Source of the DNA: an uncultured delta proteobacterium
Lineage (GTDB): Bacteria; Desulfobacterota; Desulfobaccia; Desulfobaccales; 0-14-0-80-60-11
Assembly (NCBI GenBank): GCA_963812015.1
Contig: CAWETI010000003.1
Span: 192,001 to 256,000, forward strand
DNA: 64,000 nt
Direction of reading: 5' to 3'
In this document: positions 1 through 64,000 of the stretch, in pieces
How positions within the stretch are numbered: position 1 is the stretch's first letter
Layout: every line of letters starts with the position of its first letter
Made by a program: the position numbers and the translations under genes
Notes under the pieces: model-generated
Database searches by the model: none
Told to the model about the DNA's origin: nothing
What the model saw: only the letters and a program-made list of their open reading frames with translations

Positions 1-344
1 GGGGCAGGGCCGGAAAAGACCAATGGGGGAAGACCACCCCTCTTAGCAGGGTTGATGCGGGATTTTGGTGGGGATTGGCCGCCGCAGGGAGCTTTGGGGT
101 CCTCTTAAGCTTAGGGACAAAGGGCAAAGTAATTTGAGATTTGATCAAAGGTGGATAAAAAAATAATTAAAATGTTGAATTAAATTAAAATTAGATGTAA
201 TGGTGAAATCAGTTGGTAAAAAAAGTCTTGCCGGACCTTTATGCTAACTCTGAGAAAACATTCCAAGGAGGGAATGTTGATGAAAAATTTTGGCCGATGG
301 AACGTTAAAAGCCAAATCCGGCACCGGTAAACGAGGATTCTCGT

Positions 345-1919
345 ATGCGTGGGAATCCTCGTTTGCTTTGGGGGACGCCCTCCCCGCGGCTGACTGTGGT
401 GGCGCCGGGGCTCGACCCGGCAAAACCGGCTCACCGCCGGGAGGCCCAGGTTTTCTCCCTGATGGCCTTGATGTTGGGATTGGCCTACCTGATCTGGCTT
501 GGCCGGCTGGTGTTCGCCAGTCGGGGGTCGCCGGACATCTCTTTCTTTGTTGCCGAACTCCTGTCTTATCTTCTCCTCTGCCTCTTGAGTTACAGTACGT
601 GGCACCCCCGGAATCACTCCGCTGAACAGCCGGTGGCCAACGTCCGTTTCTCGGTGGACATCTTTGTGCCATGCTGCGGCGAACCGGAGGAAATCATCAC
701 GACTACTCTCCGGACCGTCGGTCAGATAACCTATCATCCCCTGGAAGTCTACGTCCTGGACGACGCGGGGTCCCCGGCGGTGGCGACCCTGGCCCAATCC
801 TTGGGATTTCATTATCTCTCCCGCCCTCGGGAAGGTCTGCCTCACCAAAATTCCAAGAGCGGCAATCTCAATTTCGGTCTGAGTCGCAGCCACGGGGAAT
901 TGGTTCTGGTCCTGGACGCGGACCAGGTGCCGGCTCCGGAAATCCTGGCCCGGCTGGCGCCCTTCTTTCACCAATCCCAGGTAGGCTATGTTCAGAGCAA
1001 GCAATCTTTCTTCCTGCCGGAAGGTGATCCTTTCTATAACAGCGATAAGGTATTTTACGAGACCATCCAGTTGAGTAATGATCAGGCCAACGCGGTGATC
1101 TCCTGTGGTTCCGGGGTGTTGTATCGCCGCCAGGCCCTCCAGGAGATGGGGGGATTCGCCACCTGGAACCTGTTGGAAGATTTCACTTCGTCTTATGAAT
1201 TGGCCAGCCGGGGTTGGCAGGGAGTTTACTACCCCCACGCCCTCTCCCGGGGACTGGCCCCCTCAACCCTGGCCGGGGTCTATCGCCAGCGCTTTCAATG
1301 GTGCCTGGACACCATGCGCCTTTTCTTTTGGGATAACCCCCTATTTAAATCCGGTCTCTCCTGGCCCCAGAAGACTCATTTTCTCATCATCATGTTGAGT
1401 TATCTGGCCAGCGGGGTGGTATTCCCCGTGTTTTACACCATTCCCCTCTTGGTTTACTGCCGCGGTCAATCCTGCGTCCTGGGTGATGAGCTGATCTACG
1501 GTCTCCTCCGAGGCACCTATCTTCTGGCCACTATCTTGATGTTCCGTTATCTCTTTTTCGGCAAAGAACCTCTCAGGCAGTTCAAAATGTTGTGCAGCCT
1601 GTTTCCGGTGCATGCCCTGGCCATCGTCGTGGCCTTGCTCTATCCTCCGGGTCGCAAACCCGTTTACCGGGTGAACAATCTTCGGCCTTTTGCTTCTCGG
1701 GGATCATGGTGGCATCTGGCCCCCCATGTGGGATTCATAGCCTTGCACGTGAGCCTGCCGTTGCTGGCCCTCTGGCTGGCATGGGGCCCCCCCCGGCTGA
1801 TTTTTTTCAACTCCATATTTTCCGCTTCCATTATCTGGATTTTGGGGGACCTGGTGTTGGCGGCCATGATCAGGCCTAACTGGCGCCCCGGCATGGACCC
1901 GAGGCAGGTGTATGGCTAG
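345..1919 (+). CDS. Processive GT2 glycosyltransferase, cellulose-synthase (BcsA)-like, no PilZ domain
   Basis: N-terminal TM helices; VLDD, SKSGNLN, DADQ, ED and QRFQW (QxxRW-like) motifs; C-terminal TM helices. Start codon uncertain. Confidence 0.85.
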   Translation: MRGNPRLLWGTPSPRLTVVAPGLDPAKPAHRREAQVFSLMALMLGLAYLIWLGRLVFASRGSPDISFFVAELLSYLLLCLLSYSTWHPRNHSAEQPVANVRFSVDIFVPCCGEPEEIITTTLRTVGQITYHPLEVYVLDDAGSPAVATLAQSLGFHYLSRPREGLPHQNSKSGNLNFGLSRSHGELVLVLDADQVPAPEILARLAPFFHQSQVGYVQSKQSFFLPEGDPFYNSDKVFYETIQLSNDQANAVISCGSGVLYRRQALQEMGGFATWNLLEDFTSSYELASRGWQGVYYPHALSRGLAPSTLAGVYRQRFQWCLDTMRLFFWDNPLFKSGLSWPQKTHFLIIMLSYLASGVVFPVFYTIPLLVYCRGQSCVLGDELIYGLLRGTYLLATILMFRYLFFGKEPLRQFKMLCSLFPVHALAIVVALLYPPGRKPVYRVNNLRPFASRGSWWHLAPHVGFIALHVSLPLLALWLAWGPPRLIFFNSIFSASIIWILGDLVLAAMIRPNWRPGMDPRQVYG

Positions 1920-4900
1920 TATTTCCTATGGCTTTATTCTGATTCTGCTCATATTCCTATTCCTTCTGGGGATGATCTTCTTTATCGCCTGGAAGACTGA
2001 CAAGCTCCGCTGGTTGATCTGGATTCTGCCGTTTTTCTTCCTAGGGGCGATCTTTTCCCTTGCCTGGAGTCAGGATCATGACTTCTGGCGATCCACCCAG
2101 GCTTTATACCGAGGGGCCCAGAAGGCCGCGGCGCAAGGCGACCAGGCTCGCGCCCTGGAACTGGCCCGGAAGGCTTGGGCCCGGGACCCGAATAGTTCTG
2201 AGTATGGGGTATTCCTGGGCCGGGTTTATCTCGACGCCGGCCAGGTGAAGGCGGCCCTGGAGATTTCCCGCCAGATGATGGAACGCAACCCGGGGCCTGG
2301 CGCCTTGATCATCCATGCCCAGGCCCTGGATCGGTTGAGCCAGACCAAAGAGGGGTTGGACGCCCTGGCCTGGTACCTCCAACAACAACCCGATGAGCGA
2401 AGCATCCTGGCGACCGCGGCCGGTATTGCCGCCAGCCATGAGGAGTTTTATCCCCTGGCGGCCACGTACTATCAGCGGCTCTACCGGTTGGACCGCGACC
2501 CCCAGGTGCGCCGGGCCCTGGTGAAGCTGCTGGCGTCTCTGGATCGGTATAAAGAAGCCATTCCCCTCCAGGAAGAGGAAGTGGCAGAGTTTGCCGATGA
2601 CGGGGAGGCCCTCCATTTTCTGGCCCTGCTGCATTATTGGCAGCGAGATTACCAGGTGGCCAGTGACATCTACCAGCGCCTGCTGGAGAAGGGCGCCGAA
2701 AATTCCAGCCTGCGTTTGGAGGCGGCCAAAGCCGCGGATGCCGCCCAAGATCGCGACCGGGCCCTGAATCATTATCTCAAGCTCTATGCCCGGCATCGGG
2801 GCCAGAAGGAATACGCTCTGCCCCTGGCCCGGCTCTGGGCTCAGAAGGGCAACCATGCGGAAGCCGCCGGGGTTCTGGGCCCTCTGATGCGCCAGCAGCC
2901 CGATCCCGAGTTGCGGCGCTGGTATGCCCTGGAGCTGCTCCTCATCGGGGATTTCGACAAGGCCCAGACGGAATACCACAAAGCCTGGGAGGACGGCGAT
3001 ACCCACCAGGAGACCGTCATCAACCTGGCCCGCCTCTATGCCCGGAAGAAACGCTTTACCAAGGCCGCGGGCATGTGGGACGAAGCCGCCCGGCGGCAGC
3101 TCATCAAGGGGGAGTTGCGCTGGGAAGCGGCCGTTACCTATTCCTATGCCCACCGTTATCAGGATGCCCTGGAAATCATCGCACCCCTGCGTCAACAGAA
3201 CACCAAGGACCCAAAGTTGCTGCTTTTTTCCGGGCAACTCCAGTTCTACCAAAAGCACTGGGGGCAGGCGGCGCATTATTTTTCCACCTACCTGGAACAG
3301 AACCCGCAGGACGTGGAGGTAAGGCGGCAACTGGCCGAAGTCTTGTCTTTTGATCCTGACACCCGGGATGCGGCCTTGAGCCAATACGCCGAGGTTCTGA
3401 AAATCAAGGATGACGTCAATCTGCGTCTACGGCGCATCAGTCTTCTCCTGGAGGACCGGCGCTGGGACCAGGCGGCTCGGGAACTGCAGGAATGCCCGGC
3501 CCCGGAGGACCCCCGCCTCATCCGGGAGGAGGCCCATCTCTACCTGTGGCTGGGCGACCTGCCGGCTGCCCTGAAAAACTATGATCTCTTCTTGAAAAAA
3601 TCCCCTGGGGATCGCGACGGCCGCCTGGAAAAGGCCCGGGTCCTGACCTACCTGGGGCGGGGGGGCGACGCCCTGGAACTCCTGAACCGTCTGCGGGTGG
3701 AACAACCAAAAGACCCGGAGATGCGAGTGGCCGCCATTGAGGCCTACCTCTCCATCCGGGATTTTTCCAAGGCCCTGGCCCTGGCGCAGAAAGAGCTGGA
3801 ACCCTTACCCAACCTGACCCTGGAGGGACGGGCTTTGGTGGCCCGCTGCTACGCCCATTCGACGGAGACGGCCCATCTGAACCGGGCCGTGGATCTGCTC
3901 ATCGAAAATCTCAGGAAAAACCGCTATCACCAAGCCTCTCTCCTGATTATGGCCTCCATCTTACCCCGGCTGCCTCAGTATGAGGACCTGAACCGGGTGA
4001 TGAATCGCCTCCCGGGCATCCAGGTGGGTGGTCCAGAACATGCCGCGGCGCTGGCCTATTTTGACGGTGAGATGGGGCGGCAGGCCGGCAAACTCAATTA
4101 TCTGCTGCACGTGCTTCAGGAGTATCGGCGTCACCGGCAGCCGGACAGCCCCGGCGAACTCCTGGCCCTGGCCGGGCTGGCCATGGAGTTGGACAACCGG
4201 GCCGCCGCGGTAAGATACTACGAGCACGCCTTGAAGCTCCGGCCCCAGGATAAATCCATCGCCAAACTCCTCCTGCAATGCCAGATGGCCCAGAAGAATT
4301 TTGGCCAGGCCCTGAAGTTAATGGAGGAAGACCGGGACAATCCTGCCGCGCCCCTGGAGATGGCCCGGGTTTATCTCATGCGGCGCCAATTTGATGGCGT
4401 TAAGGCCGTGGTGGCCAAAATCCCGGCGGGTTCGCCGGATTACTCCCAGGGGCTGCTGCTTCTGGTCCGGGCCTACCGGGGGGAACAGAACTATCCGGAG
4501 ACCCTGCGCACCCTGGCCCAACTGGAGGGCAAGATTCCTCCGGCCGACTACCTCATGGAAAAGGCCAGAACGCTGGAAGCCATGGGAGATAAGGGCGCGG
4601 CGACGCTCTACCAGGAAGTCATCGCCCTGAGCCCCGAATCCCCGGTAGCCAAGGTGGCCAAGGCCCGGGAGGACCGCTCCCAGGGCAATTTCGGCGCGGC
4701 CTATAAGGATTTTGCCCAGGCCCTGCAAGACGCACCCCAGGATATTGAGTTGCTCAATGAACTGGAGGATGTCCGCCAGCAGATGCGGCCCCAGATGGCC
4801 TCCCGGGGCTTCCCCGGCTCCCGGGGGGAGCGCCGCCCCGAAGAGGCCCAACGTCCCTGGCAATTCTCCGGTATTGGCCGGGAGCCCCGGGGATTGGGCC

Positions 4901-6024
4901 TCAGCAATTATCTGCCGGCCTTTATCTCCGATGTTTTGCCCATCGTCCAACCCGAATCCCTCTTCCTCACCGACAGCAACAAGCTCTATGGCGGCATCTT
5001 CCGGATCGCCGGCGGCTTCTGGATCACCAAAGTGCTGCCGGCCCAACTGGGAGTGGAATACCGGGAATACAATCAGAATAATCAGTTTGTCAAACAGGGA
5101 ACTCTCAACTTGGGCCTGGACAAGGTGTATGAGCAGCAAACCGTGGCAGCCAGCCGCCTGCGCCGGGCCGAAGTCAACCTGGGCCTGGGGCCCCTGGCGG
5201 TGGATGACCGCCTGAGGCTCAGCGGTGAACTAATCCTGCGGCGGTATTGGAGGCGAGATGACTTTACGATTAACCAACGGGGGGAGTACACGATTCCGGG
5301 TTACTGGAATGCACTCCACACGGTCTTCATCGTGCCCCAAACCGTTACCAATGTGACCAGGAGCACGGGGTATACCACGACAGATGACCAGAACCGCCTC
5401 CTGGGCACCCTGGAGCTGGGTTTCACCCCCTGGGCCCGCACCGATGCCACCTTAAGATATAGCCGCCGGGATATCTTTGACCAGGATGCCTACCTGTTTC
5501 CCCGCCTCTACCAGTCGGTGCTCAATCTCACCGAAGCCCGCATCACCACCTATCAACAGGCGGATCTGTCGTACAACCACCAGTTCCAACCCGGGCTGGA
5601 CTGGCGGGGCAACCTCGGGGGCGCCTTCTATTCCGATCAAAACCGGCGCCTCACCCTGTATCAGGGTTTAAAATGGGAGGCCGTGGGTCAACCCCGTATG
5701 CACCTGGACTTCACCCCCCACTACTTCCTGGCCTCGTATAGCCAGCGCCACGAAGCCTATTTCAGCCCGGCGGCCTACCATGCCATCGGGGTGGGGGCGG
5801 ATTTCGACCGGCAGATCTTCCGCCTTCCTACCCTGATCCTCCAGGGAACGGTGCAGGCGGTGAGCCAGCATGGGGATTGGGGGCCGAGCCTTCAGGGCCT
5901 GGCGGCCCTGGAATGGGAGTTCGTCCAGAACTTCTATATGGACATCCATGCTTTCTATTTCCGGGAGTATGTGGATAACTATCGGCTCTTTACCGCGGGG
6001 GCGTCATTCCGCTGGCGCTTTTAA
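1912..6024 (+). CDS. Large TPR protein with C-terminal beta-barrel (BcsC/PgaA-like polysaccharide export protein)
   Basis: About 950 aa of TPR-like helical repeats, then amphipathic beta-strands ending in ASFRWRF; overlaps the GT2 stop codon. Confidence 0.7.
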   Translation: MASISYGFILILLIFLFLLGMIFFIAWKTDKLRWLIWILPFFFLGAIFSLAWSQDHDFWRSTQALYRGAQKAAAQGDQARALELARKAWARDPNSSEYGVFLGRVYLDAGQVKAALEISRQMMERNPGPGALIIHAQALDRLSQTKEGLDALAWYLQQQPDERSILATAAGIAASHEEFYPLAATYYQRLYRLDRDPQVRRALVKLLASLDRYKEAIPLQEEEVAEFADDGEALHFLALLHYWQRDYQVASDIYQRLLEKGAENSSLRLEAAKAADAAQDRDRALNHYLKLYARHRGQKEYALPLARLWAQKGNHAEAAGVLGPLMRQQPDPELRRWYALELLLIGDFDKAQTEYHKAWEDGDTHQETVINLARLYARKKRFTKAAGMWDEAARRQLIKGELRWEAAVTYSYAHRYQDALEIIAPLRQQNTKDPKLLLFSGQLQFYQKHWGQAAHYFSTYLEQNPQDVEVRRQLAEVLSFDPDTRDAALSQYAEVLKIKDDVNLRLRRISLLLEDRRWDQAARELQECPAPEDPRLIREEAHLYLWLGDLPAALKNYDLFLKKSPGDRDGRLEKARVLTYLGRGGDALELLNRLRVEQPKDPEMRVAAIEAYLSIRDFSKALALAQKELEPLPNLTLEGRALVARCYAHSTETAHLNRAVDLLIENLRKNRYHQASLLIMASILPRLPQYEDLNRVMNRLPGIQVGGPEHAAALAYFDGEMGRQAGKLNYLLHVLQEYRRHRQPDSPGELLALAGLAMELDNRAAAVRYYEHALKLRPQDKSIAKLLLQCQMAQKNFGQALKLMEEDRDNPAAPLEMARVYLMRRQFDGVKAVVAKIPAGSPDYSQGLLLLVRAYRGEQNYPETLRTLAQLEGKIPPADYLMEKARTLEAMGDKGAATLYQEVIALSPESPVAKVAKAREDRSQGNFGAAYKDFAQALQDAPQDIELLNELEDVRQQMRPQMASRGFPGSRGERRPEEAQRPWQFSGIGREPRGLGLSNYLPAFISDVLPIVQPESLFLTDSNKLYGGIFRIAGGFWITKVLPAQLGVEYREYNQNNQFVKQGTLNLGLDKVYEQQTVAASRLRRAEVNLGLGPLAVDDRLRLSGELILRRYWRRDDFTINQRGEYTIPGYWNALHTVFIVPQTVTNVTRSTGYTTTDDQNRLLGTLELGFTPWARTDATLRYSRRDIFDQDAYLFPRLYQSVLNLTEARITTYQQADLSYNHQFQPGLDWRGNLGGAFYSDQNRRLTLYQGLKWEAVGQPRMHLDFTPHYFLASYSQRHEAYFSPAAYHAIGVGADFDRQIFRLPTLILQGTVQAVSQHGDWGPSLQGLAALEWEFVQNFYMDIHAFYFREYVDNYRLFTAGASFRWRF

Positions 6025-6070
6025 GCCGTCGGCACGGTTTGTGGTGCAGTATTTCTTTGGCCAATCACCC

Positions 6071-6095
6071 GTAGGGGCGGTTCGCGAACCGCCCC
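6071..6095. repeat. GTAG-type REP palindrome
   Basis: GTA followed by the perfect 22-bp palindrome GGGGCGGTTCGCGAACCGCCCC; intergenic. Confidence 0.7.
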
Positions 6096-6131
6096 AAAAG
6101 GCTTGAAACCAAAGGTGATGGTTATCCTGAC

Positions 6132-7697
6132 ATGGGGACCTTTAAGGTGATTACCGCTGTGCAGACCCGTGTCCCTGCTGGCCATTCCTGGCCCCCGCGC
6201 TTCATTAGCTGGGGGTGCCTTCTCTTCCTGGCCATCAGTCTCCTGGGCCTGGGCGGCTGTGCCGAGGTGACCCGGCCGACCCCCACATTGCACCAAGAGG
6301 AAGACGCCCAGCTGGCCGCGGCCCGGCGCCACCCTTACCTCACCTGGTCCGGGGAACGGGTTTCCCGGGTCTTTCTCCGTCTGATGCCCTGGCTGCCCCA
6401 AACTCAGGGCCGCACCTATCCCTTTGTCGGTTTCAATTGGTGGGTGACCGCCACCGGCCAGGTGGCGGTGGACCAGGTCTGGTATCCTTCTCCGGCCCGG
6501 GATGCCGGTCTTCAACCGGGAGATGTCATTGTGGCGGTGAACAACTGGCCTTTGCCCACCTGGGTGGAGGACTGGGATAAGAGTATTGAGACCACCCGAA
6601 ATATTTTTCATACTTTTTCCCTGGCAGGGCTCCGCGCCCCCGCCGGGCGGACCTATCGCGCCCGCAACTCCAATACCCAAGCCATTGCCTATCTCCTTCC
6701 CGGTGAACTCCTGGCCGCCATGTTGCTCGACCTGAAGCATATCCGCATGGAGGCCCAGGAACGCTACCTTACCGGGCCGGTGGAACTCCTGGTGGACCGA
6801 GAGGGGAAAAAGTTCACCCTTACCCTCTACCCCCAGCGCCTGCCGGCCGAATACGCCATCCTGGTACAAACCCAGAACCGCAAGATCAATGCCTATGCGG
6901 CCCCGGGCAAGATCATCCTGACCCAGAGGTTGGTAAGTTTCTGCCTCAATGACGATGAGCTGGCCCTGATTGTGGGGCATGAGATGGCCCATCAGGTTCT
7001 GGGGCATCTGGTTCGGGGCGCCGCCCACCGGGAACTGGGGCAGATGCTGGGGGAAGTCATTACCGCCGTCAGCACCCTTTCCCTGGGGCGGCTCCTGGAC
7101 TGGAAACATTTCCGGGTGGACGCCAACGTGCGTCAGGTAGCCCAGGACGCCGTGGTGAGCGTCTTTTCCCAGGATGAGGAGCGGGAAGCCGACACCTACG
7201 GCGCCTGGTTTGCCTTTCAGGCGGGTTACAACATTGAGCGGGGCGCCGCCGTGTGGGAGCGGGTGGCGTCGGTGGATGAGAAGGACCCCTTTCTCACCAC
7301 GTATTTCCTCGATTCCCATCCGGCGCCCCTGGAGCGTCTGGCCCGCCTTAAGCTTATCGCCCAATACTTCAAGGCCGGCCGGGCCGCGGACATCTTTTTG
7401 CAAACCGCGGATTTGAACCGCCGGCCGGCGCCCCCCTTGTCCGACACCATTGGCGAGGACGCCCTGCCTTCCCCCCCAGCCCCCCCAGCGTCTGCCGCAC
7501 GGGGCCATGCCCCCCTGCCGGTTAGTTCAAGCCGCCGGGATCGAGACGGTCACCCAGGTCCCGCCGGGAGCGCTGTCTATCCGAATCTCGACCTGATAGG
7601 GGGCCAGGAGCCGCCGCACCATAAACAACCCCAAGCCGGCCCGGTCTCTGTCGGGGGTCCGCTTAGTGGTGAAAAAGGGATCGAAGATCCGGGATAA
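6132..7697 (+). CDS. M48 family metallopeptidase lipoprotein with PDZ-like domain (true end may be TAG 7523-7525)
   Basis: Lipobox LGGC; SPARDAGLQPGDVIVAVN (PDZ-like); INAYAAPG, GHEMAH, EREAD and SHP motifs of M48. Confidence 0.85.
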   Translation: MGTFKVITAVQTRVPAGHSWPPRFISWGCLLFLAISLLGLGGCAEVTRPTPTLHQEEDAQLAAARRHPYLTWSGERVSRVFLRLMPWLPQTQGRTYPFVGFNWWVTATGQVAVDQVWYPSPARDAGLQPGDVIVAVNNWPLPTWVEDWDKSIETTRNIFHTFSLAGLRAPAGRTYRARNSNTQAIAYLLPGELLAAMLLDLKHIRMEAQERYLTGPVELLVDREGKKFTLTLYPQRLPAEYAILVQTQNRKINAYAAPGKIILTQRLVSFCLNDDELALIVGHEMAHQVLGHLVRGAAHRELGQMLGEVITAVSTLSLGRLLDWKHFRVDANVRQVAQDAVVSVFSQDEEREADTYGAWFAFQAGYNIERGAAVWERVASVDEKDPFLTTYFLDSHPAPLERLARLKLIAQYFKAGRAADIFLQTADLNRRPAPPLSDTIGEDALPSPPAPPASAARGHAPLPVSSSRRDRDGHPGPAGSAVYPNLDLIGGQEPPHHKQPQAGPVSVGGPLSGEKGIEDPG

Positions 7698-8444
7698 CTG
7701 CGTCGGCGGGATGCCCACCCCGGTGTCGCCGATGCGCAGCCTAATCTGCCGGTCCTGGTAGGCCGTCACCACCGTCAGGCGGCGGCGGTCCACCCCCTCC
7801 ATGGCTTCCAGGGCATTATCGATGAGATTCCGGAAGCTCTGGCTAAAGTCGATATAGTGCCCAAAGAGTATGGGCAGGCTGGCCCCGAAGTGATATTCTT
7901 TGGTTACCTGGTGCTTGAAAAAGGGGTGGTCCAGATAGAGGTCCAGTTCCTGCTGATAGAGTTGATTGAGATCAAGGGAGAATTGCTCCTGGGAGTCCTC
8001 ATGCACCCCTTGCAGCACCAGACTCCGGGAGAAATCTTGCAGCCGGCCCAGTTCGGCGCGCCATTGCTGGAATTTTTCCTGGCGGTAGCGGTTCAAAGTC
8101 AGCAGCCGGTCAGCGCCGGACGGGGGGGATTTGGAGAGGATGTCCAACTCCTCCCGGGCTTTCTGCTCCATGAGGTCCAACTGAAACGACAGGACCTGGA
8201 GCGGGGTGTTCATCTGGTGGACAATGCCCAGGCACCGCTGGCCCACGCTGGAATGGCGATAGTAATGCACCAACTCGGTAAAGCTCCGCTCCAGGGCATT
8301 ATCGGCGGGGGAGTAATCCGGCGGCGCGGATGATACCGAGAGGGAATGCCAGGGCCCTGGCGAGGCCTCCGGCCCCGGGCCCGGCCCGGCCCTGTCCCCC
8401 GGGGAGTCAGGTTTCCTGCCGCCATCATTCGGAATATTATTCAT
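7527..8444 (-). CDS. Histidine kinase (HisKA/HATPase_c) without obvious sensor domain
   Basis: H-box GIVHQMNTPL, N-box NLIDNALEA, DTGVGI, IFDPFFTTK, GLGL. Start placed at ATG 8444 because the longer ORF overlaps the next gene. Confidence 0.8.
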   Translation of the reverse strand: MNNIPNDGGRKPDSPGDRAGPGPGPEASPGPWHSLSVSSAPPDYSPADNALERSFTELVHYYRHSSVGQRCLGIVHQMNTPLQVLSFQLDLMEQKAREELDILSKSPPSGADRLLTLNRYRQEKFQQWRAELGRLQDFSRSLVLQGVHEDSQEQFSLDLNQLYQQELDLYLDHPFFKHQVTKEYHFGASLPILFGHYIDFSQSFRNLIDNALEAMEGVDRRRLTVVTAYQDRQIRLRIGDTGVGIPPTQLSRIFDPFFTTKRTPDRDRAGLGLFMVRRLLAPYQVEIRIDSAPGGTWVTVSIPAA

Positions 8445-8645
8445 AGCACTGGGGTTACTCGCTTCCTGGCCCCTCTTGAGCCCTCTCCGGTTATTATCGG
8501 TTGCTTTACCGGTAACATGAATGAATGCCAGCGGTCGGACGAAGGGCTCAACACAGTCCTTGGCCCGGTCCACCTTTCCCTCCGTATCGGTCCTTTGGTA
8601 TAATAAAAACAGTTTTTCATCCCCAAAAATGCATGAGGTGAACCG

Positions 8646-9215
8646 ATGATTAAGCGAGAGGTTTGGTATTTCCGGGGCGTGGGTCCACAAAACACCCCGG
8701 CCTGTCTGGACCTGATGGACAAGGCCGTGGCCGCGGGGTTTCGCCACCTGGTGGTGGCCTCCACCACCGGCGATTCGGGGGCTCAGGCCGCCCGGCGTTT
8801 TCAGGGCAAGGACGTCAACCTGGTGGTGGTGGGGCATTCTGTCGGGTTCAAGGGGCCTAATACCGACGAATTCCTGGACGAGCATTACCAGGAGATTACC
8901 GGCCACGGGGGCAAGGTCCTCAAGGCCACCATCCTGACCCACTCCCTGGAGACGAGCCTGGCCGATCAATTTAAGGGCAGCGCCCCCACCCTGCTCATCG
9001 CCAATACCTTGCGGCGTCTGGGGCAGGGTCTCAAGGTGGGTTGCGAGATCGTCATGGAGGCGGTGGACGCAGGCCTGATCCCGGAAGGGGAAGAAGTGGT
9101 GGCCGTGGGCGGCACCGCCCGGGGCTGGGACACCGTGGCTATTATCAAGAGCGCCGCGTCCAAACGCTTCCTGCAACTCTCGGTCCTGGAGATCTGGGGC
9201 AAGCCCCGGGTGTGA
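8646..9215 (+). CDS. Pyruvate kinase C-terminal (alpha/beta) domain-like protein, MTH1675 type
   Basis: YFxxxGPQNT, VVASTTG, GQGLKVGCEI, AVDAG and GGTARGWDT motifs. Confidence 0.8.
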   Translation: MIKREVWYFRGVGPQNTPACLDLMDKAVAAGFRHLVVASTTGDSGAQAARRFQGKDVNLVVVGHSVGFKGPNTDEFLDEHYQEITGHGGKVLKATILTHSLETSLADQFKGSAPTLLIANTLRRLGQGLKVGCEIVMEAVDAGLIPEGEEVVAVGGTARGWDTVAIIKSAASKRFLQLSVLEIWGKPRV

Positions 9216-9257
9216 GACCGGCAAGGCCTTCGGGGGCGTATTGGCGCTAAGCCACCG

Positions 9258-12200
9258 TCAGGGCGCTGACGCCTTCGGGGGACTGGCGTCGGCGATTTCC
9301 AGTCGATCCCGACCGGCTTGTTTGGCCCGGTAAAGGGCGGTGTCTGCGGCGGCGATCACCTCCTCGGCCGTTTGCCCATGGTCTGGGAAAATGGCTACCC
9401 CTAGGGAGATGGTGGTGGATTTGAGAAAGCGCCCCTGGTATTTCACCTGGAGGGCCTTCACCGCCTGGCGCACTTTTTCCGCCCGCTCCCGGGCTGTTTC
9501 CAATGAAGCGCCCGGTATGACAAGCAAAAATTCTTCTCCGCCGTACCGGCAGGCAATGTCTTCGGTTCGAATGCCCGCGGTGATCACGTGGGCCAGGGCG
9601 CTGAGCAGCGCATCGCCCGCCCCGTGGCCAAAGCTATCGTTGAAGTCTTTAAAATGATCCAGGTCCATCATCACCACCCCCAGCGGCGTCTTAAGACGCC
9701 TGGAGCGATGTAGTTCCCGGTCCATGGTCTCTTCCAGGTAGCGCCGGTTGTACAATCCGGTGAGGGGATCACGAATGGCCTGGTTTTGCAGGGTCTCCCA
9801 CAGCTTCAGGTTGGCCAGGGACAATGCCAGGTTTTCGGCAATGGCCACTGCCAGCCGTTCTTTGGCTTCCAACTCTCCCGCTTCCCGCCCCTGGATGGCG
9901 CAACTGAGCAGCCGTATATGGAGGATGCCTAAGGAAACACTATGGGCCACCAGAGGAACGCAGAGATAGCCGGTGGTCAGGGTGCCGCTCGCCGTAACAT
10001 GTTTGCAAAGTAAGGCCGAGGCGGGGTCGTCCACCCGATGGATCCGGCCGCTGCGGACCGCCCAACAATCATCCGGGGGAAATAGTTCCGCGATGGGAGG
10101 GGAGGGACCCCAGGTCGTCACCGAACTCAAGAGGTTTTTGGAGTTGCGGAGCACGTATAAGGCGCCGGCGTCGTCGGGAAAAAACTGCGGCACGAAATGG
10201 CTGATGGCTGCAAAGGCTTCCTGGGAGGTTTGACAGGTTTGCAGCATTTCGCTCATGTCGTTGAGCATCGCCATGGTGCTATTCCGCTTTTCCACTTCCT
10301 GCACCAGGGCCTTCAATTGGAGGTTGGCATTCTCCAGCGCCTCCTGTGACTTCCGGCGCGCCGTGATGTCGATATCGGCGCCCCGGTATCCCAGGAGATT
10401 TCCCGTCTTATCGAGTATAGGAGCCCCGCAGGTCGATAACCAAACAATGCTTCCATCCTTATGAAGGTTTCGGTTAATAAATTCGCTAAATGGCTGTTTG
10501 GCGGCAATTGCTGCAAAAGCCATTTTCTTAAGTTCTTCCCGTTCTTCAGGGAGAAATAGGTCATAAAAATGTTTGTCAAGTATTTCCTTAGGCTTATAGC
10601 CCAGCAATTTCTCCACAACCGGACTGGCATAAGTATATTTACCCTCGGCGTCGACTTCCCAAACCCATTCCTGAGCATTCTCACTCACATCTCTAAATCT
10701 TTTCTCACTCTCCAGCAGCGCCTGCTCCGCCAGTTTGCGCTCGGTGATGTCAGTCATTACCCCGATTAATCCAGCAACCTTGCCGGAAGAATCAACAAAG
10801 GTAGCTTTATTAAAGATAAAATTCCTTATACTCCCAGCAGGCCTCCCCATAATAAAGTCGTAAATTTGGGTACCGGGATGTTGAAATAGTTCCCGGTCCA
10901 TTTGAAAATATTTATCTGCCTGTTCTTTAGGATAGAGATTAAAAAACAGTCTTCCCGATGATTGCCTCTTTCGGCCTCCCTAAAAATTCAGCCAGGCTTC
11001 GGTTACATCCCTGATAGACCCCGTTTACATCTTTATAAAAAATTGGACTGGGGATAGTATCTATCAAAAGTTGCAAGAAGTTAAATTGCTGGGCAAGTGA
11101 TCTCTCCGCCAGCTTGCGATCAGTAATGTCCCTGACTAAACTCAAGATTTTTTTGCTGGACGCGTCTTGGATAAACGTGGCGTTGATCTCAATGGGAACA
11201 GTCTCCCCATTTTTTTGTACATAAGCGACTTCCAGGTTGCGGATGGATCCTTTTGCAGCGCATTCTTGCACTGCGGCGGCATTTCTTTGCAGATCCGGGG
11301 CAGCGGTCCATTCCACGACGCTTCGGCCCAAGATCTCCCCCAGGGTGTCGTATCCGGTGAGCCGCAGATATTCCGGATTGGCGTCCAAGACCTTCCCTTG
11401 CGGGTCAATGATCACATAGCCGGTGCCGGTGGTCTCGATCAAGGCCCGGTATTTGGCTTCCGACTCCCTGATCGACTGGTCCCGCTGCTGCATGGCTTCG
11501 GCCATTTTATCGAAGGCTCCGGCCATTTGACCAAATTCCCCGTCATCGTAAGATATGCCGGAACGCACGGTCAGGTCGCCGCCGGCCAGTTGTTGGGACG
11601 TGTTCACCAGGGCCCGAGTCCGGTTAATCAGGAAGAATTGCCCGAGCACCCAGGCCAAAACCATCGCCAGAACCGCCGCCCCCCCCAGGGCCAGCAGATT
11701 TCGGCCCAGGATGCGGCGGGCTTCAGCATAGATGGTCTGCAGGGGCACGCCCGCATAGACAAAGAGATCCCTCTCTCCCAGGGGGGTAAAGGCGAACAGA
11801 CAGAGAACCCCGTCGATGCCCGCCGCTTCGGCCACTCTTTCCTTCTTGGACAGCACGATTTTGACAATCTCGGCCTCCGGCATGCGTTTCCCCACCCAGT
11901 GCTCTGGCTGGGGATGGCGGGCCAGGATGGTGCCGTCGCGATCGATGACGGTGAGCCTGGCGCCGGGGGGCATGTCGGTCTTGGCCACCAACGTATTCAG
12001 ATAGCTGAGGTCCACGGAGGCGGAGACCACCCCCTGCACCACGCCGTGGTCGATAACCGGATAACCGAAATGGAGGGTGGGCTTCCCCGAGGCCCGGCCG
12101 ATACCGAATTCACCGATGGCAAAATCCCGGGTGGCCAGGGCGCGATCAAAATGGCTGCGGCCGACGGCGCTGGCCGGGGGCTGCGGCAGGGCGCTGGCGA

Positions 12201-12534
12201 ACAGATTTCCCTGGGGGTCATAAGCCGAAATATTGGCGTAAATCTTCTGCCTCTCCAGGATCCTGGCAAACAGGGCCATGCAACCCGCCCCATCCCGCTG
12301 GCGCACACAGGAGACCTCCGACAGACTTAATAGCAGTTGTCGGACTCCTTCCACCACCCGCTCCTGATATGTGGAGGCGTGCAAGACCAGGTCCTGGACG
12401 TCTTTTTTGGCCTCAGAAACGGCCAGGCGGCGATTTTCCATACCGGAGAGGAGGATCAAGCCGAGGGCCGGCAGGACCGCCAGGAAGACCAGGAGGATCA
12501 ACCGGAACCGGAGCGTGGTGAAGAAATGGAGCAT
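9258..12534 (-). pseudogene. Cache-HAMP-PAS-PAS-PAS-GAF-GGEEF diguanylate cyclase split by a 1-nt frameshift at 10941-10946
   Basis: Two ORFs join into a continuous PAS sequence (IGKTVF-NLYPKEQADKYFQ-MDRELF) if one T is removed from a T6 run; RTED I-site and GGEEF present. May be an intact gene with a sequencing error. Confidence 0.8.
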
Positions 12535-12840
12535 CTGTTTCCTTTTCGCAGGTCGTGGGGAACGTGAAAACCCCGGCCCGGCTAGGTCAGCAATGCGAGC
12601 CTTCCCGGCGTAGCGGCCGGGATAGGCTTGCCAAGGAATCGGCTCATGGTCTAAGGTTACCTTATTGTCTATATCGGCAGGTTGGGTCAGGTTCAAAAGA
12701 ATTAAGGGGTGATTTGGAGGGAATCCCTATCCGGCTCAGCCCCACTACTTGAGGAAACTGGCCTGGTGAAAGGCGGACGGCCCTCCTTCTCATTGACACC
12801 GGCGGCGGGAGTGGCTATAAGGGGGAAAAGGATACCCTTG

Positions 12841-15522
12841 ATGGCCACAGAGTCTCGCGTCCTCTATCTCATCGACATCAGCTCCTATTTCTACCGGGCC
12901 TTCCACGCCCTGCCGGCCCTGTCCAACTCCCGGGGGGTGCCCACCAACGCCACCTACGGGGTCACCACCATGCTTCTCAAGGTGCTCCGGGAGCGGCAGC
13001 CCCAGCACCTGGCCCTGGTGTTCGACGCCAAAGGCCCCACCTTCCGGCACGAACTCTATAAGGAATACAAGGCTCACCGGCCGCCCATGCCGGAGGCCCT
13101 GGTGACCCAGCTTCCCTATATAAAGAAGATTATCGACGCCCTCAACCTGCCCTCCCTGGTGCATGAGGGGTATGAAGCCGATGATCTCATCTGCACCCTG
13201 GTGCGGCGGGCCCGGGAGGAGGGCTTCGGGGTGGAGATCATCACCGGGGACAAGGACCTCCTGCCCCTGGTGCAAGATGGCGTGGATATGTGGGATCCCA
13301 TGAAAGAGGTACGCTATGACCCGGCGGCCATCCGGGAAAAATTCGGCCTGGACCCCGAGGAACTGGTGGAGGTGCGGGCCCTGGCGGGAGATGCCAGCGA
13401 CAACATCCCCGGGGTGCCGGGCATTGGAGAGAAAACCGCCCTCAAGTTGATCGCCCGGTACCACAGTCTGGAAAATCTGCTGGCCCATACAGATGAGATT
13501 AAAGAAAAGGCCCTGAAGGGTCGATTGGAGGAATATGCTGAACAGGCGCGGCTCAGCCGGCGACTGACCGAGCTTAAGGCCCAGGTGCCCCTGACGGTGG
13601 ACCTGGAGGCCCTCCATCCCGGCCCCCCTGACCGGGAGGCTTTGCGCCGGCTGTTTGTGGATCTGGAATTCAGCAAATTGACCAAGGAATTGGGGTTTGA
13701 CACCCAACCCCAGGTGACCGGGGCCCTGGTGCAGGGGCCCGAGGCCCTGGGCCGGGTGGTCCAGGCGGTTCGAGACGCAGGCGTGATGGGACTGTGTTTC
13801 GTCATGAGCGAGCAGCACCCGGTGCTGGCCGAGGTTGCCGGGGTGGGCATTGCCTGGCAGACCGGGGAGGGCGCGTATGTCCCTCTGGACGCCGGGGAGT
13901 CAAACCGGGCCGTCTGGGAGAAACTGGGGCCGGCGTGGGGCGATGCGGGAATCATTAAAGTGGGGCCTGATCTTAAGGCCGCCCTGCTCCTGGCTCAACG
14001 ATTCGGGCAGGACCTTAAAGGGATCACCGGCGACATTCTTTTGGCGTCGTATCTCCTCAACCCGGCCCGGTATGAGCAGACCCTGGAAAATGTGGCCCTC
14101 CACTACCTGGGGGTCAACCTGCCGGGTCCCCGGGAATTGGCGGGGCGGCCCAGCACCGCGGTGGGGTTGGACCGGGACCTGGCCTGTCAGTATGCAACCC
14201 AGCGGGCCGAGGTGGCGCTCAGTCTCTGGCCGCGGCTTCAGAGCGAACTGCACAAGGAAGGCCTCTGGGAGCTCTATACTGGCCTGGAATTGCCGCTGTT
14301 GGCAACCCTGGCCCGCCTGGAGGCCCGGGGCATTCTCCTGGACCAAGGATTTCTCCAGCGTTTCGGCCGGGAGTTGGAAGAATCGATGCAGCGGCTGGAA
14401 GGAGAGATTTATGCCCTGGCGGGCGAGGCATTTCTCATCCAGTCGCCCCAGCAATTGGGCCGCATCCTCTTTGAGAAAATGCAACTCACGCCCCAGAAGA
14501 AGACCCGGGGCAAAACCGCCTACTCCACCGACGTGGAGGTCCTCCAGGCCCTGGCCCATGAGAGCCCCATCGCCGCCAAGGTCCTGGAGTACCGTAGCAT
14601 GGGCAAACTCAAATCAACTTATGTGGATGCCCTGCTGAAGCTGGTGGACCCGGTGACCGGGCGGGTGCACACCACGTTTCTGCAGTCGGTGGCGGCCACC
14701 GGGCGTTTGAGCAGCCGGGACCCCAATTTGCAAAACATCCCGGTCCGGGGCGAATTAGGGGGGCAGATTCGCCAGGCCTTTGTGCCGGATAAAGGCCGGG
14801 TATTTCTCAGTGCCGACTATTCTCAGATGGAACTTCGGATTCTGGCCCATTTTTCGGCGGACCCGGCGCTCCTCAAGGCCTTCCAGGACCAGATCGACAT
14901 CCACCGCCAGACTGCGGCGGTGGTGTTCGGCATCCACCCGGAACTGGTGAGTTCGGATATGCGCCGTCAGGCCAAGGTGGTCAACTTCGGCATCATTTAT
15001 GGTATGAGCGGGTTCGGCCTGGCCAAGCAGCTGGGGGTGAACACCCGCATGGCCAATGACTTCATCCAGCGTTATTTTGCCAAATATTCCCGGGTCAAGG
15101 CCTATCTGGAAGAAACCTTGGGACAGGCCCGGGAACAGGGGTGGGTGACCACGCTGCTGGGGCGTCGGCGCCAGACCCCCCAGATCAACAGCAGCAACCG
15201 CATCGTCCGGCAGGAGGCGGAACGGAGCGCCATCAATACCCCGCTCCAGGGGACGGCGGCGGATATTATCAAGAAGGCCATGCTGGAGGTGGAAACCGCG
15301 ATGCAGCAGGCGGGTCTAACCGGACAGATGCTCCTCCAGCTCCATGACGAACTGTTATTTGAAGTGCCCCGGTCCGAACTGCCCGACACCGCCCGCCTGG
15401 TGCGCCGGGTCATGGAGGGGGTGGTCCGGCTGCAAGTGCCCCTAACTGTGGACTTGCGGACCGGGGAAAACTGGGGCGAGATGAATATTTATGCTCCCGG
15501 GCCTTCAGGTGGGGAATATTAA
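12841..15522 (+). CDS. polA: DNA polymerase I
   Basis: 5'-3' exonuclease (YEADD, GDASDNIPGVPGIGEKTA); polymerase motifs TGRLSSRDPNLQNIP, ADYSQMELR, AKVVNFGIIYG, HDEL. Confidence 0.98.
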   Translation: MATESRVLYLIDISSYFYRAFHALPALSNSRGVPTNATYGVTTMLLKVLRERQPQHLALVFDAKGPTFRHELYKEYKAHRPPMPEALVTQLPYIKKIIDALNLPSLVHEGYEADDLICTLVRRAREEGFGVEIITGDKDLLPLVQDGVDMWDPMKEVRYDPAAIREKFGLDPEELVEVRALAGDASDNIPGVPGIGEKTALKLIARYHSLENLLAHTDEIKEKALKGRLEEYAEQARLSRRLTELKAQVPLTVDLEALHPGPPDREALRRLFVDLEFSKLTKELGFDTQPQVTGALVQGPEALGRVVQAVRDAGVMGLCFVMSEQHPVLAEVAGVGIAWQTGEGAYVPLDAGESNRAVWEKLGPAWGDAGIIKVGPDLKAALLLAQRFGQDLKGITGDILLASYLLNPARYEQTLENVALHYLGVNLPGPRELAGRPSTAVGLDRDLACQYATQRAEVALSLWPRLQSELHKEGLWELYTGLELPLLATLARLEARGILLDQGFLQRFGRELEESMQRLEGEIYALAGEAFLIQSPQQLGRILFEKMQLTPQKKTRGKTAYSTDVEVLQALAHESPIAAKVLEYRSMGKLKSTYVDALLKLVDPVTGRVHTTFLQSVAATGRLSSRDPNLQNIPVRGELGGQIRQAFVPDKGRVFLSADYSQMELRILAHFSADPALLKAFQDQIDIHRQTAAVVFGIHPELVSSDMRRQAKVVNFGIIYGMSGFGLAKQLGVNTRMANDFIQRYFAKYSRVKAYLEETLGQAREQGWVTTLLGRRRQTPQINSSNRIVRQEAERSAINTPLQGTAADIIKKAMLEVETAMQQAGLTGQMLLQLHDELLFEVPRSELPDTARLVRRVMEGVVRLQVPLTVDLRTGENWGEMNIYAPGPSGGEY

Positions 15523-15777
15523 TTAATTAATAAATACGGCAGGTTGCAGATGTAGCGCCGTGGCGCCGGAAAAAAAAGATACAGAAAGGAAAGTTTTTGC
15601 TTGAATTTTTTCAATTCATCCTTATAGTTAATCAAAATTAAGGCCTTAATGGCTCCGTCAAACGGGCCCAGGAAAAAAAAATGCAGGAGGCCATAATTTT
15701 TCTTGATATTTTTAGCCCGTTATTATAAAAATGGGCATCTTACTTACCTTTAACCATCCTTTGAGAAGGGGGGATAG

Positions 15778-16071
15778 ATGATGAGGAAAGCTTTGGTAAG
15801 GAAAGGCTTTGCATTGGCCATTCTCTTGGCGTTTGTTGCCGCCTTGGGAATGGGGTGCTGCGACGCCTGCAAGAAGAGTGTAGACGAAGCCAAGATGTAC
15901 GCCGATCAGGCGGCGGCTTCGGCTGCTAAGGCGGATAGCGCGGCGCGGAACGCCGAAATGGCGGCGGCAGACGCAAAAGCTTCGGCTGATAAGGCTGAGG
16001 CAGCGGCTGATCGGGCTGAGGCTGCAGCAGCGAAAGCTGAGGCGTGCCTGATGAAGAAGATGCGGAAGTAG
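15778..16071 (+). CDS. Alanine-zipper lipoprotein, OprI/Lpp-like, with C-terminal Lys
   Basis: Lipobox LGMGC, Ala-rich heptad coil, ends KKMRK; purine-rich RBS. Confidence 0.75.
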   Translation: MMRKALVRKGFALAILLAFVAALGMGCCDACKKSVDEAKMYADQAAASAAKADSAARNAEMAAADAKASADKAEAAADRAEAAAAKAEACLMKKMRK

Positions 16072-16130
16072 CACCTAGGGTTGATTCAGCAAATGGGGAG
16101 TGAAAAATTCTCTCCGAAAGGGGGTAATCG

Positions 16131-16505
16131 ATGAGGAAGGCAATGAGAAAAGGCTATGCCTTGGCTCTCCTCGCGGTCTTTGCCCTGGTGCTGGGAGGTG
16201 CTGGCTGCTGCCAAAAGTACTATGATCAGTGCACAATGTACTCACAGCAAGCTAAGGCTTCTGCAGATCGGGCAGCCGCGTCGGTAGTAAAGGCTGAAGC
16301 GGCCGCACAAGATGCCAAAGTCCCCGTACCTCGCGCTTCCGCTGCAGCCAACAAGGCTGAGGCGGCTGCCGCCCGGGCCGAAGATGCGGCGGAAAAAGTG
16401 TGCGCCAGGGTTAAGTACGTGAAGGCCAAAAAGGGCAAAAAAGGCAAGAAACGCGCCGTAAAGTGCCCGCCGGCCAAACCGAAAAAGGCCAAAACGGCTG
16501 AGTAA
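16131..16505 (+). CDS. Second alanine-zipper lipoprotein with Lys-rich tail
   Basis: Paralogous signal peptide (MRKAMRKGYALA...GAGC), Ala zipper, tail KAKKGKKGKK. Confidence 0.7.
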   Translation: MRKAMRKGYALALLAVFALVLGGAGCCQKYYDQCTMYSQQAKASADRAAASVVKAEAAAQDAKVPVPRASAAANKAEAAAARAEDAAEKVCARVKYVKAKKGKKGKKRAVKCPPAKPKKAKTAE

Positions 16506-16548
16506 TTCATTCTGAAGTTATCTGGGGTTAACCCCGTAGTACCCAGAT

Positions 16549-16594
16549 TCAGAAGGTGTGGTGAGCTTCGGTTCACCACACCTTCTGACTTTTT
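16549..16594 (+). terminator. Intrinsic terminator
   Basis: TCAGAAGGTGTGGTGAGC-TTCG-GTTCACCACACCTTCTGA stem-loop followed by CTTTTT. Confidence 0.85.
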
Positions 16595-16809
16595 AAGGCC
16601 TATCGCTTATGCCCCCACCGCACCGGCGTCCCCTCCGATCCTGAGTGCATCTCAGGCGCAGGAGCAGATGACCTGGAGCGCGGCGCCAGGCGCCTGGGGC
16701 TGAGTCCCCCTATACTACCCACCCTAAGGGCAAGGCCCTTCGGGGCCTGGCCTCCTCCCTATTGCGAATGCCAAAAGTTTTTCCCGCTAGTGGAATGCTC
16801 CAAAAGCCA

Positions 16810-16940
16810 AAATCCCCCCTGCCCCCCCTTGAGAAAAGGGGGGAATTATGAGGAATTGCTTCTAAAGTCCCCCTTTGCAAAAGGGGGATTTAGGGGGATT
16901 TAAAAATCAGCAAGCGGGATGAATTTGTGGCCAACACGAT
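16810..16940 (+). repeat. Dispersed ~130-bp palindromic element (CCCCCTTT-N-AAAGGGGG double hairpin), copy 1
   Basis: Aligns by eye with the reverse complement of 48230-48360. Confidence 0.75.
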
Positions 16941-17089
16941 AAAAGCCTTTTTTGCATAACGCACAAATTAGTCAGGGGATCTGAAGGGAATTGCCGTAGG
17001 CCAGGCAGGAAAACGGGGGCCCGAGTGGCAGCCCCCATGGTCATGATTCGGCCGGCAAAGCAGCAATGCGCCGGCCGGAAGCATTGCTC

Positions 17090-18037
17090 CTAGAGGGGGG
17101 ACGCGTCCAGGGTCAGGCCGTCGGCCCCGGCCGCACCCCTGGAGATGTCCACCGGCATGCCGTTTTGCTCCTCCACGGTCTGCATCACCTTGAGCATATT
17201 CACCTGGTCCATCAGGCCCCGCTGCTCCAGCAGGTTGAGCACGTGCAGGATCATGGAGGGGATTTTGAAGTACACGTCTTCGTGCACCGAGAGATAGATG
17301 CGGCCCTGGAGGAAGCCGATTTTGGCCGGCTCATAGATATACTCCACCGAGGTGCCCACCGGCACCATGGGGAACAGCTTTTTGATGTGCTCCGGATACA
17401 TGCGGGTGCAGCCGTGGCTCACCAGGCGGCCCACCCCCAGGGGCATGGCCGTGCCGTGGATGCCGTAATCGCCCCAGGACAGGGTGAGCTTGAAATCCCC
17501 CATAGGATTATCCTCACCCGGGGGCATCACCGCCATGCCGTACTTGGCCTGCAAGGACTTGGGGATGTGCCAGGCCGGATTCACCTTTTTCTCGATTACC
17601 CGAAATCTTCCCTGGGGAGTTCTGAAATCCAACACCCCCATGCCGATGGGGAAGGTATAGACCTGGGTATTATTGTTGATGAAGTAGTAGAGCCGCATCT
17701 CCCCGGTATTGACGATGATCTGGTTGCCATGGTTATTGGGCACGATCCACAGGGTGGGAATGGTCATCTCAGTACCTGCGGGGAGGATGAAGGGGTCCCA
17801 ATGGCGGTACATGACGCCGATCTCCGAATAACCCAGCCCGTAGCTCCGGGCAATTTCCAGGAGATCGTCGCCTTTTTTGATGCAGTAGTGCTGGATGCTC
17901 CCCACCACGGTGGCGGCCTGGGGATCGCAGCCTTCGGGGGAGGCCGGCAACCGGATGTCATAAGGGCCGGCCGCCATGGCCGGCAGAGTTGCCACCAATA
18001 TCATGCACGCCATAAAAATCAGGGTCATCTGGCGCAT
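17090..18037 (-). CDS. L,D-transpeptidase (LysM-like + YkuD + C-terminal domain; ErfK/YbiS type)
   Basis: Signal peptide, FPIGMG, NPAWHIP, YGIHGT, VSHGCTRM. Confidence 0.92.
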   Translation of the reverse strand: MRQMTLIFMACMILVATLPAMAAGPYDIRLPASPEGCDPQAATVVGSIQHYCIKKGDDLLEIARSYGLGYSEIGVMYRHWDPFILPAGTEMTIPTLWIVPNNHGNQIIVNTGEMRLYYFINNNTQVYTFPIGMGVLDFRTPQGRFRVIEKKVNPAWHIPKSLQAKYGMAVMPPGEDNPMGDFKLTLSWGDYGIHGTAMPLGVGRLVSHGCTRMYPEHIKKLFPMVPVGTSVEYIYEPAKIGFLQGRIYLSVHEDVYFKIPSMILHVLNLLEQRGLMDQVNMLKVMQTVEEQNGMPVDISRGAAGADGLTLDASPL

Positions 18038-18101
18038 TTCGTCCCCCTGGGTTGTCAGCCTTTTGGGTTCCGGTTGCCCTCTGGCATGATGAGTGCCGTC
18101 A

Positions 18102-19046
18102 CTATCTGAGAAAACTGGTAGTCGATCCCCCCAAGCCGGCGTCTCTTTTGGTGATGTCCACCGGCATCCCGGTTTGTTCTTCCACGGTTTGCATCACTTT
18201 CTGGGTATCCACCTGATCGGCCAGACCCCGCTGCTCCAGCATACCCAGGGCATGCAAAATCATGGAGCGGATTTTGAAATACACGTCATCGTGCACGGAG
18301 AGAAAGATGCGGCCCTGGCGAAAGCCGATCAGGGCGGGCTCGTAGATGTACTCCACTTTGGTGCCCATGGGGACCATGGCGAAAAGTTTCTTGATATCTT
18401 CGGGATAGAGGCGGGTGCAGCCATGGCTCACCAAACGGCCCACGGCCCAGGGTAAATTGCAGCCGTGGATACCATAGTCTCCCCAATTCAGACCAAGTTT
18501 AAATTCCCCCATGGGGTTATCCGGCCCGGCGGCCATCACCGACATGCCGTATTTTTTCTGCAATTGCTTGGGGATATGCCATTCAGGATTTACTTTCTTT
18601 TGATTTACGGAAAAATTACCGGTGGGGGTTCTAAAGTCAAGGACGCCCATGCCGATGGGATAAGTATAGACCTGCGTGCCCTTGTTAATGAAATAGAACA
18701 GCCGCATCTCCCCGGTATTCACCACGATTTGGGCGCTATGGCCGGTGGGGACAATCCACAGGGACGGAATAAGCATGCTGGCCCCAATGGGTGGCAGGAA
18801 CGGGTCCCAGGCGCGATACATGGCGCCGATTTCCGTCCACCCCAGATCATAGCGCCGGGCGACATCCAGGAGGTCTTCGCCTTTCTTGATCACGTGATGC
18901 TGAGGCGAGCCGATGACGGTCATTGCCTGGGGATCAATGCCCATGCCGCTGGCGGGCGGCCGGATGCTGAAAGGCCCTCCGGCCCAGGCGGAGCACACGT
19001 TAAGCAAGAAAAACATCAGGGTCAGTATCTTGGCTGAGGCGCGCAT
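18102..19046 (-). CDS. L,D-transpeptidase, close tandem paralog of 17090-18037
   Basis: YGIHGC, VSHGCTRL; highly similar to the neighbouring protein along its length. Confidence 0.92.
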   Translation of the reverse strand: MRASAKILTLMFFLLNVCSAWAGGPFSIRPPASGMGIDPQAMTVIGSPQHHVIKKGEDLLDVARRYDLGWTEIGAMYRAWDPFLPPIGASMLIPSLWIVPTGHSAQIVVNTGEMRLFYFINKGTQVYTYPIGMGVLDFRTPTGNFSVNQKKVNPEWHIPKQLQKKYGMSVMAAGPDNPMGEFKLGLNWGDYGIHGCNLPWAVGRLVSHGCTRLYPEDIKKLFAMVPMGTKVEYIYEPALIGFRQGRIFLSVHDDVYFKIRSMILHALGMLEQRGLADQVDTQKVMQTVEEQTGMPVDITKRDAGLGGSTTSFLR

Positions 19047-19050
19047 AATC

Positions 19051-20100
19051 TTAACCTTGACGGGGACGATAAGGTTTTAAACTGGAGGAGAAGGGTGGCT
19101 CCATGATGCCCTTCTCGGTAACTATGCCGGCAATCAAGTCGTTGGGGGTGACATCAAAGGCCAGGTTCAGGGCCGGGGCCCCGGCCGGGGCCACCGCCTG
19201 CCCCCAGAGATGGGTCACCTCTTCGGCGGCCCGCTCCTCCACCGGGATGTGGTCGCCGTCGGGGATGGAGAAATCAAAGGTGGACAGCGGCGCCGCCACG
19301 TAAAAGGGAATGCCGTGATGATGGGCCAGGACCGCCACGCTGTAGGTGCCGATCTTGTTGGCGGTGTCGCCGTTGGCGGCGATGCGGTCCGCCCCCAGGA
19401 TGACCAGGTCCACTTTGCCCTGGTGCATCAAGGTGGCTGCAGCCCCATCGGGGATGAGGGTGTAGGGAATCCCCAGCTTGCCCAACTCCCAGGTGGTGAG
19501 GCGCGCCCCCTGGAGAAGGGGCCGGGTTTCGTCCACCCACACGGAAAAGCGCTTCCCGCCCTCCCAGGCGGCCCGGAGCACCCCCAAAGCGGTGCCATAG
19601 GCCCCGGTGGCCAGGGCGCCGGTGTTGCAGTGGGTGAGCACCCGCTGGCCGTTGTGGATCAGGACCTGTCCCGCCTGGGCCATGCGGCGGTTGATGGTTT
19701 CATCTTCCTTCAACATGGTCTGGCCTTCGGCCACGAGATATCCCTTGATGGCCTCCACGGATTCAGCCGCATGCTCTTGGGCTACCAACAACATCCGATC
19801 TAAAGCCCAGAACAGGTTGACCGCGGTGGGACGGGCGGCGGCAATCTCCCGGCAGATCTCCTGGAATCGCGCTTGGAACTCCCGGGGGTCGGTGGTATCC
19901 AGGTCCAACGCCCCCAATGCCGCGCCCATGGCCGCGGCCACCCCGATGGCCGGGGCTCCCCGGATGGCGAGCGTCCGGATGGCCTCGATGACCTCGCGAT
20001 AATCCTTGATCTCCAGGTAGAGCTCTTCCGCTGGCAGCCGCCGTTGATCCAACAGCTTGACCTTATCCACATCCCAACAAATGCTGCAATAGGGGATCAT
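19051..20100 (-). CDS. mtnA: S-methyl-5-thioribose-1-phosphate isomerase
   Basis: LLDQRRLP, IRGAPAIG, RPTAVNL, THCNTGALAT, ETRPLLQGARLT, GADRIAANGDTANKIGT. Confidence 0.96.
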   Translation of the reverse strand: MIPYCSICWDVDKVKLLDQRRLPAEELYLEIKDYREVIEAIRTLAIRGAPAIGVAAAMGAALGALDLDTTDPREFQARFQEICREIAAARPTAVNLFWALDRMLLVAQEHAAESVEAIKGYLVAEGQTMLKEDETINRRMAQAGQVLIHNGQRVLTHCNTGALATGAYGTALGVLRAAWEGGKRFSVWVDETRPLLQGARLTTWELGKLGIPYTLIPDGAAATLMHQGKVDLVILGADRIAANGDTANKIGTYSVAVLAHHHGIPFYVAAPLSTFDFSIPDGDHIPVEERAAEEVTHLWGQAVAPAGAPALNLAFDVTPNDLIAGIVTEKGIMEPPFSSSLKPYRPRQG

Positions 20101-20161
20101 TTTTACTCCGGTTTTCAGTTTTTCGTTTTCGGTTTTCGGTTAAATCGCCGGCTGGTGAGGG

Positions 20162-20192
20162 TGTAGGGGCGGGTTTTAAACCCGCCCCTACA
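20162..20192. repeat. GTAG-type REP palindrome
   Basis: TGTAGGGGCGGGTTT-T-AAACCCGCCCCTACA; preceded by a (GTTTTCG)n-like heptamer run at about 20110-20140. Confidence 0.75.
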
Positions 20193-20208
20193 ATTAAATT
20201 CCCCTAAC

Positions 20209-21705
20209 TCATTTTAGTAGCCGCTGAAAAATCTCATTGGCCAGTTGCGGGTTAGCCTGGCCCTTGGTTTTTTTCATAAGTTGCCCCACGAAGAAACCCA
20301 TGACCTTGGTCTTGCCCGCCTTGAAATTGGCCACCTCCTGGGGGTGGGCCTTGATAATCTCCCGGGCCGCGGCTTCCAGGGCCCCGGTGTCGCTGATCTG
20401 GGTTAGGCCTTTTTCCTTGATGATGGCCTCGGGCATGTTACCGGTGGCCTTCATATCTTCAAAGACCGTTTTGGCTATTTTCCCGCTGATGGTGCCCTTT
20501 TCCACCAGGGCCAGCAGCTGCGCCAGGGCTGTAGGAGTGACCTGCTTGTAAGTGATGCCTGAAAAATCCCTAACCCAATCCCTCAGCGACTCAGTCATGA
20601 TCCAGTTGCTTATCTTTTTGGCAATATTCTTTATATTTGGTGAACCGAATGCTTCTTCGCTGGGAATGCCGGAAGGCCTTATCTGTTGCCACTGGGGGAA
20701 CTCCTGGACCGCAGCCTCGAAGTAGTCGGCCAGGGCTTTATCTGAGGTCAGCACTTCGGCATCGTATTCCGGCAGATCGTATGCCGTCACGAAGCGCTTG
20801 AGGCGCGCCGTCGGCAGTTCCGGCAGGGTTTTTCGCAAGGCCTCCAACCAATCGGCATCGATCTTAATCGGCACCAGGTCCGGGTCGGGGAAGTAGCGGT
20901 AGTCGTGGGCCTCTTCCTTGCCCCGCATGGACACGGTCTGGTTGGCCGCGGTATCCCAGAGGCGGGTTTCCTGGATGATTTCCCGCCCCGCGGCCAGCAG
21001 GGCGCGCTGCCGCTTGATCTCATATTCCAGGGCGGCCTTGACGAACCGGAAGGAGTTCATGTTCTTGAGTTCGGCCCTGGTGCCGAACTCGGTTTGCCCC
21101 ACCGGGCGCAGGGAGATGTTGGCGTCGCACCTGAGCGAGCCTTCCTCCATGTTGCCGTCGCAAACCTCTAAATAGAGGAGGATATTCCGCAGGCCCTTGA
21201 AGTATTCCACCGCCTCCTCGGGGGTGCGCATATCCGGTTCGCTGACGATCTCAATGAGGGGCACCCCGGTGCGGTTAAAGTCCACAAAACTCACCGGCCG
21301 GGATTCGCTGTGGATCAGTTTGCCGGCATCCTCCTCCATATGGATGCGGGTGATGCCGATGCGCCGGGCCCGGCCTTCCACCTTGATGTCCAGGTAGCCG
21401 TGTTCAGCCAGGGGTAATTCGTACTGGGAGATCTGGTAACCCTTTGGAAGGTCAGGATAAAAGTAATTCTTCCGGGCGAAGACCGACTCGGGATTGACCC
21501 GGCAGTTGGTGGCCAGGGCCATCTTCAGGGCGAACTCCACCGCCTTCCTATTCAGGACCGGGAGAGAACCGGGCATCCCCAGGCAGACCTCGCAGACCTG
21601 GGTGTTGGGCGCAGCCCCAAACCCAGTGGCGCAGCCGCAGAAGATTTTGCTGGCGGTGCGCAGCTCGGCGTGAATTTCTAACCCGATAACCGCTTCATAT
21701 TCCAC
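20209..21705 (-). CDS. gatB: Asp-tRNA(Asn)/Glu-tRNA(Gln) amidotransferase subunit B
   Basis: [57 protein letters not shown]. Confidence 0.98.
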
Positions 21706-21720
21706 GGGGCACGCCCTGCC

Positions 21721-22509
21721 TTACGATTTCGTAGCCAGCCGTTCGTGAATCAGGTCGGCGACTTTGAGGCCCGAGAGGATCATACCGCCGAAGATGGCGC
21801 CCATACGGTTGACGCCGGCGGTGGCGGTGGCGGCCATGCCGGCCACGAAAAAGCCCGGATAAATCTCTTTGGTGTGTTCAATGGTGCCTTTTTCGCCCAC
21901 CTCCGACCACATGGAGCGCTCCCCGCCGATGCCGCCGCTGGGGGTGGCCAGGGTGATGGGCTGGTTTTTCCGCAGGAGCACGTGCACCACCTCCAGGTCG
22001 TGGCCGGTAGCGTCGATGGTGCATTTGGCCCGGATCACCAGGGGGTCCACGTGGAGGCGGGCCATCTCCACCGCGGTCCACTCAATCACCAGGCCGGTGA
22101 CCCGGTCCTCCCGGACCATGACATCTTCCACGCTGATGCAGTTGAATACGGTGGCCCCGGCTTTCACCGCCTGGGACGCCAGGGTGGTGACGGCCTCCAC
22201 CGCATCGGCGGTGTAATACCCGTCATAGATGGGCTTGAGGCGAATCCCCAACTCGTCCAGGACGGGTTTGGCCGCTTCCTGGATGACGATTTCATTGAAC
22301 ATCATGCCGCCGCCCCACATGCCGCCGCCGATGGAGAGCTTCCGTTCGAAGATGGCTACTTTGTGGCCCCGCTGGGCCAGGCGCCAGGCCGAAGTGAGCC
22401 CGGAGACCCCGCCCCCCACCACGGCTACATCCAGGTCCAGATGGTCCAGCAGTTTCTGAGTATAACGCTCAATGATTGCCCGTGAAATGAGAATTTCATC
22501 CAATGCCAT
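21721..22509 (-). CDS. thi4: Sulfide-dependent adenosine-diphosphate thiazole synthase (Thi4 family, His form)
   Basis: GGGVSG, GGGMWGGGMMF, LHVDP, DATGH, RMGAIFGGMILSG. Confidence 0.92.
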   Translation of the reverse strand: MALDEILISRAIIERYTQKLLDHLDLDVAVVGGGVSGLTSAWRLAQRGHKVAIFERKLSIGGGMWGGGMMFNEIVIQEAAKPVLDELGIRLKPIYDGYYTADAVEAVTTLASQAVKAGATVFNCISVEDVMVREDRVTGLVIEWTAVEMARLHVDPLVIRAKCTIDATGHDLEVVHVLLRKNQPITLATPSGGIGGERSMWSEVGEKGTIEHTKEIYPGFFVAGMAATATAGVNRMGAIFGGMILSGLKVADLIHERLATKS

Positions 22510-22723
22510 GATGGGTCCTTTCTCTATGCGAAATTGTGTTAAAAATATCTAACCCCCCTCGTTCTGTCAAGTAGATGGCCCTCGTCGGAACCTGGATGAA
22601 CCGGGAGGGCGACGGCCGGACGAGCCGCTAGCCTTGGGGCGCCCCCTTCCCCGGGGAGGATTTGCTTTTGCCCGGCAGAAACATAAATTGTATAGTGAAA
22701 AGAAATTCTCCGAGGATCAAAGC

Positions 22724-23527
22724 ATGCCCTCAATCAAGCTCAAGGCCTTCGCCTTGCTGGAAAAAGTTCGGGCGGAAAGCCCGGTGGTCCATCACCTGAC
22801 CAACTGGGTCACCATCTACGACTGCGCCCAGGTGGTTAAAGTGCTGGGCGCCTCCCCGGTCATGGCTCACGCCAGGGAAGAGGTGGAGGAGATGGCCCGG
22901 CTGGCGTCTGCCCTGGTCCTCAATATCGGCACCCTGACCGTGGAGATGGTGGAGGCCATGAAACTGGCGGCTAGATGCGCCAACGCCAAGGGGATTCCGG
23001 TGATCCTGGACGTCTGCGGCGCGGGGGCCACCTCCCTGCGGGACCGGAAGAGTTTTGAGCTCCTGGATGAAGTGCGGATTGATCTCATTAAGGGCAACGC
23101 CTCGGAGGTGGCCCGGATCAGTGGCGCTCAGGTTCGGACCAAGGGGGTGGACGCCGCCCCGGTGGAGGTGGATCTGGAGGAAGTGGCCCAGAGCCTGGCC
23201 CTCAGGCGCAAGTGCACGGTGGTCATCACCGGCCCGGAAGACCTGGTGGTTGACGGCAGCCGGCGGTTTATCGTCAAAAACGGCCACCCCCTCATGTCCC
23301 GGGTGGTGGGCACCGGCTGCATGGCGGCTTCGGTGATCGGCGCCTTTGCCGCGGTGGAGCCGGACCTGGCCCTGGCCGCGGCCGCCGGCCTGGTCTGCTT
23401 CAACGTTGCCGCGGAGCTGGCCGCCGAACTGTCTCCGGGCCCCGGCACCTTCAAGGTGAAGCTCTTTGACTGCCTGCACGATCTGGATGAGCCGACTCTG
23501 GCGGAGCGGCGGCGGGTGAGTGGTTGA
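22724..23527 (+). CDS. thiM: Hydroxyethylthiazole kinase
   Basis: HHLTNWV, GASPVMA, LNIGT, KGNASE, VVGTGC. Confidence 0.95.
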   Translation: MPSIKLKAFALLEKVRAESPVVHHLTNWVTIYDCAQVVKVLGASPVMAHAREEVEEMARLASALVLNIGTLTVEMVEAMKLAARCANAKGIPVILDVCGAGATSLRDRKSFELLDEVRIDLIKGNASEVARISGAQVRTKGVDAAPVEVDLEEVAQSLALRRKCTVVITGPEDLVVDGSRRFIVKNGHPLMSRVVGTGCMAASVIGAFAAVEPDLALAAAAGLVCFNVAAELAAELSPGPGTFKVKLFDCLHDLDEPTLAERRRVSG

Positions 23528-24174
23528 GGGGATACTATTTCATCACCGAGTCGGTCTTGAGCCGGGCCGGGAACCTCAGGGACGTGGCCAGCGCGGTGGC
23601 CGCGGGGGTCCGGGTGGTGCAGTACCGGCAGAAGCAGGGCCACAGCCGGGATTTGGTGGGCGAAGCCCGGCAACTGCGGGAGCTCTGCTGCCGCACCCTC
23701 TTTTTGGTCAACGACCGGGTGGACCTCGCCCTTGAGGTGGGGGCCGACGGGGTGCACCTGGGCCAGGAGGACCTGCCCTACCCCGAGGCCCGCAAAATCC
23801 TGGGCCCGGAGAAAATCATCGGGGTCACGGTTCACAATCTGGCCGAAGCCCTGGCGGCGCAGGCCTGGGGGGCGGATTACCTGGGGGTGTCGCCAATATT
23901 TGCCACCGCCACCAAGGCCGACGCCGGCGCCCCCGCCGGGGTTTTCCTGCTGGCCGAGATTCGCCGGCGGGTATCCCTCCCCCTGGTGGCCATCGGCGGC
24001 ATCACCCTGGCCAACGCCCCGGAGGTCATTGGGGCCGGGGCCGACGCGGTGTGCGCCATCTCGGCGGTGGTGGCAAAAACCGACGTCCGGGCCGAGATTG
24101 AGAAATTTCAGAGGTTGTTCCGTGAGAAAATTTCGGGAAAACTGACGGATAAGCCGGATGAAGGTGACTCGTAG
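23524..24174 (+). CDS. thiE: Thiamine-phosphate synthase
   Basis: VQYRQK, VNDRVD, DGVHLGQED, TATK, VAIGGI. Confidence 0.95.
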   Translation: MRGYYFITESVLSRAGNLRDVASAVAAGVRVVQYRQKQGHSRDLVGEARQLRELCCRTLFLVNDRVDLALEVGADGVHLGQEDLPYPEARKILGPEKIIGVTVHNLAEALAAQAWGADYLGVSPIFATATKADAGAPAGVFLLAEIRRRVSLPLVAIGGITLANAPEVIGAGADAVCAISAVVAKTDVRAEIEKFQRLFREKISGKLTDKPDEGDS

Positions 24175-24311
24175 GGGCGGTGCCCTCACCGTCCCTACAT
24201 TACTATATCCACCCACAATTTGCCCTTGGCGCAGCCGGTTATCTCCGGTACAGTAGATTTGCCGGCATGGGGGTTACCCTTTATTGTAGAGGCGGACCCA
24301 TGTGCCCGCGC
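24171..24311. repeat. Two GTAG-type REP units (24171-24198 and degenerate 24286-24311)
   Basis: GTAGGGGCGGTG-CCCT-CACCGTCCCTAC and GTAGAGGCGGACCCATGTGCCCGCGC. Confidence 0.6.
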
Positions 24312-24441
24312 AGCGCCGGCGCGGCTTGCTCTTTGGGGGAGCAGTTCAAAGTATTCCTGAAACGCCATAATAGGCAAGTATGTCATAAATCAGGGATTCT
24401 TTCCCTGGTTCAATAAATCCTTCTGATCTTCGAGGTATCAT

Positions 24442-25377
24442 ATGTCTCGCATAGCTTGTTTGTTTCCCGGGCAGGGTTCCCAATACGTGGGCATGGGCCG
24501 GGACCTCTTTGACGCCGACCCCGGCGCCCGGGAGTTGTTCGAGTTGGCGGAGGGCACCACCGGCCTCCCCTTACGAAAACTCTGTTTCACCGGCCCCATG
24601 GAGGAACTCACCCTGACGGTGAATCTCCAGCCCGCGGTTACGGTGATTAATCTCTGTCTCTACCAGGCCCTGGCCCAGGCCGGGGTGAAGCCCCAGGCAG
24701 TGTGCGGTCACAGCCTGGGCGAGTACAGCGCCCTGTTTGCCGCCGGGGTGCTGAGCGCCGGGGACACTATCGCCGCGGTCCGGGAACGGGGCCGCCTCAT
24801 GCACCGGGAGGCGGAAAAATATCCCGGCGCCATGGCGGCGGTCATCGGACTGACCCCGGAGAAACTGAAGGGGCTGGTCCATCCCTTGACCAAAGAAGGC
24901 CCCATCGCCCTGGCCAACTTCAATACCCCGGAGCAGACGGTAATTTCCGGGACGCCGGAAATGGTGGCCCGGGCGGGAAATCTGGCCAAAGCCGAGGGGG
25001 CCCGCGTGGTGCCCTTAAAAGTCTCCGGGGCCTGGCACTCGCCCCTGATGATGGGAGCCAACGCCGATTTTGCCGCGTTCATGGACACCTTAAATTTTCA
25101 GACGCCCACGCTCCCCCTTTACCTCAATGCCAGCGCGGCCCCGGAGACGAACCCAGGCATCCTGCGGGCGGCCATGGGCGCCCAGCTCACGTCCCCGGTG
25201 CGCTGGGCCGAACTCATCCTCAACCTGAAGGCCGCCGGGGTGGACACCTGGGTGGAGGTGGGGCCGAAGAATGTCCTCAAGGGCCTGGTGCGCAAAATCC
25301 TGCCCCAGGACCCCCCCGAGAGTTTTCATAACGTGGAAAACCGGGAGAGTTTGGAGAAGTTTTTAAACGCAATTTAG
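24442..25377 (+). CDS. fabD: Malonyl-CoA:ACP transacylase
   Basis: FPGQGSQ, GHSLGEY, VSGAWHS, SPVRW, EVGP. Confidence 0.96.
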   Translation: MSRIACLFPGQGSQYVGMGRDLFDADPGARELFELAEGTTGLPLRKLCFTGPMEELTLTVNLQPAVTVINLCLYQALAQAGVKPQAVCGHSLGEYSALFAAGVLSAGDTIAAVRERGRLMHREAEKYPGAMAAVIGLTPEKLKGLVHPLTKEGPIALANFNTPEQTVISGTPEMVARAGNLAKAEGARVVPLKVSGAWHSPLMMGANADFAAFMDTLNFQTPTLPLYLNASAAPETNPGILRAAMGAQLTSPVRWAELILNLKAAGVDTWVEVGPKNVLKGLVRKILPQDPPESFHNVENRESLEKFLNAI

Positions 25378-25410
25378 GATTTTCAGGGAGACCAGGGGAA
25401 AACTGCTTTT

Positions 25411-25484
25411 TTGTCATCCTGAGCGTCGCGAAGGATCTCATCTATCTGAAAATACGAGATTCTTCGCTTCGCTCAGAATGACAA
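25411..25484. repeat. TGTCA-type REP-like inverted repeat pair
   Basis: TTGTCATCCTGAGCG..CGAAGGATCTC / GAGATTCTTCG..CGCTCAGAATGACAA form a long hairpin. Confidence 0.75.
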
Positions 25485-25522
25485 ACTGGTGAAATTGTGG
25501 TTGGCCAAAAAGGGATGGCGTT

Positions 25523-26188
25523 ATGGAAAAAACTAATCCCCAGATACTTGTTTTTGCTTCCGGGACAAAAACCGGTGGCGGATCCGGATTTGAGACGATG
25601 GTAAGAGCTGCGAGGACCAGGCCGCCAATTTTAGACGCTTGGATTTGTGCGGTTGTCACTAATCATTTTGAGGGCGGTGTTTGGCATAAGGCAAAAGCTC
25701 TCGGAATACATTCCGAATACTGGGGTGGTCCCTATCTTGCCAAGGGCTACCAAAACTTTGTAAAGTATTTCAACGCTGATTATGTCATGCTTTCCGGCTG
25801 GCTGAAGCTGGTAGCAGGCCTTGACCCGGCGCGTACGATTAATATCCATCCTGGTCCTTTGCCACGATTTGGTGGGCCGAAACTTTACGGACACTATGTT
25901 CACGAAGCGGTTATGGCAGCTTATCACCGCGGGGACATTACCCACAGCGCGGTCACCATGCATTTTGTTGATGCGATATATGACCGCGGCCCGATATTTT
26001 TCGCTCTACCTATTCCCATTGAGCCGAGCGATACACCGGAGACCTTGGCTGCAAAGATGAATCGTGCTGAACATGAATGGCAACCCCGGGTTCTCAACTA
26101 TGTAGTGCACGGACAGGTGCGGCTGGTCGGCAAAGAAGTTGTCTATGAGACCGAAGAACTGAAGCGCCTGCTGATGCCAGAAGCGTAG
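25523..26188 (+). CDS. Formyltransferase, phosphoribosylglycinamide formyltransferase (PurN)-like
   Basis: VFASG, LSGWLK, NIHPGPLPRFGG, VHEAV, TMHFV, YDRGP; lower GC than flanking genes. Confidence 0.8.
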   Translation: MEKTNPQILVFASGTKTGGGSGFETMVRAARTRPPILDAWICAVVTNHFEGGVWHKAKALGIHSEYWGGPYLAKGYQNFVKYFNADYVMLSGWLKLVAGLDPARTINIHPGPLPRFGGPKLYGHYVHEAVMAAYHRGDITHSAVTMHFVDAIYDRGPIFFALPIPIEPSDTPETLAAKMNRAEHEWQPRVLNYVVHGQVRLVGKEVVYETEELKRLLMPEA

Positions 26189-26368
26189 TAAGTCAAAAAC
26201 GTAAAAATTGCGGGGAAGATCTAATCAATCAGGGCAGGTTCCTATCCTTTATCTTCAAATTTTAAAATGTGGCGATATAATGACAATATTTGAAGCGAGA
26301 CTAGAAAGTTAAAAGAGCATTATCCACTGAGTTAATCCTATTCGCCTTGTTGTCCTTAATCGAACAAT

Positions 26369-28615
26369 CTACTTCCCATCCATCACCGTTACCGCGTCCC
26401 AGTCGGGGGGCGGCGGAGTTTCCTGATATTTTTGGGCCAGGGTAACGTAGCGCTGGCAGGTGGCGTCGCCGGGGCGCATTTCCAGGGTTTGGGCAAAGGC
26501 GGCCAGGCTCTCGGGGAAGCGCCGTTCCCGATAGAGGGTCAGGGCCCGATGGTATAACTCCAGGAACCGGGCCAGCTCCGGGTCCGGCTCGCCTTCTCCC
26601 AGCAGTTCGTGGATGCGGACCCCCTGGGCCTTGCCTTTGACCCTTACCATATCCACGTCCCGGAGGATGAAACCGGTTCCCAGGGATTTGGCGGTGGTGT
26701 CGCTGATGAGGATGTTGGTGCCGTAGTATTTATTGAGCCCCTCCAGGCGGGAGGCCAGATTGACGTTGTCGCCGATGGCGGTGTAGTCGAAGAGCCGGTC
26801 GGAGCCCATGTTGCCCACGGCCACCGGGCCGGAGTTGACCCCCACCCCGACCCTCAGGAGGGGGCGGCCCTGCTCGGCCCAGGTCCGGTTCATGGCCTCC
26901 AGACTGGCCACCATCTCCAGGGCGGCGCGGCAGGCCAGGCGGGGATGGTCCGCCTGTATGAGCGGGGCCCCGAACAGGGCCATGATGGCGTCCCCCATGT
27001 ACTTGTCGATGGTCCCCCCCTGGTTGATGATAATGTTGCTCATGGGATTGAGGAAGTCGTGGAGGAGGTTCACCAGGGCTTCGGGGTCCAGGTTCTCCGA
27101 CATGGTGGTGAAGCCCCGGATGTCGGTGAACAGGATGGTGATCTCCCGGCGCTCCCCTCCCAGACGCAACTGTTCGGGGTGCTTCAGCATCTCCTGGACG
27201 ACGGTGGGGGCCACATAGGATTCAAAGGCCTTGCGGATGCGCTCCCGCTCCCGCTCCTCGGCCAGGAACCGATGCATGGTGACGCCCAGGTAGACCAGGA
27301 CAATGAGGACCAGGGGATAGAAGAGCTCCAGCTGGAGGCCCTGGCGGGAAAATAGGTAATAGTTGAGACTCACGTAGCTTTCTATGACGATGAGAGTGAA
27401 GATTAAGGCCCAGGCGGCGGAGAGCCGGGGCAGCGCCAACCCCAGCAGGATCGCCAGGACCACCAGGATCAACAGCATGAGGACCAGGCCGAAGGGCGGG
27501 GTGCGGAGAAAATTTCTCTGGAGCAGGTTGTCCATAATGGTGGCCTGCACCTCCGCCCCGGGGAAGTTCCCGGAGAACGGCGTGACCCGTAGGTCGTAGA
27601 TGCCCACCGCGGTGGCCCCCACCAAGACGATCTTGTCCTTCAGGGCCCCGGCCGGCAGGCTGCGGTTCAGAACGGCGGCGGCGGAATAAGTCGGGATGAG
27701 GCCCTCGTGGCCTAAATAATTGATGAGCATCCGGCCATAGCGGTCCACGGGCACCGATCGCCGCCCCAGGCGGACATTTTCCACTCCCCACCGGGACAGG
27801 GTGATGGCCATGGGGGCCCGCCCTTCGTATTGGGACAGGCTTACCAGGGCCAGGGGGGCAAAGAACTCGCCGCTATACATGACGGTCATGGGAAACCAGC
27901 GTACGGCGCCGTCGGGATCGGGGATCATGTTGAAATAGCCATCGGCGGCGCCGGCTTCGGAGATCTCCGGGAGATTGCGTTCAATGCCGCTGGCGCCCAC
28001 CAGGCGAACCTGAGAAGGGTTGGTGTCCAGGAGGCGCACCACATTGTAGGTGGAGGACCGGATGAAAGAGGTTCCCATGAGCTTCTCCGGTTCAACTCCG
28101 CCGGTCCTGCCGCCCAAGCTCCGGAAAAAGAACCCCAGGACGGTGGGGGAACCCTGCTTAATGACCTGGGCCAGGAGACGGTCCACGTTGGTGCGGTTTT
28201 TCTCCGCGTCCAGGATTTTGAGGACTTCCGGAGAGACTTGGCGCTGGATGCACTCAGCGTAAAGTTTATTGATGGTCTGATGCGCCACCGTCTCTTCCTT
28301 CTCGGCAAAGATAATGTCCAAGGCGATGACCCGGGGCTCGGCCTGCTTCACCCCCGTGAGCAGTCGGGCCAAGTCCTCCCGGGACCAGGGCCAGCGGCCC
28401 ACGGCCTTGAGGCTGTCGTCATCGACGGCCACGATGACCACTTGCTGACTAGCGGTGCGGCCGCCCCGAAACCGGAACTTGAGATCGTACAGTTTGAGTT
28501 CGAGAAACTCGCAGAAGGTGGGACGCCAGGTGAGCAGAACGGCCACCAAAAGGGTGACGCCGACGATCCAGCGGGCGATGGGCGATTTAGCCAGGGCGGC
28601 CAGGCGACGTATCAT
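26369..28615 (-). CDS. CHASE2-domain class III adenylate/guanylate cyclase
   Basis: GRWPWSR and DxDGxxR CHASE2 motifs, three TM helices, FTDIRGFT, DKYMGDAIMA, YTAIGDNVNLASRLE; K...T/D specificity residues suggest ATP substrate. Confidence 0.93.
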   Translation of the reverse strand: MIRRLAALAKSPIARWIVGVTLLVAVLLTWRPTFCEFLELKLYDLKFRFRGGRTASQQVVIVAVDDDSLKAVGRWPWSREDLARLLTGVKQAEPRVIALDIIFAEKEETVAHQTINKLYAECIQRQVSPEVLKILDAEKNRTNVDRLLAQVIKQGSPTVLGFFFRSLGGRTGGVEPEKLMGTSFIRSSTYNVVRLLDTNPSQVRLVGASGIERNLPEISEAGAADGYFNMIPDPDGAVRWFPMTVMYSGEFFAPLALVSLSQYEGRAPMAITLSRWGVENVRLGRRSVPVDRYGRMLINYLGHEGLIPTYSAAAVLNRSLPAGALKDKIVLVGATAVGIYDLRVTPFSGNFPGAEVQATIMDNLLQRNFLRTPPFGLVLMLLILVVLAILLGLALPRLSAAWALIFTLIVIESYVSLNYYLFSRQGLQLELFYPLVLIVLVYLGVTMHRFLAEERERERIRKAFESYVAPTVVQEMLKHPEQLRLGGERREITILFTDIRGFTTMSENLDPEALVNLLHDFLNPMSNIIINQGGTIDKYMGDAIMALFGAPLIQADHPRLACRAALEMVASLEAMNRTWAEQGRPLLRVGVGVNSGPVAVGNMGSDRLFDYTAIGDNVNLASRLEGLNKYYGTNILISDTTAKSLGTGFILRDVDMVRVKGKAQGVRIHELLGEGEPDPELARFLELYHRALTLYRERRFPESLAAFAQTLEMRPGDATCQRYVTLAQKYQETPPPPDWDAVTVMDGK

Positions 28616-28931
28616 GGGTGGCAACCAGAGAATTTTGATGATTGGGGGCCGGTGGCCGGCCGGGCGGGCCGCCGAAAATAAAGCTGGGCCGGCATGAACC
28701 TGGCGCACCTGGTCCCCATGTGGCTCATGCCATCATAAGGAGATATGCAGCATAAGTAAATATTTTTAGGGACCGCCGGGAAAATATTGGCGCGGCCCGG
28801 AGGAAAGGCGCACCATTCCCTTGGAGAAACGAAAAATGTCGTGGGGGAAGAGCAATCGGCGGGGGGGATCAATGGCCTTATCCAGCCTAGGGGGACGGCG
28901 GGGCGTGCCCCTAAACTGAAGTTCATATTTT

Positions 28932-29876
28932 CTATTGTAAGCCGGGGCTATAAGTCCCACTGCCACTAGGAGAGCTGGGCGCCACGGGGGCCGCGGGTGG
29001 CGTGGGGGCTGGTTGTTGCTGCTTGGGCACTAAGATGGGCGGCACCGTGACGGTGGTTAGGTTGCCTATGGTGTTCTGGGCCCCCGTTGGATTAAGGGAG
29101 ACGGGGATGGTTGAACTCAAGGAGCCCTTGGGGACCCCCGGGGCATGGAAATTTTTGCCCTGGATGGGAGCATAGGTGGTGAGCTGGCGCATGAACAGCA
29201 TTTGGTCTTGGGAGGTGATGGTAAAGGGCTTAGTCGGGGGCAGGTTCTGGGCCACCGTGGTGCCTTGCATATCGTGGAGCAATACCCATCGGTTTCCGCC
29301 ATTGTTCCACGGGCCGAAGGAGAAGGCCACCTTGAAAACCTTCCGGTACAGCTGGCTCACTTCGGGATAGATATTGCCCACCTGGGTGCGCCCCGTGAAA
29401 TTGAGGATCGTCGAACTGTTGGGTTGGTTGCGAATCCCGAACTCGGTACCCCTGACCCCGACGATGGCGGTCTGGGTCTTGATGATGAAATCAGGCTCCT
29501 CGGCCTTTAAGATTTTGTTGACCACGGTGAGGGCCAGCCCCTGAAAAATTTCCAGCACCGCCCGGCGCTTTTCCTGGGCGGGTTCGAACGTGAACTCCTC
29601 AATGGCGACGCGGCTTTCCTGGGACAAGGTCAAGGTGGAATTGTCGACAAAGGTTATCTGGGCCTTGGACAGGGACTTGGTGCGGACGACGTCGCCGGGC
29701 TCCACCGTATCGCCAACCTTGAGGGCGATAGCGGGCAGATTACCACCCTTCAGGAGATCCACCCGGCCTTCCAACTGGGCCAGACGGCCCACGACCCCGG
29801 CGCCGGCCACGGATGAGCATATTAGCATCAGAGCGAGGGCAACCCACCCAGACATCAAAACCTTCCGTACCTTCAT
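28932..29876 (-). CDS. Exported FecR-domain protein with Pro-rich tail
   Basis: Signal peptide; GDVVRT..S.A.ITF.D.S.LTL...S and TAIVGVRGTEF FecR pattern. Confidence 0.8.
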   Translation of the reverse strand: MKVRKVLMSGWVALALMLICSSVAGAGVVGRLAQLEGRVDLLKGGNLPAIALKVGDTVEPGDVVRTKSLSKAQITFVDNSTLTLSQESRVAIEEFTFEPAQEKRRAVLEIFQGLALTVVNKILKAEEPDFIIKTQTAIVGVRGTEFGIRNQPNSSTILNFTGRTQVGNIYPEVSQLYRKVFKVAFSFGPWNNGGNRWVLLHDMQGTTVAQNLPPTKPFTITSQDQMLFMRQLTTYAPIQGKNFHAPGVPKGSLSSTIPVSLNPTGAQNTIGNLTTVTVPPILVPKQQQPAPTPPAAPVAPSSPSGSGTYSPGLQ

Positions 29877-30381
29877 AAAATTTTCCTCGGATGACCCGCC
29901 TGTGGGTCTGGTTTGGTTAGGGACCGGAGATAAGGCGAATTCGGGACCTTTTGAACCGTTATCGGCAGCTTGAGCAAATTCTTGATTTTTTGGCGATCCC
30001 TACGGTGCGCGTGATCGGCCGGCCGATGGCCGAAGAACGCCTTGAGGCCCTGATGCTGTTATGGTTAGGGGCTCCCCAGGCGCGGCCGCAGGCCGCCCGG
30101 CGACACCGACCGGCCACCTGGGGGGGGTGCGCCACCAGTCAATGGCCAGTCAGGGGGGTAATTATCTCCATAAAATTTATCAGGAAAAGCGGCGGGAGCA
30201 GACGAATCTCTGGGGTTGGTGAAGATGGGGGGAGGGTGGCTTAACGTCAAAAACCACGGCCCCGGGATCCAGGTGACCACGGGGCCGCTATGAACCCGGG
30301 GAGAAAAGGTCCCCGGTGCAGGTGACTTAGCGAATCATCTGCACCGCCCTTAACCTCCCGGCTGGTGGGCACAAGTGCCCG

Positions 30382-31764
30382 TCATCGCACCGAATAGGTA
30401 CCCTGGGCTCCGGGGGGGGTATGCCCGGGAGGACCGCCGTTCTGGCCGCCGGGACCCTGGTACTGATGTACGGTGGTTTTAGGTTTCAGGTGTTGCGCCA
30501 CCTGGGTCCCCCCCTGGTGATCGCCCACCCCTGGCAGGCGGCAGGCATTTCCCGGAAAATGATGGGAGAAGAATACCGTGGGGTTGGTGATGGCGCTGGT
30601 CAGGATGATGTTAGGGATACCCGATCCAGACCCTGGGCCCCGGAAATGCCCGGCCATAGGCCATCCAAGAGGGATGTTTGCCAGGTGGTCCTGGGTGATC
30701 GGGTTGGTGGTGGAGAAATCCTCGAATTGGCCATCATGGTTTCTGTGGCAAAAAAAGTCTCTGTCGAAGTGAAAGTGGTGGCGCCACTTATGGTCGCAGG
30801 GCGGCGGAGTCGGCGGATTTTCCGGAGTGCCGAGGCTTTCGGTGCTTAGCAGGGTCGTCTGCGTCTTGGGCGGGATTTTCGGAGGCGTATAGGCCAGGGA
30901 ATAGAACGCCTGAAAGAAGCCGGTATATAATCCACCCAGGCTCCCGCCGTCGGCCGTCCCCGGGTCCCCGGTGGTGGCTGCACATCCCGAGATGGGGTCT
31001 GACGGGGCGCCGCCACCGCTTTCACCGCTCCCGGAATTGTTGCGCCTGCAGATGTTCACGCCGATGTTCATCAGCTGCATGAAGTTCTGCATGTCTTGCA
31101 GGCTGATCTTATAGGGCAGGGTGGGAGGCAGACCCTGGCCCACCGTGGTACCAAACATTTCCTTCAAGAAGACCCAATGATGGCCACCCTCGCCCTCGGA
31201 GCCGAAGGAGTACGCCACCTTGAAGGCCCGCTGGGGCAATTGGCCGACCTCCGGAAAAATATTGCCCACCTGGAGAACGCCCTCAAAATTCAAGATGGTG
31301 GAACTGTTGGGCTGGAGGCGAATGCCGAAGTCGGTGCCCCGCACCCCCATGACGGCGGTATTGGTCTTGACGATGAAATCCGGCTCGGCCGACTTGAAGA
31401 CTTTACTGACCACCACGTGGGCCAGGCCCTGGAAGAGTTGAATCACGGCATTGCGTTTTTCCTTGGTCGAGTCGACCATGTAGGCTTCGATGCCCACCCG
31501 GCTTTCCGGGGCAATACTCATGGTGGAATTATCGATGAAGGTGATCTGGGCCTTGGACAGGGACTTGGTCCGGATGACATCGCCTGTTTCCACCCCGTCA
31601 TCGACTTTGACCGGGGTGGCCGGGAGCTGCCCGCCCCTCAAAATGTCAACCCGACCTTCCACCTGGGTCAGACGTCCCACCACGTCCGCCTGGGCGCTGG
31701 TCAGCGCCGCCACCTGGAATGCCAGGATCACGAAAACCACCCAGAAGAATATGAACTTTCTCAT
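30382..31764 (-). CDS. Exported FecR-domain protein, paralog with long Gly/Pro/His-rich tail
   Basis: First ~230 aa closely parallel 28932-29876 (GDVIRTKSLSKAQITF, TAVMGVRGTDF). Confidence 0.75.
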   Translation of the reverse strand: MRKFIFFWVVFVILAFQVAALTSAQADVVGRLTQVEGRVDILRGGQLPATPVKVDDGVETGDVIRTKSLSKAQITFIDNSTMSIAPESRVGIEAYMVDSTKEKRNAVIQLFQGLAHVVVSKVFKSAEPDFIVKTNTAVMGVRGTDFGIRLQPNSSTILNFEGVLQVGNIFPEVGQLPQRAFKVAYSFGSEGEGGHHWVFLKEMFGTTVGQGLPPTLPYKISLQDMQNFMQLMNIGVNICRRNNSGSGESGGGAPSDPISGCAATTGDPGTADGGSLGGLYTGFFQAFYSLAYTPPKIPPKTQTTLLSTESLGTPENPPTPPPCDHKWRHHFHFDRDFFCHRNHDGQFEDFSTTNPITQDHLANIPLGWPMAGHFRGPGSGSGIPNIILTSAITNPTVFFSHHFPGNACRLPGVGDHQGGTQVAQHLKPKTTVHQYQGPGGQNGGPPGHTPPGAQGTYSVR

Positions 31765-32088
31765 AATTGGGCTCCTTTGGTGATCAGGGCCCCCCGCCTC
31801 CCCCCCATGGCCTGAGACTATCAACGCCGGCCGGGAAGCAATATCTCATGTTATATTAACTTAAATATTAAATTAATTAAATCAACACTTAATTAAATTA
31901 AAATTACATCAGACAATCCTCCCCTTGGCTGAGATGGGGGGGCATGCCTGGGAGATTAATTGGCGCCCCATCACCGCCAGACGGTGGCAGGGGCCGGACA
32001 ACTGAGACGTTATCGCAGATCTGTGGAGACGAGTGGACGATCAGCCGGATGCTGCAAATTCCGATTCTTTGCCGCCATGTACCTCCCG

Positions 32089-33663
32089 TTAGTACCGGTA
32101 GGAGAGTTGGCCGCCGGCGATGTAGCGGTGATAACTGTACAAGGAGACGTTAGAGTTGTCTCGGATATAGTAGAAGTGGATGCCGGCTTCCAGGCCTTTG
32201 ACTAACTCGTAAGTGCCCTGCATCCCGAGCGTGACGATCTGGTCAAAGCGCTTGGGTTGGGGGATCAGGGGGGCCCCGATGATGTTGCCGACGGTGGCGC
32301 CGTTGTAAAAAGTATTTTCATAGGGCTGGCTGGTGAGGTCCAGGAAGATATTGTATTTAAGCTTATCGGTGATGGGCCAGAGGGCCGACAGGAGCAGATC
32401 GTAGCTGTTGCTATCCCAGTTGTTGCCGGTGGTGGTATTGTTCAAATAGCTCAAGCGGGCCTGGAGGAACCCTTTTTGCTGCTTGAAAAAGTAGTACATC
32501 CCGACATTGCCCCCCAAAGCCTTGCCGCTGCGATCATCCGCATTTAAGAAGACGGGGGTCCAATAATATTGGCGATTATACCTGGCGCCCAATTCCAAGC
32601 CGACGTGCTCGGTGAGCAGGTGGAGATACGTAGGGGTCAGGAGAAACCCGGTGTAATACTTGTCTGATTGCAAGTCCATATAGGTATAACTGAAGGGGAG
32701 CCAGAAGCGGCCATCTTTAAAGCCATAGGTGGGGGTTAGGCCCAGGAAGTGGCTCATGATGTCGTAGCCCTGCACCGCGGGATGAAAATTCTGGAAATAG
32801 GAATATTGGGTCAAAACGCTGAAAGGACCGGCGGGTAAAATAGTATATTCCAGCAGGGCGCTCTGGGAGAACACGGCGCTGGCCTGTCCGGAGACCGTGG
32901 ATACCGTGGCGCCGCTGCCGGGGGCGAGGGTGACGTTGGAGTCGTAATCAATGCCCGACGATACGGTGATGTGGAAGGGGCGCAATTCTTCCAGCCGCTG
33001 GGAAAGGACCCCCATGTAGCGCTTGGCGAAATCCGCGGTCTGGGTCTCGGGATTCAGGGTGATGCTGTCCTGCATGGCCTTTTTGGCTTCTTTGAGGCGG
33101 TTGAGGGCGGCCAGGGCCAGACTGGCCTGGAACTTGGCCTCCTGGGCCACTTTGGGATCAGTCTCGGCCTTGCGAAAATAATCCAGGGCTTCGCTGTACT
33201 GGCCCTCTTTGGTGGCCGCAACCCCCAGCAAAAAGGCGGTCTGACCCGGCTCGTAACCGGAGGCCTCCACACTCTGTAAAATAGGCTTGGCGTCCTTGGC
33301 CTGATCCAGGGCGATGAGGGTGTCGGCCAGCATCAATTGGGCCGCCGGAAAATTCGGCTTGAGCCGTAAGGCTTCCTGCAAATTGTCTTTGGCTTTGGCG
33401 TAGTTGAGCATGAGCCGGTAAACCTGGCCCAACAGAAAAGCCTTTTCCGGAGTATGGGTGCCTTTTTCCCAGGCCTCGGTCAATTGCGCCAAGGCCTCGT
33501 CGTAATTCTCCTGCTGCAGGTTTTGGGCGGCCTTCTGCACCAACACATCATCGTAGGGCGTAATCGCCTGGCTCGGTAACGCCCCGATCAGGAGCAGAAC
33601 GAGGAAACATCCCAGGACCGTTGCCGTCCGCTTAGCCATTATCCCCCAACTCTTGATGATCAC
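32089..33663 (-). CDS. TPR + outer-membrane beta-barrel protein (Slam/DUF560-like)
   Basis: Signal peptide, TPR helices, barrel starting at YDSNV, Tyr-rich strands, C-terminal LSYRY. Confidence 0.7.
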   Translation of the reverse strand: MIIKSWGIMAKRTATVLGCFLVLLLIGALPSQAITPYDDVLVQKAAQNLQQENYDEALAQLTEAWEKGTHTPEKAFLLGQVYRLMLNYAKAKDNLQEALRLKPNFPAAQLMLADTLIALDQAKDAKPILQSVEASGYEPGQTAFLLGVAATKEGQYSEALDYFRKAETDPKVAQEAKFQASLALAALNRLKEAKKAMQDSITLNPETQTADFAKRYMGVLSQRLEELRPFHITVSSGIDYDSNVTLAPGSGATVSTVSGQASAVFSQSALLEYTILPAGPFSVLTQYSYFQNFHPAVQGYDIMSHFLGLTPTYGFKDGRFWLPFSYTYMDLQSDKYYTGFLLTPTYLHLLTEHVGLELGARYNRQYYWTPVFLNADDRSGKALGGNVGMYYFFKQQKGFLQARLSYLNNTTTGNNWDSNSYDLLLSALWPITDKLKYNIFLDLTSQPYENTFYNGATVGNIIGAPLIPQPKRFDQIVTLGMQGTYELVKGLEAGIHFYYIRDNSNVSLYSYHRYIAGGQLSYRY

Positions 33664-33897
33664 AGGTCATTTTCCCCTCGGTATTTTTTTGCAGGCCTAA
33701 GATAGCACAATAGTTTAGAATGTAAAGCGATTTATGATTTTTGTAGAATATCTTTATCATGATTGCCTGGTCTGCCTGGTATCTGGCTCAGGCACAATGA
33801 CCTTCTCCTGTGGGAGGGAAGGTGGCTGATTCTGGCCCCCAAAGGGCCGATTGCCCCGAGGACAGATGAGGTCCTGGGGAGTTCATGAGGAGTAATC

Positions 33898-34587
33898 ATG
33901 GCAGCGGAAAGAGAAGAGAGGTCCCAGGCCAAGGCCAAATTTCCCCGGGAAATGGACGAGATAAAGGACAAGGTCATGGAGTTGGCCCGTCTGGCCACCA
34001 CCGCCATGGCGCAGAGCGTCCAGGCCGTGCTGACGCGGGACGCGGACCTGGCCCGGGGGGTAATCACCAGGGACGTTGCCATCAATAACCTGGAGGAATC
34101 CATCGACCGGGAATGCGTGCGCCTGATCGCGTTATTCCAGCCGGTGGCCGGGGATTTGCGCCAACTCATGGCTGTGGACCATATCATTACCGAGTTGGAA
34201 CGGATCGGCGACTCCGCCACGAACATCGCCGAAGAAGTGCTTACCCTGGGGCACCTGTCGCCCCGACCCATCCACCCCAGTCTGGCGTCCATGGCGCAAA
34301 GCGTCCAGGGTATGGTGCGCCAGAGCCTGGAAGCCTTTTTCCGGAGCAATTCCCACCTGGCCCGGCAGGTCTGCCTGGCGGACGCCGACGTGGATGCCCT
34401 GGACCAGGCCATTATCCAGGACCTGCTCGGGGAGATGACCGGGGCGTTGGAGGCCATCCTTCCCGGCCAGAGCCAGATCAACATCGTGCGCAATCTGGAG
34501 CGGGTGGGAGACCACGCCACCAATATCGCCGAACAGGTGGTTTTTATGGTGGAAGGGGAGAGCATTCGCCACCGCTGCCAGGGGTAG
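33898..34587 (+). CDS. phoU: Phosphate signalling protein PhoU
   Basis: QPVAGDLR, ELERIGDSATNIAE, NLERVGDHATNIAE; RBS GAGGAG. Confidence 0.95.
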   Translation: MAAEREERSQAKAKFPREMDEIKDKVMELARLATTAMAQSVQAVLTRDADLARGVITRDVAINNLEESIDRECVRLIALFQPVAGDLRQLMAVDHIITELERIGDSATNIAEEVLTLGHLSPRPIHPSLASMAQSVQGMVRQSLEAFFRSNSHLARQVCLADADVDALDQAIIQDLLGEMTGALEAILPGQSQINIVRNLERVGDHATNIAEQVVFMVEGESIRHRCQG

Positions 34588-34689
34588 GGCCGGGACGACC
34601 GGGGTAGGGCCGGGCTCGGATCGGTCCCCGGGAGCCTCCCGGCCCGAGCGGGCGGGGGGCTAACCTGAGCCAAAAATCCCTTATATCTC

Positions 34690-34718
34690 TTGACAAATCC
34701 CTTTGCTCTTATTAATTT
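34690..34718 (+). promoter_or_regulatory. Putative sigma70 promoter of hrcA-grpE-dnaK
   Basis: TTGACA-17 bp-TAATTT. Confidence 0.55.
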
Positions 34719-34748
34719 ATATGATTGAAAATGGAAAAGAGCCGCGTC

Positions 34749-35786
34749 ATGGAAGTCCTGGGGGAGAGAGACACCTGGGTATTGAAAACCGTGGTGGCCC
34801 AGTACATCGCGACTGGGGAACCGGTGGGGTCCCGGACCGTGGCCAAGACCTCGGGCCTTAATCTCTCGCCGGCCACTATTCGCAATCTCATGCTGGACCT
34901 GGAAGAAGGCGGCTACCTGCGTCAGCCCCACACCTCGGCCGGCCGGATCCCCACGCCCGAAGGCTTCCGCTATTACGTGGACCATATCCTGCCCGTCCGG
35001 GAATTGGGCCGGTCCATGCAGCAGCAGATCCAGGAGGCGTTCTCGCCCCCGACCCATGAGCCCCAAGAGTTATTTCGCCAGGCCTCCCGAGTCCTCTCCA
35101 TGGTGAGCGGCCACCCAGCCCTGGTGCTGGGCCCTCGCCCCCAGGGCATACGCCTGAAGCATATGCAGTTTATCAGCCTGAGTGAGGATGGGGTGCTGAC
35201 GGTGTTGGTGTCCCAGGATAATCAGGTGCAGACCAGATTTGTGCGCACCGAGACCCGTTTGTCTCAAGAGATGTTGGACCGCTTCAGCCGGTATCTCAAT
35301 GAGCTCTGCCAGAACCTGACCCTGGGGGAGTCCCGGCACCGGATCCTGGTCAAGATGGAAGAAGAAAAGAGCCTGTTCGATAAGATGCTCTCCCAGGCCC
35401 TGAGCCTCAGCCGCCAGGCCCTGCAAAATGACGAGGAAGAAGAACTCTACATCGAGGGCACCAGCCATATCCTGGATTACCCGGAATTTAGCGCCGATGT
35501 GGACAAGATCCGGAGCATCTTCAAGGCCTTTGAAGAAAAGCACCATCTCGTAGTGCTGCTGGACCGGACCATGGCGGCCCAGGGAGTGCAGATTATTATC
35601 AGTCCCGAGGAGCAGTTTCCGGAGATGCAGTTGTCTCTGGTGGCCTCCTCTTACGGCTCCCAGGAGACGTCCTTCGGGAGCCTGGGCGTCATCGGCCCCA
35701 TGCGCATGGATTACGCCCGGCTGGTCCCCATTGTGCGGTACACGGCCGCCATGGTCTCAGGCCTGCTCGCCAAACGACAGACGTGA
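34749..35786 (+). CDS. hrcA: Heat-inducible transcription repressor
   Basis: GEPVGSR, SPATIRN, PHTSAGRIPT, GVIGPMRMDY. Start could be 34731. Confidence 0.96.
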   Translation: MEVLGERDTWVLKTVVAQYIATGEPVGSRTVAKTSGLNLSPATIRNLMLDLEEGGYLRQPHTSAGRIPTPEGFRYYVDHILPVRELGRSMQQQIQEAFSPPTHEPQELFRQASRVLSMVSGHPALVLGPRPQGIRLKHMQFISLSEDGVLTVLVSQDNQVQTRFVRTETRLSQEMLDRFSRYLNELCQNLTLGESRHRILVKMEEEKSLFDKMLSQALSLSRQALQNDEEEELYIEGTSHILDYPEFSADVDKIRSIFKAFEEKHHLVVLLDRTMAAQGVQIIISPEEQFPEMQLSLVASSYGSQETSFGSLGVIGPMRMDYARLVPIVRYTAAMVSGLLAKRQT

Positions 35787-35885
35787 GTGGCGCGCCCTTG
35801 AGACCGGCCTCATCCGGGGGAGCCGGCCGCGGGATATATCGATGAGTTTTAGGTGGTGGGAAGCATGTTAAGGAGAAAGGGGTTT

Positions 35886-36488
35886 ATGACCTTATCCAAA
35901 TCCGATAAGGGCTCGCAGCCTGGAATGCAAGACCCGGAAGCGACGACGGCGCCAGAAGTGACCTCGGGAGCTTCAGGGGACCTGGCGGAGTTACAAAATA
36001 AGCTGCAGGAAAAGACGAAAGAGGCCGAAGAGAACTATGCTCGCCTGCTGCGCCTGGCCGCCGACATGGAAAATTTGAAAAAGCGCCAGGAGCGGGAACG
36101 GGCGGACCTCCTTCAATTCGGAAACGAGAACCTGATCAAAGAACTCCTGCCCGTGGTGGACAACCTGGAGCGGGCCTTGGACCACGGCCGGCAACTGGAT
36201 GCGCCGGGGGCCTTGCTGGACGGCATCGACATGGTTTACCAGGGTTTTCTCAAGGCCCTGGACCGATTCGGCGTCACTCCCCTGGACAGCGTGGGTCAGC
36301 CATTCGACCCGGCTTTCCATAATGCCGTGATGCAGGAAGCGGCCCCGGATCTGCCGGACGGCAGCGTCATCAAAGAATTACAAAAGGGCTACCTCATGAA
36401 CCAGCGCCTGCTCAGGCCGGCCATGGTCGTGGTGGCCCGCAATACCCAAGACGACACTACATCATGTCAAACCGATTCAACGGTTTAG
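35886..36488 (+). CDS. grpE: Nucleotide exchange factor GrpE
   Basis: LLPVVDNLERAL, FDPAFHNA, KGY...RLLRPAMV. Confidence 0.96.
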   Translation: MTLSKSDKGSQPGMQDPEATTAPEVTSGASGDLAELQNKLQEKTKEAEENYARLLRLAADMENLKKRQERERADLLQFGNENLIKELLPVVDNLERALDHGRQLDAPGALLDGIDMVYQGFLKALDRFGVTPLDSVGQPFDPAFHNAVMQEAAPDLPDGSVIKELQKGYLMNQRLLRPAMVVVARNTQDDTTSCQTDSTV

Positions 36489-36500
36489 GAGGAGAAATAC

Positions 36501-38429
36501 ATGTCTAAAGTAATCGGTATCGATTTAGGCACCACGAATTCCTGTGTGGCCATTATGGAAGGTGGCGAGCCTAAGGTCATCCCGAATGTCGAGGGGACCC
36601 GCACCACCCCTTCAGTGGTGGCCTTCACCGAGAGCGGCGAACGGTTGGTGGGGCAGATTGCCAAGCGCCAGGCCATCACCAACCCTTTAAATACCGTGTT
36701 TTCCGTCAAACGGCTCATCGGCCGGAAATTCAGTGACCCGGAAGTGCAGCGGGACCTGAAGATCCTCCCCTACAAGATCGTCCAGGCGGAGAACGGCGAC
36801 GCCCACATCGACATCCGGGGCAAGGTCTATTCCCCCGCCGAGATCTCGTCCATGATCCTCACCAAGATGAAGCAGACCGCGGAAGAGTATCTGGGGGAAA
36901 AGGTGACCGAGGCCGTGATCACCACGCCGGCCTACTTCAGCGACGCCCAGCGCCAGGCTACCAAGGACGCCGGGCGCATCGCCGGCCTCGAGGTGTTGAG
37001 GATCATCAACGAGCCCACGGCCGCCTCCATGGCCTACGGCCTGGATAAAAAGAAGGACGAACGCATCGCGGTGTTCGATCTGGGGGGCGGCACCTTCGAC
37101 ATCTCCATCCTGGAGATCGGCGAAGGCGTCTTCGAAGTCAAATCCACCAACGGCGACACCCATCTGGGCGGCGACGACTTCGACCAGCGGGTCATCGACT
37201 TCCTGGCGGATGAGTTCATGCGGGAACAGGGCATCAACCTCCGCAATGACAAGATGGCCCTGCAGCGCCTGAAAGAAGCGGCGGAAAAGGCCAAAATGGA
37301 GCTTTCCACCTCCATGGAGACCGAAGTCAACCTGCCCTTCATCACCGCCGACGCCTCCGGCCCCAAGCACCTGCTCATCAAGCTTAGCCGGGCCAAGCTG
37401 GAGGGCCTGGTGGCGAACCTCATCGAAAATATGGTCGGCCCTTGTCAAAACGCCTTGAGGGATGCCAAAGTCACCCCCAAAGACATCGACGAGGTCATCC
37501 TGGTGGGGGGCATGACCCGTATGCCTAAGGTCCAGGAGAAGGTCAAGGAGATCTTCGGCAAGGAACCCCACAAGGGGGTGAACCCCGACGAAGTGGTGGC
37601 GGTGGGCGCCGCCATTCAGGCCGGGGTCCTCAAAGGGGAGGTGAAGGATGTCCTCCTCCTGGACGTCACCCCCCTGTCCCTGGGGATCGAGACCCTGGGA
37701 AGCGTCTTTACCCGGATCATCGACCGCAACACCACCATCCCCACCCGGAAGAACCAGGTCTTCTCCACCGCGGCGGACAACCAGACTGCGGTGACCATCC
37801 ATGTGCTCCAGGGCGAGCGGGATATGGCCGGGGATAACAAGACCCTGGGGCGGTTCGAACTGTTCGGCATTCCGCCGGCGCCCCGGGGCATCCCCCAGAT
37901 CGAGGTCACCTTCGACATTGACGCCAACGGCATCGTCCAAGTCTCCGCCAAGGATATGGGCACCGGCAAGGAGCAGTCCATCCGCATCACGGCGACCAGC
38001 GGTCTTTCCGAGGAGGAGATCAAGAACCTCATCAGGGATGCCGAACTCCATGCCGAAGAAGACCACAAGAAGCGGGCGCTGATTGAGGCCCGCAACCAGG
38101 CCGATACCCTGATCTACACCACCGAAAAGACCGTGACCGACCTGGGGGACAAGGTTGACGCGGCCACCAAGGCGGACATCGAAAGCCACGTCGCCAGCCT
38201 CAAGACCGCCATGGAAGGGACTGACCAGGAGGCCATCAAGCAAAAGAGCGAAGAGCTGATGAAGGCTTCTCACAAGCTGGCGGAACAGATGTACGCCAAA
38301 TCCGGCGCGGCCGGCCCGGGCGAAGGCCCGGGTGCGGGTCCCGGCGCCGGGGCGGGCCATGGCCACGAAGAGAAGGCCAAGAAACCCGAAGAGGAAGTGG
38401 TGGAGGCCGAATTCGAGGAAGTGAAGTAG
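36501..38429 (+). CDS. dnaK: Chaperone DnaK
   Basis: [31 protein letters not shown]. Confidence 0.99.
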
Positions 38430-38614
38430 GGCCGGCAATGAGCCTGACACCGGCGGGGGCCAGGGGCTTTTTTGTAAGTGCCCCTGCCCCTTCTGACAAT
38501 TGACACTTAAACCCCTGGCGGGGAAACGTTTGAGGGGAGGTCGGGAAAGTAGTTGGCGTCCCGGCCCTCCCCTCAAATTATTCTTTTTAACCAGACCCTG
38601 CGGAAGCCACCGTT

Positions 38615-40471
38615 ATGGTTCGAAAGCTTGTTTTCCTGTTCCTGGTCATGGCGCTGCTGCCGGCCTGCGTCGCCCTGCCGCCCGCTTCGCCTCCCGGGGC
38701 TCCGGGCCCCAAGGTCCAAGCGACCGACACCGCGGTTTTTCAAGAAGCCGAAGCCAGCTACCGCCGTCAGGCCTATCAACAGGCTTATCAGCAATATAAC
38801 CTTTACCTGGAGCGCTATCCCCAGGGGCCCCAGGCCATGGAGGCCCGCCTCAAGGCCGCCGAAATCCTCGGTCTCTTAGGGGACTGGCAGGGATCTCTCC
38901 GGCGCTATCAGGGCATCTTGGCCCGCCAGCCCGGACCGGAGGTCGGACTCAAGGCCCGCTATGGCCTGGGCTGGGCTTACTTCAAGTTGGGCGAGTACCA
39001 GCAGGCCTCCCAGGTGTTGGACAACTTGACGGCGGCGTCGGACCTGCCGCGCTCTCTGTGGTTTTCCACCCAGGCCCTGATGGGCGAGATCGCCCTGAAG
39101 CAGGGCCGGGTGCCCCAGGCTTTTGCCCGCCTCCGGCTGGCGGCCCAGGATTTGGGCTCCGGCGACCCGGAGTGGTTCGAGGACCTGAAAACCCGGCTGC
39201 TGGAACAGGCCACCGTCCAGGAACTCGAGCAGCTGGCGACCGACTACCGGGATGCCCCCCTGAGCGCCGCCCTGCTCCTCCGTCTGGCCCGGGTGGCCCA
39301 GGATTCCGGGCAACCGGAGGCGGCCCGCAAATGGGCGGCCACCCTTAAGGAGCGTTTTCCCGGCAGCCCCGAAGCGGTCGCGGCCGACCGGCTCTTGGTG
39401 GGAAGCAAGGTGGTGGTAGGCTGCCTCCTGCCCTTGAGCGGCCAGCTGAGCACCATCGGTTTTCGGGTGCAGCGGGGCATGGAACTGGCGGCGAAGCGGA
39501 CCCCGGTGAAACTGGTTTTTCGGGACATCGGCACGGACCCGGAATCCGCGGCCGGCATTACCCGGGAACTGGCCCAGGATGAAAGCGTGGTGGCCATCCT
39601 GGGGCCGCTGTCGTCCTCCGTGGCTCAGGACGCCGCCGACGCGGCCCAAGCGGCGTCGGTGCCCCTCATCACCTTGGCCCAGAAGGATGGCCTGACCCAG
39701 ACGGGCGCGTGGATTTTCCAGGCCTTCCTGACGCCCCGTCAACAGGTGCGGGCCCTGGTCCGCCAGGCCATGGGCCAGGGGATCAAGCGCTACGCCGTGC
39801 TCTACCCTGATTCCTCTTACGGCCGCACCTTCTTCCAGAATTTCCAAGACGAGGTGGCGTCCCAGGGGGGTGAGCTGGTGGCCCAGGCCTTCTACAGCCA
39901 GGGCTCCCAAGAGTTCGGACCCACCCTGGCCTCCATGGCTGAGGGTCTCAAGCCCCAGCCGGAAGAGGCGAAGGCAGCCACCGCCCTGTTCATCCCCGAT
40001 GACCCCGCCACCGTGGCCGCCATCGCCGGGAGCCTGGCCGACAGCCCCCTCCAGGGCTGCCAACTGTTGGGCACCAATCTGTTCCATAATGCTCAGATCC
40101 CGGAGGCCCAGGTAACGGCCTTGCAAGGGATTATCTTTCCCGACGCCTTTTTTGCCGGCGACCCCAATCCCGCGGTGCAGAAATTCATTGCCGCCTACCG
40201 CCAGCAGTACGGGGAGGAGCCTGACTACCTGGCGGCCCAGGGCTATGTGGTGTTGAGCCTGATGGCCCGGCTGGCGGAGTCGCACCCGGGACTGAGCCGG
40301 ACCGCGCTCCCCCAGCAGTTGCTGAGCCTCAAGCGCCTTCCAAACCTTCCCTGGTTTAAGGGGTTCAACTCCCAGCGGGAGGAGGAAGCCGATGTGTATC
40401 TCCTCACCCTGACGAGCGGGGGCATCCAGATGGTCCCCGCGTCCCCCGCCGGGACCGAGCCGGGTCAATGA
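38615..40471 (+). CDS. LpoA/LppC-like lipoprotein (TPR + periplasmic binding-protein fold; PBP activator family)
   Basis: Lipobox LPAC, TPR repeats, VGCLLPLSG, ILGPL, YAVLYP. Confidence 0.75.
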   Translation: MVRKLVFLFLVMALLPACVALPPASPPGAPGPKVQATDTAVFQEAEASYRRQAYQQAYQQYNLYLERYPQGPQAMEARLKAAEILGLLGDWQGSLRRYQGILARQPGPEVGLKARYGLGWAYFKLGEYQQASQVLDNLTAASDLPRSLWFSTQALMGEIALKQGRVPQAFARLRLAAQDLGSGDPEWFEDLKTRLLEQATVQELEQLATDYRDAPLSAALLLRLARVAQDSGQPEAARKWAATLKERFPGSPEAVAADRLLVGSKVVVGCLLPLSGQLSTIGFRVQRGMELAAKRTPVKLVFRDIGTDPESAAGITRELAQDESVVAILGPLSSSVAQDAADAAQAASVPLITLAQKDGLTQTGAWIFQAFLTPRQQVRALVRQAMGQGIKRYAVLYPDSSYGRTFFQNFQDEVASQGGELVAQAFYSQGSQEFGPTLASMAEGLKPQPEEAKAATALFIPDDPATVAAIAGSLADSPLQGCQLLGTNLFHNAQIPEAQVTALQGIIFPDAFFAGDPNPAVQKFIAAYRQQYGEEPDYLAAQGYVVLSLMARLAESHPGLSRTALPQQLLSLKRLPNLPWFKGFNSQREEEADVYLLTLTSGGIQMVPASPAGTEPGQ

Positions 40472-41445
40472 TCACCCGGGTTCAGGGATTTTCGGTGGGG
40501 CATGCCCATGATTTCAAACAGGTCACGGGCTGCACCGTGATCCTGTGTCCCGCCGGGACCGTGGGCGGCGCTGATGTCCGGGGCTCCGCCGCCGGCACCC
40601 GCCAGATGGACGCCCTGGTGGGTCTCCACGTGGTGGAAGAAATTCAAGGCGTCTTAATCGCCGGGGGCAGCGCCTTCGGGCTGGACGCCGCCGGGGGGGC
40701 GATGGCCTACCTGGAAGAGCGGGGCCGGGGGTTCGATGTGGGGGTCACCCGGGTGCCCATCGTGCCCACCCTGGTGATTTATGACCTGTCGGTGGGCGAC
40801 TGCCGGGCGCGTCCGGACAAGGCCATGGGTTATGCCGCCTGCCTGGCCGCCACCGACCATCCCCAGGGGGATGGCAGCGTCGGCGCCGGCACGGGAGCTA
40901 CCGTGGGGAAGCTTCTGGGAGTGTCCCAGGCCACCAAGGGCGGCCTGGGAACCAGTTTTCTCACCGGGCCCCAGGGCTTGCAGGTGGGGGCCCTGGCGGT
41001 GGTCAACGCCTTTGGCGACGTGGTGGACCCGGCGACCGGCACCATTCTGGCCGGGGCGCGCCGGGAGCCCAACAGCCACGAGTTCGTCGACACCGCCTTG
41101 ATGCTGCGCCAGGGGTTTGTGCGGCGCCGATTCGGGGAACTCAATACCACCATCGGCGTGGTGGCCACCAATGCCATACTCACCCGGGAACAGGCCCAGA
41201 AAATCGCCCAGATGGGCCACAACGCCCTGGCCCGGTGCATCCGCCCGGTCCACACCCTCTTTGACGGGGACGTGGTGGTTGCCCTGGCCCAACCCCAGGT
41301 CGACGCCGACCTTCATGTTCTGGGCGTGCTGGCGGAAGCCGCCTTGGAACAGGCCATCCTGGGGGCGGTGAAGAGCGCCCACGGCTTGGGAACCCTGCCC
41401 GGCTACCAGGACTTGCACCCGGTCGGGGCAAAGGCAAGCCGCTAA
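40468..41445 (+). CDS. DmpA/P1 (S58) family peptidase
   Basis: TGCTVIL, GGSAFGL, GSVGAGTG, VNAFGD, NTTIGVVATN, HTLFDGD. Confidence 0.9.
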   Translation: MITRVQGFSVGHAHDFKQVTGCTVILCPAGTVGGADVRGSAAGTRQMDALVGLHVVEEIQGVLIAGGSAFGLDAAGGAMAYLEERGRGFDVGVTRVPIVPTLVIYDLSVGDCRARPDKAMGYAACLAATDHPQGDGSVGAGTGATVGKLLGVSQATKGGLGTSFLTGPQGLQVGALAVVNAFGDVVDPATGTILAGARREPNSHEFVDTALMLRQGFVRRRFGELNTTIGVVATNAILTREQAQKIAQMGHNALARCIRPVHTLFDGDVVVALAQPQVDADLHVLGVLAEAALEQAILGAVKSAHGLGTLPGYQDLHPVGAKASR

Positions 41446-41511
41446 CCCCCGCCGCCGGCTCCCCTCCCCGGGTCCTCTTGAACCACGACAGCAAAGCCTT
41501 TACGGAATCCC

Positions 41512-42177
41512 ATGACCCGAATAGCCGAAAAAATTGGGGTGGACCTCATCGTCTTTGACCTGGACGGCACCCTGGCCGACACCCTGCCGGACCTCACCGC
41601 GGCCGCCAACTTTGCCTGCCGCCGCCTGGGGCTGCCGGAACAGCCCCCGGAGGCTATTCGGAGGATGATCGGCGGCGGGGAGCGTAAATTGATCGAGCGG
41701 CTGGTGGGGCCGTCACATCAGGACGAGGTGGATGCGTGCCTGGAGCTTTATCTGGATCACTACACTTGCCACAACGGGGAATTAAGCCGCCTCTATCCCG
41801 GGGTGGCGGAGACCCTGGCGCTCGTGTCCGGGAAAAAGCTGGCGGTCCTGTCCAACAAACTCCAGCGCCTGACCCAACAGGCTCTGGAAGCTCTTGATGT
41901 TGCCAAATTTTTCACGGCAATCCGGGGGGGTGGTGCAGGTCTCCCCCTGAAGCCCGCGCCTGACCACCTCCTGGCCCTGATCTCGGACCTGGAGGCGGGA
42001 CCCAAGCGCACCCTCATGGTGGGGGATAAACCCGCCGATATCCTGACGGGACGTGAGGCCGGGGCCCGTACCGCGGCCGTCACCTATGGCTATGGGGATC
42101 TGGACTCCCTCAATGCGGCGTCCCCGGATTTCCTCCTGCAGCGCTTATCGCAATTGCCGGACCTCCTGACCGGCTGA
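41512..42177 (+). CDS. HAD-family phosphatase (phosphoglycolate phosphatase-like)
   Basis: FDLDGTL, LSNK, KPAP, MVGD motifs. Confidence 0.9.
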   Translation: MTRIAEKIGVDLIVFDLDGTLADTLPDLTAAANFACRRLGLPEQPPEAIRRMIGGGERKLIERLVGPSHQDEVDACLELYLDHYTCHNGELSRLYPGVAETLALVSGKKLAVLSNKLQRLTQQALEALDVAKFFTAIRGGGAGLPLKPAPDHLLALISDLEAGPKRTLMVGDKPADILTGREAGARTAAVTYGYGDLDSLNAASPDFLLQRLSQLPDLLTG

Positions 42178-42275
42178 TTCGGGGGCCCGGATTGCCATGC
42201 GGTCCGAGTCAGAATCTCAGGTGGGCCTTAGGGAAAAAACCACCGGACTCAGGGGGCTGGGGCCCGCAATTTTGT

Positions 42276-42304
42276 TTGACAGAACCGGCATTGCTGAATA
42301 TAAC
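42276..42304 (+). promoter_or_regulatory. sigma70 promoter of the tRNA
   Basis: TTGACA-17 bp-TATAAC just upstream of the tRNA. Confidence 0.7.
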
Positions 42305-42317
42305 TTGGATAAGTTTT

Positions 42318-42394
42318 GGCGGTGTAGCTCAGCTGGTTAGAGCATGCGGCTCATATCCGCAGTGTCCGGGGTTCAAATCCCTGCACCGCCACCA
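42318..42394 (+). tRNA. tRNA-Met(CAT), probably elongator
   Basis: 77-nt cloverleaf, anticodon arm TGCGG-CTCATAT-CCGCA, GTTC T-loop, encoded CCA, paired G1-C72 (not initiator). Confidence 0.95.
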
Positions 42395-42430
42395 CCAATT
42401 ATTTTAAGTCCTAATTTTAAGGAGGGGGAG

Positions 42431-42697
42431 ATGAAAAAACTCGTTACTTTGGCCAGCGTAGGGGTGTTCCTGCTGAGCCTCCAGGGGGCTTCCCTGGCCC
42501 AGGAAAAAACCCCCGCGGCCCCGCCGGCAGGCGCTCCGGCGGCGGAAGTTCCCAAGGCCCCCGTGGCGGAAACACCGGCGGCCCCTAAGGAAGAGGTGAA
42601 GGAAACCAAGAAGGCCAAGAAGACCACGAAAAAGACCAAGAAGACCAAGAAAACCAAGAAGACCAAGAAGACCCAGAAACCCAAAGTCGACGAATAA
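42431..42697 (+). CDS. Small exported Pro/Ala/Lys-rich protein
   Basis: RBS AAGGAGG, signal peptide MKKLVTLA..SLQGASLA, KKT repeats. Confidence 0.75.
   Translation: MKKLVTLASVGVFLLSLQGASLAQEKTPAAPPAGAPAAEVPKAPVAETPAAPKEEVKETKKAKKTTKKTKKTKKTKKTKKTQKPKVDE
42604..42674 (+). repeat. 9-bp coding tandem repeat (AAGAAGACC)n
   Basis: Encodes repeated KKT units. Confidence 0.7.
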
Positions 42698-42799
42698 AAA
42701 TTCAGCTGCATGCGCACCGGTCCGGGGTTCGAACCACGAGGGCTCGCATCCCGGACCAGGGCTCAAAACCCGACGCGCAGGGAGGTTCCTAAAATCGCC

Positions 42800-43153
42800 A
42801 TGAAAAAATACATAACCCTGGCTACTGCCGGGTTATTGCTTTTGAGCCTGCAGGGAGCCAGGGCTCAGCGAGAGGTGGAGCCACCGGCGGTGCCCCCCAT
42901 GCTGGAGGGGCAGAGGCCGCTGGCCCAGCCGGAAACACGGGAACCGGCCGCCCCCAAGCAAACCGAGGCGAAGGCGAAGGCCACGACCAAAACCAAAGGC
43001 AAGGCTGGCAAAAAGGCCCAGAAAAAGACCACGGTAAAGAAAGTGAGCCCCAAGAAAGCCAGCAAAGTCGCCCAGAAGAAAAGCCGGAAAACCCTCAAGA
43101 AGAAAAGCCCGGAAGCGGAACCCAAGCAACCGGGTGGTCCTGATGAAGGTTAA
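42800..43153 (+). CDS. Small exported Lys-rich protein, paralog of 42431-42697
   Basis: RBS GGAGG, signal peptide MKKYITLA..SLQGARA, Lys-rich body. Confidence 0.7.
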   Translation: MKKYITLATAGLLLLSLQGARAQREVEPPAVPPMLEGQRPLAQPETREPAAPKQTEAKAKATTKTKGKAGKKAQKKTTVKKVSPKKASKVAQKKSRKTLKKKSPEAEPKQPGGPDEG

Positions 43154-43200
43154 GGTGGCGAGCACGTCACACATTTTCCTCAGTCAAGGAGGGCAAGCCT

Positions 43201-43575
43201 ATGAAATGTAAGGGTATAGTCTGCTTCTCAGTGCTGGTGCTCCTCTGCGCCCTGGCCACGGCAGCCCTGGCCGCGGACAAAGGGTTTCTGTGGAATGGGA
43301 CCCACTGGAAAGACATGAGCCCCGAACTCAGGGTGGCCTATGTCAAAGGCATCGGCAACATGGCGGATTTCGAAGTCGCCGCGCCTGGCGCCCCGGCCCC
43401 TTGTATCGCCAAGGGTTTTGTCGATGAACTAAAGACCAAAACCATTGGGCAAGTGATAGCTGAGGTAGATAAATACTATCAAGAAAATCCAGGCAAGATG
43501 GACATGCCGGTGATTGCAGTGATTTTACAGCGCTGTACCAAACTCTGCCCGGCCCCCACTGCGGAGAAGAAATAA
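43201..43575 (+). CDS. Small exported helical protein with conserved Cys (unknown function)
   Basis: Signal peptide; FLWNGTHW..GNMADFE..C..VDKYYQENPGKMDMPVI..RC; paralog follows. Confidence 0.75.
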   Translation: MKCKGIVCFSVLVLLCALATAALAADKGFLWNGTHWKDMSPELRVAYVKGIGNMADFEVAAPGAPAPCIAKGFVDELKTKTIGQVIAEVDKYYQENPGKMDMPVIAVILQRCTKLCPAPTAEKK

Positions 43576-43964
43576 TGAGAGCCGCGGTTATCTTGATAAT
43601 GGTAGGCCTCATGGTCGGCGGCCTGGCCGGGGCGGCTCCGGCGGTGGAGACCGGTAAGGCCTTTCTCTGGGACGGGGTGCACTGGAAGCAGGTTTCCGAG
43701 GATGGCAAGGTCGGATATATCTTCGGCATGGGGAACCTGGCCGATTTCGAAGCCGGGGCATCCAAGGGCAGAAAGCCGGTCTGTCTTTCCCAGGCCTTCG
43801 TGGATGATTTAAAGACCAGAACCGTGATGCAGATCGTCCAGGCAGTGGATCAGTTCTACCAGGAGAATCCCGGCAAGTTGGACATGCCGGTGATCGAGGT
43901 GGTCCTCAGACGATGCACCAAGGTTTGTCCGCCGGAGACTCCGAAAGCGGGAGGTAAGCAATGA
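43575..43964 (+). CDS. Tandem paralog of 43201-43575
   Basis: FLWDGVHW..GNLADFE..C..VDQFYQENPGKLDMPVI..RC; TAATG coupling with the previous gene. Confidence 0.75.
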   Translation: MRAAVILIMVGLMVGGLAGAAPAVETGKAFLWDGVHWKQVSEDGKVGYIFGMGNLADFEAGASKGRKPVCLSQAFVDDLKTRTVMQIVQAVDQFYQENPGKLDMPVIEVVLRRCTKVCPPETPKAGGKQ

Positions 43965-44194
43965 AACAGGCAGCTGTCTTGGTCATGGTTGCGGCGCTTT
44001 TGATGGGCGGCTGTTCCGGCTTCTCCAATACCACGCAGCGGACGGTGAGCGGCGCGGCCGTCGGCGCCGGCGGCGGGGCCCTCATCGGCTGGGCTGCGGG
44101 CTGTCCGGCCTGCGGCGCGGCCATCGGCGCGGGGGCCGGGGCTGCGGGGGGGTTTATTTACGACCAGTATGAAAAATCCCAGGGCCGGCCGTAA
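43961..44194 (+). CDS. Glycine-zipper lipoprotein
   Basis: Lipobox MGGC, GAAVGAGGGALIG..GAAIGAGAG. Confidence 0.8.
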   Translation: MKQAAVLVMVAALLMGGCSGFSNTTQRTVSGAAVGAGGGALIGWAAGCPACGAAIGAGAGAAGGFIYDQYEKSQGRP

Positions 44195-44391
44195 AGCCGC
44201 CCCCTCATTTTCCTTGTAACGGCATGGTGAACCGGTTATTCACCCCGATCTTTACCTTCTCCTCCCTCAGGTATACGGGTCCCTGTCCTTCCGGACCCCC
44301 GGGTCCAGGATCCTGGCAACTACAGTCGATTATGGGTAAAACCTGATGGTAGCCTGTGCTTGGGCATAGTAACAACCAAGGAGAGGATGCG

Positions 44392-44667
44392 ATGAAAAAG
44401 GTGGTCATCTTGTTGGTGGTAGTAACCCTGGTTTTTGGAGGGTGCTCCAGCATGTCCACTACGCAACAACGGGTGTTGAGCGGCGGCGCCATCGGCGCCA
44501 GCAGCGGCGCCCTCATCGGCTGGGCCGTGGGTTCGCCGGCGGCCGGCGCGGCCATTGGCGGCGGCGCGGGCCTCCTGGGCGGGTTTCTCTATGACCAGTA
44601 CGAGAAATATCGCGGTCGCACTAATCCCGCAAGCTCCCCGGTCTCCCCGCCGGCCGGGGCAGACTGA
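44392..44667 (+). CDS. Glycine-zipper lipoprotein, paralog
   Basis: RBS AGGAGAGG, lipobox FGGC, shared TTQ.R..SG.A.GA..GALIGWA and YDQYEK. Confidence 0.8.
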   Translation: MKKVVILLVVVTLVFGGCSSMSTTQQRVLSGGAIGASSGALIGWAVGSPAAGAAIGGGAGLLGGFLYDQYEKYRGRTNPASSPVSPPAGAD

Positions 44668-44884
44668 CGCAGCTTGAGCTGACCACTCCACCCAAGGGCC
44701 CACCACCGGCCCCAGGGATTATTTACCCTTGCTCTAACGGCCGCCGGCGAGCTGGCCCCAAAGCCCAGGCCTTGTCCCGACGTGGACCCGCCACTCGCGG
44801 CTAGCGCCGGACTGACCAGAATTACCGAGGCAGTGGCACAGGGTGATAGTTAAGCCGGATAAACCTCCCAGGAAGGAAAAAACT

Positions 44885-45079
44885 ATGAAAATGGCATTGA
44901 TTCTGCTGATGCTGGCGGCCTTGATCGTGGGAGCCTGCGCTGATACGAGCAGCTCCCAGTACCGGAGCCGCAATTCGGTCATCGATCTGGCCAATACCTG
45001 CGCCACCTGCGGCGCCTCCGTCAGGGACGATTATTTTGCCGGCAGCGCCTATAGAGCCGTGGGCCCCGGCAACTATTGA
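44885..45079 (+). CDS. Small lipoprotein with CxxC
   Basis: RBS AGGAAGGA, lipobox VGAC, CATCG. Confidence 0.6.
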   Translation: MKMALILLMLAALIVGACADTSSSQYRSRNSVIDLANTCATCGASVRDDYFAGSAYRAVGPGNY

Positions 45080-45189
45080 TCGAGGGACCGGCCAGGGCCT
45101 CGGGGATTTTCCACCCCCGGCCGCGACGCGCCTCGTCCCCCTCTACCGCCGGGCGCCAGACCTTGCTTCCTCACCGAGTAAGACTGACT

Positions 45190-45513
45190 TTATTGGCCGA
45201 ATAGGCGCTTCCAGACCCCCCTGGTTTCCGGCTGCGGCGCGGGCAGCCCCAGGTGCTGCCGGATCACCGCCTCCAGTTTATCTTCAGCCACATCGCCGCC
45301 TTCCACCACGATCTCTTCCCCCACCATCACCGCGGGAGCCGTCGGCAGGTCCATTTCGAAATATTCGTCCGTCTGGTACTCGGCGATGGGTTTGGAAGTG
45401 GTCTCGATCTCAACCTCAAACTTTTGGCCCAACCTGGGCATCATTTTTTGAAAGTGCTTTCATGGCTTGCCGTTAGGTTCGTTCATGAAAAACCTGACTT
45501 TTAGCAATGTCAT
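45190..45513 (-). CDS. tsoC: NEPxGxxU-motif selenoprotein, thioredoxin-like fold (Sec18, TGA 45460-45462), 107 aa
   Basis: RBS AAGGAGG before ATG 45513; MTLLKVRFFMNEPNGKP-TGA-KHFQK continues in frame into ORF 45190-45444; hairpin GCCCA-GGT-TGGGC 20 nt after TGA. Symbol is from my recollection of NCBI family names. Confidence 0.85.
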
Positions 45514-45527
45514 CCTCCTTTGCAGAG

Positions 45528-47276
45528 TTATTTCTTCGCCACTGCGGCCATGCGGGGCAGCATCAGCGAAGGGGGCAGATAATCCACCAGCCGCAAATTC
45601 TGGCACTCGTTGCCCTGGCCGTCCAGAAAGATCACCGTGGGCACGCCTTTGATGGCGTACTGGCTGAGCAATCGCTGATGCACCGGATTGCCTTTCTGGG
45701 TGAGGTCCACTTTGAGCATGACAAAATTCTGCTCCGCCAGTTTCACCACGTCGGGATGATGAAAAGTAATCTCGTCCAGCTCTCGGCAAGGGGTGCACCA
45801 GGTGGCGTAAAAATCGATGATTACCGGCTGGTGCGCGGCTTTGGCTTGGGCCAGCACTTGATCCGAGTACGGCTGCCAGGTGACGCCAGGGCCCCGCAAG
45901 GCCCAGGAGCCCACCAGGAAGGTGGCGAAAATCACCCCCGCCAGGGCCACGGCGGTCTTGAGCCACGGGAAACTCCGGAAAGTGGCCGTGGAGCGGTCCA
46001 GCCAACCCAGGTTTATGGCCGCCGCCAGGGCCACCCCGGCCAGGAGCGCCTGGCTTGCGGTTTCGGGCAGCAGGGGCCGGACAAAATACGCGGCCATGGC
46101 CAGGAGCACCCAGCCCATGAGTTTGCGCACCCAGAGCATCCATTCTCCCGACCGGGGCAGTCTCTCCAGGCTGCCGGAAAAGAGGGCCAGGATAAAGAGG
46201 GGCAACCCCAACCCCAGGCTCAGGGTGAAGAAGACCAGAAAACCCAGCCAGGGCGATCCCATGGAAGCCACCCAGGTTAAGAGTCCCAGCACGAACGGCC
46301 CGATACAAGGCGCCGCCACTACTCCCAGAGTCAGGCCCATAAACAGGCTGCCGAAGTAGCCGGCGTAGGATTTGGACGCCGCTTGCGTCAGGCTGCCGGG
46401 CAGGCGCAGTTCCCAAAAGCCGAACAGGCTGGTGGCAAAGAAGACCAGGATGGCGGCCACCGCCACCAGCACCAGGGGATTTTGCAGCAAGGACCCCATG
46501 AGCCCGCCGGTCAAAGCCGCCACCACCCCCAGGGCGGAGTTGGTGACGGCCAGGCCCCCCAGGTACAGGAGGCCATGGACCAGCAAGCGGCCCCGCCCCT
46601 GGCCGCTTTTGCCGCCAAAGTAAGAAACGGTGATGGGGATGATGGGATAGACGCAGGGGGTCAGGTTAAGGGCCATGCCGCCCATGAAGATGCCCAGCAT
46701 GGTCCAGACCATGGCCCAACCGGAAAGCAGGCCGGGGGCATAGGCCTCCGGCGCGTAATCGCACAACCCCAGGGGATCGCTGGCCACCGGCAGCCTCCGG
46801 CTCTGCCATTCCGGAAACCCCAGGGGATCGCGGTACACGTTTTTGTAACCCAGCTTGACGGCCACCCGGGCCGCCGAGTCGCTCCGGACTCAGGCCAGGC
46901 CTGCTCAGTAAAACACCACCAGCCGGTCTTTATCCGGCCCCAATAAGGCCGCCAGGCCACCTTGAGACCGCCACCGCGACCACCAGGTGGGCTCCATGGG
47001 GAAATTGATCGCCCCCTGGATATGGCCGCTGCGATACTCCCAATCCTGGCGGGTGTCCACCAAAAACAGCTTTTGGGAGTCCTGCCGGTAACGCTCGGCC
47101 AGTTCAGCGGTGTTGATCAGGCGGTAGCCGCCGCTCCTGGCTTCGGCCAGCACGTCTTCCCCGCTGGCCTCTTGGGGGATTATCGGACGGTTGACATGCC
47201 AGAGCACCCCCAGGGTAAGGGCAATGGCCACCAGGGCCAGGAGCGTGGTCCTGCGGTTTTTCATAACCAACCTCAT
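45528..47276 (-). CDS. tsoB: Rhodanese-DsbD(TM)-thioredoxin fusion selenoprotein with two Sec (TGA 46905-46907 and 46890-46892), 582 aa
   Basis: ORFs 46905-47276 and 45528-46865 are in the same frame, joined by VVFY-TGA-AGLA-TGA-VRSDSAARV, matching rhodanese FYCxGxxCxRS; LTPCVYP and AAPCIGP DsbD cysteines; WCTPC. Start may be 47264. Confidence 0.88.
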
Positions 47277-47281
47277 GGCGC

Positions 47282-47734
47282 TTAAGACAACTTTCCTGCC
47301 CTTTGCAACTTCGAGATGAGGAAGGTTGCGCCTCTTTGGGACAGGCCGAGCTGCGCGGCCAAGTCTTGAGGAGTGAGGGCCCCTTGCCTTTGGGCCAGAG
47401 AGATTACCTCCTCCTCCAATTCATCCAGCCAGTCCTCGAAAAGGACCAGCAAGTCCGGGTCGGCGACGGCCATCAGTTGCCGGGATTGAGCCACCCGGTC
47501 CACCAGTTTCTGACACATATGCGTTGGATCGACACCTTCGTCCATGCATTCCGCCAGTCAGAGGTGCACCATGCTGGATACCTTATCGTCGCCGGCGCCG
47601 CCGATGAGATTGACGACGAAAATCAACCGATCTTCATCGGTAACCAAGGGTAGGATGGTTTTCAGCGTTGCGGCGATTTCGGCCATAGCTTGCGCCGGGG
47701 CCATGCTCTTCAGTATTTCTTGAATTCCGGCCAT
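47282..47734 (-). CDS. tsoA: LULAxC-motif selenoprotein with C-terminal HTH-like region (Sec59, TGA 47558-47560), 150 aa
   Basis: RBS GGAGGT before ATG 47734; MAGIQEILK...SMVHL-TGA-LAEC continues in frame into ORF 47282-47545; downstream hairpin with GAAGGT loop. Confidence 0.85.
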
Positions 47735-47756
47735 GGTGATGAATCACCTCCCCAGG

Positions 47757-48092
47757 CTAAAAAGTTTTCCTCTCGGCCAGCAAATCCGTGGCCAGATCTT
47801 TCAACGCCGCTAAAATCTCCAAGATGCGGCCGTCGGCGATTTCGTAATATACAAAGGGGCCGCTCCGCTCCACCTTGACCAGGAGGGCCCGCCGCAATTC
47901 CTTCAGGTGGTGGGAGACCAGGGGCTGCGACAGATTCAGTGCTTCGACGATCGCCGAGACGGATTTCCTGCCATGATTGACGCACAGCAGAATCCTGAGG
48001 CGGTTTTCATCTGACAAACTCTTGGCCACAAAGGCGACCGTCTGGAGGTATTCCTCCAACGGCATCAGTGGCTCACGACCCGGTGGTGCCAA
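47757..48092 (-). CDS. ArsR/SmtB family transcriptional regulator
   Basis: KSLSDENRLRIL, LSQPLVSHHLKEL, VYY; RBS GGAGG before TTG start. Confidence 0.92.
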   Translation of the reverse strand: MAPPGREPLMPLEEYLQTVAFVAKSLSDENRLRILLCVNHGRKSVSAIVEALNLSQPLVSHHLKELRRALLVKVERSGPFVYYEIADGRILEILAALKDLATDLLAERKTF

Positions 48093-48133
48093 GGTGACCT
48101 CCCCATCTCCAGGAGCTCGGCTGGGATAATCAT

Positions 48134-48172
48134 ATAAATAGATATTTATCTGTTTATCTACTTGGCTGTCAA
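48134..48172 (-). promoter_or_regulatory. Putative ArsR operator (11-2-11 inverted repeat) next to a TTGACA -35 box
   Basis: ATAAATAGATA-TT-TATCTGTTTAT (48134-48157, one mismatch); TTGACA on minus strand at 48172-48167. Confidence 0.65.
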
Positions 48173-48229
48173 GGGAAAAATGCAGGAACTTTGTTTCGGG
48201 CAGGTCGTTAAGAATGGCGAAAAGCGGTT

Positions 48230-48360
48230 AGAGCGTTTGCTAAAATTCCTTCTGATTGCTGGTTTTTTAAATCCCCCTAAATCCCCCTTTTCCAAAGGGG
48301 GACTTTTAAAGGAATTTCGCTAAGTTCCCCCCTTTGGAAAAGGGAGGGTAGGGGGGATTT
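48230..48360 (-). repeat. Dispersed ~130-bp palindromic element, copy 2
   Basis: Reverse-complement homolog of 16810-16940; followed by a degenerate GTAG-REP remnant ending CCCCTAC at about 48408. Confidence 0.75.
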
Positions 48361-48429
48361 GGGCTGTCCGCCCTCGCTTCGGGACGCACACCCAGGTGAA
48401 CCCCCTACATATCAAGGATTTTCTTACTT

Positions 48430-50337
48430 CTATGAACGCAACTTAGTATAAGCCCCCTGGCCCCCCAGGGAGCTGCGCCGTTTCAGATAAACCATCAGCA
48501 CGGCCAGGGCCGCGGGGGTGACCCCGGAGATGCGGGCCGCCTGTCCCAGGGAGCGGGGCCGCACCTGCTTCAACTTTTCCCGGATTTCCAGGGACAAACC
48601 CGGCACCCCGTCATAGTCAAAGTCCGCCGGGATGCTTTTGCCCTCCCCCTGGGCGAATTTTTTGGCCGTCTCTTCCTGGCGCTTGATGTAGCCGTCGTAC
48701 TTGTGCTGGATTTCCAGCTGCTCCACCACCTCCGGGGGCACCGGTGGTTCTTCTCCGGCCAGGCGATACAGGGTGGGAAGATCCAGCTGGGGCCGCTTCA
48801 ACAGGCTCAAGACCGGGGTGGGGACTTTGATGGGCGCGGTGCCCCGGGCTTCCAGCTCCCGGTTGACCGAAAGGGTGGGGAAGATCCGGCGGCCCGTTAG
48901 CCGCGCCTCTTCTTCCCGCATCAAGCGCTGCTTTTCCCGGAAGCGGTCCACGGCCTCCCGGTCCACCAGCCCCAAATCAAAACCCCATTCCAGGAGACGG
49001 GCGTCGGCGTTGTCTTCCCGGAGGAGGAGGCGGTATTCCGCCCGGGAGGTGAACAGGCGGTAGGGCTCCCGGGTGCCCTTAGTCACCAGGTCGTCCACCA
49101 GCACCGCCATATAGGCCTGGGAGCGGTGGGGCAGAAAGGGGGGGCGGCCCAAGATTTGGCAGGCGGCGTTGATGCCGGCCCACAGACCCTGGCTCGCGGC
49201 CTCCTCGTAGCCCGAGGTGCCGTTGATCTGCCCGGCCAGGAACAGCCCCTGGACCCGCTTGGTCTCCAGGGTGGCTTTGAGCTCCAGGGGGTCCACATAG
49301 TCATACTCGATGGCGTAGGCCGGGCGCATCACTTCGGCCTCCTCTAGCCCGGGGACGCTGCGGAACAGGGCCAACTGGACCTCGGCCGGCAGGCAATTGC
49401 CCAGGCCCTTGGCGTAGATCTCGGCAGTGTCCCGCCCCTCCGGCTCCAGGGTCACCTGGTGGCTGATCTTCTCGGGAAACCGCATCACCTTGTCTTCCAG
49501 GGAGGGGCAGTACCGGGCGCTCACCCCCTTGATCACCCCGCTGTATAACGGCGAGAGGTGGATATGGTCCCGGATGAGCTTATGGGTGGCGCCGGTGGTG
49601 TGGGTGACATAACAGGCCACCTGCTCCAGGGGCAACGCCTGCGTGCGCCAGGAGAAGGGGCGGGGCCGGGGATCGCCGGTGAGCACCTCCAGGCCGGCGA
49701 AATCAATGCTGCCGGCCGCCAGGCGCGGCGGCGTGCCGGTCTTTAAACGCCCCATCTTAAAGCCCAGGTCCTTGAGGCAGGCGGCCAGGCCGGTGGCGGC
49801 GAACTCTCCGGCCCGGCCGGCGGGGATGCGGCAGTCCCCGATGTGGATGAGGCCGTTCAAAAAGGTGCCGGTGGTGATGAGCACTGCCCGGGCCCGGTAA
49901 TTGAGGCCCAGGGTTTCCACCACCCCCACCACCCGGCCGTCCTCCACCAGGAGCCGCTCCACCATGGATTCTCTGAGATCGATGCGGCCCTCTTTTTCCA
50001 GGTGGGATTTCATGGCCAGGCGATAGGCCTGTTTGTCGCACTGGATGCGGGTGCCCCGGACCGCCGGCCCTTTGGAGAGGTTGAGGGTGCGGAACTGGAT
50101 GCCGGCCTGATCCGCCAGGTAGCCCATCATCCCCCCCAGGGCGTCGATCTCCTTCACCAAGTGGCCTTTGGCCAGGCCACCCACCGCTGGGTTGCAGGCC
50201 ATATGGGCCATGGTGTCCAGGTTGAGGTTGAAGAGCAAAACCTTCAGACCCATGCGGGCCGCAGCCAGCGCGCCTTCGCATCCGGCGTGACCGGCGCCGA
50301 CGACGATCAGATCATAATCTTTCGGATAAAAGGCCAT
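48430..50337 (-). CDS. mnmG: tRNA uridine-5-carboxymethylaminomethyl(34) synthesis enzyme MnmG (GidA)
   Basis: [56 protein letters not shown]. Confidence 0.98.
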
Positions 50338-50581
50338 GAGGGTGGTTCACCACGCAGCATAAAAATGTGGAACGCGGCCGGCGATTTCCTGAAAAGGGGT
50401 GGCGCAGGAGGCGCACCTTTTCAGAAGATGGCCTTTGCCAATCCTCAGCCTTGGCTGAAAGCTGACCGCGGCAAGCTATTTTCATACAAAAGGCCCTGAG
50501 GGGAAACTTCGGGCTTGAATTACGGACGCGAGATGATTTATGCTTAATCTTCAAGCACTATTCAGAGCCGAGGAGGAAGAT

Positions 50582-50827
50582 ATGGTTCATCCCGTGCAAG
50601 GCGCCGACCCCGATAAAGCACAGCATCGCACCTATAAAACCCTCGAACCGGAAGGGGAGCTCGCGGTGGTGCAGCGCCCCGAGGGAACAGTAAAAATTCT
50701 GTTCTACACCTGTAGCGGCGCCGACAAGGCCTGTCATACCGAAGCGGTCCTGACCCGCGAGGCGGCCTTCAACTTTGCCATGGAAATTCTCCAGCAAGCC
50801 TACCGCACCGTAGGCGGAGAAGAATAG
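50582..50827 (+). CDS. Hypothetical protein
   Basis: Strong RBS GAGGAGG, genome-typical codon usage; no recognised motif. Confidence 0.6.
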   Translation: MVHPVQGADPDKAQHRTYKTLEPEGELAVVQRPEGTVKILFYTCSGADKACHTEAVLTREAAFNFAMEILQQAYRTVGGEE

Positions 50828-50861
50828 TCCAACCCACCTGCTTCGGGGCCGGGGACTGCGG

Positions 50862-51251
50862 TCACCGGTCCCACTCCACCTCCCGCACCAAGTCGATGAA
50901 CTCCTGGGACTCGCCGTAGAGTTTCATGGACTGCTGGTAATCGATCCAGGACTGCCAGAGGGCCACCCACTCCTTATTGTGCCAGTAAAAGGGGCTTTCC
51001 TCGCCTTTTTCTTTAATCCGGACAAAGTCCTCGTACTCCTCCTGGCAAAAGGGGCAGAACCGGTAGGGACCCGTTTGCCGCTTGTACATTTCGTGGGTTT
51101 CGAATTGGATCCCGCACTTGGCGCAGCGGGCCAGGCAGCGGGTACACTGCACCATCTTGCGCACCGCCTCCATCTTCTTGGCCCGATCCACCTTGGCTTT
51201 TTTCTTCTGCTCCAGCTTGATCCGGTCTTCGATATCGATGATGTTGGACAT
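50862..51251 (-). CDS. Hypothetical protein with three CxxC pairs (possible Zn-binding)
   Basis: CTRC, CAKC, CPFC; RBS GAGG. Confidence 0.75.
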   Translation of the reverse strand: MSNIIDIEDRIKLEQKKKAKVDRAKKMEAVRKMVQCTRCLARCAKCGIQFETHEMYKRQTGPYRFCPFCQEEYEDFVRIKEKGEESPFYWHNKEWVALWQSWIDYQQSMKLYGESQEFIDLVREVEWDR

Positions 51252-51362
51252 GACTGACCTCAGAGGGGGGAATTGCCCCGGCAACGCCTTTTCCCCTCAA
51301 TAAAGCATATCAGGCGGGCCAGACCGGGTCAAGAGACGGCGCAGGCCCTCATTCTTTTCGGG

Positions 51363-52643
51363 TTAGTCCCCGCCCCGGTCCCGGTCCAGGTTGAACAGCC
51401 GCCGCACCAGGTCCAGTTCCTGGTGGGGGTTCTTGGGACGGCGGTTGCGCTTCAGGAAGATGATGGGGTCGTGGAGGAGTTTCTGGGTGATGGAGCCGGT
51501 GAGCACCTCCAGGGCCTGGCGCTGCTCCGGGGTCAGGGGACCCAACTGGTTCAGGGTCTTTTTCAGCTCCGCCTGGCAGATGGCCTCGGCCTTGTCCTTG
51601 AGGGCGATGATGGTGGGGTAGACCGCCAGGGTTTCCAGCCAGTGGAGGAATTTTAGGGTCTCGGCGGCCACCAGGCGCTCGGCTTTGGTGGCTTCGTGCC
51701 GCCGACGGTCCAGGTTGAGTTCCACCACCTCTTTCAGATCGTCGATGTTGTAGAGGTAGACGTTGTCCAGGTCGTTGATGCCGGGGTCCAGGTCCCGGGG
51801 CACCGCGATGTCGATGAGAAAGAGGGGCCGCTGCTTGCGCCGCCGCATCACCCCTTTGACCTGGTCCCGGGTGATGAGGACGTTGCCGGCGCCGGTGGAG
51901 CTGATGAGGATGTCGGCGGTGAGCAACTGGTCCGGCAATTCTTCCAGGGAGACCGCCTCCCCGCCGAAGCGCCTGGCCAGGTTGACGCCCCGCTCCAGGG
52001 TGCGGTTGGCCACGGTGATCTTGCCGGCGCCCTGGCCTTTGAGGTGCTCCAGGGCCAACTCCGCCATCTCCCCGGCCCCCATGAGCAGGACGTTTTTGCC
52101 GGCGAGGTCCCCGAAGATCTTTTTGGCCATGGTGACCGCGGCATAGCTGACACTCACGGCATGGTCGCCGATGCCGGTCTCGCCCCGGACCCGTTTGGCC
52201 ACGGAAAAAGCCTTGTGAACCAGGCGGTTGAGTATGGGGCCGGTGGCGTGGTGCTCCGTGGCCTCCCGGTAGGCCTGTTTCACCTGGCCGAGGATTTGGG
52301 GCTCCCCCACCACCAGGGAATCCAGGCTGGCCGCCACCCGGAAGAAGTGCTGCACCGCCTCCTGATCCCGGTGGATATAAAAGGACTCGTCCAGGTCACC
52401 CGGGGCGATCTCCGGGTGGCGGGCAAAGAATTCCCGGCTCCGCTCCGCGACGTCGTCCGGCGCCTCGGTGACGCACATCAACTCCACCCGGTTGCAGGTG
52501 ATGTACAACAGGCTCTCGGAGATCTCGGGCCAATGCTTCAGGCGGTCGTAGGCGTCCCCCACGTCCGGGATGAGGCAGGCCAGCTTTTCCCTGAGGGCCA
52601 CTGGCGCGGTTTTGTGGTTGACGCCGCAGAGGAGGAGGTTCAT
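51363..52643 (-). CDS. hemA: Glutamyl-tRNA reductase
   Basis: GVNHKTAPV, TCNRVE, SLDSLVVGEPQILGQ, GAGEM, DIAVPRD. Confidence 0.97.
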   Translation of the reverse strand: MNLLLCGVNHKTAPVALREKLACLIPDVGDAYDRLKHWPEISESLLYITCNRVELMCVTEAPDDVAERSREFFARHPEIAPGDLDESFYIHRDQEAVQHFFRVAASLDSLVVGEPQILGQVKQAYREATEHHATGPILNRLVHKAFSVAKRVRGETGIGDHAVSVSYAAVTMAKKIFGDLAGKNVLLMGAGEMAELALEHLKGQGAGKITVANRTLERGVNLARRFGGEAVSLEELPDQLLTADILISSTGAGNVLITRDQVKGVMRRRKQRPLFLIDIAVPRDLDPGINDLDNVYLYNIDDLKEVVELNLDRRRHEATKAERLVAAETLKFLHWLETLAVYPTIIALKDKAEAICQAELKKTLNQLGPLTPEQRQALEVLTGSITQKLLHDPIIFLKRNRRPKNPHQELDLVRRLFNLDRDRGGD

Positions 52644-53473
52644 GGCTTTTGCAGGAACTTGGCGAAACTGTGGTAGCCCGTGAGCCACAGGTTGGCGCCC
52701 ACAAAGGTGCACACCAGCACCAGGAAGCCGCCGATGGCCATCAGCGCCGCCCGCCGGCCCCGCCAGCCCACCGTCAGACGCTCGTGGAGGAGCACGGCGT
52801 AGATGAGCCAGGCGATGAGGGTCAGGACCTCCTTGGGGTCCCAACTCCAGAAGCGCCCCAGGGTGTGCTGGGCATAGAGGGACCCGGAAATGATCCCGGC
52901 GGTGAGCAAGGGGAAGCCGAAGGTCAGGCACCAGGAGTTGAGGGTGTCCAGTTGAGACAATGACGGCAGCCGCCGATAAAAAAAGCCGAACTGCTTGCCC
53001 TTGATCTGCCGCTCCTGGATCAGGTAGAGGATGCCTCCCAGGCAGGCCAGGGCCAGGGCGGCATAGCCCGCCAGGGTCAGGCAGATGTGCACGGTGAGCC
53101 AGAAACCCTGCAGCAGGGGCGAGACGGCCCCTTGGGGCTGGGGCAGGATGAGGGCGCCGGACACCATCAGGGCCGCCAGGGGCGCCACCAGGGCGCCCAG
53201 GACCTTGATGGGGTAGCGCCAGATCAGGAGCAGAAAGGCCGCCACCAGGGCCCAGGCGAACAACAGCAGGGTGGCCCCGAAGCTGGCCGCGGGAAGGGAC
53301 CCTGAGATCCAAATCCGCTGGATAAGGGCCAGGGTGTGGCACGCCAGGCCCCCGGCCATGACCCAGGCGCCGGCGCGATAGTAGCCCTCCCACTGGGCCA
53401 GGAAGTATAACAGCCAGAGGCCGGTGGCGGCGAAATAGGCGGCCAGGGCGAGATAGAGGAAAAGGTTATTCAT
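52640..53473 (-). CDS. Cytochrome c assembly (CcsA/HemX-like) membrane protein
   Basis: Multiple TM helices, FWSWDPKE WWD-type motif, conserved His; in operon with hemA. Confidence 0.88.
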   Translation of the reverse strand: MNNLFLYLALAAYFAATGLWLLYFLAQWEGYYRAGAWVMAGGLACHTLALIQRIWISGSLPAASFGATLLLFAWALVAAFLLLIWRYPIKVLGALVAPLAALMVSGALILPQPQGAVSPLLQGFWLTVHICLTLAGYAALALACLGGILYLIQERQIKGKQFGFFYRRLPSLSQLDTLNSWCLTFGFPLLTAGIISGSLYAQHTLGRFWSWDPKEVLTLIAWLIYAVLLHERLTVGWRGRRAALMAIGGFLVLVCTFVGANLWLTGYHSFAKFLQKP

Positions 53474-53522
53474 ATCATTGTGGCCTTAAGAGCATGTCTT
53501 CTGACGGAACGCCGGCCACCCG

Positions 53523-54212
53523 TCACCCCTCTGGTTCCTTAAAGGCCTGGGACACCAGTTCTCCCAGGACCGGGGTGCTTAAGACCGAGCCCAACACTTC
53601 GTGGAGCACGGTCAGCACCCGGGCCCGGTCCCCCTGGGCCACCGCCTCTCTCAGGGGGCTGCCCACCAGACGATGGAAGAGGGGGCCATTGTCGGGATGG
53701 GCCCGGCGCTCCGTGAGGAGCCGGGTCCGCACCCGTTGGAGCAGGTCCAGGTAAGGCCCGTATTCCGGCCCGAAATGCTGCTGCAGCTCCTCCCGCACCT
53801 GGCGGGCCAGGGCCGGGGACGCGCCACCGGTGCTGATGGCCAGGGTCAGATCGCCCCGGCGCACCTGAGCCGGGACAATGAAGGTGCAATGTTCCGGCTC
53901 GTCCGCCACATTGACCCAGATGGCCCGGGCCTGGGCCGCAGCGCTCACCTTGGCGTTGACCTCCGGGTCGTCCGTGGCGGCCATGACCAGGGCCATGCCC
54001 TCCACCTGGGACTCAGTAAAATCGGCCGCCAGATAGCGGATTTCCCCCCGGGAGGCCAAGGCTGCCAACTCGGGGGTCAGGGTGCGGCTGACCACGGTCA
54101 CCCGAGCCCCGGCGGCCATGAGGTCCTGGACTTTGCGTTCTCCCACCGCGCCCCCGCCCACCACCAGGCAAGGCTTGTTTTCAATGACGGCAAAAATCGG
54201 ATAAGTTTTCAT
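53523..54212 (-). CDS. Precorrin-2 dehydrogenase / sirohydrochlorin ferrochelatase (SirC/CysG N-terminal type)
   Basis: YPIF, VVGGGAVGERK, ATDD, VNVAD, ISTGGASPALA. Confidence 0.92.
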   Translation of the reverse strand: MKTYPIFAVIENKPCLVVGGGAVGERKVQDLMAAGARVTVVSRTLTPELAALASRGEIRYLAADFTESQVEGMALVMAATDDPEVNAKVSAAAQARAIWVNVADEPEHCTFIVPAQVRRGDLTLAISTGGASPALARQVREELQQHFGPEYGPYLDLLQRVRTRLLTERRAHPDNGPLFHRLVGSPLREAVAQGDRARVLTVLHEVLGSVLSTPVLGELVSQAFKEPEG

Positions 54213-54444
54213 GGGGTAAGGGATTCGCTTTTTTCCAGGGGGAAGAGTCCGGCCACGGCCCTGATATTTATCTGCATCTGTAAAATATACCAAGTCTGGC
54301 CACGGTATGCAAGGGGAATGCCAGGGGCGCCGGGGCCAAATCTTCCCCCCGGGCCTTTGGCATTGACAGGAACCCAAAATCTTGGTTAGATACTAAGGTA
54401 GAGAAAGGCAAGCCCTTGGTGCATCCACGGCTTGCGCCCTGACC

Positions 54445-55095
54445 ATGAACCTTCTTCGTCTACTTGCCATCTGGCTGACCCTGGGGACCGGCGCCCTCTT
54501 GGGTCCTGGGGCACCGCCCAGTTGGGGGGGACAGGCCGCCATGAACCTGACTACCGCGGACAAACAGCTCTTACTGCAAGTGGCCCGGGACAGCATTGCC
54601 GCCCAGCTCACGGGAAAAACCGCCGCGCCGGTTAAGACCGCGTCGCCCGTGTTGCAGGAACTGCGAGGGGCCTTTGTCTCACTGCATCGCCAGGGGCAAC
54701 TGCGGGGCTGCATCGGCTATATTGAAGCGCTCAAACCGCTCCTGGAAACGGTGCGGGAGATGGCGCCGGCCGCGGCTTTTCAGGATCCCCGCTTCCGGCC
54801 CTTGCAGGCCAGTGAGCTGCCCGACCTGGAGATCGAGATCTCCGTGCTGAGCCCCTTGCGCCTCATCAAAAACCCCGATGAGATTGAAGTGGGCCAACAC
54901 GGCCTCTATATCGTCAGAGGTATAAACCGGGGCTTGCTCCTGCCCCAGGTGGCCACCCAGTACCACTGGGACCGCCTGACGTTCCTGGAGCAGACCTGCA
55001 ACAAGGCGGGCTTACCCCCGGATGCCTGGAAAGATCCCCATACCCAGATCTATAGTTTCAGCGCGGAGGTCTTCGCCGATCATCCCCACCCTTAA
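54445..55095 (+). CDS. amrA: AMMECR1-domain protein (AmmeMemoRadiSam protein A)
   Basis: GAFVSL, LRGCIG, AAFQDPRF, EISVLS, GLLLPQVA, KAGL. Alternative start 54541. Confidence 0.9.
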   Translation: MNLLRLLAIWLTLGTGALLGPGAPPSWGGQAAMNLTTADKQLLLQVARDSIAAQLTGKTAAPVKTASPVLQELRGAFVSLHRQGQLRGCIGYIEALKPLLETVREMAPAAAFQDPRFRPLQASELPDLEIEISVLSPLRLIKNPDEIEVGQHGLYIVRGINRGLLLPQVATQYHWDRLTFLEQTCNKAGLPPDAWKDPHTQIYSFSAEVFADHPHP

Positions 55096-55130
55096 CCCTC
55101 TGAAGCTTTACGGTAGGAGCCTCAATCTCC

Positions 55131-56321
55131 ATGACTCCCAATGAAATTAAAGAACCGGGACAGTTTCCTGTTCCTGCGCCGGAGTCGCCCCCCGGGGGTC
55201 TGCTGGCCCTGGTGCTGCGTCACCGTTTCCTCGTGGTCTCCCTGGTGGTGGTGCTTTTTTTAGGGTCTCTATTTGCCTGGGGAGCCCGGTCCCGCAGCTC
55301 GGCCCCGCCGGAGTCGGCGGCATCCCCCCTGGCCGAGGCCACCCATGGCGAACCGGCCCCGTCGGCCTCCAAAGAAGCCGAGCTTAAGCCCCTCATCCCG
55401 GTGCCGCCCCCTAAAGACACGCATGAAGGAGGGCTTGCGGCGACGCCCCCCCATCCCGGCGCCCCGGAGCCTTCGATTGCCCCGGGCCCCCCCAAGGCAG
55501 GGCCGACCCACGTCCCGCCCGCCGCCCCGGCCCTGGCGACCCCGACCCGGGAACCGGTCAGAGGCGAGGTTTTTACCCAGGCCTTGATCAAGATCATGGA
55601 TGATCAGGTCAACCAGACCTGGTTCGGATGGCGGCCCAATACCATCGTGTTCGGCAAGATGGGCCTGACGGACAACGTCAACAACATCCAGCTGGGGGTC
55701 CTGGAAGTGGCCCGGCGTACCGTGGTGGTCCTCAACGAGCACATGACCCGGTTCGCCACCACCGAGGCCTATAATCCCCGGGTCAACGAGGCCATGAATT
55801 TTTTCATGGTCAGCCCGGATAAATACTGGTTCCCGTCCGCCTCCGGCAAGTATCGGGAAGCCATGCAAGACCTGGCCAGGTATATCGATGATTTAAAGGC
55901 GGGCCGGGCCCGGTACTATACCCGGGTGGATTATCTGATCGCCCTGCTGAGCAACTACAAAGACCTGTTGGGCAGCAGTTACCACAACCTGATTAAGGAC
56001 ACGGAAGCCGACGGCAAGCCGGTTTCCTGGTTCGTGGTGGACGACTATTTTTATTACTCCCAGGGAATCGCTGTGGCCATGGCCGAGATGCTGGAGGCGA
56101 TCACGAAGGAATTCCACCCGGAACTCCAGAAGAAGAACTCCAACAAGCTGCTGGAGGACGCCATCCACGCCCTGCACGCCGCTTCTCATCTGGACCCCTG
56201 GGTGGTGACCAACGGCGCCAAAGACGGTATTTTGGCCAATCACCGGGCCAATATGTCGACCTACATCGGGGAAGCCGAGCACGTTATTTCCACCATGCAA
56301 TCCCAGTTGGCCACCAACTAA
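55131..56321 (+). CDS. DUF2333 family membrane-anchored protein with Pro-rich linker
   Basis: TM helix, GWRPN, DNVNNIQLGV, W.FPSA, DDYFY, ANHRANM. Confidence 0.75.
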   Translation: MTPNEIKEPGQFPVPAPESPPGGLLALVLRHRFLVVSLVVVLFLGSLFAWGARSRSSAPPESAASPLAEATHGEPAPSASKEAELKPLIPVPPPKDTHEGGLAATPPHPGAPEPSIAPGPPKAGPTHVPPAAPALATPTREPVRGEVFTQALIKIMDDQVNQTWFGWRPNTIVFGKMGLTDNVNNIQLGVLEVARRTVVVLNEHMTRFATTEAYNPRVNEAMNFFMVSPDKYWFPSASGKYREAMQDLARYIDDLKAGRARYYTRVDYLIALLSNYKDLLGSSYHNLIKDTEADGKPVSWFVVDDYFYYSQGIAVAMAEMLEAITKEFHPELQKKNSNKLLEDAIHALHAASHLDPWVVTNGAKDGILANHRANMSTYIGEAEHVISTMQSQLATN

Positions 56322-56428
56322 GCGAGTGCCGGGGCCAAGGCCCACGGTTCAGTCTGAGGCGGGAATTTCGTTGAAATTCCCGCCGCTTTGTTTTATGGTG
56401 GACGGGCGAAGGCGCAAGGAGGTTCGTC

Positions 56429-57031
56429 ATGCTGGTCGGCCAGATCATGAGCAAGAAGATTGTCACTATTTCTCCCGACAAGCTAGTGGGCCAGGCTTTA
56501 AGGGTGATGCAAAAGCAGCAGATCCGCCACCTGCCGGTCATGGAGCACAACCGCATGGTGGGGTGGATCACCTCCCGGGACCTGCGGGAGGTCCTCCTGG
56601 CCTCCATGTTGGAACAAATCAAGGTGGGAGACGTGATGGTCCCGGCTCCCCTGAGCGTCGGCCCCGACACCGAGGTGGAGGAGGCGGCCCGCCTGATTCA
56701 TGAACATAAAATCGGCGGCATGCCCGTGATGGAAGGCGATAAGCTGGTGGGGGTCATCACCATGCTGGATTTGATCTCCGCCTTCATCACCATGCTGGGG
56801 CTGCTCAAGAGCTCCTCCCGCCTGGACCTTCTCCTTTCGAACCGGCCGGAGGCCCTGGACGCGGTCACCCGCCTCATCAAGGAGGCGGGGGGCCAAATCA
56901 TCAACGTGGCCCTGGGGCCCACCCAGGGCGATCAGCGGCCTTTCTATTTCCGCCTGGGCAAGGTCAACCTGGAACCCATCGTCAAGACCCTCAAACAACA
57001 GGGCTACGCGGTGCTGGATGCCATTGCTTGA
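56429..57031 (+). CDS. CBS-pair + ACT domain protein (AcuB-like)
   Basis: IRHLPV, KIGGMPV..LVGVIT; C-terminal NRPEAL ACT-like domain. Confidence 0.88.
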   Translation: MLVGQIMSKKIVTISPDKLVGQALRVMQKQQIRHLPVMEHNRMVGWITSRDLREVLLASMLEQIKVGDVMVPAPLSVGPDTEVEEAARLIHEHKIGGMPVMEGDKLVGVITMLDLISAFITMLGLLKSSSRLDLLLSNRPEALDAVTRLIKEAGGQIINVALGPTQGDQRPFYFRLGKVNLEPIVKTLKQQGYAVLDAIA

Positions 57032-57070
57032 AAGTGGTTTGGCAACGGCCGGGGAACATGAAAGAATTGA

Positions 57071-58489
57071 TCAGATCCGGGGTTGCGGTCCCCGGGAAGG
57101 ATTGGCGGGCTTCTCGGCTGGTGGGGCAGGTTCCGGACCGGCGATGCGGTTTTTTCCGGCCTGCTTGGCCCGGTAGTGGGCCTCATCCGCGGCCTGGATC
57201 AGGCTCTCCATGCTCATCTGGGGGTTCAGCCCCGAGACGCCGATACTAACGGTAACCGTGAGGCCTTGGGCCAGGGGGGACTGGGCAATGCGTCGGCATA
57301 GCCTCTCGGCCAACCCCATGGCCTGATCCGCAGGCGTCTGGCTCAGGAGGATGACAAACTCATCGCCGCCGTAACGGCAGAGCAGGTCGGCCTGCCGGAT
57401 CCCCTTCTTCAGGATAGTCGCCACTTGCCGCATGATTTTATCGCCTTTTAAATGGCCCAGGGTGTCGTTGACCTGCTTGAAATTATCGATGTCCAGGAAT
57501 AGCAGGGAGAGAGGGGTCTTATAACGGCGGCACTTCTCCACCTCATAATGGAGCGCTTCCTTGAAATAGCCGTAATTATACAAGCCGGTCAAAGCATCCC
57601 GGATGGCCATGCTTTTCACCTGGTTAAAGAGGACCAGGTTCTTGATGCCAGCCTCCCCCTGGAGGATGAAGATCCGAAAGAGTTCGATTTCCTCCGGGGT
57701 AAAAGGCTCCTGTCGCCCGGCCCCCGCCGCCAGGGTGATGTTGCCCACCTCGACCCTCTGCCACAGCATGGCCGCAACCGGCGTCGTAGCGGGAGGGGTG
57801 GGGGACTCAGGCGCCAAGAGCCCTTGCAGCACGTTTTGAAAGGTCTGAAACCGGGCATCCGGAACGTCCGGCTGACGCCGATAGGCCGCCTGGGGCAGCT
57901 CTCTTGCCGGGCCCCGGACTTCCAACCCTAAGAGTTCCAGGGAGAGGCTGTCCCAGATGAGATTGACCAGCCCCCGGATCAGTTGGTCCCAGGTAAGGGG
58001 TCCGGCCAGGGTTTCGGCGATTTGCCTCACGTGGGTGAGTTCCCGGGCCCGTCGTTGGGCCAGCTCTTCCTGAGCTTTCGAGATGTGTTCCGCCAGTTCC
58101 CGGTTTTCCCGGGCCAGGCGGCGCCGTTCCAGGGCCCGGGCCACCAGGGTCTGGAGGTCGGCCAGGCGCAGGTCCGCTTTCACCAGGTAGTCATAAGCCC
58201 CCGAGCGCAAGGCCTGCACCGCGCTCTCCAGGCCGGCATGGCCGGTGAAGAGGATCACCTCCGTATCCGGGGTGTGAGCCTTGATATGGGAGAGGAGATC
58301 CAGGCCGGAGCAATCCGGCAGCATCAGGTCCAGGATGGCCAGGGCGAACTCCTGATTTTGCAGGGCCGCCATGGCCGCCTGGCCGTCCGCCGCCGTCGTC
58401 ACCGCATACCCCTGGCTGTCCAGAAACTCCTGGATCGTGCCCATTAACTGGAGATCATCGTCCGCCAGGAGGATTGCGTCTCCCGTCAT
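57071..58489 (-). CDS. Response regulator (REC)-GGDEF diguanylate cyclase
   Basis: ADDD, ILDLMLPD, GAYDYLVK; DALTGLYN, RQAD I-site, GGDEF. Confidence 0.92.
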   Translation of the reverse strand: MTGDAILLADDDLQLMGTIQEFLDSQGYAVTTAADGQAAMAALQNQEFALAILDLMLPDCSGLDLLSHIKAHTPDTEVILFTGHAGLESAVQALRSGAYDYLVKADLRLADLQTLVARALERRRLARENRELAEHISKAQEELAQRRARELTHVRQIAETLAGPLTWDQLIRGLVNLIWDSLSLELLGLEVRGPARELPQAAYRRQPDVPDARFQTFQNVLQGLLAPESPTPPATTPVAAMLWQRVEVGNITLAAGAGRQEPFTPEEIELFRIFILQGEAGIKNLVLFNQVKSMAIRDALTGLYNYGYFKEALHYEVEKCRRYKTPLSLLFLDIDNFKQVNDTLGHLKGDKIMRQVATILKKGIRQADLLCRYGGDEFVILLSQTPADQAMGLAERLCRRIAQSPLAQGLTVTVSIGVSGLNPQMSMESLIQAADEAHYRAKQAGKNRIAGPEPAPPAEKPANPSRGPQPRI

Positions 58490-60108
58490 CAGTGCCAGCC
58501 CTCCGCGGACAGGACGGTGTCCTGGTGAAAATCTTCATCGTCCGTCTGGGGATAATCCAGGGTATAGTGCAGGCCCCGGCTCTCTTTGCGCCTCAGGGCC
58601 ATGCGGATGATCAGGTCGGCCACGTAGGCGATATTGCGCAACTCCAGGAGGTCGCTGGTGAGGAGAAATTCCCAGTAATAATCATTAATCTCTTTCAAGA
58701 CCAGGCCGATGCGGGCCTGGGCCCGGAGCAGGCGGCTGTCGCTGCGGACAATGCCCACGTAGTTCCACATGAAGCGCCGGATCTCCTCCCAACTGTGGGA
58801 GACCACCACCCCTTCCTCGCTGTCCTTGGCCCCGTAAGTATCCCAGGCCGCCACCGGAATGGCCGGCATGGCCAGCAGCCCCGGCAGGGTCTCCCGGGCT
58901 ACCTGGGCCGCCTGGTGGGAGAAGACCAGGGCCTCCAGCAGGGAGTTGCTGGCCAGGCGGTTGGCCCCGTGCAGCCCGGTCATGGAGACCTCCCCCACCG
59001 CGCAGAGGTTGGAGATGGTGGTGCGGCCCCAGGCGTCCGTCACCACCCCGCCGCACATATAATGGGCCGCGGGCACCACCGGGATGGGCTCTTTGGTCAT
59101 GTCGATGCCGAATTCCAGGCATTGGTGGTAGATGTTGGGGAAGCGGCTCCGGACAAAATCCGCCGGCTTGTGGCTGATATTGAGATAGACGCAGTCGGCG
59201 CCGCTCTTTTTCAGCTCCGTGTCGATGGCCCGGGCCACCGTGTCCCGGGGCGCCAGGTCTTTCAGGGGATGATACTTCTCCATGAAGGGCTGTCCGGCCT
59301 GGTCCATGAGGACGGCCCCCTCGCCCCGGAGGGCCTCGGAGATCAGGAAGTTCTTCGCCGCCGGATGGTACAGGCAGGTGGGGTGGAACTGCACGAACTC
59401 CATGTTGCCGATCCGGGCCCCGGCCCGGTAGGCCATGGCCACCCCGTCGCCGGTGGCGATGTCGGGATTGCTGGTATAAAGATAGACCTTGCCGACCCCG
59501 CCGGTGGCTAAGAGGGTGAGGCGGGCCAGGAAGGTATCCACCTGGCCGGTCTCCTTGTTGAGCACATAGACCCCCAGACAGGTCCTTTCCGACTCGGTCA
59601 CCATCCGCCCCTGGCGCACCACCCGCTCCAGGGTGATGAGGTTGACCCCCATGTGGTTTTCGAAGACCCGGATGTTGGGGTGGCTCAGGACTTTTTCCGC
59701 CAGGATGCGCTCCACTTCGGCGCCGGTCATGTCCTGGGCGTGGATCACCCGGCGGTGAGAATGGCCGCCTTCCCGGCCCAGGTCATAGCCGTTGTCCTTG
59801 CCCAGATCGAAATGGGCCCCCATCTCCACCAGCTCCCGGATGCGCGCCGGCCCCTGGCGCACCACCAACTCCACGATGTCCGGATGGGACAGGCCTTCCC
59901 CCACCGTCAGGGTGTCTTGGATGTGGTATTCAAACCGGTCATCAGGACCGAGCACCGCGGCAATGCCCCCCTGGGCCTTGCTGGTGGAGGTCTCGGTCAA
60001 CCCCCTTTTGGTCACCAGATTGACCCGGGCGAAATCCGCCACCTTCAGGGCGTAACCCAATCCCGCCAGCCCTGAGCCGATTACCAGAATATCCGAGGTG
60101 TGTTCCAA
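58489..60108 (-). CDS. nadB: L-aspartate oxidase
   Basis: GSGLAG, AQGGIA, REGGHSHRRV, QFHPT, SEALRGEG, HYMCGG, GLHGANRLASNSLLE, ESRGLH. Confidence 0.97.
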   Translation of the reverse strand: MEHTSDILVIGSGLAGLGYALKVADFARVNLVTKRGLTETSTSKAQGGIAAVLGPDDRFEYHIQDTLTVGEGLSHPDIVELVVRQGPARIRELVEMGAHFDLGKDNGYDLGREGGHSHRRVIHAQDMTGAEVERILAEKVLSHPNIRVFENHMGVNLITLERVVRQGRMVTESERTCLGVYVLNKETGQVDTFLARLTLLATGGVGKVYLYTSNPDIATGDGVAMAYRAGARIGNMEFVQFHPTCLYHPAAKNFLISEALRGEGAVLMDQAGQPFMEKYHPLKDLAPRDTVARAIDTELKKSGADCVYLNISHKPADFVRSRFPNIYHQCLEFGIDMTKEPIPVVPAAHYMCGGVVTDAWGRTTISNLCAVGEVSMTGLHGANRLASNSLLEALVFSHQAAQVARETLPGLLAMPAIPVAAWDTYGAKDSEEGVVVSHSWEEIRRFMWNYVGIVRSDSRLLRAQARIGLVLKEINDYYWEFLLTSDLLELRNIAYVADLIIRMALRRKESRGLHYTLDYPQTDDEDFHQDTVLSAEGWH

Positions 60109-60180
60109 GTTAGTTCCTTTATGAAAAGCGGTCAGCTTTCAGCGCTCAGCTTACAGCTTTCTTTTGGTTAATGTCGGGTA

Positions 60181-60237
60181 CATCTCGTTCCCAAGTTGCA
60201 CTTGGGAACGTAGTTACGGCCCAAGCTGGGCTTGGGC
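60181..60237. repeat. CTCGTTCCCAAG-type REP-like palindrome, left copy plus degenerate neighbour
   Basis: CGTTCCCAAG-TTGCA-CTTGGGAACG followed by GCCCAAG-CTGGG-CTTGGGC. Confidence 0.75.
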
Positions 60238-60274
60238 ACCAGAATAAAATTTCATCGAGGAGTTCTGCGTTCGG

Positions 60275-60913
60275 TCATTGGGTGTCTTCGGTAAGATCGC
60301 CAGCTTTAAGGATTTTTTTGCTCATAAAATCGTAAATACCAAAACAGCCATTGATATTTCGTGAAGTAACCCTCCAAAATCGGAATGGATAATCGTACTT
60401 TCCTGGCGACTCCTCTATAAAAAAAGGCTCCCATTTACCATCTCTAATTTCCATTGGCATAATTATTGTATCTGACTTGCATTCTTTTAATCTACCATTA
60501 TCTATTTCGTTCATTACATCAATCATAATTAATGATATATTCTTGAGGATGTTGTCGTCTACGTATCGTATCTCGATGTCTACATCATCGTAGCTTATTA
60601 TTATGCCGGCGATAGTTGGCCTAAAAGAATGCGAAGGCCTTTTCATAAATGAGAGTATCTTTGCACCAAGTTTATTAAAAAATTTGACAGCTAAATGTCC
60701 AATAATGCCTTTTACTGCCGCAAGTCCAATAAACCCGATTGATATCCAAAGTTCAGCGCCTATACCGGCCGCGGGACCGATATGTCCGCGTATTCGTGTA
60801 TAACCGAGTTCCTGTAGCTCTGCCTTGAATTGTTGAATGTCATTATCAGGAATGTCTCCTGCATTGTAGTTCACTGTAATGGTTGTGATACTCTCTGTTG
60901 ATAAAGTTGACAT
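60275..60913 (-). CDS. AT-rich orphan hypothetical protein
   Basis: About 212-aa open frame with markedly lower GC than flanks; one hydrophobic Gly/Ala segment; start uncertain. Confidence 0.6.
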   Translation of the reverse strand: MSTLSTESITTITVNYNAGDIPDNDIQQFKAELQELGYTRIRGHIGPAAGIGAELWISIGFIGLAAVKGIIGHLAVKFFNKLGAKILSFMKRPSHSFRPTIAGIIISYDDVDIEIRYVDDNILKNISLIMIDVMNEIDNGRLKECKSDTIIMPMEIRDGKWEPFFIEESPGKYDYPFRFWRVTSRNINGCFGIYDFMSKKILKAGDLTEDTQ

Positions 60914-60928
60914 AATCGATACCCTTCG

Positions 60929-60960
60929 CATCTCGTTCCCAAGTGCAACTTGGGAACGAG
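60929..60960. repeat. CTCGTTCCCAAG-type REP-like palindrome, right copy (inverted relative to left)
   Basis: CTCGTTCCCAAG-TGCAA-CTTGGGAACGAG; loop is the reverse complement of the left copy's loop. Confidence 0.75.
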
Positions 60961-61028
60961 GAAAGAGTAGAACTAGTAATAAAAAAGCTTTTAGCTGACC
61001 GCTGAAAGCTGACTGCTGATAGCTAAAA

Positions 61029-61874
61029 TTACCATCTCAGCAATTTTGCCAGGTTTTTCCCCAAAATCATCTCCCGCCAGTCTTCCGGCAGGTCGGCTGC
61101 CTCCAGCTCTTTCAGGTAGCGGCTGACGGGCAGCAGGGGGTAGTCGCTGCCGAAGATGATCTTCTCCGGGCCCACCATCTCCGCCGCCAGGCGGTAAATC
61201 TCCGGCCGGTAGAGGTAAGGGGAGGCGGCGGTATCGAAGTAGACCCGGCGCAGGACCTCGGGGCCTTCCTTTTTCATCAGGCCGTAAAAGGGCAGGCCGC
61301 CGCCCCAGTGGGCCAAAATCCAGTCGACTTCGGGAAAGGCCTTGATGGCCGAATATAAGGCTGGCAGGGACAGGGCGGCTTTCCCCGGGTAGGTGGGTCC
61401 CACCGGGTCGTTGGTGTGGAGCAAGAGGGGCGCCCGGTAATGCTGGCAAAGCTCAGCGATGGGCGCCAGCACCGCAGTCAGGTCCTCTCCCAGGTCGGTT
61501 TCATACCAGGCCAACTCGCCCACGCCCCGAAACCCCGAGGCCAGGCAGCGTTCTACTTCACGGCGGGCGCCGGGTTCCAGGATGTGCACCGCACAAAACC
61601 CCATGAGGGTTCGGGGAAAGCGGCGCATGGCCTCCAAAATCACTTCGTGCTGACGGCGCCAGAGGCCTTCCCGCCGCCAGGGAAAGCCCATGACCACCGC
61701 GGCCTCAACCCCGGCCTCGGCCATGGTCGCCACCATCTCCTCCGGCCCCACCAGCTTGGATTTGGGCGAATCGTACAGCAGGCGAAAGGCCGGCTCATCG
61801 GCAAAGTAATCCTCACGGTGGCGGCAGACTTCCTCCGGGAAGACATGGGTGTGACCATCCAGAATCATACTCAT
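61029..61874 (-). CDS. Amidohydrolase_2 family metal-dependent hydrolase
   Basis: DGHTH, GVGEL, LLH, LAHWGGG, YFDTAA, FGSDYP. Confidence 0.9.
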   Translation of the reverse strand: MSMILDGHTHVFPEEVCRHREDYFADEPAFRLLYDSPKSKLVGPEEMVATMAEAGVEAAVVMGFPWRREGLWRRQHEVILEAMRRFPRTLMGFCAVHILEPGARREVERCLASGFRGVGELAWYETDLGEDLTAVLAPIAELCQHYRAPLLLHTNDPVGPTYPGKAALSLPALYSAIKAFPEVDWILAHWGGGLPFYGLMKKEGPEVLRRVYFDTAASPYLYRPEIYRLAAEMVGPEKIIFGSDYPLLPVSRYLKELEAADLPEDWREMILGKNLAKLLRW

Positions 61875-62024
61875 ACTATGGCGCTAAACGTCTTGAGGCG
61901 CAAGCCCTTTCTGGGATGGATAACCATCGGGAAAAGCTGATTTTTTCCCATGGCCGGCGGCCGGCGGCCGCAAATCGGCCCTTTTCCCTTGGTTTGCCCC
62001 CCTTTTTTGGATAAAATATCCATA

Positions 62025-62933
62025 ATGTCAACGATCTGGAGAGTTCTCGCCTTTTTCCTGCTGGGGTGGCTGGCCATCCCCGGAACCCCCACCTGGGCGG
62101 CCGGGCCGTTTACCTACCGCTTGCCCCAGGGCTCGGGGGTGGACCCGGCCGCGGTCACCGTGGTCGGCGAACCTCAGACCCACCACATCGTGCGCTATGA
62201 GAATCTCTATAAGATCGCCCGGGATTACGACCTGGGGTTCTGGGAGCTGGCCAATTTTCACCGCTCCCTGGATCACTTCTATCTGCCCTGGGAAACCGAT
62301 ATCGTCATTCCCACCCAATGGATCATCCCCCAAGTCGCCAATCCTCCCGGTTACCTGATCAATGTGGCCGAGCTCCGGGGCTACCGGTTTTTCCCGGATA
62401 AGCACGAAGTCTGGACCTATCCCATCGGCATCGGGGTCTTCGAATACAAAACTCCCATCGGCAAGCATTTCCGGGTGCAGAACAAAGCGGTCGATCCCGG
62501 CTGGCGTATCCCCCCGGGCCTCCAGGCCAAATACGGCATGGCCTATATGCCGCCGGGGGAAGACTGTCCCGTGGGCAACCGCTGGATGGGCTTGTCCCAC
62601 TACGGCCTCCACGGCACCCACGCCCCCATGGGGGTGGGCCGCCTGGTCAGCCACGGCTGTATCCGCCACTACCCCGAGGACATTATCAAGCTCTTTGACA
62701 TGACCCCGGTGGGCACCTCGGTGGAGATGATTTATGAGCCGGTGAAATTCGGTTTTCTCCAGGGGCGCGCCTATGTGGAGGTGCATCAGGACATCTACTC
62801 CCGGATCCCGGATATGCTCCAATACGCCATAAAGCGCCTCCAGGACACCAACCTGGCCGGCCGGATCAACTGGGACCGCTTCATTATGGCCGTGGAAGAA
62901 AAAACTGGGGCTCCGGTCGATATTAGCCGATAA
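62025..62933 (+). CDS. L,D-transpeptidase, third paralog
   Basis: YPIGIG, YGLHGT, VSHGCIRH; same architecture as the pair at 17090-19046. Confidence 0.9.
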   Translation: MSTIWRVLAFFLLGWLAIPGTPTWAAGPFTYRLPQGSGVDPAAVTVVGEPQTHHIVRYENLYKIARDYDLGFWELANFHRSLDHFYLPWETDIVIPTQWIIPQVANPPGYLINVAELRGYRFFPDKHEVWTYPIGIGVFEYKTPIGKHFRVQNKAVDPGWRIPPGLQAKYGMAYMPPGEDCPVGNRWMGLSHYGLHGTHAPMGVGRLVSHGCIRHYPEDIIKLFDMTPVGTSVEMIYEPVKFGFLQGRAYVEVHQDIYSRIPDMLQYAIKRLQDTNLAGRINWDRFIMAVEEKTGAPVDISR

Positions 62934-63207
62934 ATCTTACACCTCCTCAATCCCGTCGGGATTATCCCTGCCAGGAGAGAACCAGAGTGGGGCGAGGGGT
63001 CGTCTCTGTGCCTGACTTCCCCTTAACCGGCTGGTATTTCCTTCCGGCGCAACATCCTTGATTCCGGTTCCGACGTGTTATAGGGAAAGGTATCCGCATG
63101 CCGCCTCCAGCGCCCGGCAGGTTATGCCATAATTTTGGCTTCCCGGCCTCGCCAGGTGTCCTGGCAGGAAAAATAAGGTTGATTTGACCCGCAACCGGGA
63201 TAGTCGC

Positions 63208-64000
63208 ATGGAACCGGACAACGTGAAGCATCGCCTCCTGAGTCTCAAGGCCGCTACGTTTCTTTTAATAGTGATCTTTTGTCTCTGGCGCTTGAGCGCT
63301 ACCACGGCGGACCCGGATCTGTGGGGCTACCTGGCCTTTGGCCGGCTGTTCTGGGGTCAAGAACAATTTCCCTATCTCGATGTCTTTGCTTATGTTCCCA
63401 CCCTGAAGCCCTGGGTCTATCATGAATGGCTCACCGGGGTGGTATTTTACCCAATTTACTGGACCCTGGGGGCCCCCGGCCTCCAGGTGCTCAAGTATGC
63501 TTTTGGCCTGGCTACCGGGGGCGCGATCTACCTCACCGCCCGCCGGCGCGGCGCCGATTTTCTGACCACGGCCCTTATATTATGTGTTTGCCTCGTGGGC
63601 ATGTCGTTTGGTTACAGCCCGGTCCGGGCCCAGGTGTTCACTACTTCTTTTTTGCCCTTTTCCTCTACCTCCTGGAGGACGCCAGGCTGTCGGGGGACTG
63701 GGGTAAGCTATGGCTCCTGGTGCCGATCCAGATCGTCTGGTGTAACCTGCACGGCGGTTTTCTCGCCGGCTTGGGGTTGGCGCTGTTATACGCCGTGGGG
63801 GAAGCCCTGTCTCGCCGGCCTTTCTGGCCCTACCTTTTGTGGTTCCTATTGTCCGGCCTGGCCACGGTGATCAACCCCTATGGCCTGAAATACTGGAGTT
63901 ACCTGGCCCAGGCGGTGACGATGCCGCGTCCTGAAATCACTGAATGGGTTTCGGCATTTGAAGCGTATAAACATGGCTTTTTGGCCGGTCAAGAATTTGG
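63208..64000 (+). CDS. Polytopic membrane protein (GT-C-like; D.DLW..L..GR, HEWL, WxNLHGGF), frameshifted at ~63640 and truncated by the window end
   Basis: After VRAQVFT a one-base shift gives YFFFALFLYLLE...IVWCNLHGGFLAGLG...INPYG, open to the end of the window. Confidence 0.7.

Follow-up and report, generated by a model that had tools for sequence, protein, structure and literature searches.

A tsoRABC operon with an ArsR-family regulator gene and three predicted selenoprotein genes

The minus strand between positions 45190 and 48092 of the window, by which we mean the whole 64-kb stretch of DNA analysed, almost certainly carries a genuine tsoRABC operon. Judged by its sequence, this locus combines the gene of an ArsR-family regulator with three selenoprotein genes, in which four UGA codons would be read as selenocysteine (Sec). 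The genes are tsoR, tsoA with one in-frame TGA, tsoB with two, and tsoC with one:

47757..48092, minus strand: tsoR, ArsR/SmtB-family regulator, 111 aa from a TTG at 48092; NF045707, Pfam HTH_5
47282..47734, minus strand: tsoA, predicted selenoprotein of 150 aa; NF045695, Pfam HTH_24
45528..47276, minus strand: tsoB, 582 aa; NF045694, Pfam Rhodanese, DsbD_TM and Thioredoxin_7
45190..45507, minus strand: tsoC, predicted selenoprotein of about 105 aa; NF045708

Read-through proteins were obtained by translating the frames with TGA as Sec (U). All four products exceeded the curated NCBIfam cut-offs: TsoR reached 165.9 bits (NF045707, cut-off 115), TsoA 224.2 bits over model positions 1-143 of 144 (NF045695, cut-off 170), TsoB 1010.3 bits over positions 2-571 of 572 (NF045694, cut-off 805) and TsoC 151.1 bits (NF045708, cut-off 45). 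The NCBI families TsoA, TsoB and TsoC that the initial annotation had named were thus the correct ones, and the motifs of the named families are present as well (LULAxC in TsoA, UxxxxU in TsoB and NEPxGxxU in TsoC). The tight operon spacing noted there was found as gaps of 22 nt (tsoR/tsoA), 5 nt (tsoA/tsoB) and 20 nt (tsoB/tsoC), with AGGAGG-like sites upstream of tsoA and tsoC. Comparison with orthologues suggests that two start codons need correction: tsoC most likely begins at the TTG at 45507 (MLKVRFF...) and not at the ATG at 45513, and tsoB probably at its second ATG (47264), in which case its Sec residues would be numbered 120 and 125. Within the window the tso operon stands alone, flanked by mnmG and small lipoprotein genes, and no ArsM-like, sulfur-relay or VTT/DedA cargo genes adjoin it in these 64 kb. 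TsoX and TsoY gave no match in the source genome, nor did they in the control genomes.

The tsoRABC system is already known, since the Tso "three selenoprotein operon" is in print (review PMC13188914, citing Haft & Tolstoy 2025, mSystems 10:e0141724). In its account of the operon, the review lists the Tso families and calls their functions unknown, which agrees with the earlier statement that no function is established.

The four Sec codons were proposed from the open reading frames, and reading through the frames confirmed all of them:

47558..47560, minus strand: Sec codon TGA of tsoA (HL-U-LAEC); TGA in 22/22 and 78/78 relatives
46905..46907, minus strand: Sec codon 1 of tsoB, U124 (FY-U-AGLA-U-VRS); both Sec kept in 26/26 and 56/56 relatives
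46890..46892, minus strand: Sec codon 2 of tsoB, U129; both Sec kept in the same 26/26 and 56/56 relatives
45460..45462, minus strand: Sec codon of tsoC (NEPNGKP-U); TGA in 21/22 relatives, the 22nd being frameshifted, and in 64/64 motif matches

Two TGA codons were found in each of the 30 full-length TsoB matches from 401 genomes of the phylum, and in 80 further loci all motif matches had TGA (78/78 for tsoA, 56/56 for tsoB and 64/64 for tsoC); as related genomes are kin, these counts overstate independence. Homologs that end at the TGA or carry a residue other than Cys there had been named as observations that would speak against selenoproteins; instead, relatives from many families of the phylum keep the TGA and read on, with protein sequence conserved on both sides of all four codons. 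Because the NCBIfam cut-offs are exceeded and the TGA codons conserved, we judge the Sec pattern to be far beyond chance. A check of the source genome for the Sec machinery found all its parts, namely selA (608.5 bits), selB (368.5 bits), selD (372.7 bits), which itself contains one TGA, and a tRNA-Sec gene on contig 4. In the public protein collection, the entries for TsoA and TsoC relatives are split in two or show Trp in place of Sec.

Hairpins with a G-containing loop, as first noted after each TGA, are present 18-25 nt 3' of each UGA:

47525..47544, minus strand: SECIS-like hairpin of tsoA, loop AGGUG, one bulged A; 98% of cells paired
46876..46891, minus strand: hairpin 1 of tsoB, loop CGNAGY, about 18 nt after TGA 1; 5 pairs, 98.5% paired
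46858..46874, minus strand: hairpin 2 of tsoB, loop CGGGU, about 21 nt after TGA 2; 6 pairs, 100% paired
45426..45440, minus strand: hairpin of tsoC, GCCCA-GGU-UGGGC, with its loop about 25 nt 3' of the TGA; conserved in 21 sequences

Their folding energies are no better than those of shuffles (z -1.65, -0.01 and -0.59); the support for them comes from conservation and covariation. An Rfam search gave no SECIS match. In the tsoA hairpin, 12 distinct sequences have A-U at pair 23/36 and 9 have G-C, the observed covariation score was reached by 0 of 500 shuffles, and sliding the partners by 1-3 columns as a control left at most 43% of cells paired. In hairpin 2 of tsoB, pair 39/51 is GC in 19, AU in 5 and CG in 2 sequences, and pair 42/48 is CG in 25 and UA in one. 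Compensatory changes therefore back these two hairpins. Hairpin 1 of tsoB, whose stem includes the G and A of the second TGA, shows no covariation because its sequence is nearly invariant, and the tsoC hairpin has no compensatory changes among its 21 sequences.

TsoB is composed of an N-terminal membrane anchor, a rhodanese domain with Sec124 and Sec129, a DsbD core with eight transmembrane helices and a thioredoxin domain:

46800..47105, minus strand: rhodanese domain of TsoB, residues 58-159; Pfam PF00581, 54 bits (cut-off 22.2)
46071..46706, minus strand: DsbD-type transmembrane core of TsoB, residues 191-402; Pfam PF02683, 143.2 bits
45621..45881, minus strand: C-terminal thioredoxin domain of TsoB (WCTPC); Pfam Thioredoxin_7 and Thioredoxin

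Pfam, structure modelling and hydropathy all uphold the three domain types given in the initial annotation. An electron conduit and an exported Sec-rhodanese had been listed there side by side; both belong to one polypeptide, TsoB. Six residues are invariant in 25 sequences: U124 and U129, Cys208 and Cys324 in the DsbD core, and Cys494 and Cys497 of the C-x-x-C in the thioredoxin domain. U124 aligns with the catalytic Cys of the solved rhodaneses 6mxv, 3d1p and 2hhg, relative to which the TsoB loop has a two-residue insertion that carries Sec129. The DsbD model NF001419 scores 242.5 against a cut-off of 330 and covers residues 189-573 only; TsoB would thus be DsbD-like in its working and should not be filed as DsbD. 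From the N-terminal anchor and the even number of membrane helices predicted by hydropathy, both soluble domains are placed outside. It is fairly probable that TsoB conducts electrons in the manner of DsbD and supplies them to a periplasmic rhodanese whose loop contains Sec-x4-Sec.

For TsoC, the AF2 model (pLDDT 80.6) has a minimal thioredoxin fold with a basic amphipathic C-terminal tail, and U16 is the sole invariant redox residue. The protein has no Pfam match, and a profile search against solved chains gave no sequence match either; by fold it compares with thioredoxins at Z 9.7-8.3 and with SelW-like proteins at Z 8.5-8.9. The first Foldseek row was ArsD (E 8.4e-4), whose three As(III)-binding Cys follow strand 1. 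This candidate was dropped: a second alignment leaves ArsD outside the 50 best by Z, and TsoC lacks the three Cys, shows no sequence match and is in fold no closer to ArsD than to thioredoxins.

TsoR also scores above the cut-off of the general metalloregulator model (76.5 vs 55 bits). Among 19 orthologues it has no invariant Cys, the only one in this TsoR, Cys37, being S, F, A or H in the others; no conserved Cys/His ligand set was found outside the DNA-reading helix, and the invariant columns are those of the helix-turn-helix (HTH) only. A candidate operator lies over the promoter:

48133..48150, minus strand: candidate TsoR operator GATAAAT-ATCT-ATTTATA; consensus TATAAAT-N4-ATTTATA
48167..48172, minus strand: -35-like TTGACA of the tsoR promoter, read from the sequence

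The left arm of the palindrome overlaps a -10-like ATAAAT (48144-48149), and the motif has this single match in the whole window. With up to two mismatches allowed, 51 of the 79 loci from relatives have it in the interval -260..+20 around tsoR, compared with 15 matches in 803,350 nt elsewhere. A TTGACA is likewise located 5' of the palindrome in many relatives.

The Sec gene tsoA was confirmed, and its product, for which no description had been offered, is a helical protein with a C-terminal HTH, preceded by Sec59-x3-Cys63-x10-Cys74. These three residues are invariant in 21 sequences. Pfam HTH_24 matches with 25.2 against a cut-off of 21.9, and the AF2 model is all-helical (pLDDT 73) with low confidence for residues 46-90 and pLDDT 45-52 in the Sec/Cys region. 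Directly upstream of tsoA lies tsoR in 80/80 loci, and 12 tsoR-tsoA loci have no TsoB despite at least 3 kb of downstream sequence. Relatives without Sec have a Met-rich N-terminus, the motif G-x-x-P-x-E-M-C and an HTH; an ArsR-like gene is situated just 5' of them in 3/3 genome loci and 57/65 metagenome loci. When each species is represented by a single genome, TsoA relatives are encoded in 395 stretches. The records with such relatives name sulfate-reducing and syntrophic lineages.

In the neighbourhoods of relatives, the commonest Tso neighbour is a VTT/DedA membrane protein (11/21 and 30/80), and TrxB-like genes, which would suit the proposed electron path through TsoB, occur in 19/80. Genes for ArsM-like selenoprotein methyltransferases were detected in 11/80 Tso neighbourhoods, in one locus (L123) directly after tsoR-tsoA, and also downstream of non-Sec TsoA-like genes in 10/45 loci. 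All cargo classes found are selenoprotein families, comprising TsoB, TsoC, TsoX and TsoY and the ArsM-like and MduS-like methyltransferases. That TsoA and TsoR form a sensor pair is suggested by the constant place of tsoR before tsoA, also where TsoB is missing, by the HTH_24 match of TsoA, by the ArsR-like genes ahead of the non-Sec relatives and by the enrichment of the candidate operator upstream of tsoR, although we hold it tentatively and with less than even confidence. Somewhat more doubtful is the specific version in which TsoA is a Sec-containing sensor or co-regulator working with a ligand-less TsoR and receiving the inducer at Sec59/Cys63/Cys74. It would then be the Sec branch of a wider, unnamed Met/Cys-rich HTH family, encoded nearly always after an ArsR-like gene. 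That such pairs control metalloid selenoprotein genes is, taken jointly with the sensor reading of TsoA, equally speculative; if true, the genes so controlled would be Tso and the ArsM-like and MduS-like methyltransferases.

We give about an even chance to the overall interpretation of the operon as a metalloid- or chalcogen-responsive Sec relay with TsoA as the sensor partner of TsoR. Electrons from the cytoplasm would pass through Cys208/Cys324 in the eight-helix core of TsoB to Cys494/Cys497 of the periplasmic thioredoxin domain, which would hand them to the periplasmic N-terminal rhodanese with Sec124 at the catalytic-Cys position. There, Sec124 and Sec129 would alternate between two selenols and a diselenide (or a Se-substrate adduct), and the pair would act outside the cytoplasm by reducing or stripping a soft chalcogen or metalloid species. 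TsoC would be cytoplasmic; its single Sec occupies the second place of what was once a CxxC (G-K-P-U), and a basic amphipathic tail may keep the protein attached to the membrane next to TsoB. TsoA would be the ligand-binding partner of TsoR, which in turn would bind the palindrome overlapping the -10 box. The likeliest class of inducer and substrate would be an arsenic-type metalloid, or Se/Te; a metalloid substrate, for which the ArsM-like methyltransferase genes near tso loci and near non-Sec TsoA-like genes speak, is by itself no better than a tentative assignment. Points that weigh against the overall interpretation are the low model confidence in the Sec/Cys region of TsoA, the weak fold-search match and missing wing of its HTH, the sub-threshold score of TsoB with the DsbD model, the sulfur-relay genes and frequent VTT/DedA gene in the neighbourhoods, and the lack of adjoining cargo genes in the window.

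The rhodanese fold with Sec at the catalytic position could instead belong to a reactive-sulfur system, in which Sec124 takes sulfane sulfur from polysulfide, thiosulfate or persulfides, Sec129 resolves, sulfide is released, the DsbD path re-reduces the diselenide and TsoR/TsoA respond to persulfide stress. DsrC/TusE-like genes in 4/21 Tso loci, DsrE-like genes in 5/80, TauE and SQR-like genes in two neighbourhoods each, a sub-threshold match of TsoR to the BigR model (42.6 vs 155 bits) and the naming of relatives' lineages as sulfate-reducing are in line with it. We nevertheless consider it unlikely, as TsoR is without the conserved Cys pair that thiol-based persulfide sensors need, the active-site loop of the rhodanese exceeds that of sulfurtransferases by two residues, and ArsM-like methyltransferases are a commoner cargo than any single sulfur gene.

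Less probable still is a role in selenium itself, either as capture or reduction of Se that is passed inward, or as gating. Since the HTH of TsoA lies downstream of U59 and would be made only when Sec insertion works, TsoA could be a Se-availability switch for selenoprotein cargo, and every cargo class found being a selenoprotein family fits this, as do the position of selD after tsoR-tsoA-tsoC in one locus (L105) and the fold of TsoC, which resembles that of SelW-like or "putative Se-binding" proteins no less than that of thioredoxins. Yet selD adjoins just 1/80 loci, and the non-Sec TsoA relatives show the same ArsR pairing before selenoprotein genes without a UGA gate of their own.

TsoA might also have no regulatory function and serve as cytoplasmic redox partner of TsoB/TsoC through a Sec59/Cys63 selenenylsulfide, its HTH being a protein-binding module only. 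The U-x3-C spacing and the third invariant Cys would suit such a partner, as would an HTH that lacks the wing present in TsoA's relatives and has a weak fold-search match to DNA-binding domains (E about 0.24). This reading is similarly improbable, given the loci with room for TsoB but without it, in which tsoA still directly follows tsoR, and the equal pairing of the non-Sec relatives with ArsR-like genes.

A soft-metal relay like MerP/MerT would pass Hg(II) or a similar ion from the Sec pair to the membrane Cys pair and on to cytoplasmic TsoC/TsoA. Sec or Cys sites on both sides of the membrane, the Met-rich runs that replace the Sec/Cys stretch in TsoA's relatives, and the heavy-metal-type genes Metal_resist, DGC and DUF3795 beside the non-Sec relatives point this way; however, no mercuric reductase or lyase was found among the annotated neighbourhoods, and DsbD-type cores are established as electron conduits, not metal conduits, which makes this relay very unlikely. 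Finally, that the TGAs are real stops in split, decayed or mis-sequenced genes making no selenoprotein can practically be dismissed: hairpin energies no better than shuffles would allow it, but the same four codons are conserved across many families with conserved protein on both sides, the hairpins covary and the Sec machinery is complete.

With the system published, its rediscovery is of little news value in itself. The locus is a clean example of genes broken at TGA by ordinary annotation, and the analysis offers handles on a widespread four-Sec system. These are the predicted operator, TsoA and TsoR as a candidate sensor pair that would work through Sec, the diselenide rhodanese that TsoB is predicted to have in the periplasm and to supply through its DsbD core, and the repeated association with ArsM-like selenoproteins.

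Compared with known systems, TsoB resembles DsbD/ScsB in its DsbD_TM core, the two membrane Cys and the C-terminal periplasmic thioredoxin domain with CxxC, and the topology argument applies to it as well; its N-terminal substrate-facing domain, however, is a two-Sec rhodanese and not that of DsbD. With single-domain rhodaneses and Cdc25/Acr2-type arsenate reductases TsoB shares the rhodanese fold, the canonical nucleophile position and the conserved Arg-Ser that follows, but its nucleophile is Sec, its loop (U-A-G-L-A/T-U-V-R) exceeds that of the aligned solved rhodaneses by two residues and contains a second Sec, and the domain is predicted to be periplasmic and tethered to its own reductase. 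SelL, a diselenide selenoprotein, likewise carries two closely spaced Sec within a single redox loop, a likeness that points to a diselenide in TsoB; SelL has a thioredoxin-like fold with UxxU, whereas TsoB has a rhodanese with UxxxxU. TsoC is similar in fold to SelW-like/Rdx proteins, with its reactive residue placed where helix 1 of the minimal thioredoxin fold begins, but their motif after strand 1 is CxxU or CxxC, while TsoC has G-K-P-U with the first Cys missing and no sequence-level match. TsoR shares with ArsR/SmtB metalloregulators the ArsR HTH and a palindromic candidate operator over the promoter; it differs from them in having no conserved Cys/His ligand set and in being always paired with TsoA, a small HTH protein bearing Sec/Cys. 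With the published Tso system, as far as it is outlined in the review (PMC13188914), the locus in the window agrees as an orthologue, having the same four families, gene order and motifs.

Four in-frame TGA codons, located where the initial annotation had placed them, are the sole breaks in the minus-strand open reading frames of the operon, which comprises the following genes (U, selenocysteine (Sec), read at TGA):

47757-48092, minus strand, tsoR, ArsR-family gene ahead of tsoA, tsoB and tsoC
47282-47734, minus strand, tsoA, 150 aa read with TGA as U; U59
45528-47276, minus strand, tsoB, 582 aa read with TGA as U; U124 and U129
45190-45507, minus strand, tsoC, U16 as numbered from the TTG start

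In an NCBIfam scan, all products exceeded the curated cut-offs, with 165.9 bits for TsoR (cut-off 115), 224.2 bits for TsoA (170), 1010.3 bits for TsoB (805), and 151.1 bits for TsoC (45), and the TsoA/TsoB/TsoC family names given in the initial annotation were right. The Sec machinery was found completely in the genome, including selA (608.5 bits), selB (368.5 bits), selD (372.7 bits), and tRNA-SeC. The selD gene (G000, i.e. the genome of the window, contig 2, 1058596-1059513, locus L010) has one in-frame TGA, so that selenophosphate synthetase itself is evidently a selenoprotein. For conservation, 401 genomes sampled from the phylum were searched with TsoB, giving 30 matches above the cut-off in 26 genomes, each match with exactly two TGA codons; the weaker matches all comprised the DsbD and thioredoxin part alone and had no TGA pair. 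In the 26 loci fetched with this search, the Sec position was U in 22 of 22 TsoA found, UU in 26 of 26 TsoB, and U in 21 of 22 TsoC, the remaining one (L015) being frameshifted. A second set of 80 further loci was obtained via the TsoA alignment from 395 tblastn-positive stretches. Here, motif matches carried U in TsoA (78/78) and TsoC (64/64) and UU in TsoB (56/56), and Cys was found at the Sec position in none of the 80 loci using patterns permitting Cys as well. Relatives thus keep the TGA rather than ending there, and these data establish the four-Sec operon of known families as real and conserved. A relative from the genus of the window (G051, contigs C11 and C29) contains two complete tsoB loci as well as four matches of TsoA type, so that a single genome can hold more than one copy of the system.

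The review PMC13188914 lists TsoA (LULAxC), TsoB (UxxxxU, 2 Sec), TsoC, TsoX, and TsoY under the name 'Tso (three selenoprotein operon)', credited there to Haft & Tolstoy 2025, and calls their functions unknown, in agreement with the initial annotation. Since families and operon are already described there, the Tso operon of the window is an already known system. A literature search for the Tso names and motifs (TsoR, LULAXC, NEPxGxxU), carried out outside the text of Haft & Tolstoy 2025, returned only this review and one citing database paper.

A hairpin after each TGA had also been proposed; it was found at all four sites, but the folding energies were not significant compared to shuffled sequences, and energy was therefore left out as evidence. 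In the tsoA hairpin (47525-47544), 98% of cells were paired, and one pair covaries, with A-U in 12 and G-C in 9 distinct sequences. This covariation score was reached by 0 of 500 shuffles, and sliding the partners by 1-3 columns left at most 43% of cells paired. The tsoB gene has two tandem hairpins, each 18-21 nt 3′ of its own TGA; together, 99.3% of cells were paired, 0 of 500 shuffles were as good, and slid versions reached at most 63%. Two pairs of the second tsoB hairpin covary (GC 19, AU 5, CG 2; CG 25, UA 1); no covariation was seen in the first tsoB hairpin or in that of tsoC, both of which are conserved. An E-value search over 45000-48400 yielded no Rfam match to a SECIS family; the only hits were hairpin matches below threshold, beyond the operon at 48210-48365. 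The interval from the mnmG stop (48430) to the tsoR promoter contains, at 48264-48365 on the minus strand, a long, almost perfect hairpin (about 20 bp; CCCUUUUCCAAAGGGGGG...CCCCCUUUGGAAAAGGGGG), for which Rfam yielded hairpin-type matches below threshold only. The 233-nt spacer folds at -85.8 kcal/mol (z -3.3), and 0 of 200 shuffles were as good. The hairpin may be a terminator for mnmG or else a small repeated element.

The second set of 80 loci has tsoR directly upstream of tsoA throughout, and TsoB is present in 63; 12 loci have no TsoB despite at least 3 kb of downstream sequence, and five are too short to tell. In 51 of 79 loci, the palindromic candidate operator TATAAAT-N4-ATTTATA (at most two mismatches) was detected between -260 and +20 relative to tsoR; elsewhere in the same loci (803,350 nt), it occurred 15 times. 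In the window it occurs once (48133-48150), with TTGACA just before it and overlapping a -10-like ATAAAT. In eight loci (L065, L069, L075, L079, L081, L082, L085, L098), a TrxB-like reductase gene abuts tsoR and the operator motif is missing; the Tso operon of these relatives appears to reach further upstream.

Outside its helix-turn-helix (HTH) domain, TsoR lacks any invariant Cys or His. The last 45 residues of TsoA match Pfam HTH_24 (25.2 versus a cut-off of 21.9), and the AF2 model is all-helical (pLDDT 73) with residues 46-90, including U59, C63, and C74, poorly defined. The C-terminal 42-48 residues superpose on AsnC/ArsR/MarR HTH domains at about 1.2 Å, but with E ~0.24, and the fold search returned no row at E ≤ 0.001. 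A profile search of 1.84 billion representative proteins found halves covering 1-58 and 64-149, as expected for a split at the TGA, a single full-length form in which the Sec site reads W, and, as a third kind of match, a set of non-Sec relatives. These have Met-rich N-termini, a conserved G-x-x-P-x-E-M-C aligning with TsoA C74, and the same HTH followed by a longer C-terminus; a family search reached no named family. All three loci from the phylum sample have an ArsR-like gene immediately upstream; among the 65 metagenome loci with enough upstream sequence, 57 have one upstream on the same strand at a distance of no more than 700 nt. One of these ArsR-like regulators is 36% identical to TsoR of the window (E 1e-19). 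TsoA and TsoR may form a regulatory pair, in which TsoA would hold the soft-ligand site lacking in TsoR. In two non-Sec loci (L174:6887-7102 and L176:6530-6748), a gene for a membrane protein of 71-72 aa, with a single helix and two Cys, lies between the ArsR-like and TsoA-like genes, and a Cys-rich DUF3795 gene follows.

For TsoC, nothing was found in Pfam, and its profile gave no sequence match to solved chains. The AF2 model (21 sequences, pLDDT 80.6) has the order strand-helix-strand ... strand-strand-helix; U16 is found where helix 1 begins, and the chain closes with a short C-terminal helix. Foldseek listed ArsD as the top row (E 8.4e-4) followed by thioredoxins. After re-alignment, thioredoxins led with Z 9.7-8.3, tied with SelW-like or 'putative Se-binding' chains (Z 8.5-8.9). 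The ArsD lead was dropped because ArsD was outside the top 50 by Z and there was no sequence match to solved chains. Judged by the model, TsoC has a minimal thioredoxin fold in which G-K-P-U replaces CxxC or CxxU, and this Sec protein may act in the cytoplasm. Almost every TsoC beside a TsoB has a basic tail; of five without TsoB, three lack it, numbers too small to carry weight. A second TsoC-like gene without this tail, with the motif N(D/E)PCG(L/M)TU (CxxxU, also with TGA), is located between tsoB and tsoC in 14 of 80 loci and absent from the window (e.g. L026:1138-1461 and L018:1184-1495; also L065, L067-L069, L071, L074, L076, L078-L080, L086-L088). Among 19 full-length database TsoC-like proteins, the Sec-site residue is W in 14, C in 4, and R in 1, where U is written as C, so that 'C' may stand for U. 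Full-length TsoC and TsoA entries (P0004-P0058, P0124) mostly have Trp at this site, P0124 included, and other public entries are mostly halves split at the TGA; some gene callers evidently use another code for TGA.

In the window, the operon lies between mnmG and converging small lipoprotein genes. Nearby, the following features were observed, the first four all converging on the tsoC end:

43201-43575, plus strand, small secreted-protein gene
43575-43964, plus strand, adjacent paralogue; both carry ...FLW(N/D)G(T/V)HWK... and ...YQENPGK(M/L)DMPVI...
43961-44194, plus strand, glycine-zipper lipoprotein-like gene, weak YiaD-type match
44356-44667, plus strand, glycine-zipper lipoprotein-like gene, weak YiaD-type match
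51363-53393, minus strand, longest ORF with hemA (glutamyl-tRNA reductase, residues 254-670) and about 250 extra N-terminal residues, possibly just an effect of taking the first start codon of an open frame

Neighbours in the relatives include a VTT/DedA membrane protein after tsoC (11/21 and 30/80 loci), a TrxB-like reductase (19/80), an ArsM-like selenoprotein methyltransferase (11/80), another methyltransferase of the Methyltransf_11 type (10/80), DsrC/TusE-like (4/21), and DsrE-like proteins (5/80); the 21-locus count covers 150 of 193 candidate ORFs. In seven of the TsoB-less loci (30 of 98 ORFs scanned), tsoA is followed by TsoC alone, an ArsM-like selenoprotein methyltransferase (L123), SelD and a TauE-like permease (L105), TsoX and TsoY (L126), or an SQR-like protein (L136). 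TsoX and TsoY had no match in the genome of the window; control genomes were silent too, so this does not show absence. Downstream of non-Sec TsoA-like genes (45 loci, 83 of 109 ORFs scanned), methyltransferases were found in 10 loci; they correspond to the N-terminal portions of the ArsM/AhpD, ArsM/DUF2284, UXPK-star, and MduS selenoprotein models and break off at the point where a TGA is expected. Given the link to ArsM-like genes, our guess on the substrate class leans to a metalloid of the arsenic type, with sulfane sulfur and selenium as serious rivals.

An RNA library can hold DNA. Contigs of relatives (three RNA libraries, one DNA run) cover 27-30 of 30 bins at 90-99% likeness, and one record alone bridges a Sec codon by a 31-letter rule. 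The RNA-library contigs of close relatives cover most of the operon but prove neither its transcription nor the TGA letters.

The reading of TsoB as a DsbD-type membrane protein with thioredoxin and rhodanese domains was borne out by Pfam, which sees Rhodanese, DsbD_TM, and thioredoxin domains. By hydropathy, an N-terminal anchor spans residues 10-28 after a K/R-rich start, and the later segments, counted with the helix of Cys208, agree with a DsbD core of eight helices. With the rhodanese outside and an even helix number, the thioredoxin domain would be outside too, as in DsbD. The residues U124, U129, R131, S132, D133, C208, C324, C494, and C497 do not vary among 25 sequences, whereas C172 and C558 do. 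Alignment to solved rhodaneses puts U124 at the position of the catalytic Cys and needs a two-residue gap inside the loop, in the stretch that includes U129. This arrangement suggests a DsbD-like electron path through TsoB to a periplasmic Sec-pair rhodanese. The DsbD model scores 242.5 bits on TsoB, below its cut-off of 330; TsoB is not DsbD, but would resemble it in its working, with a Sec-pair rhodanese as the end domain.
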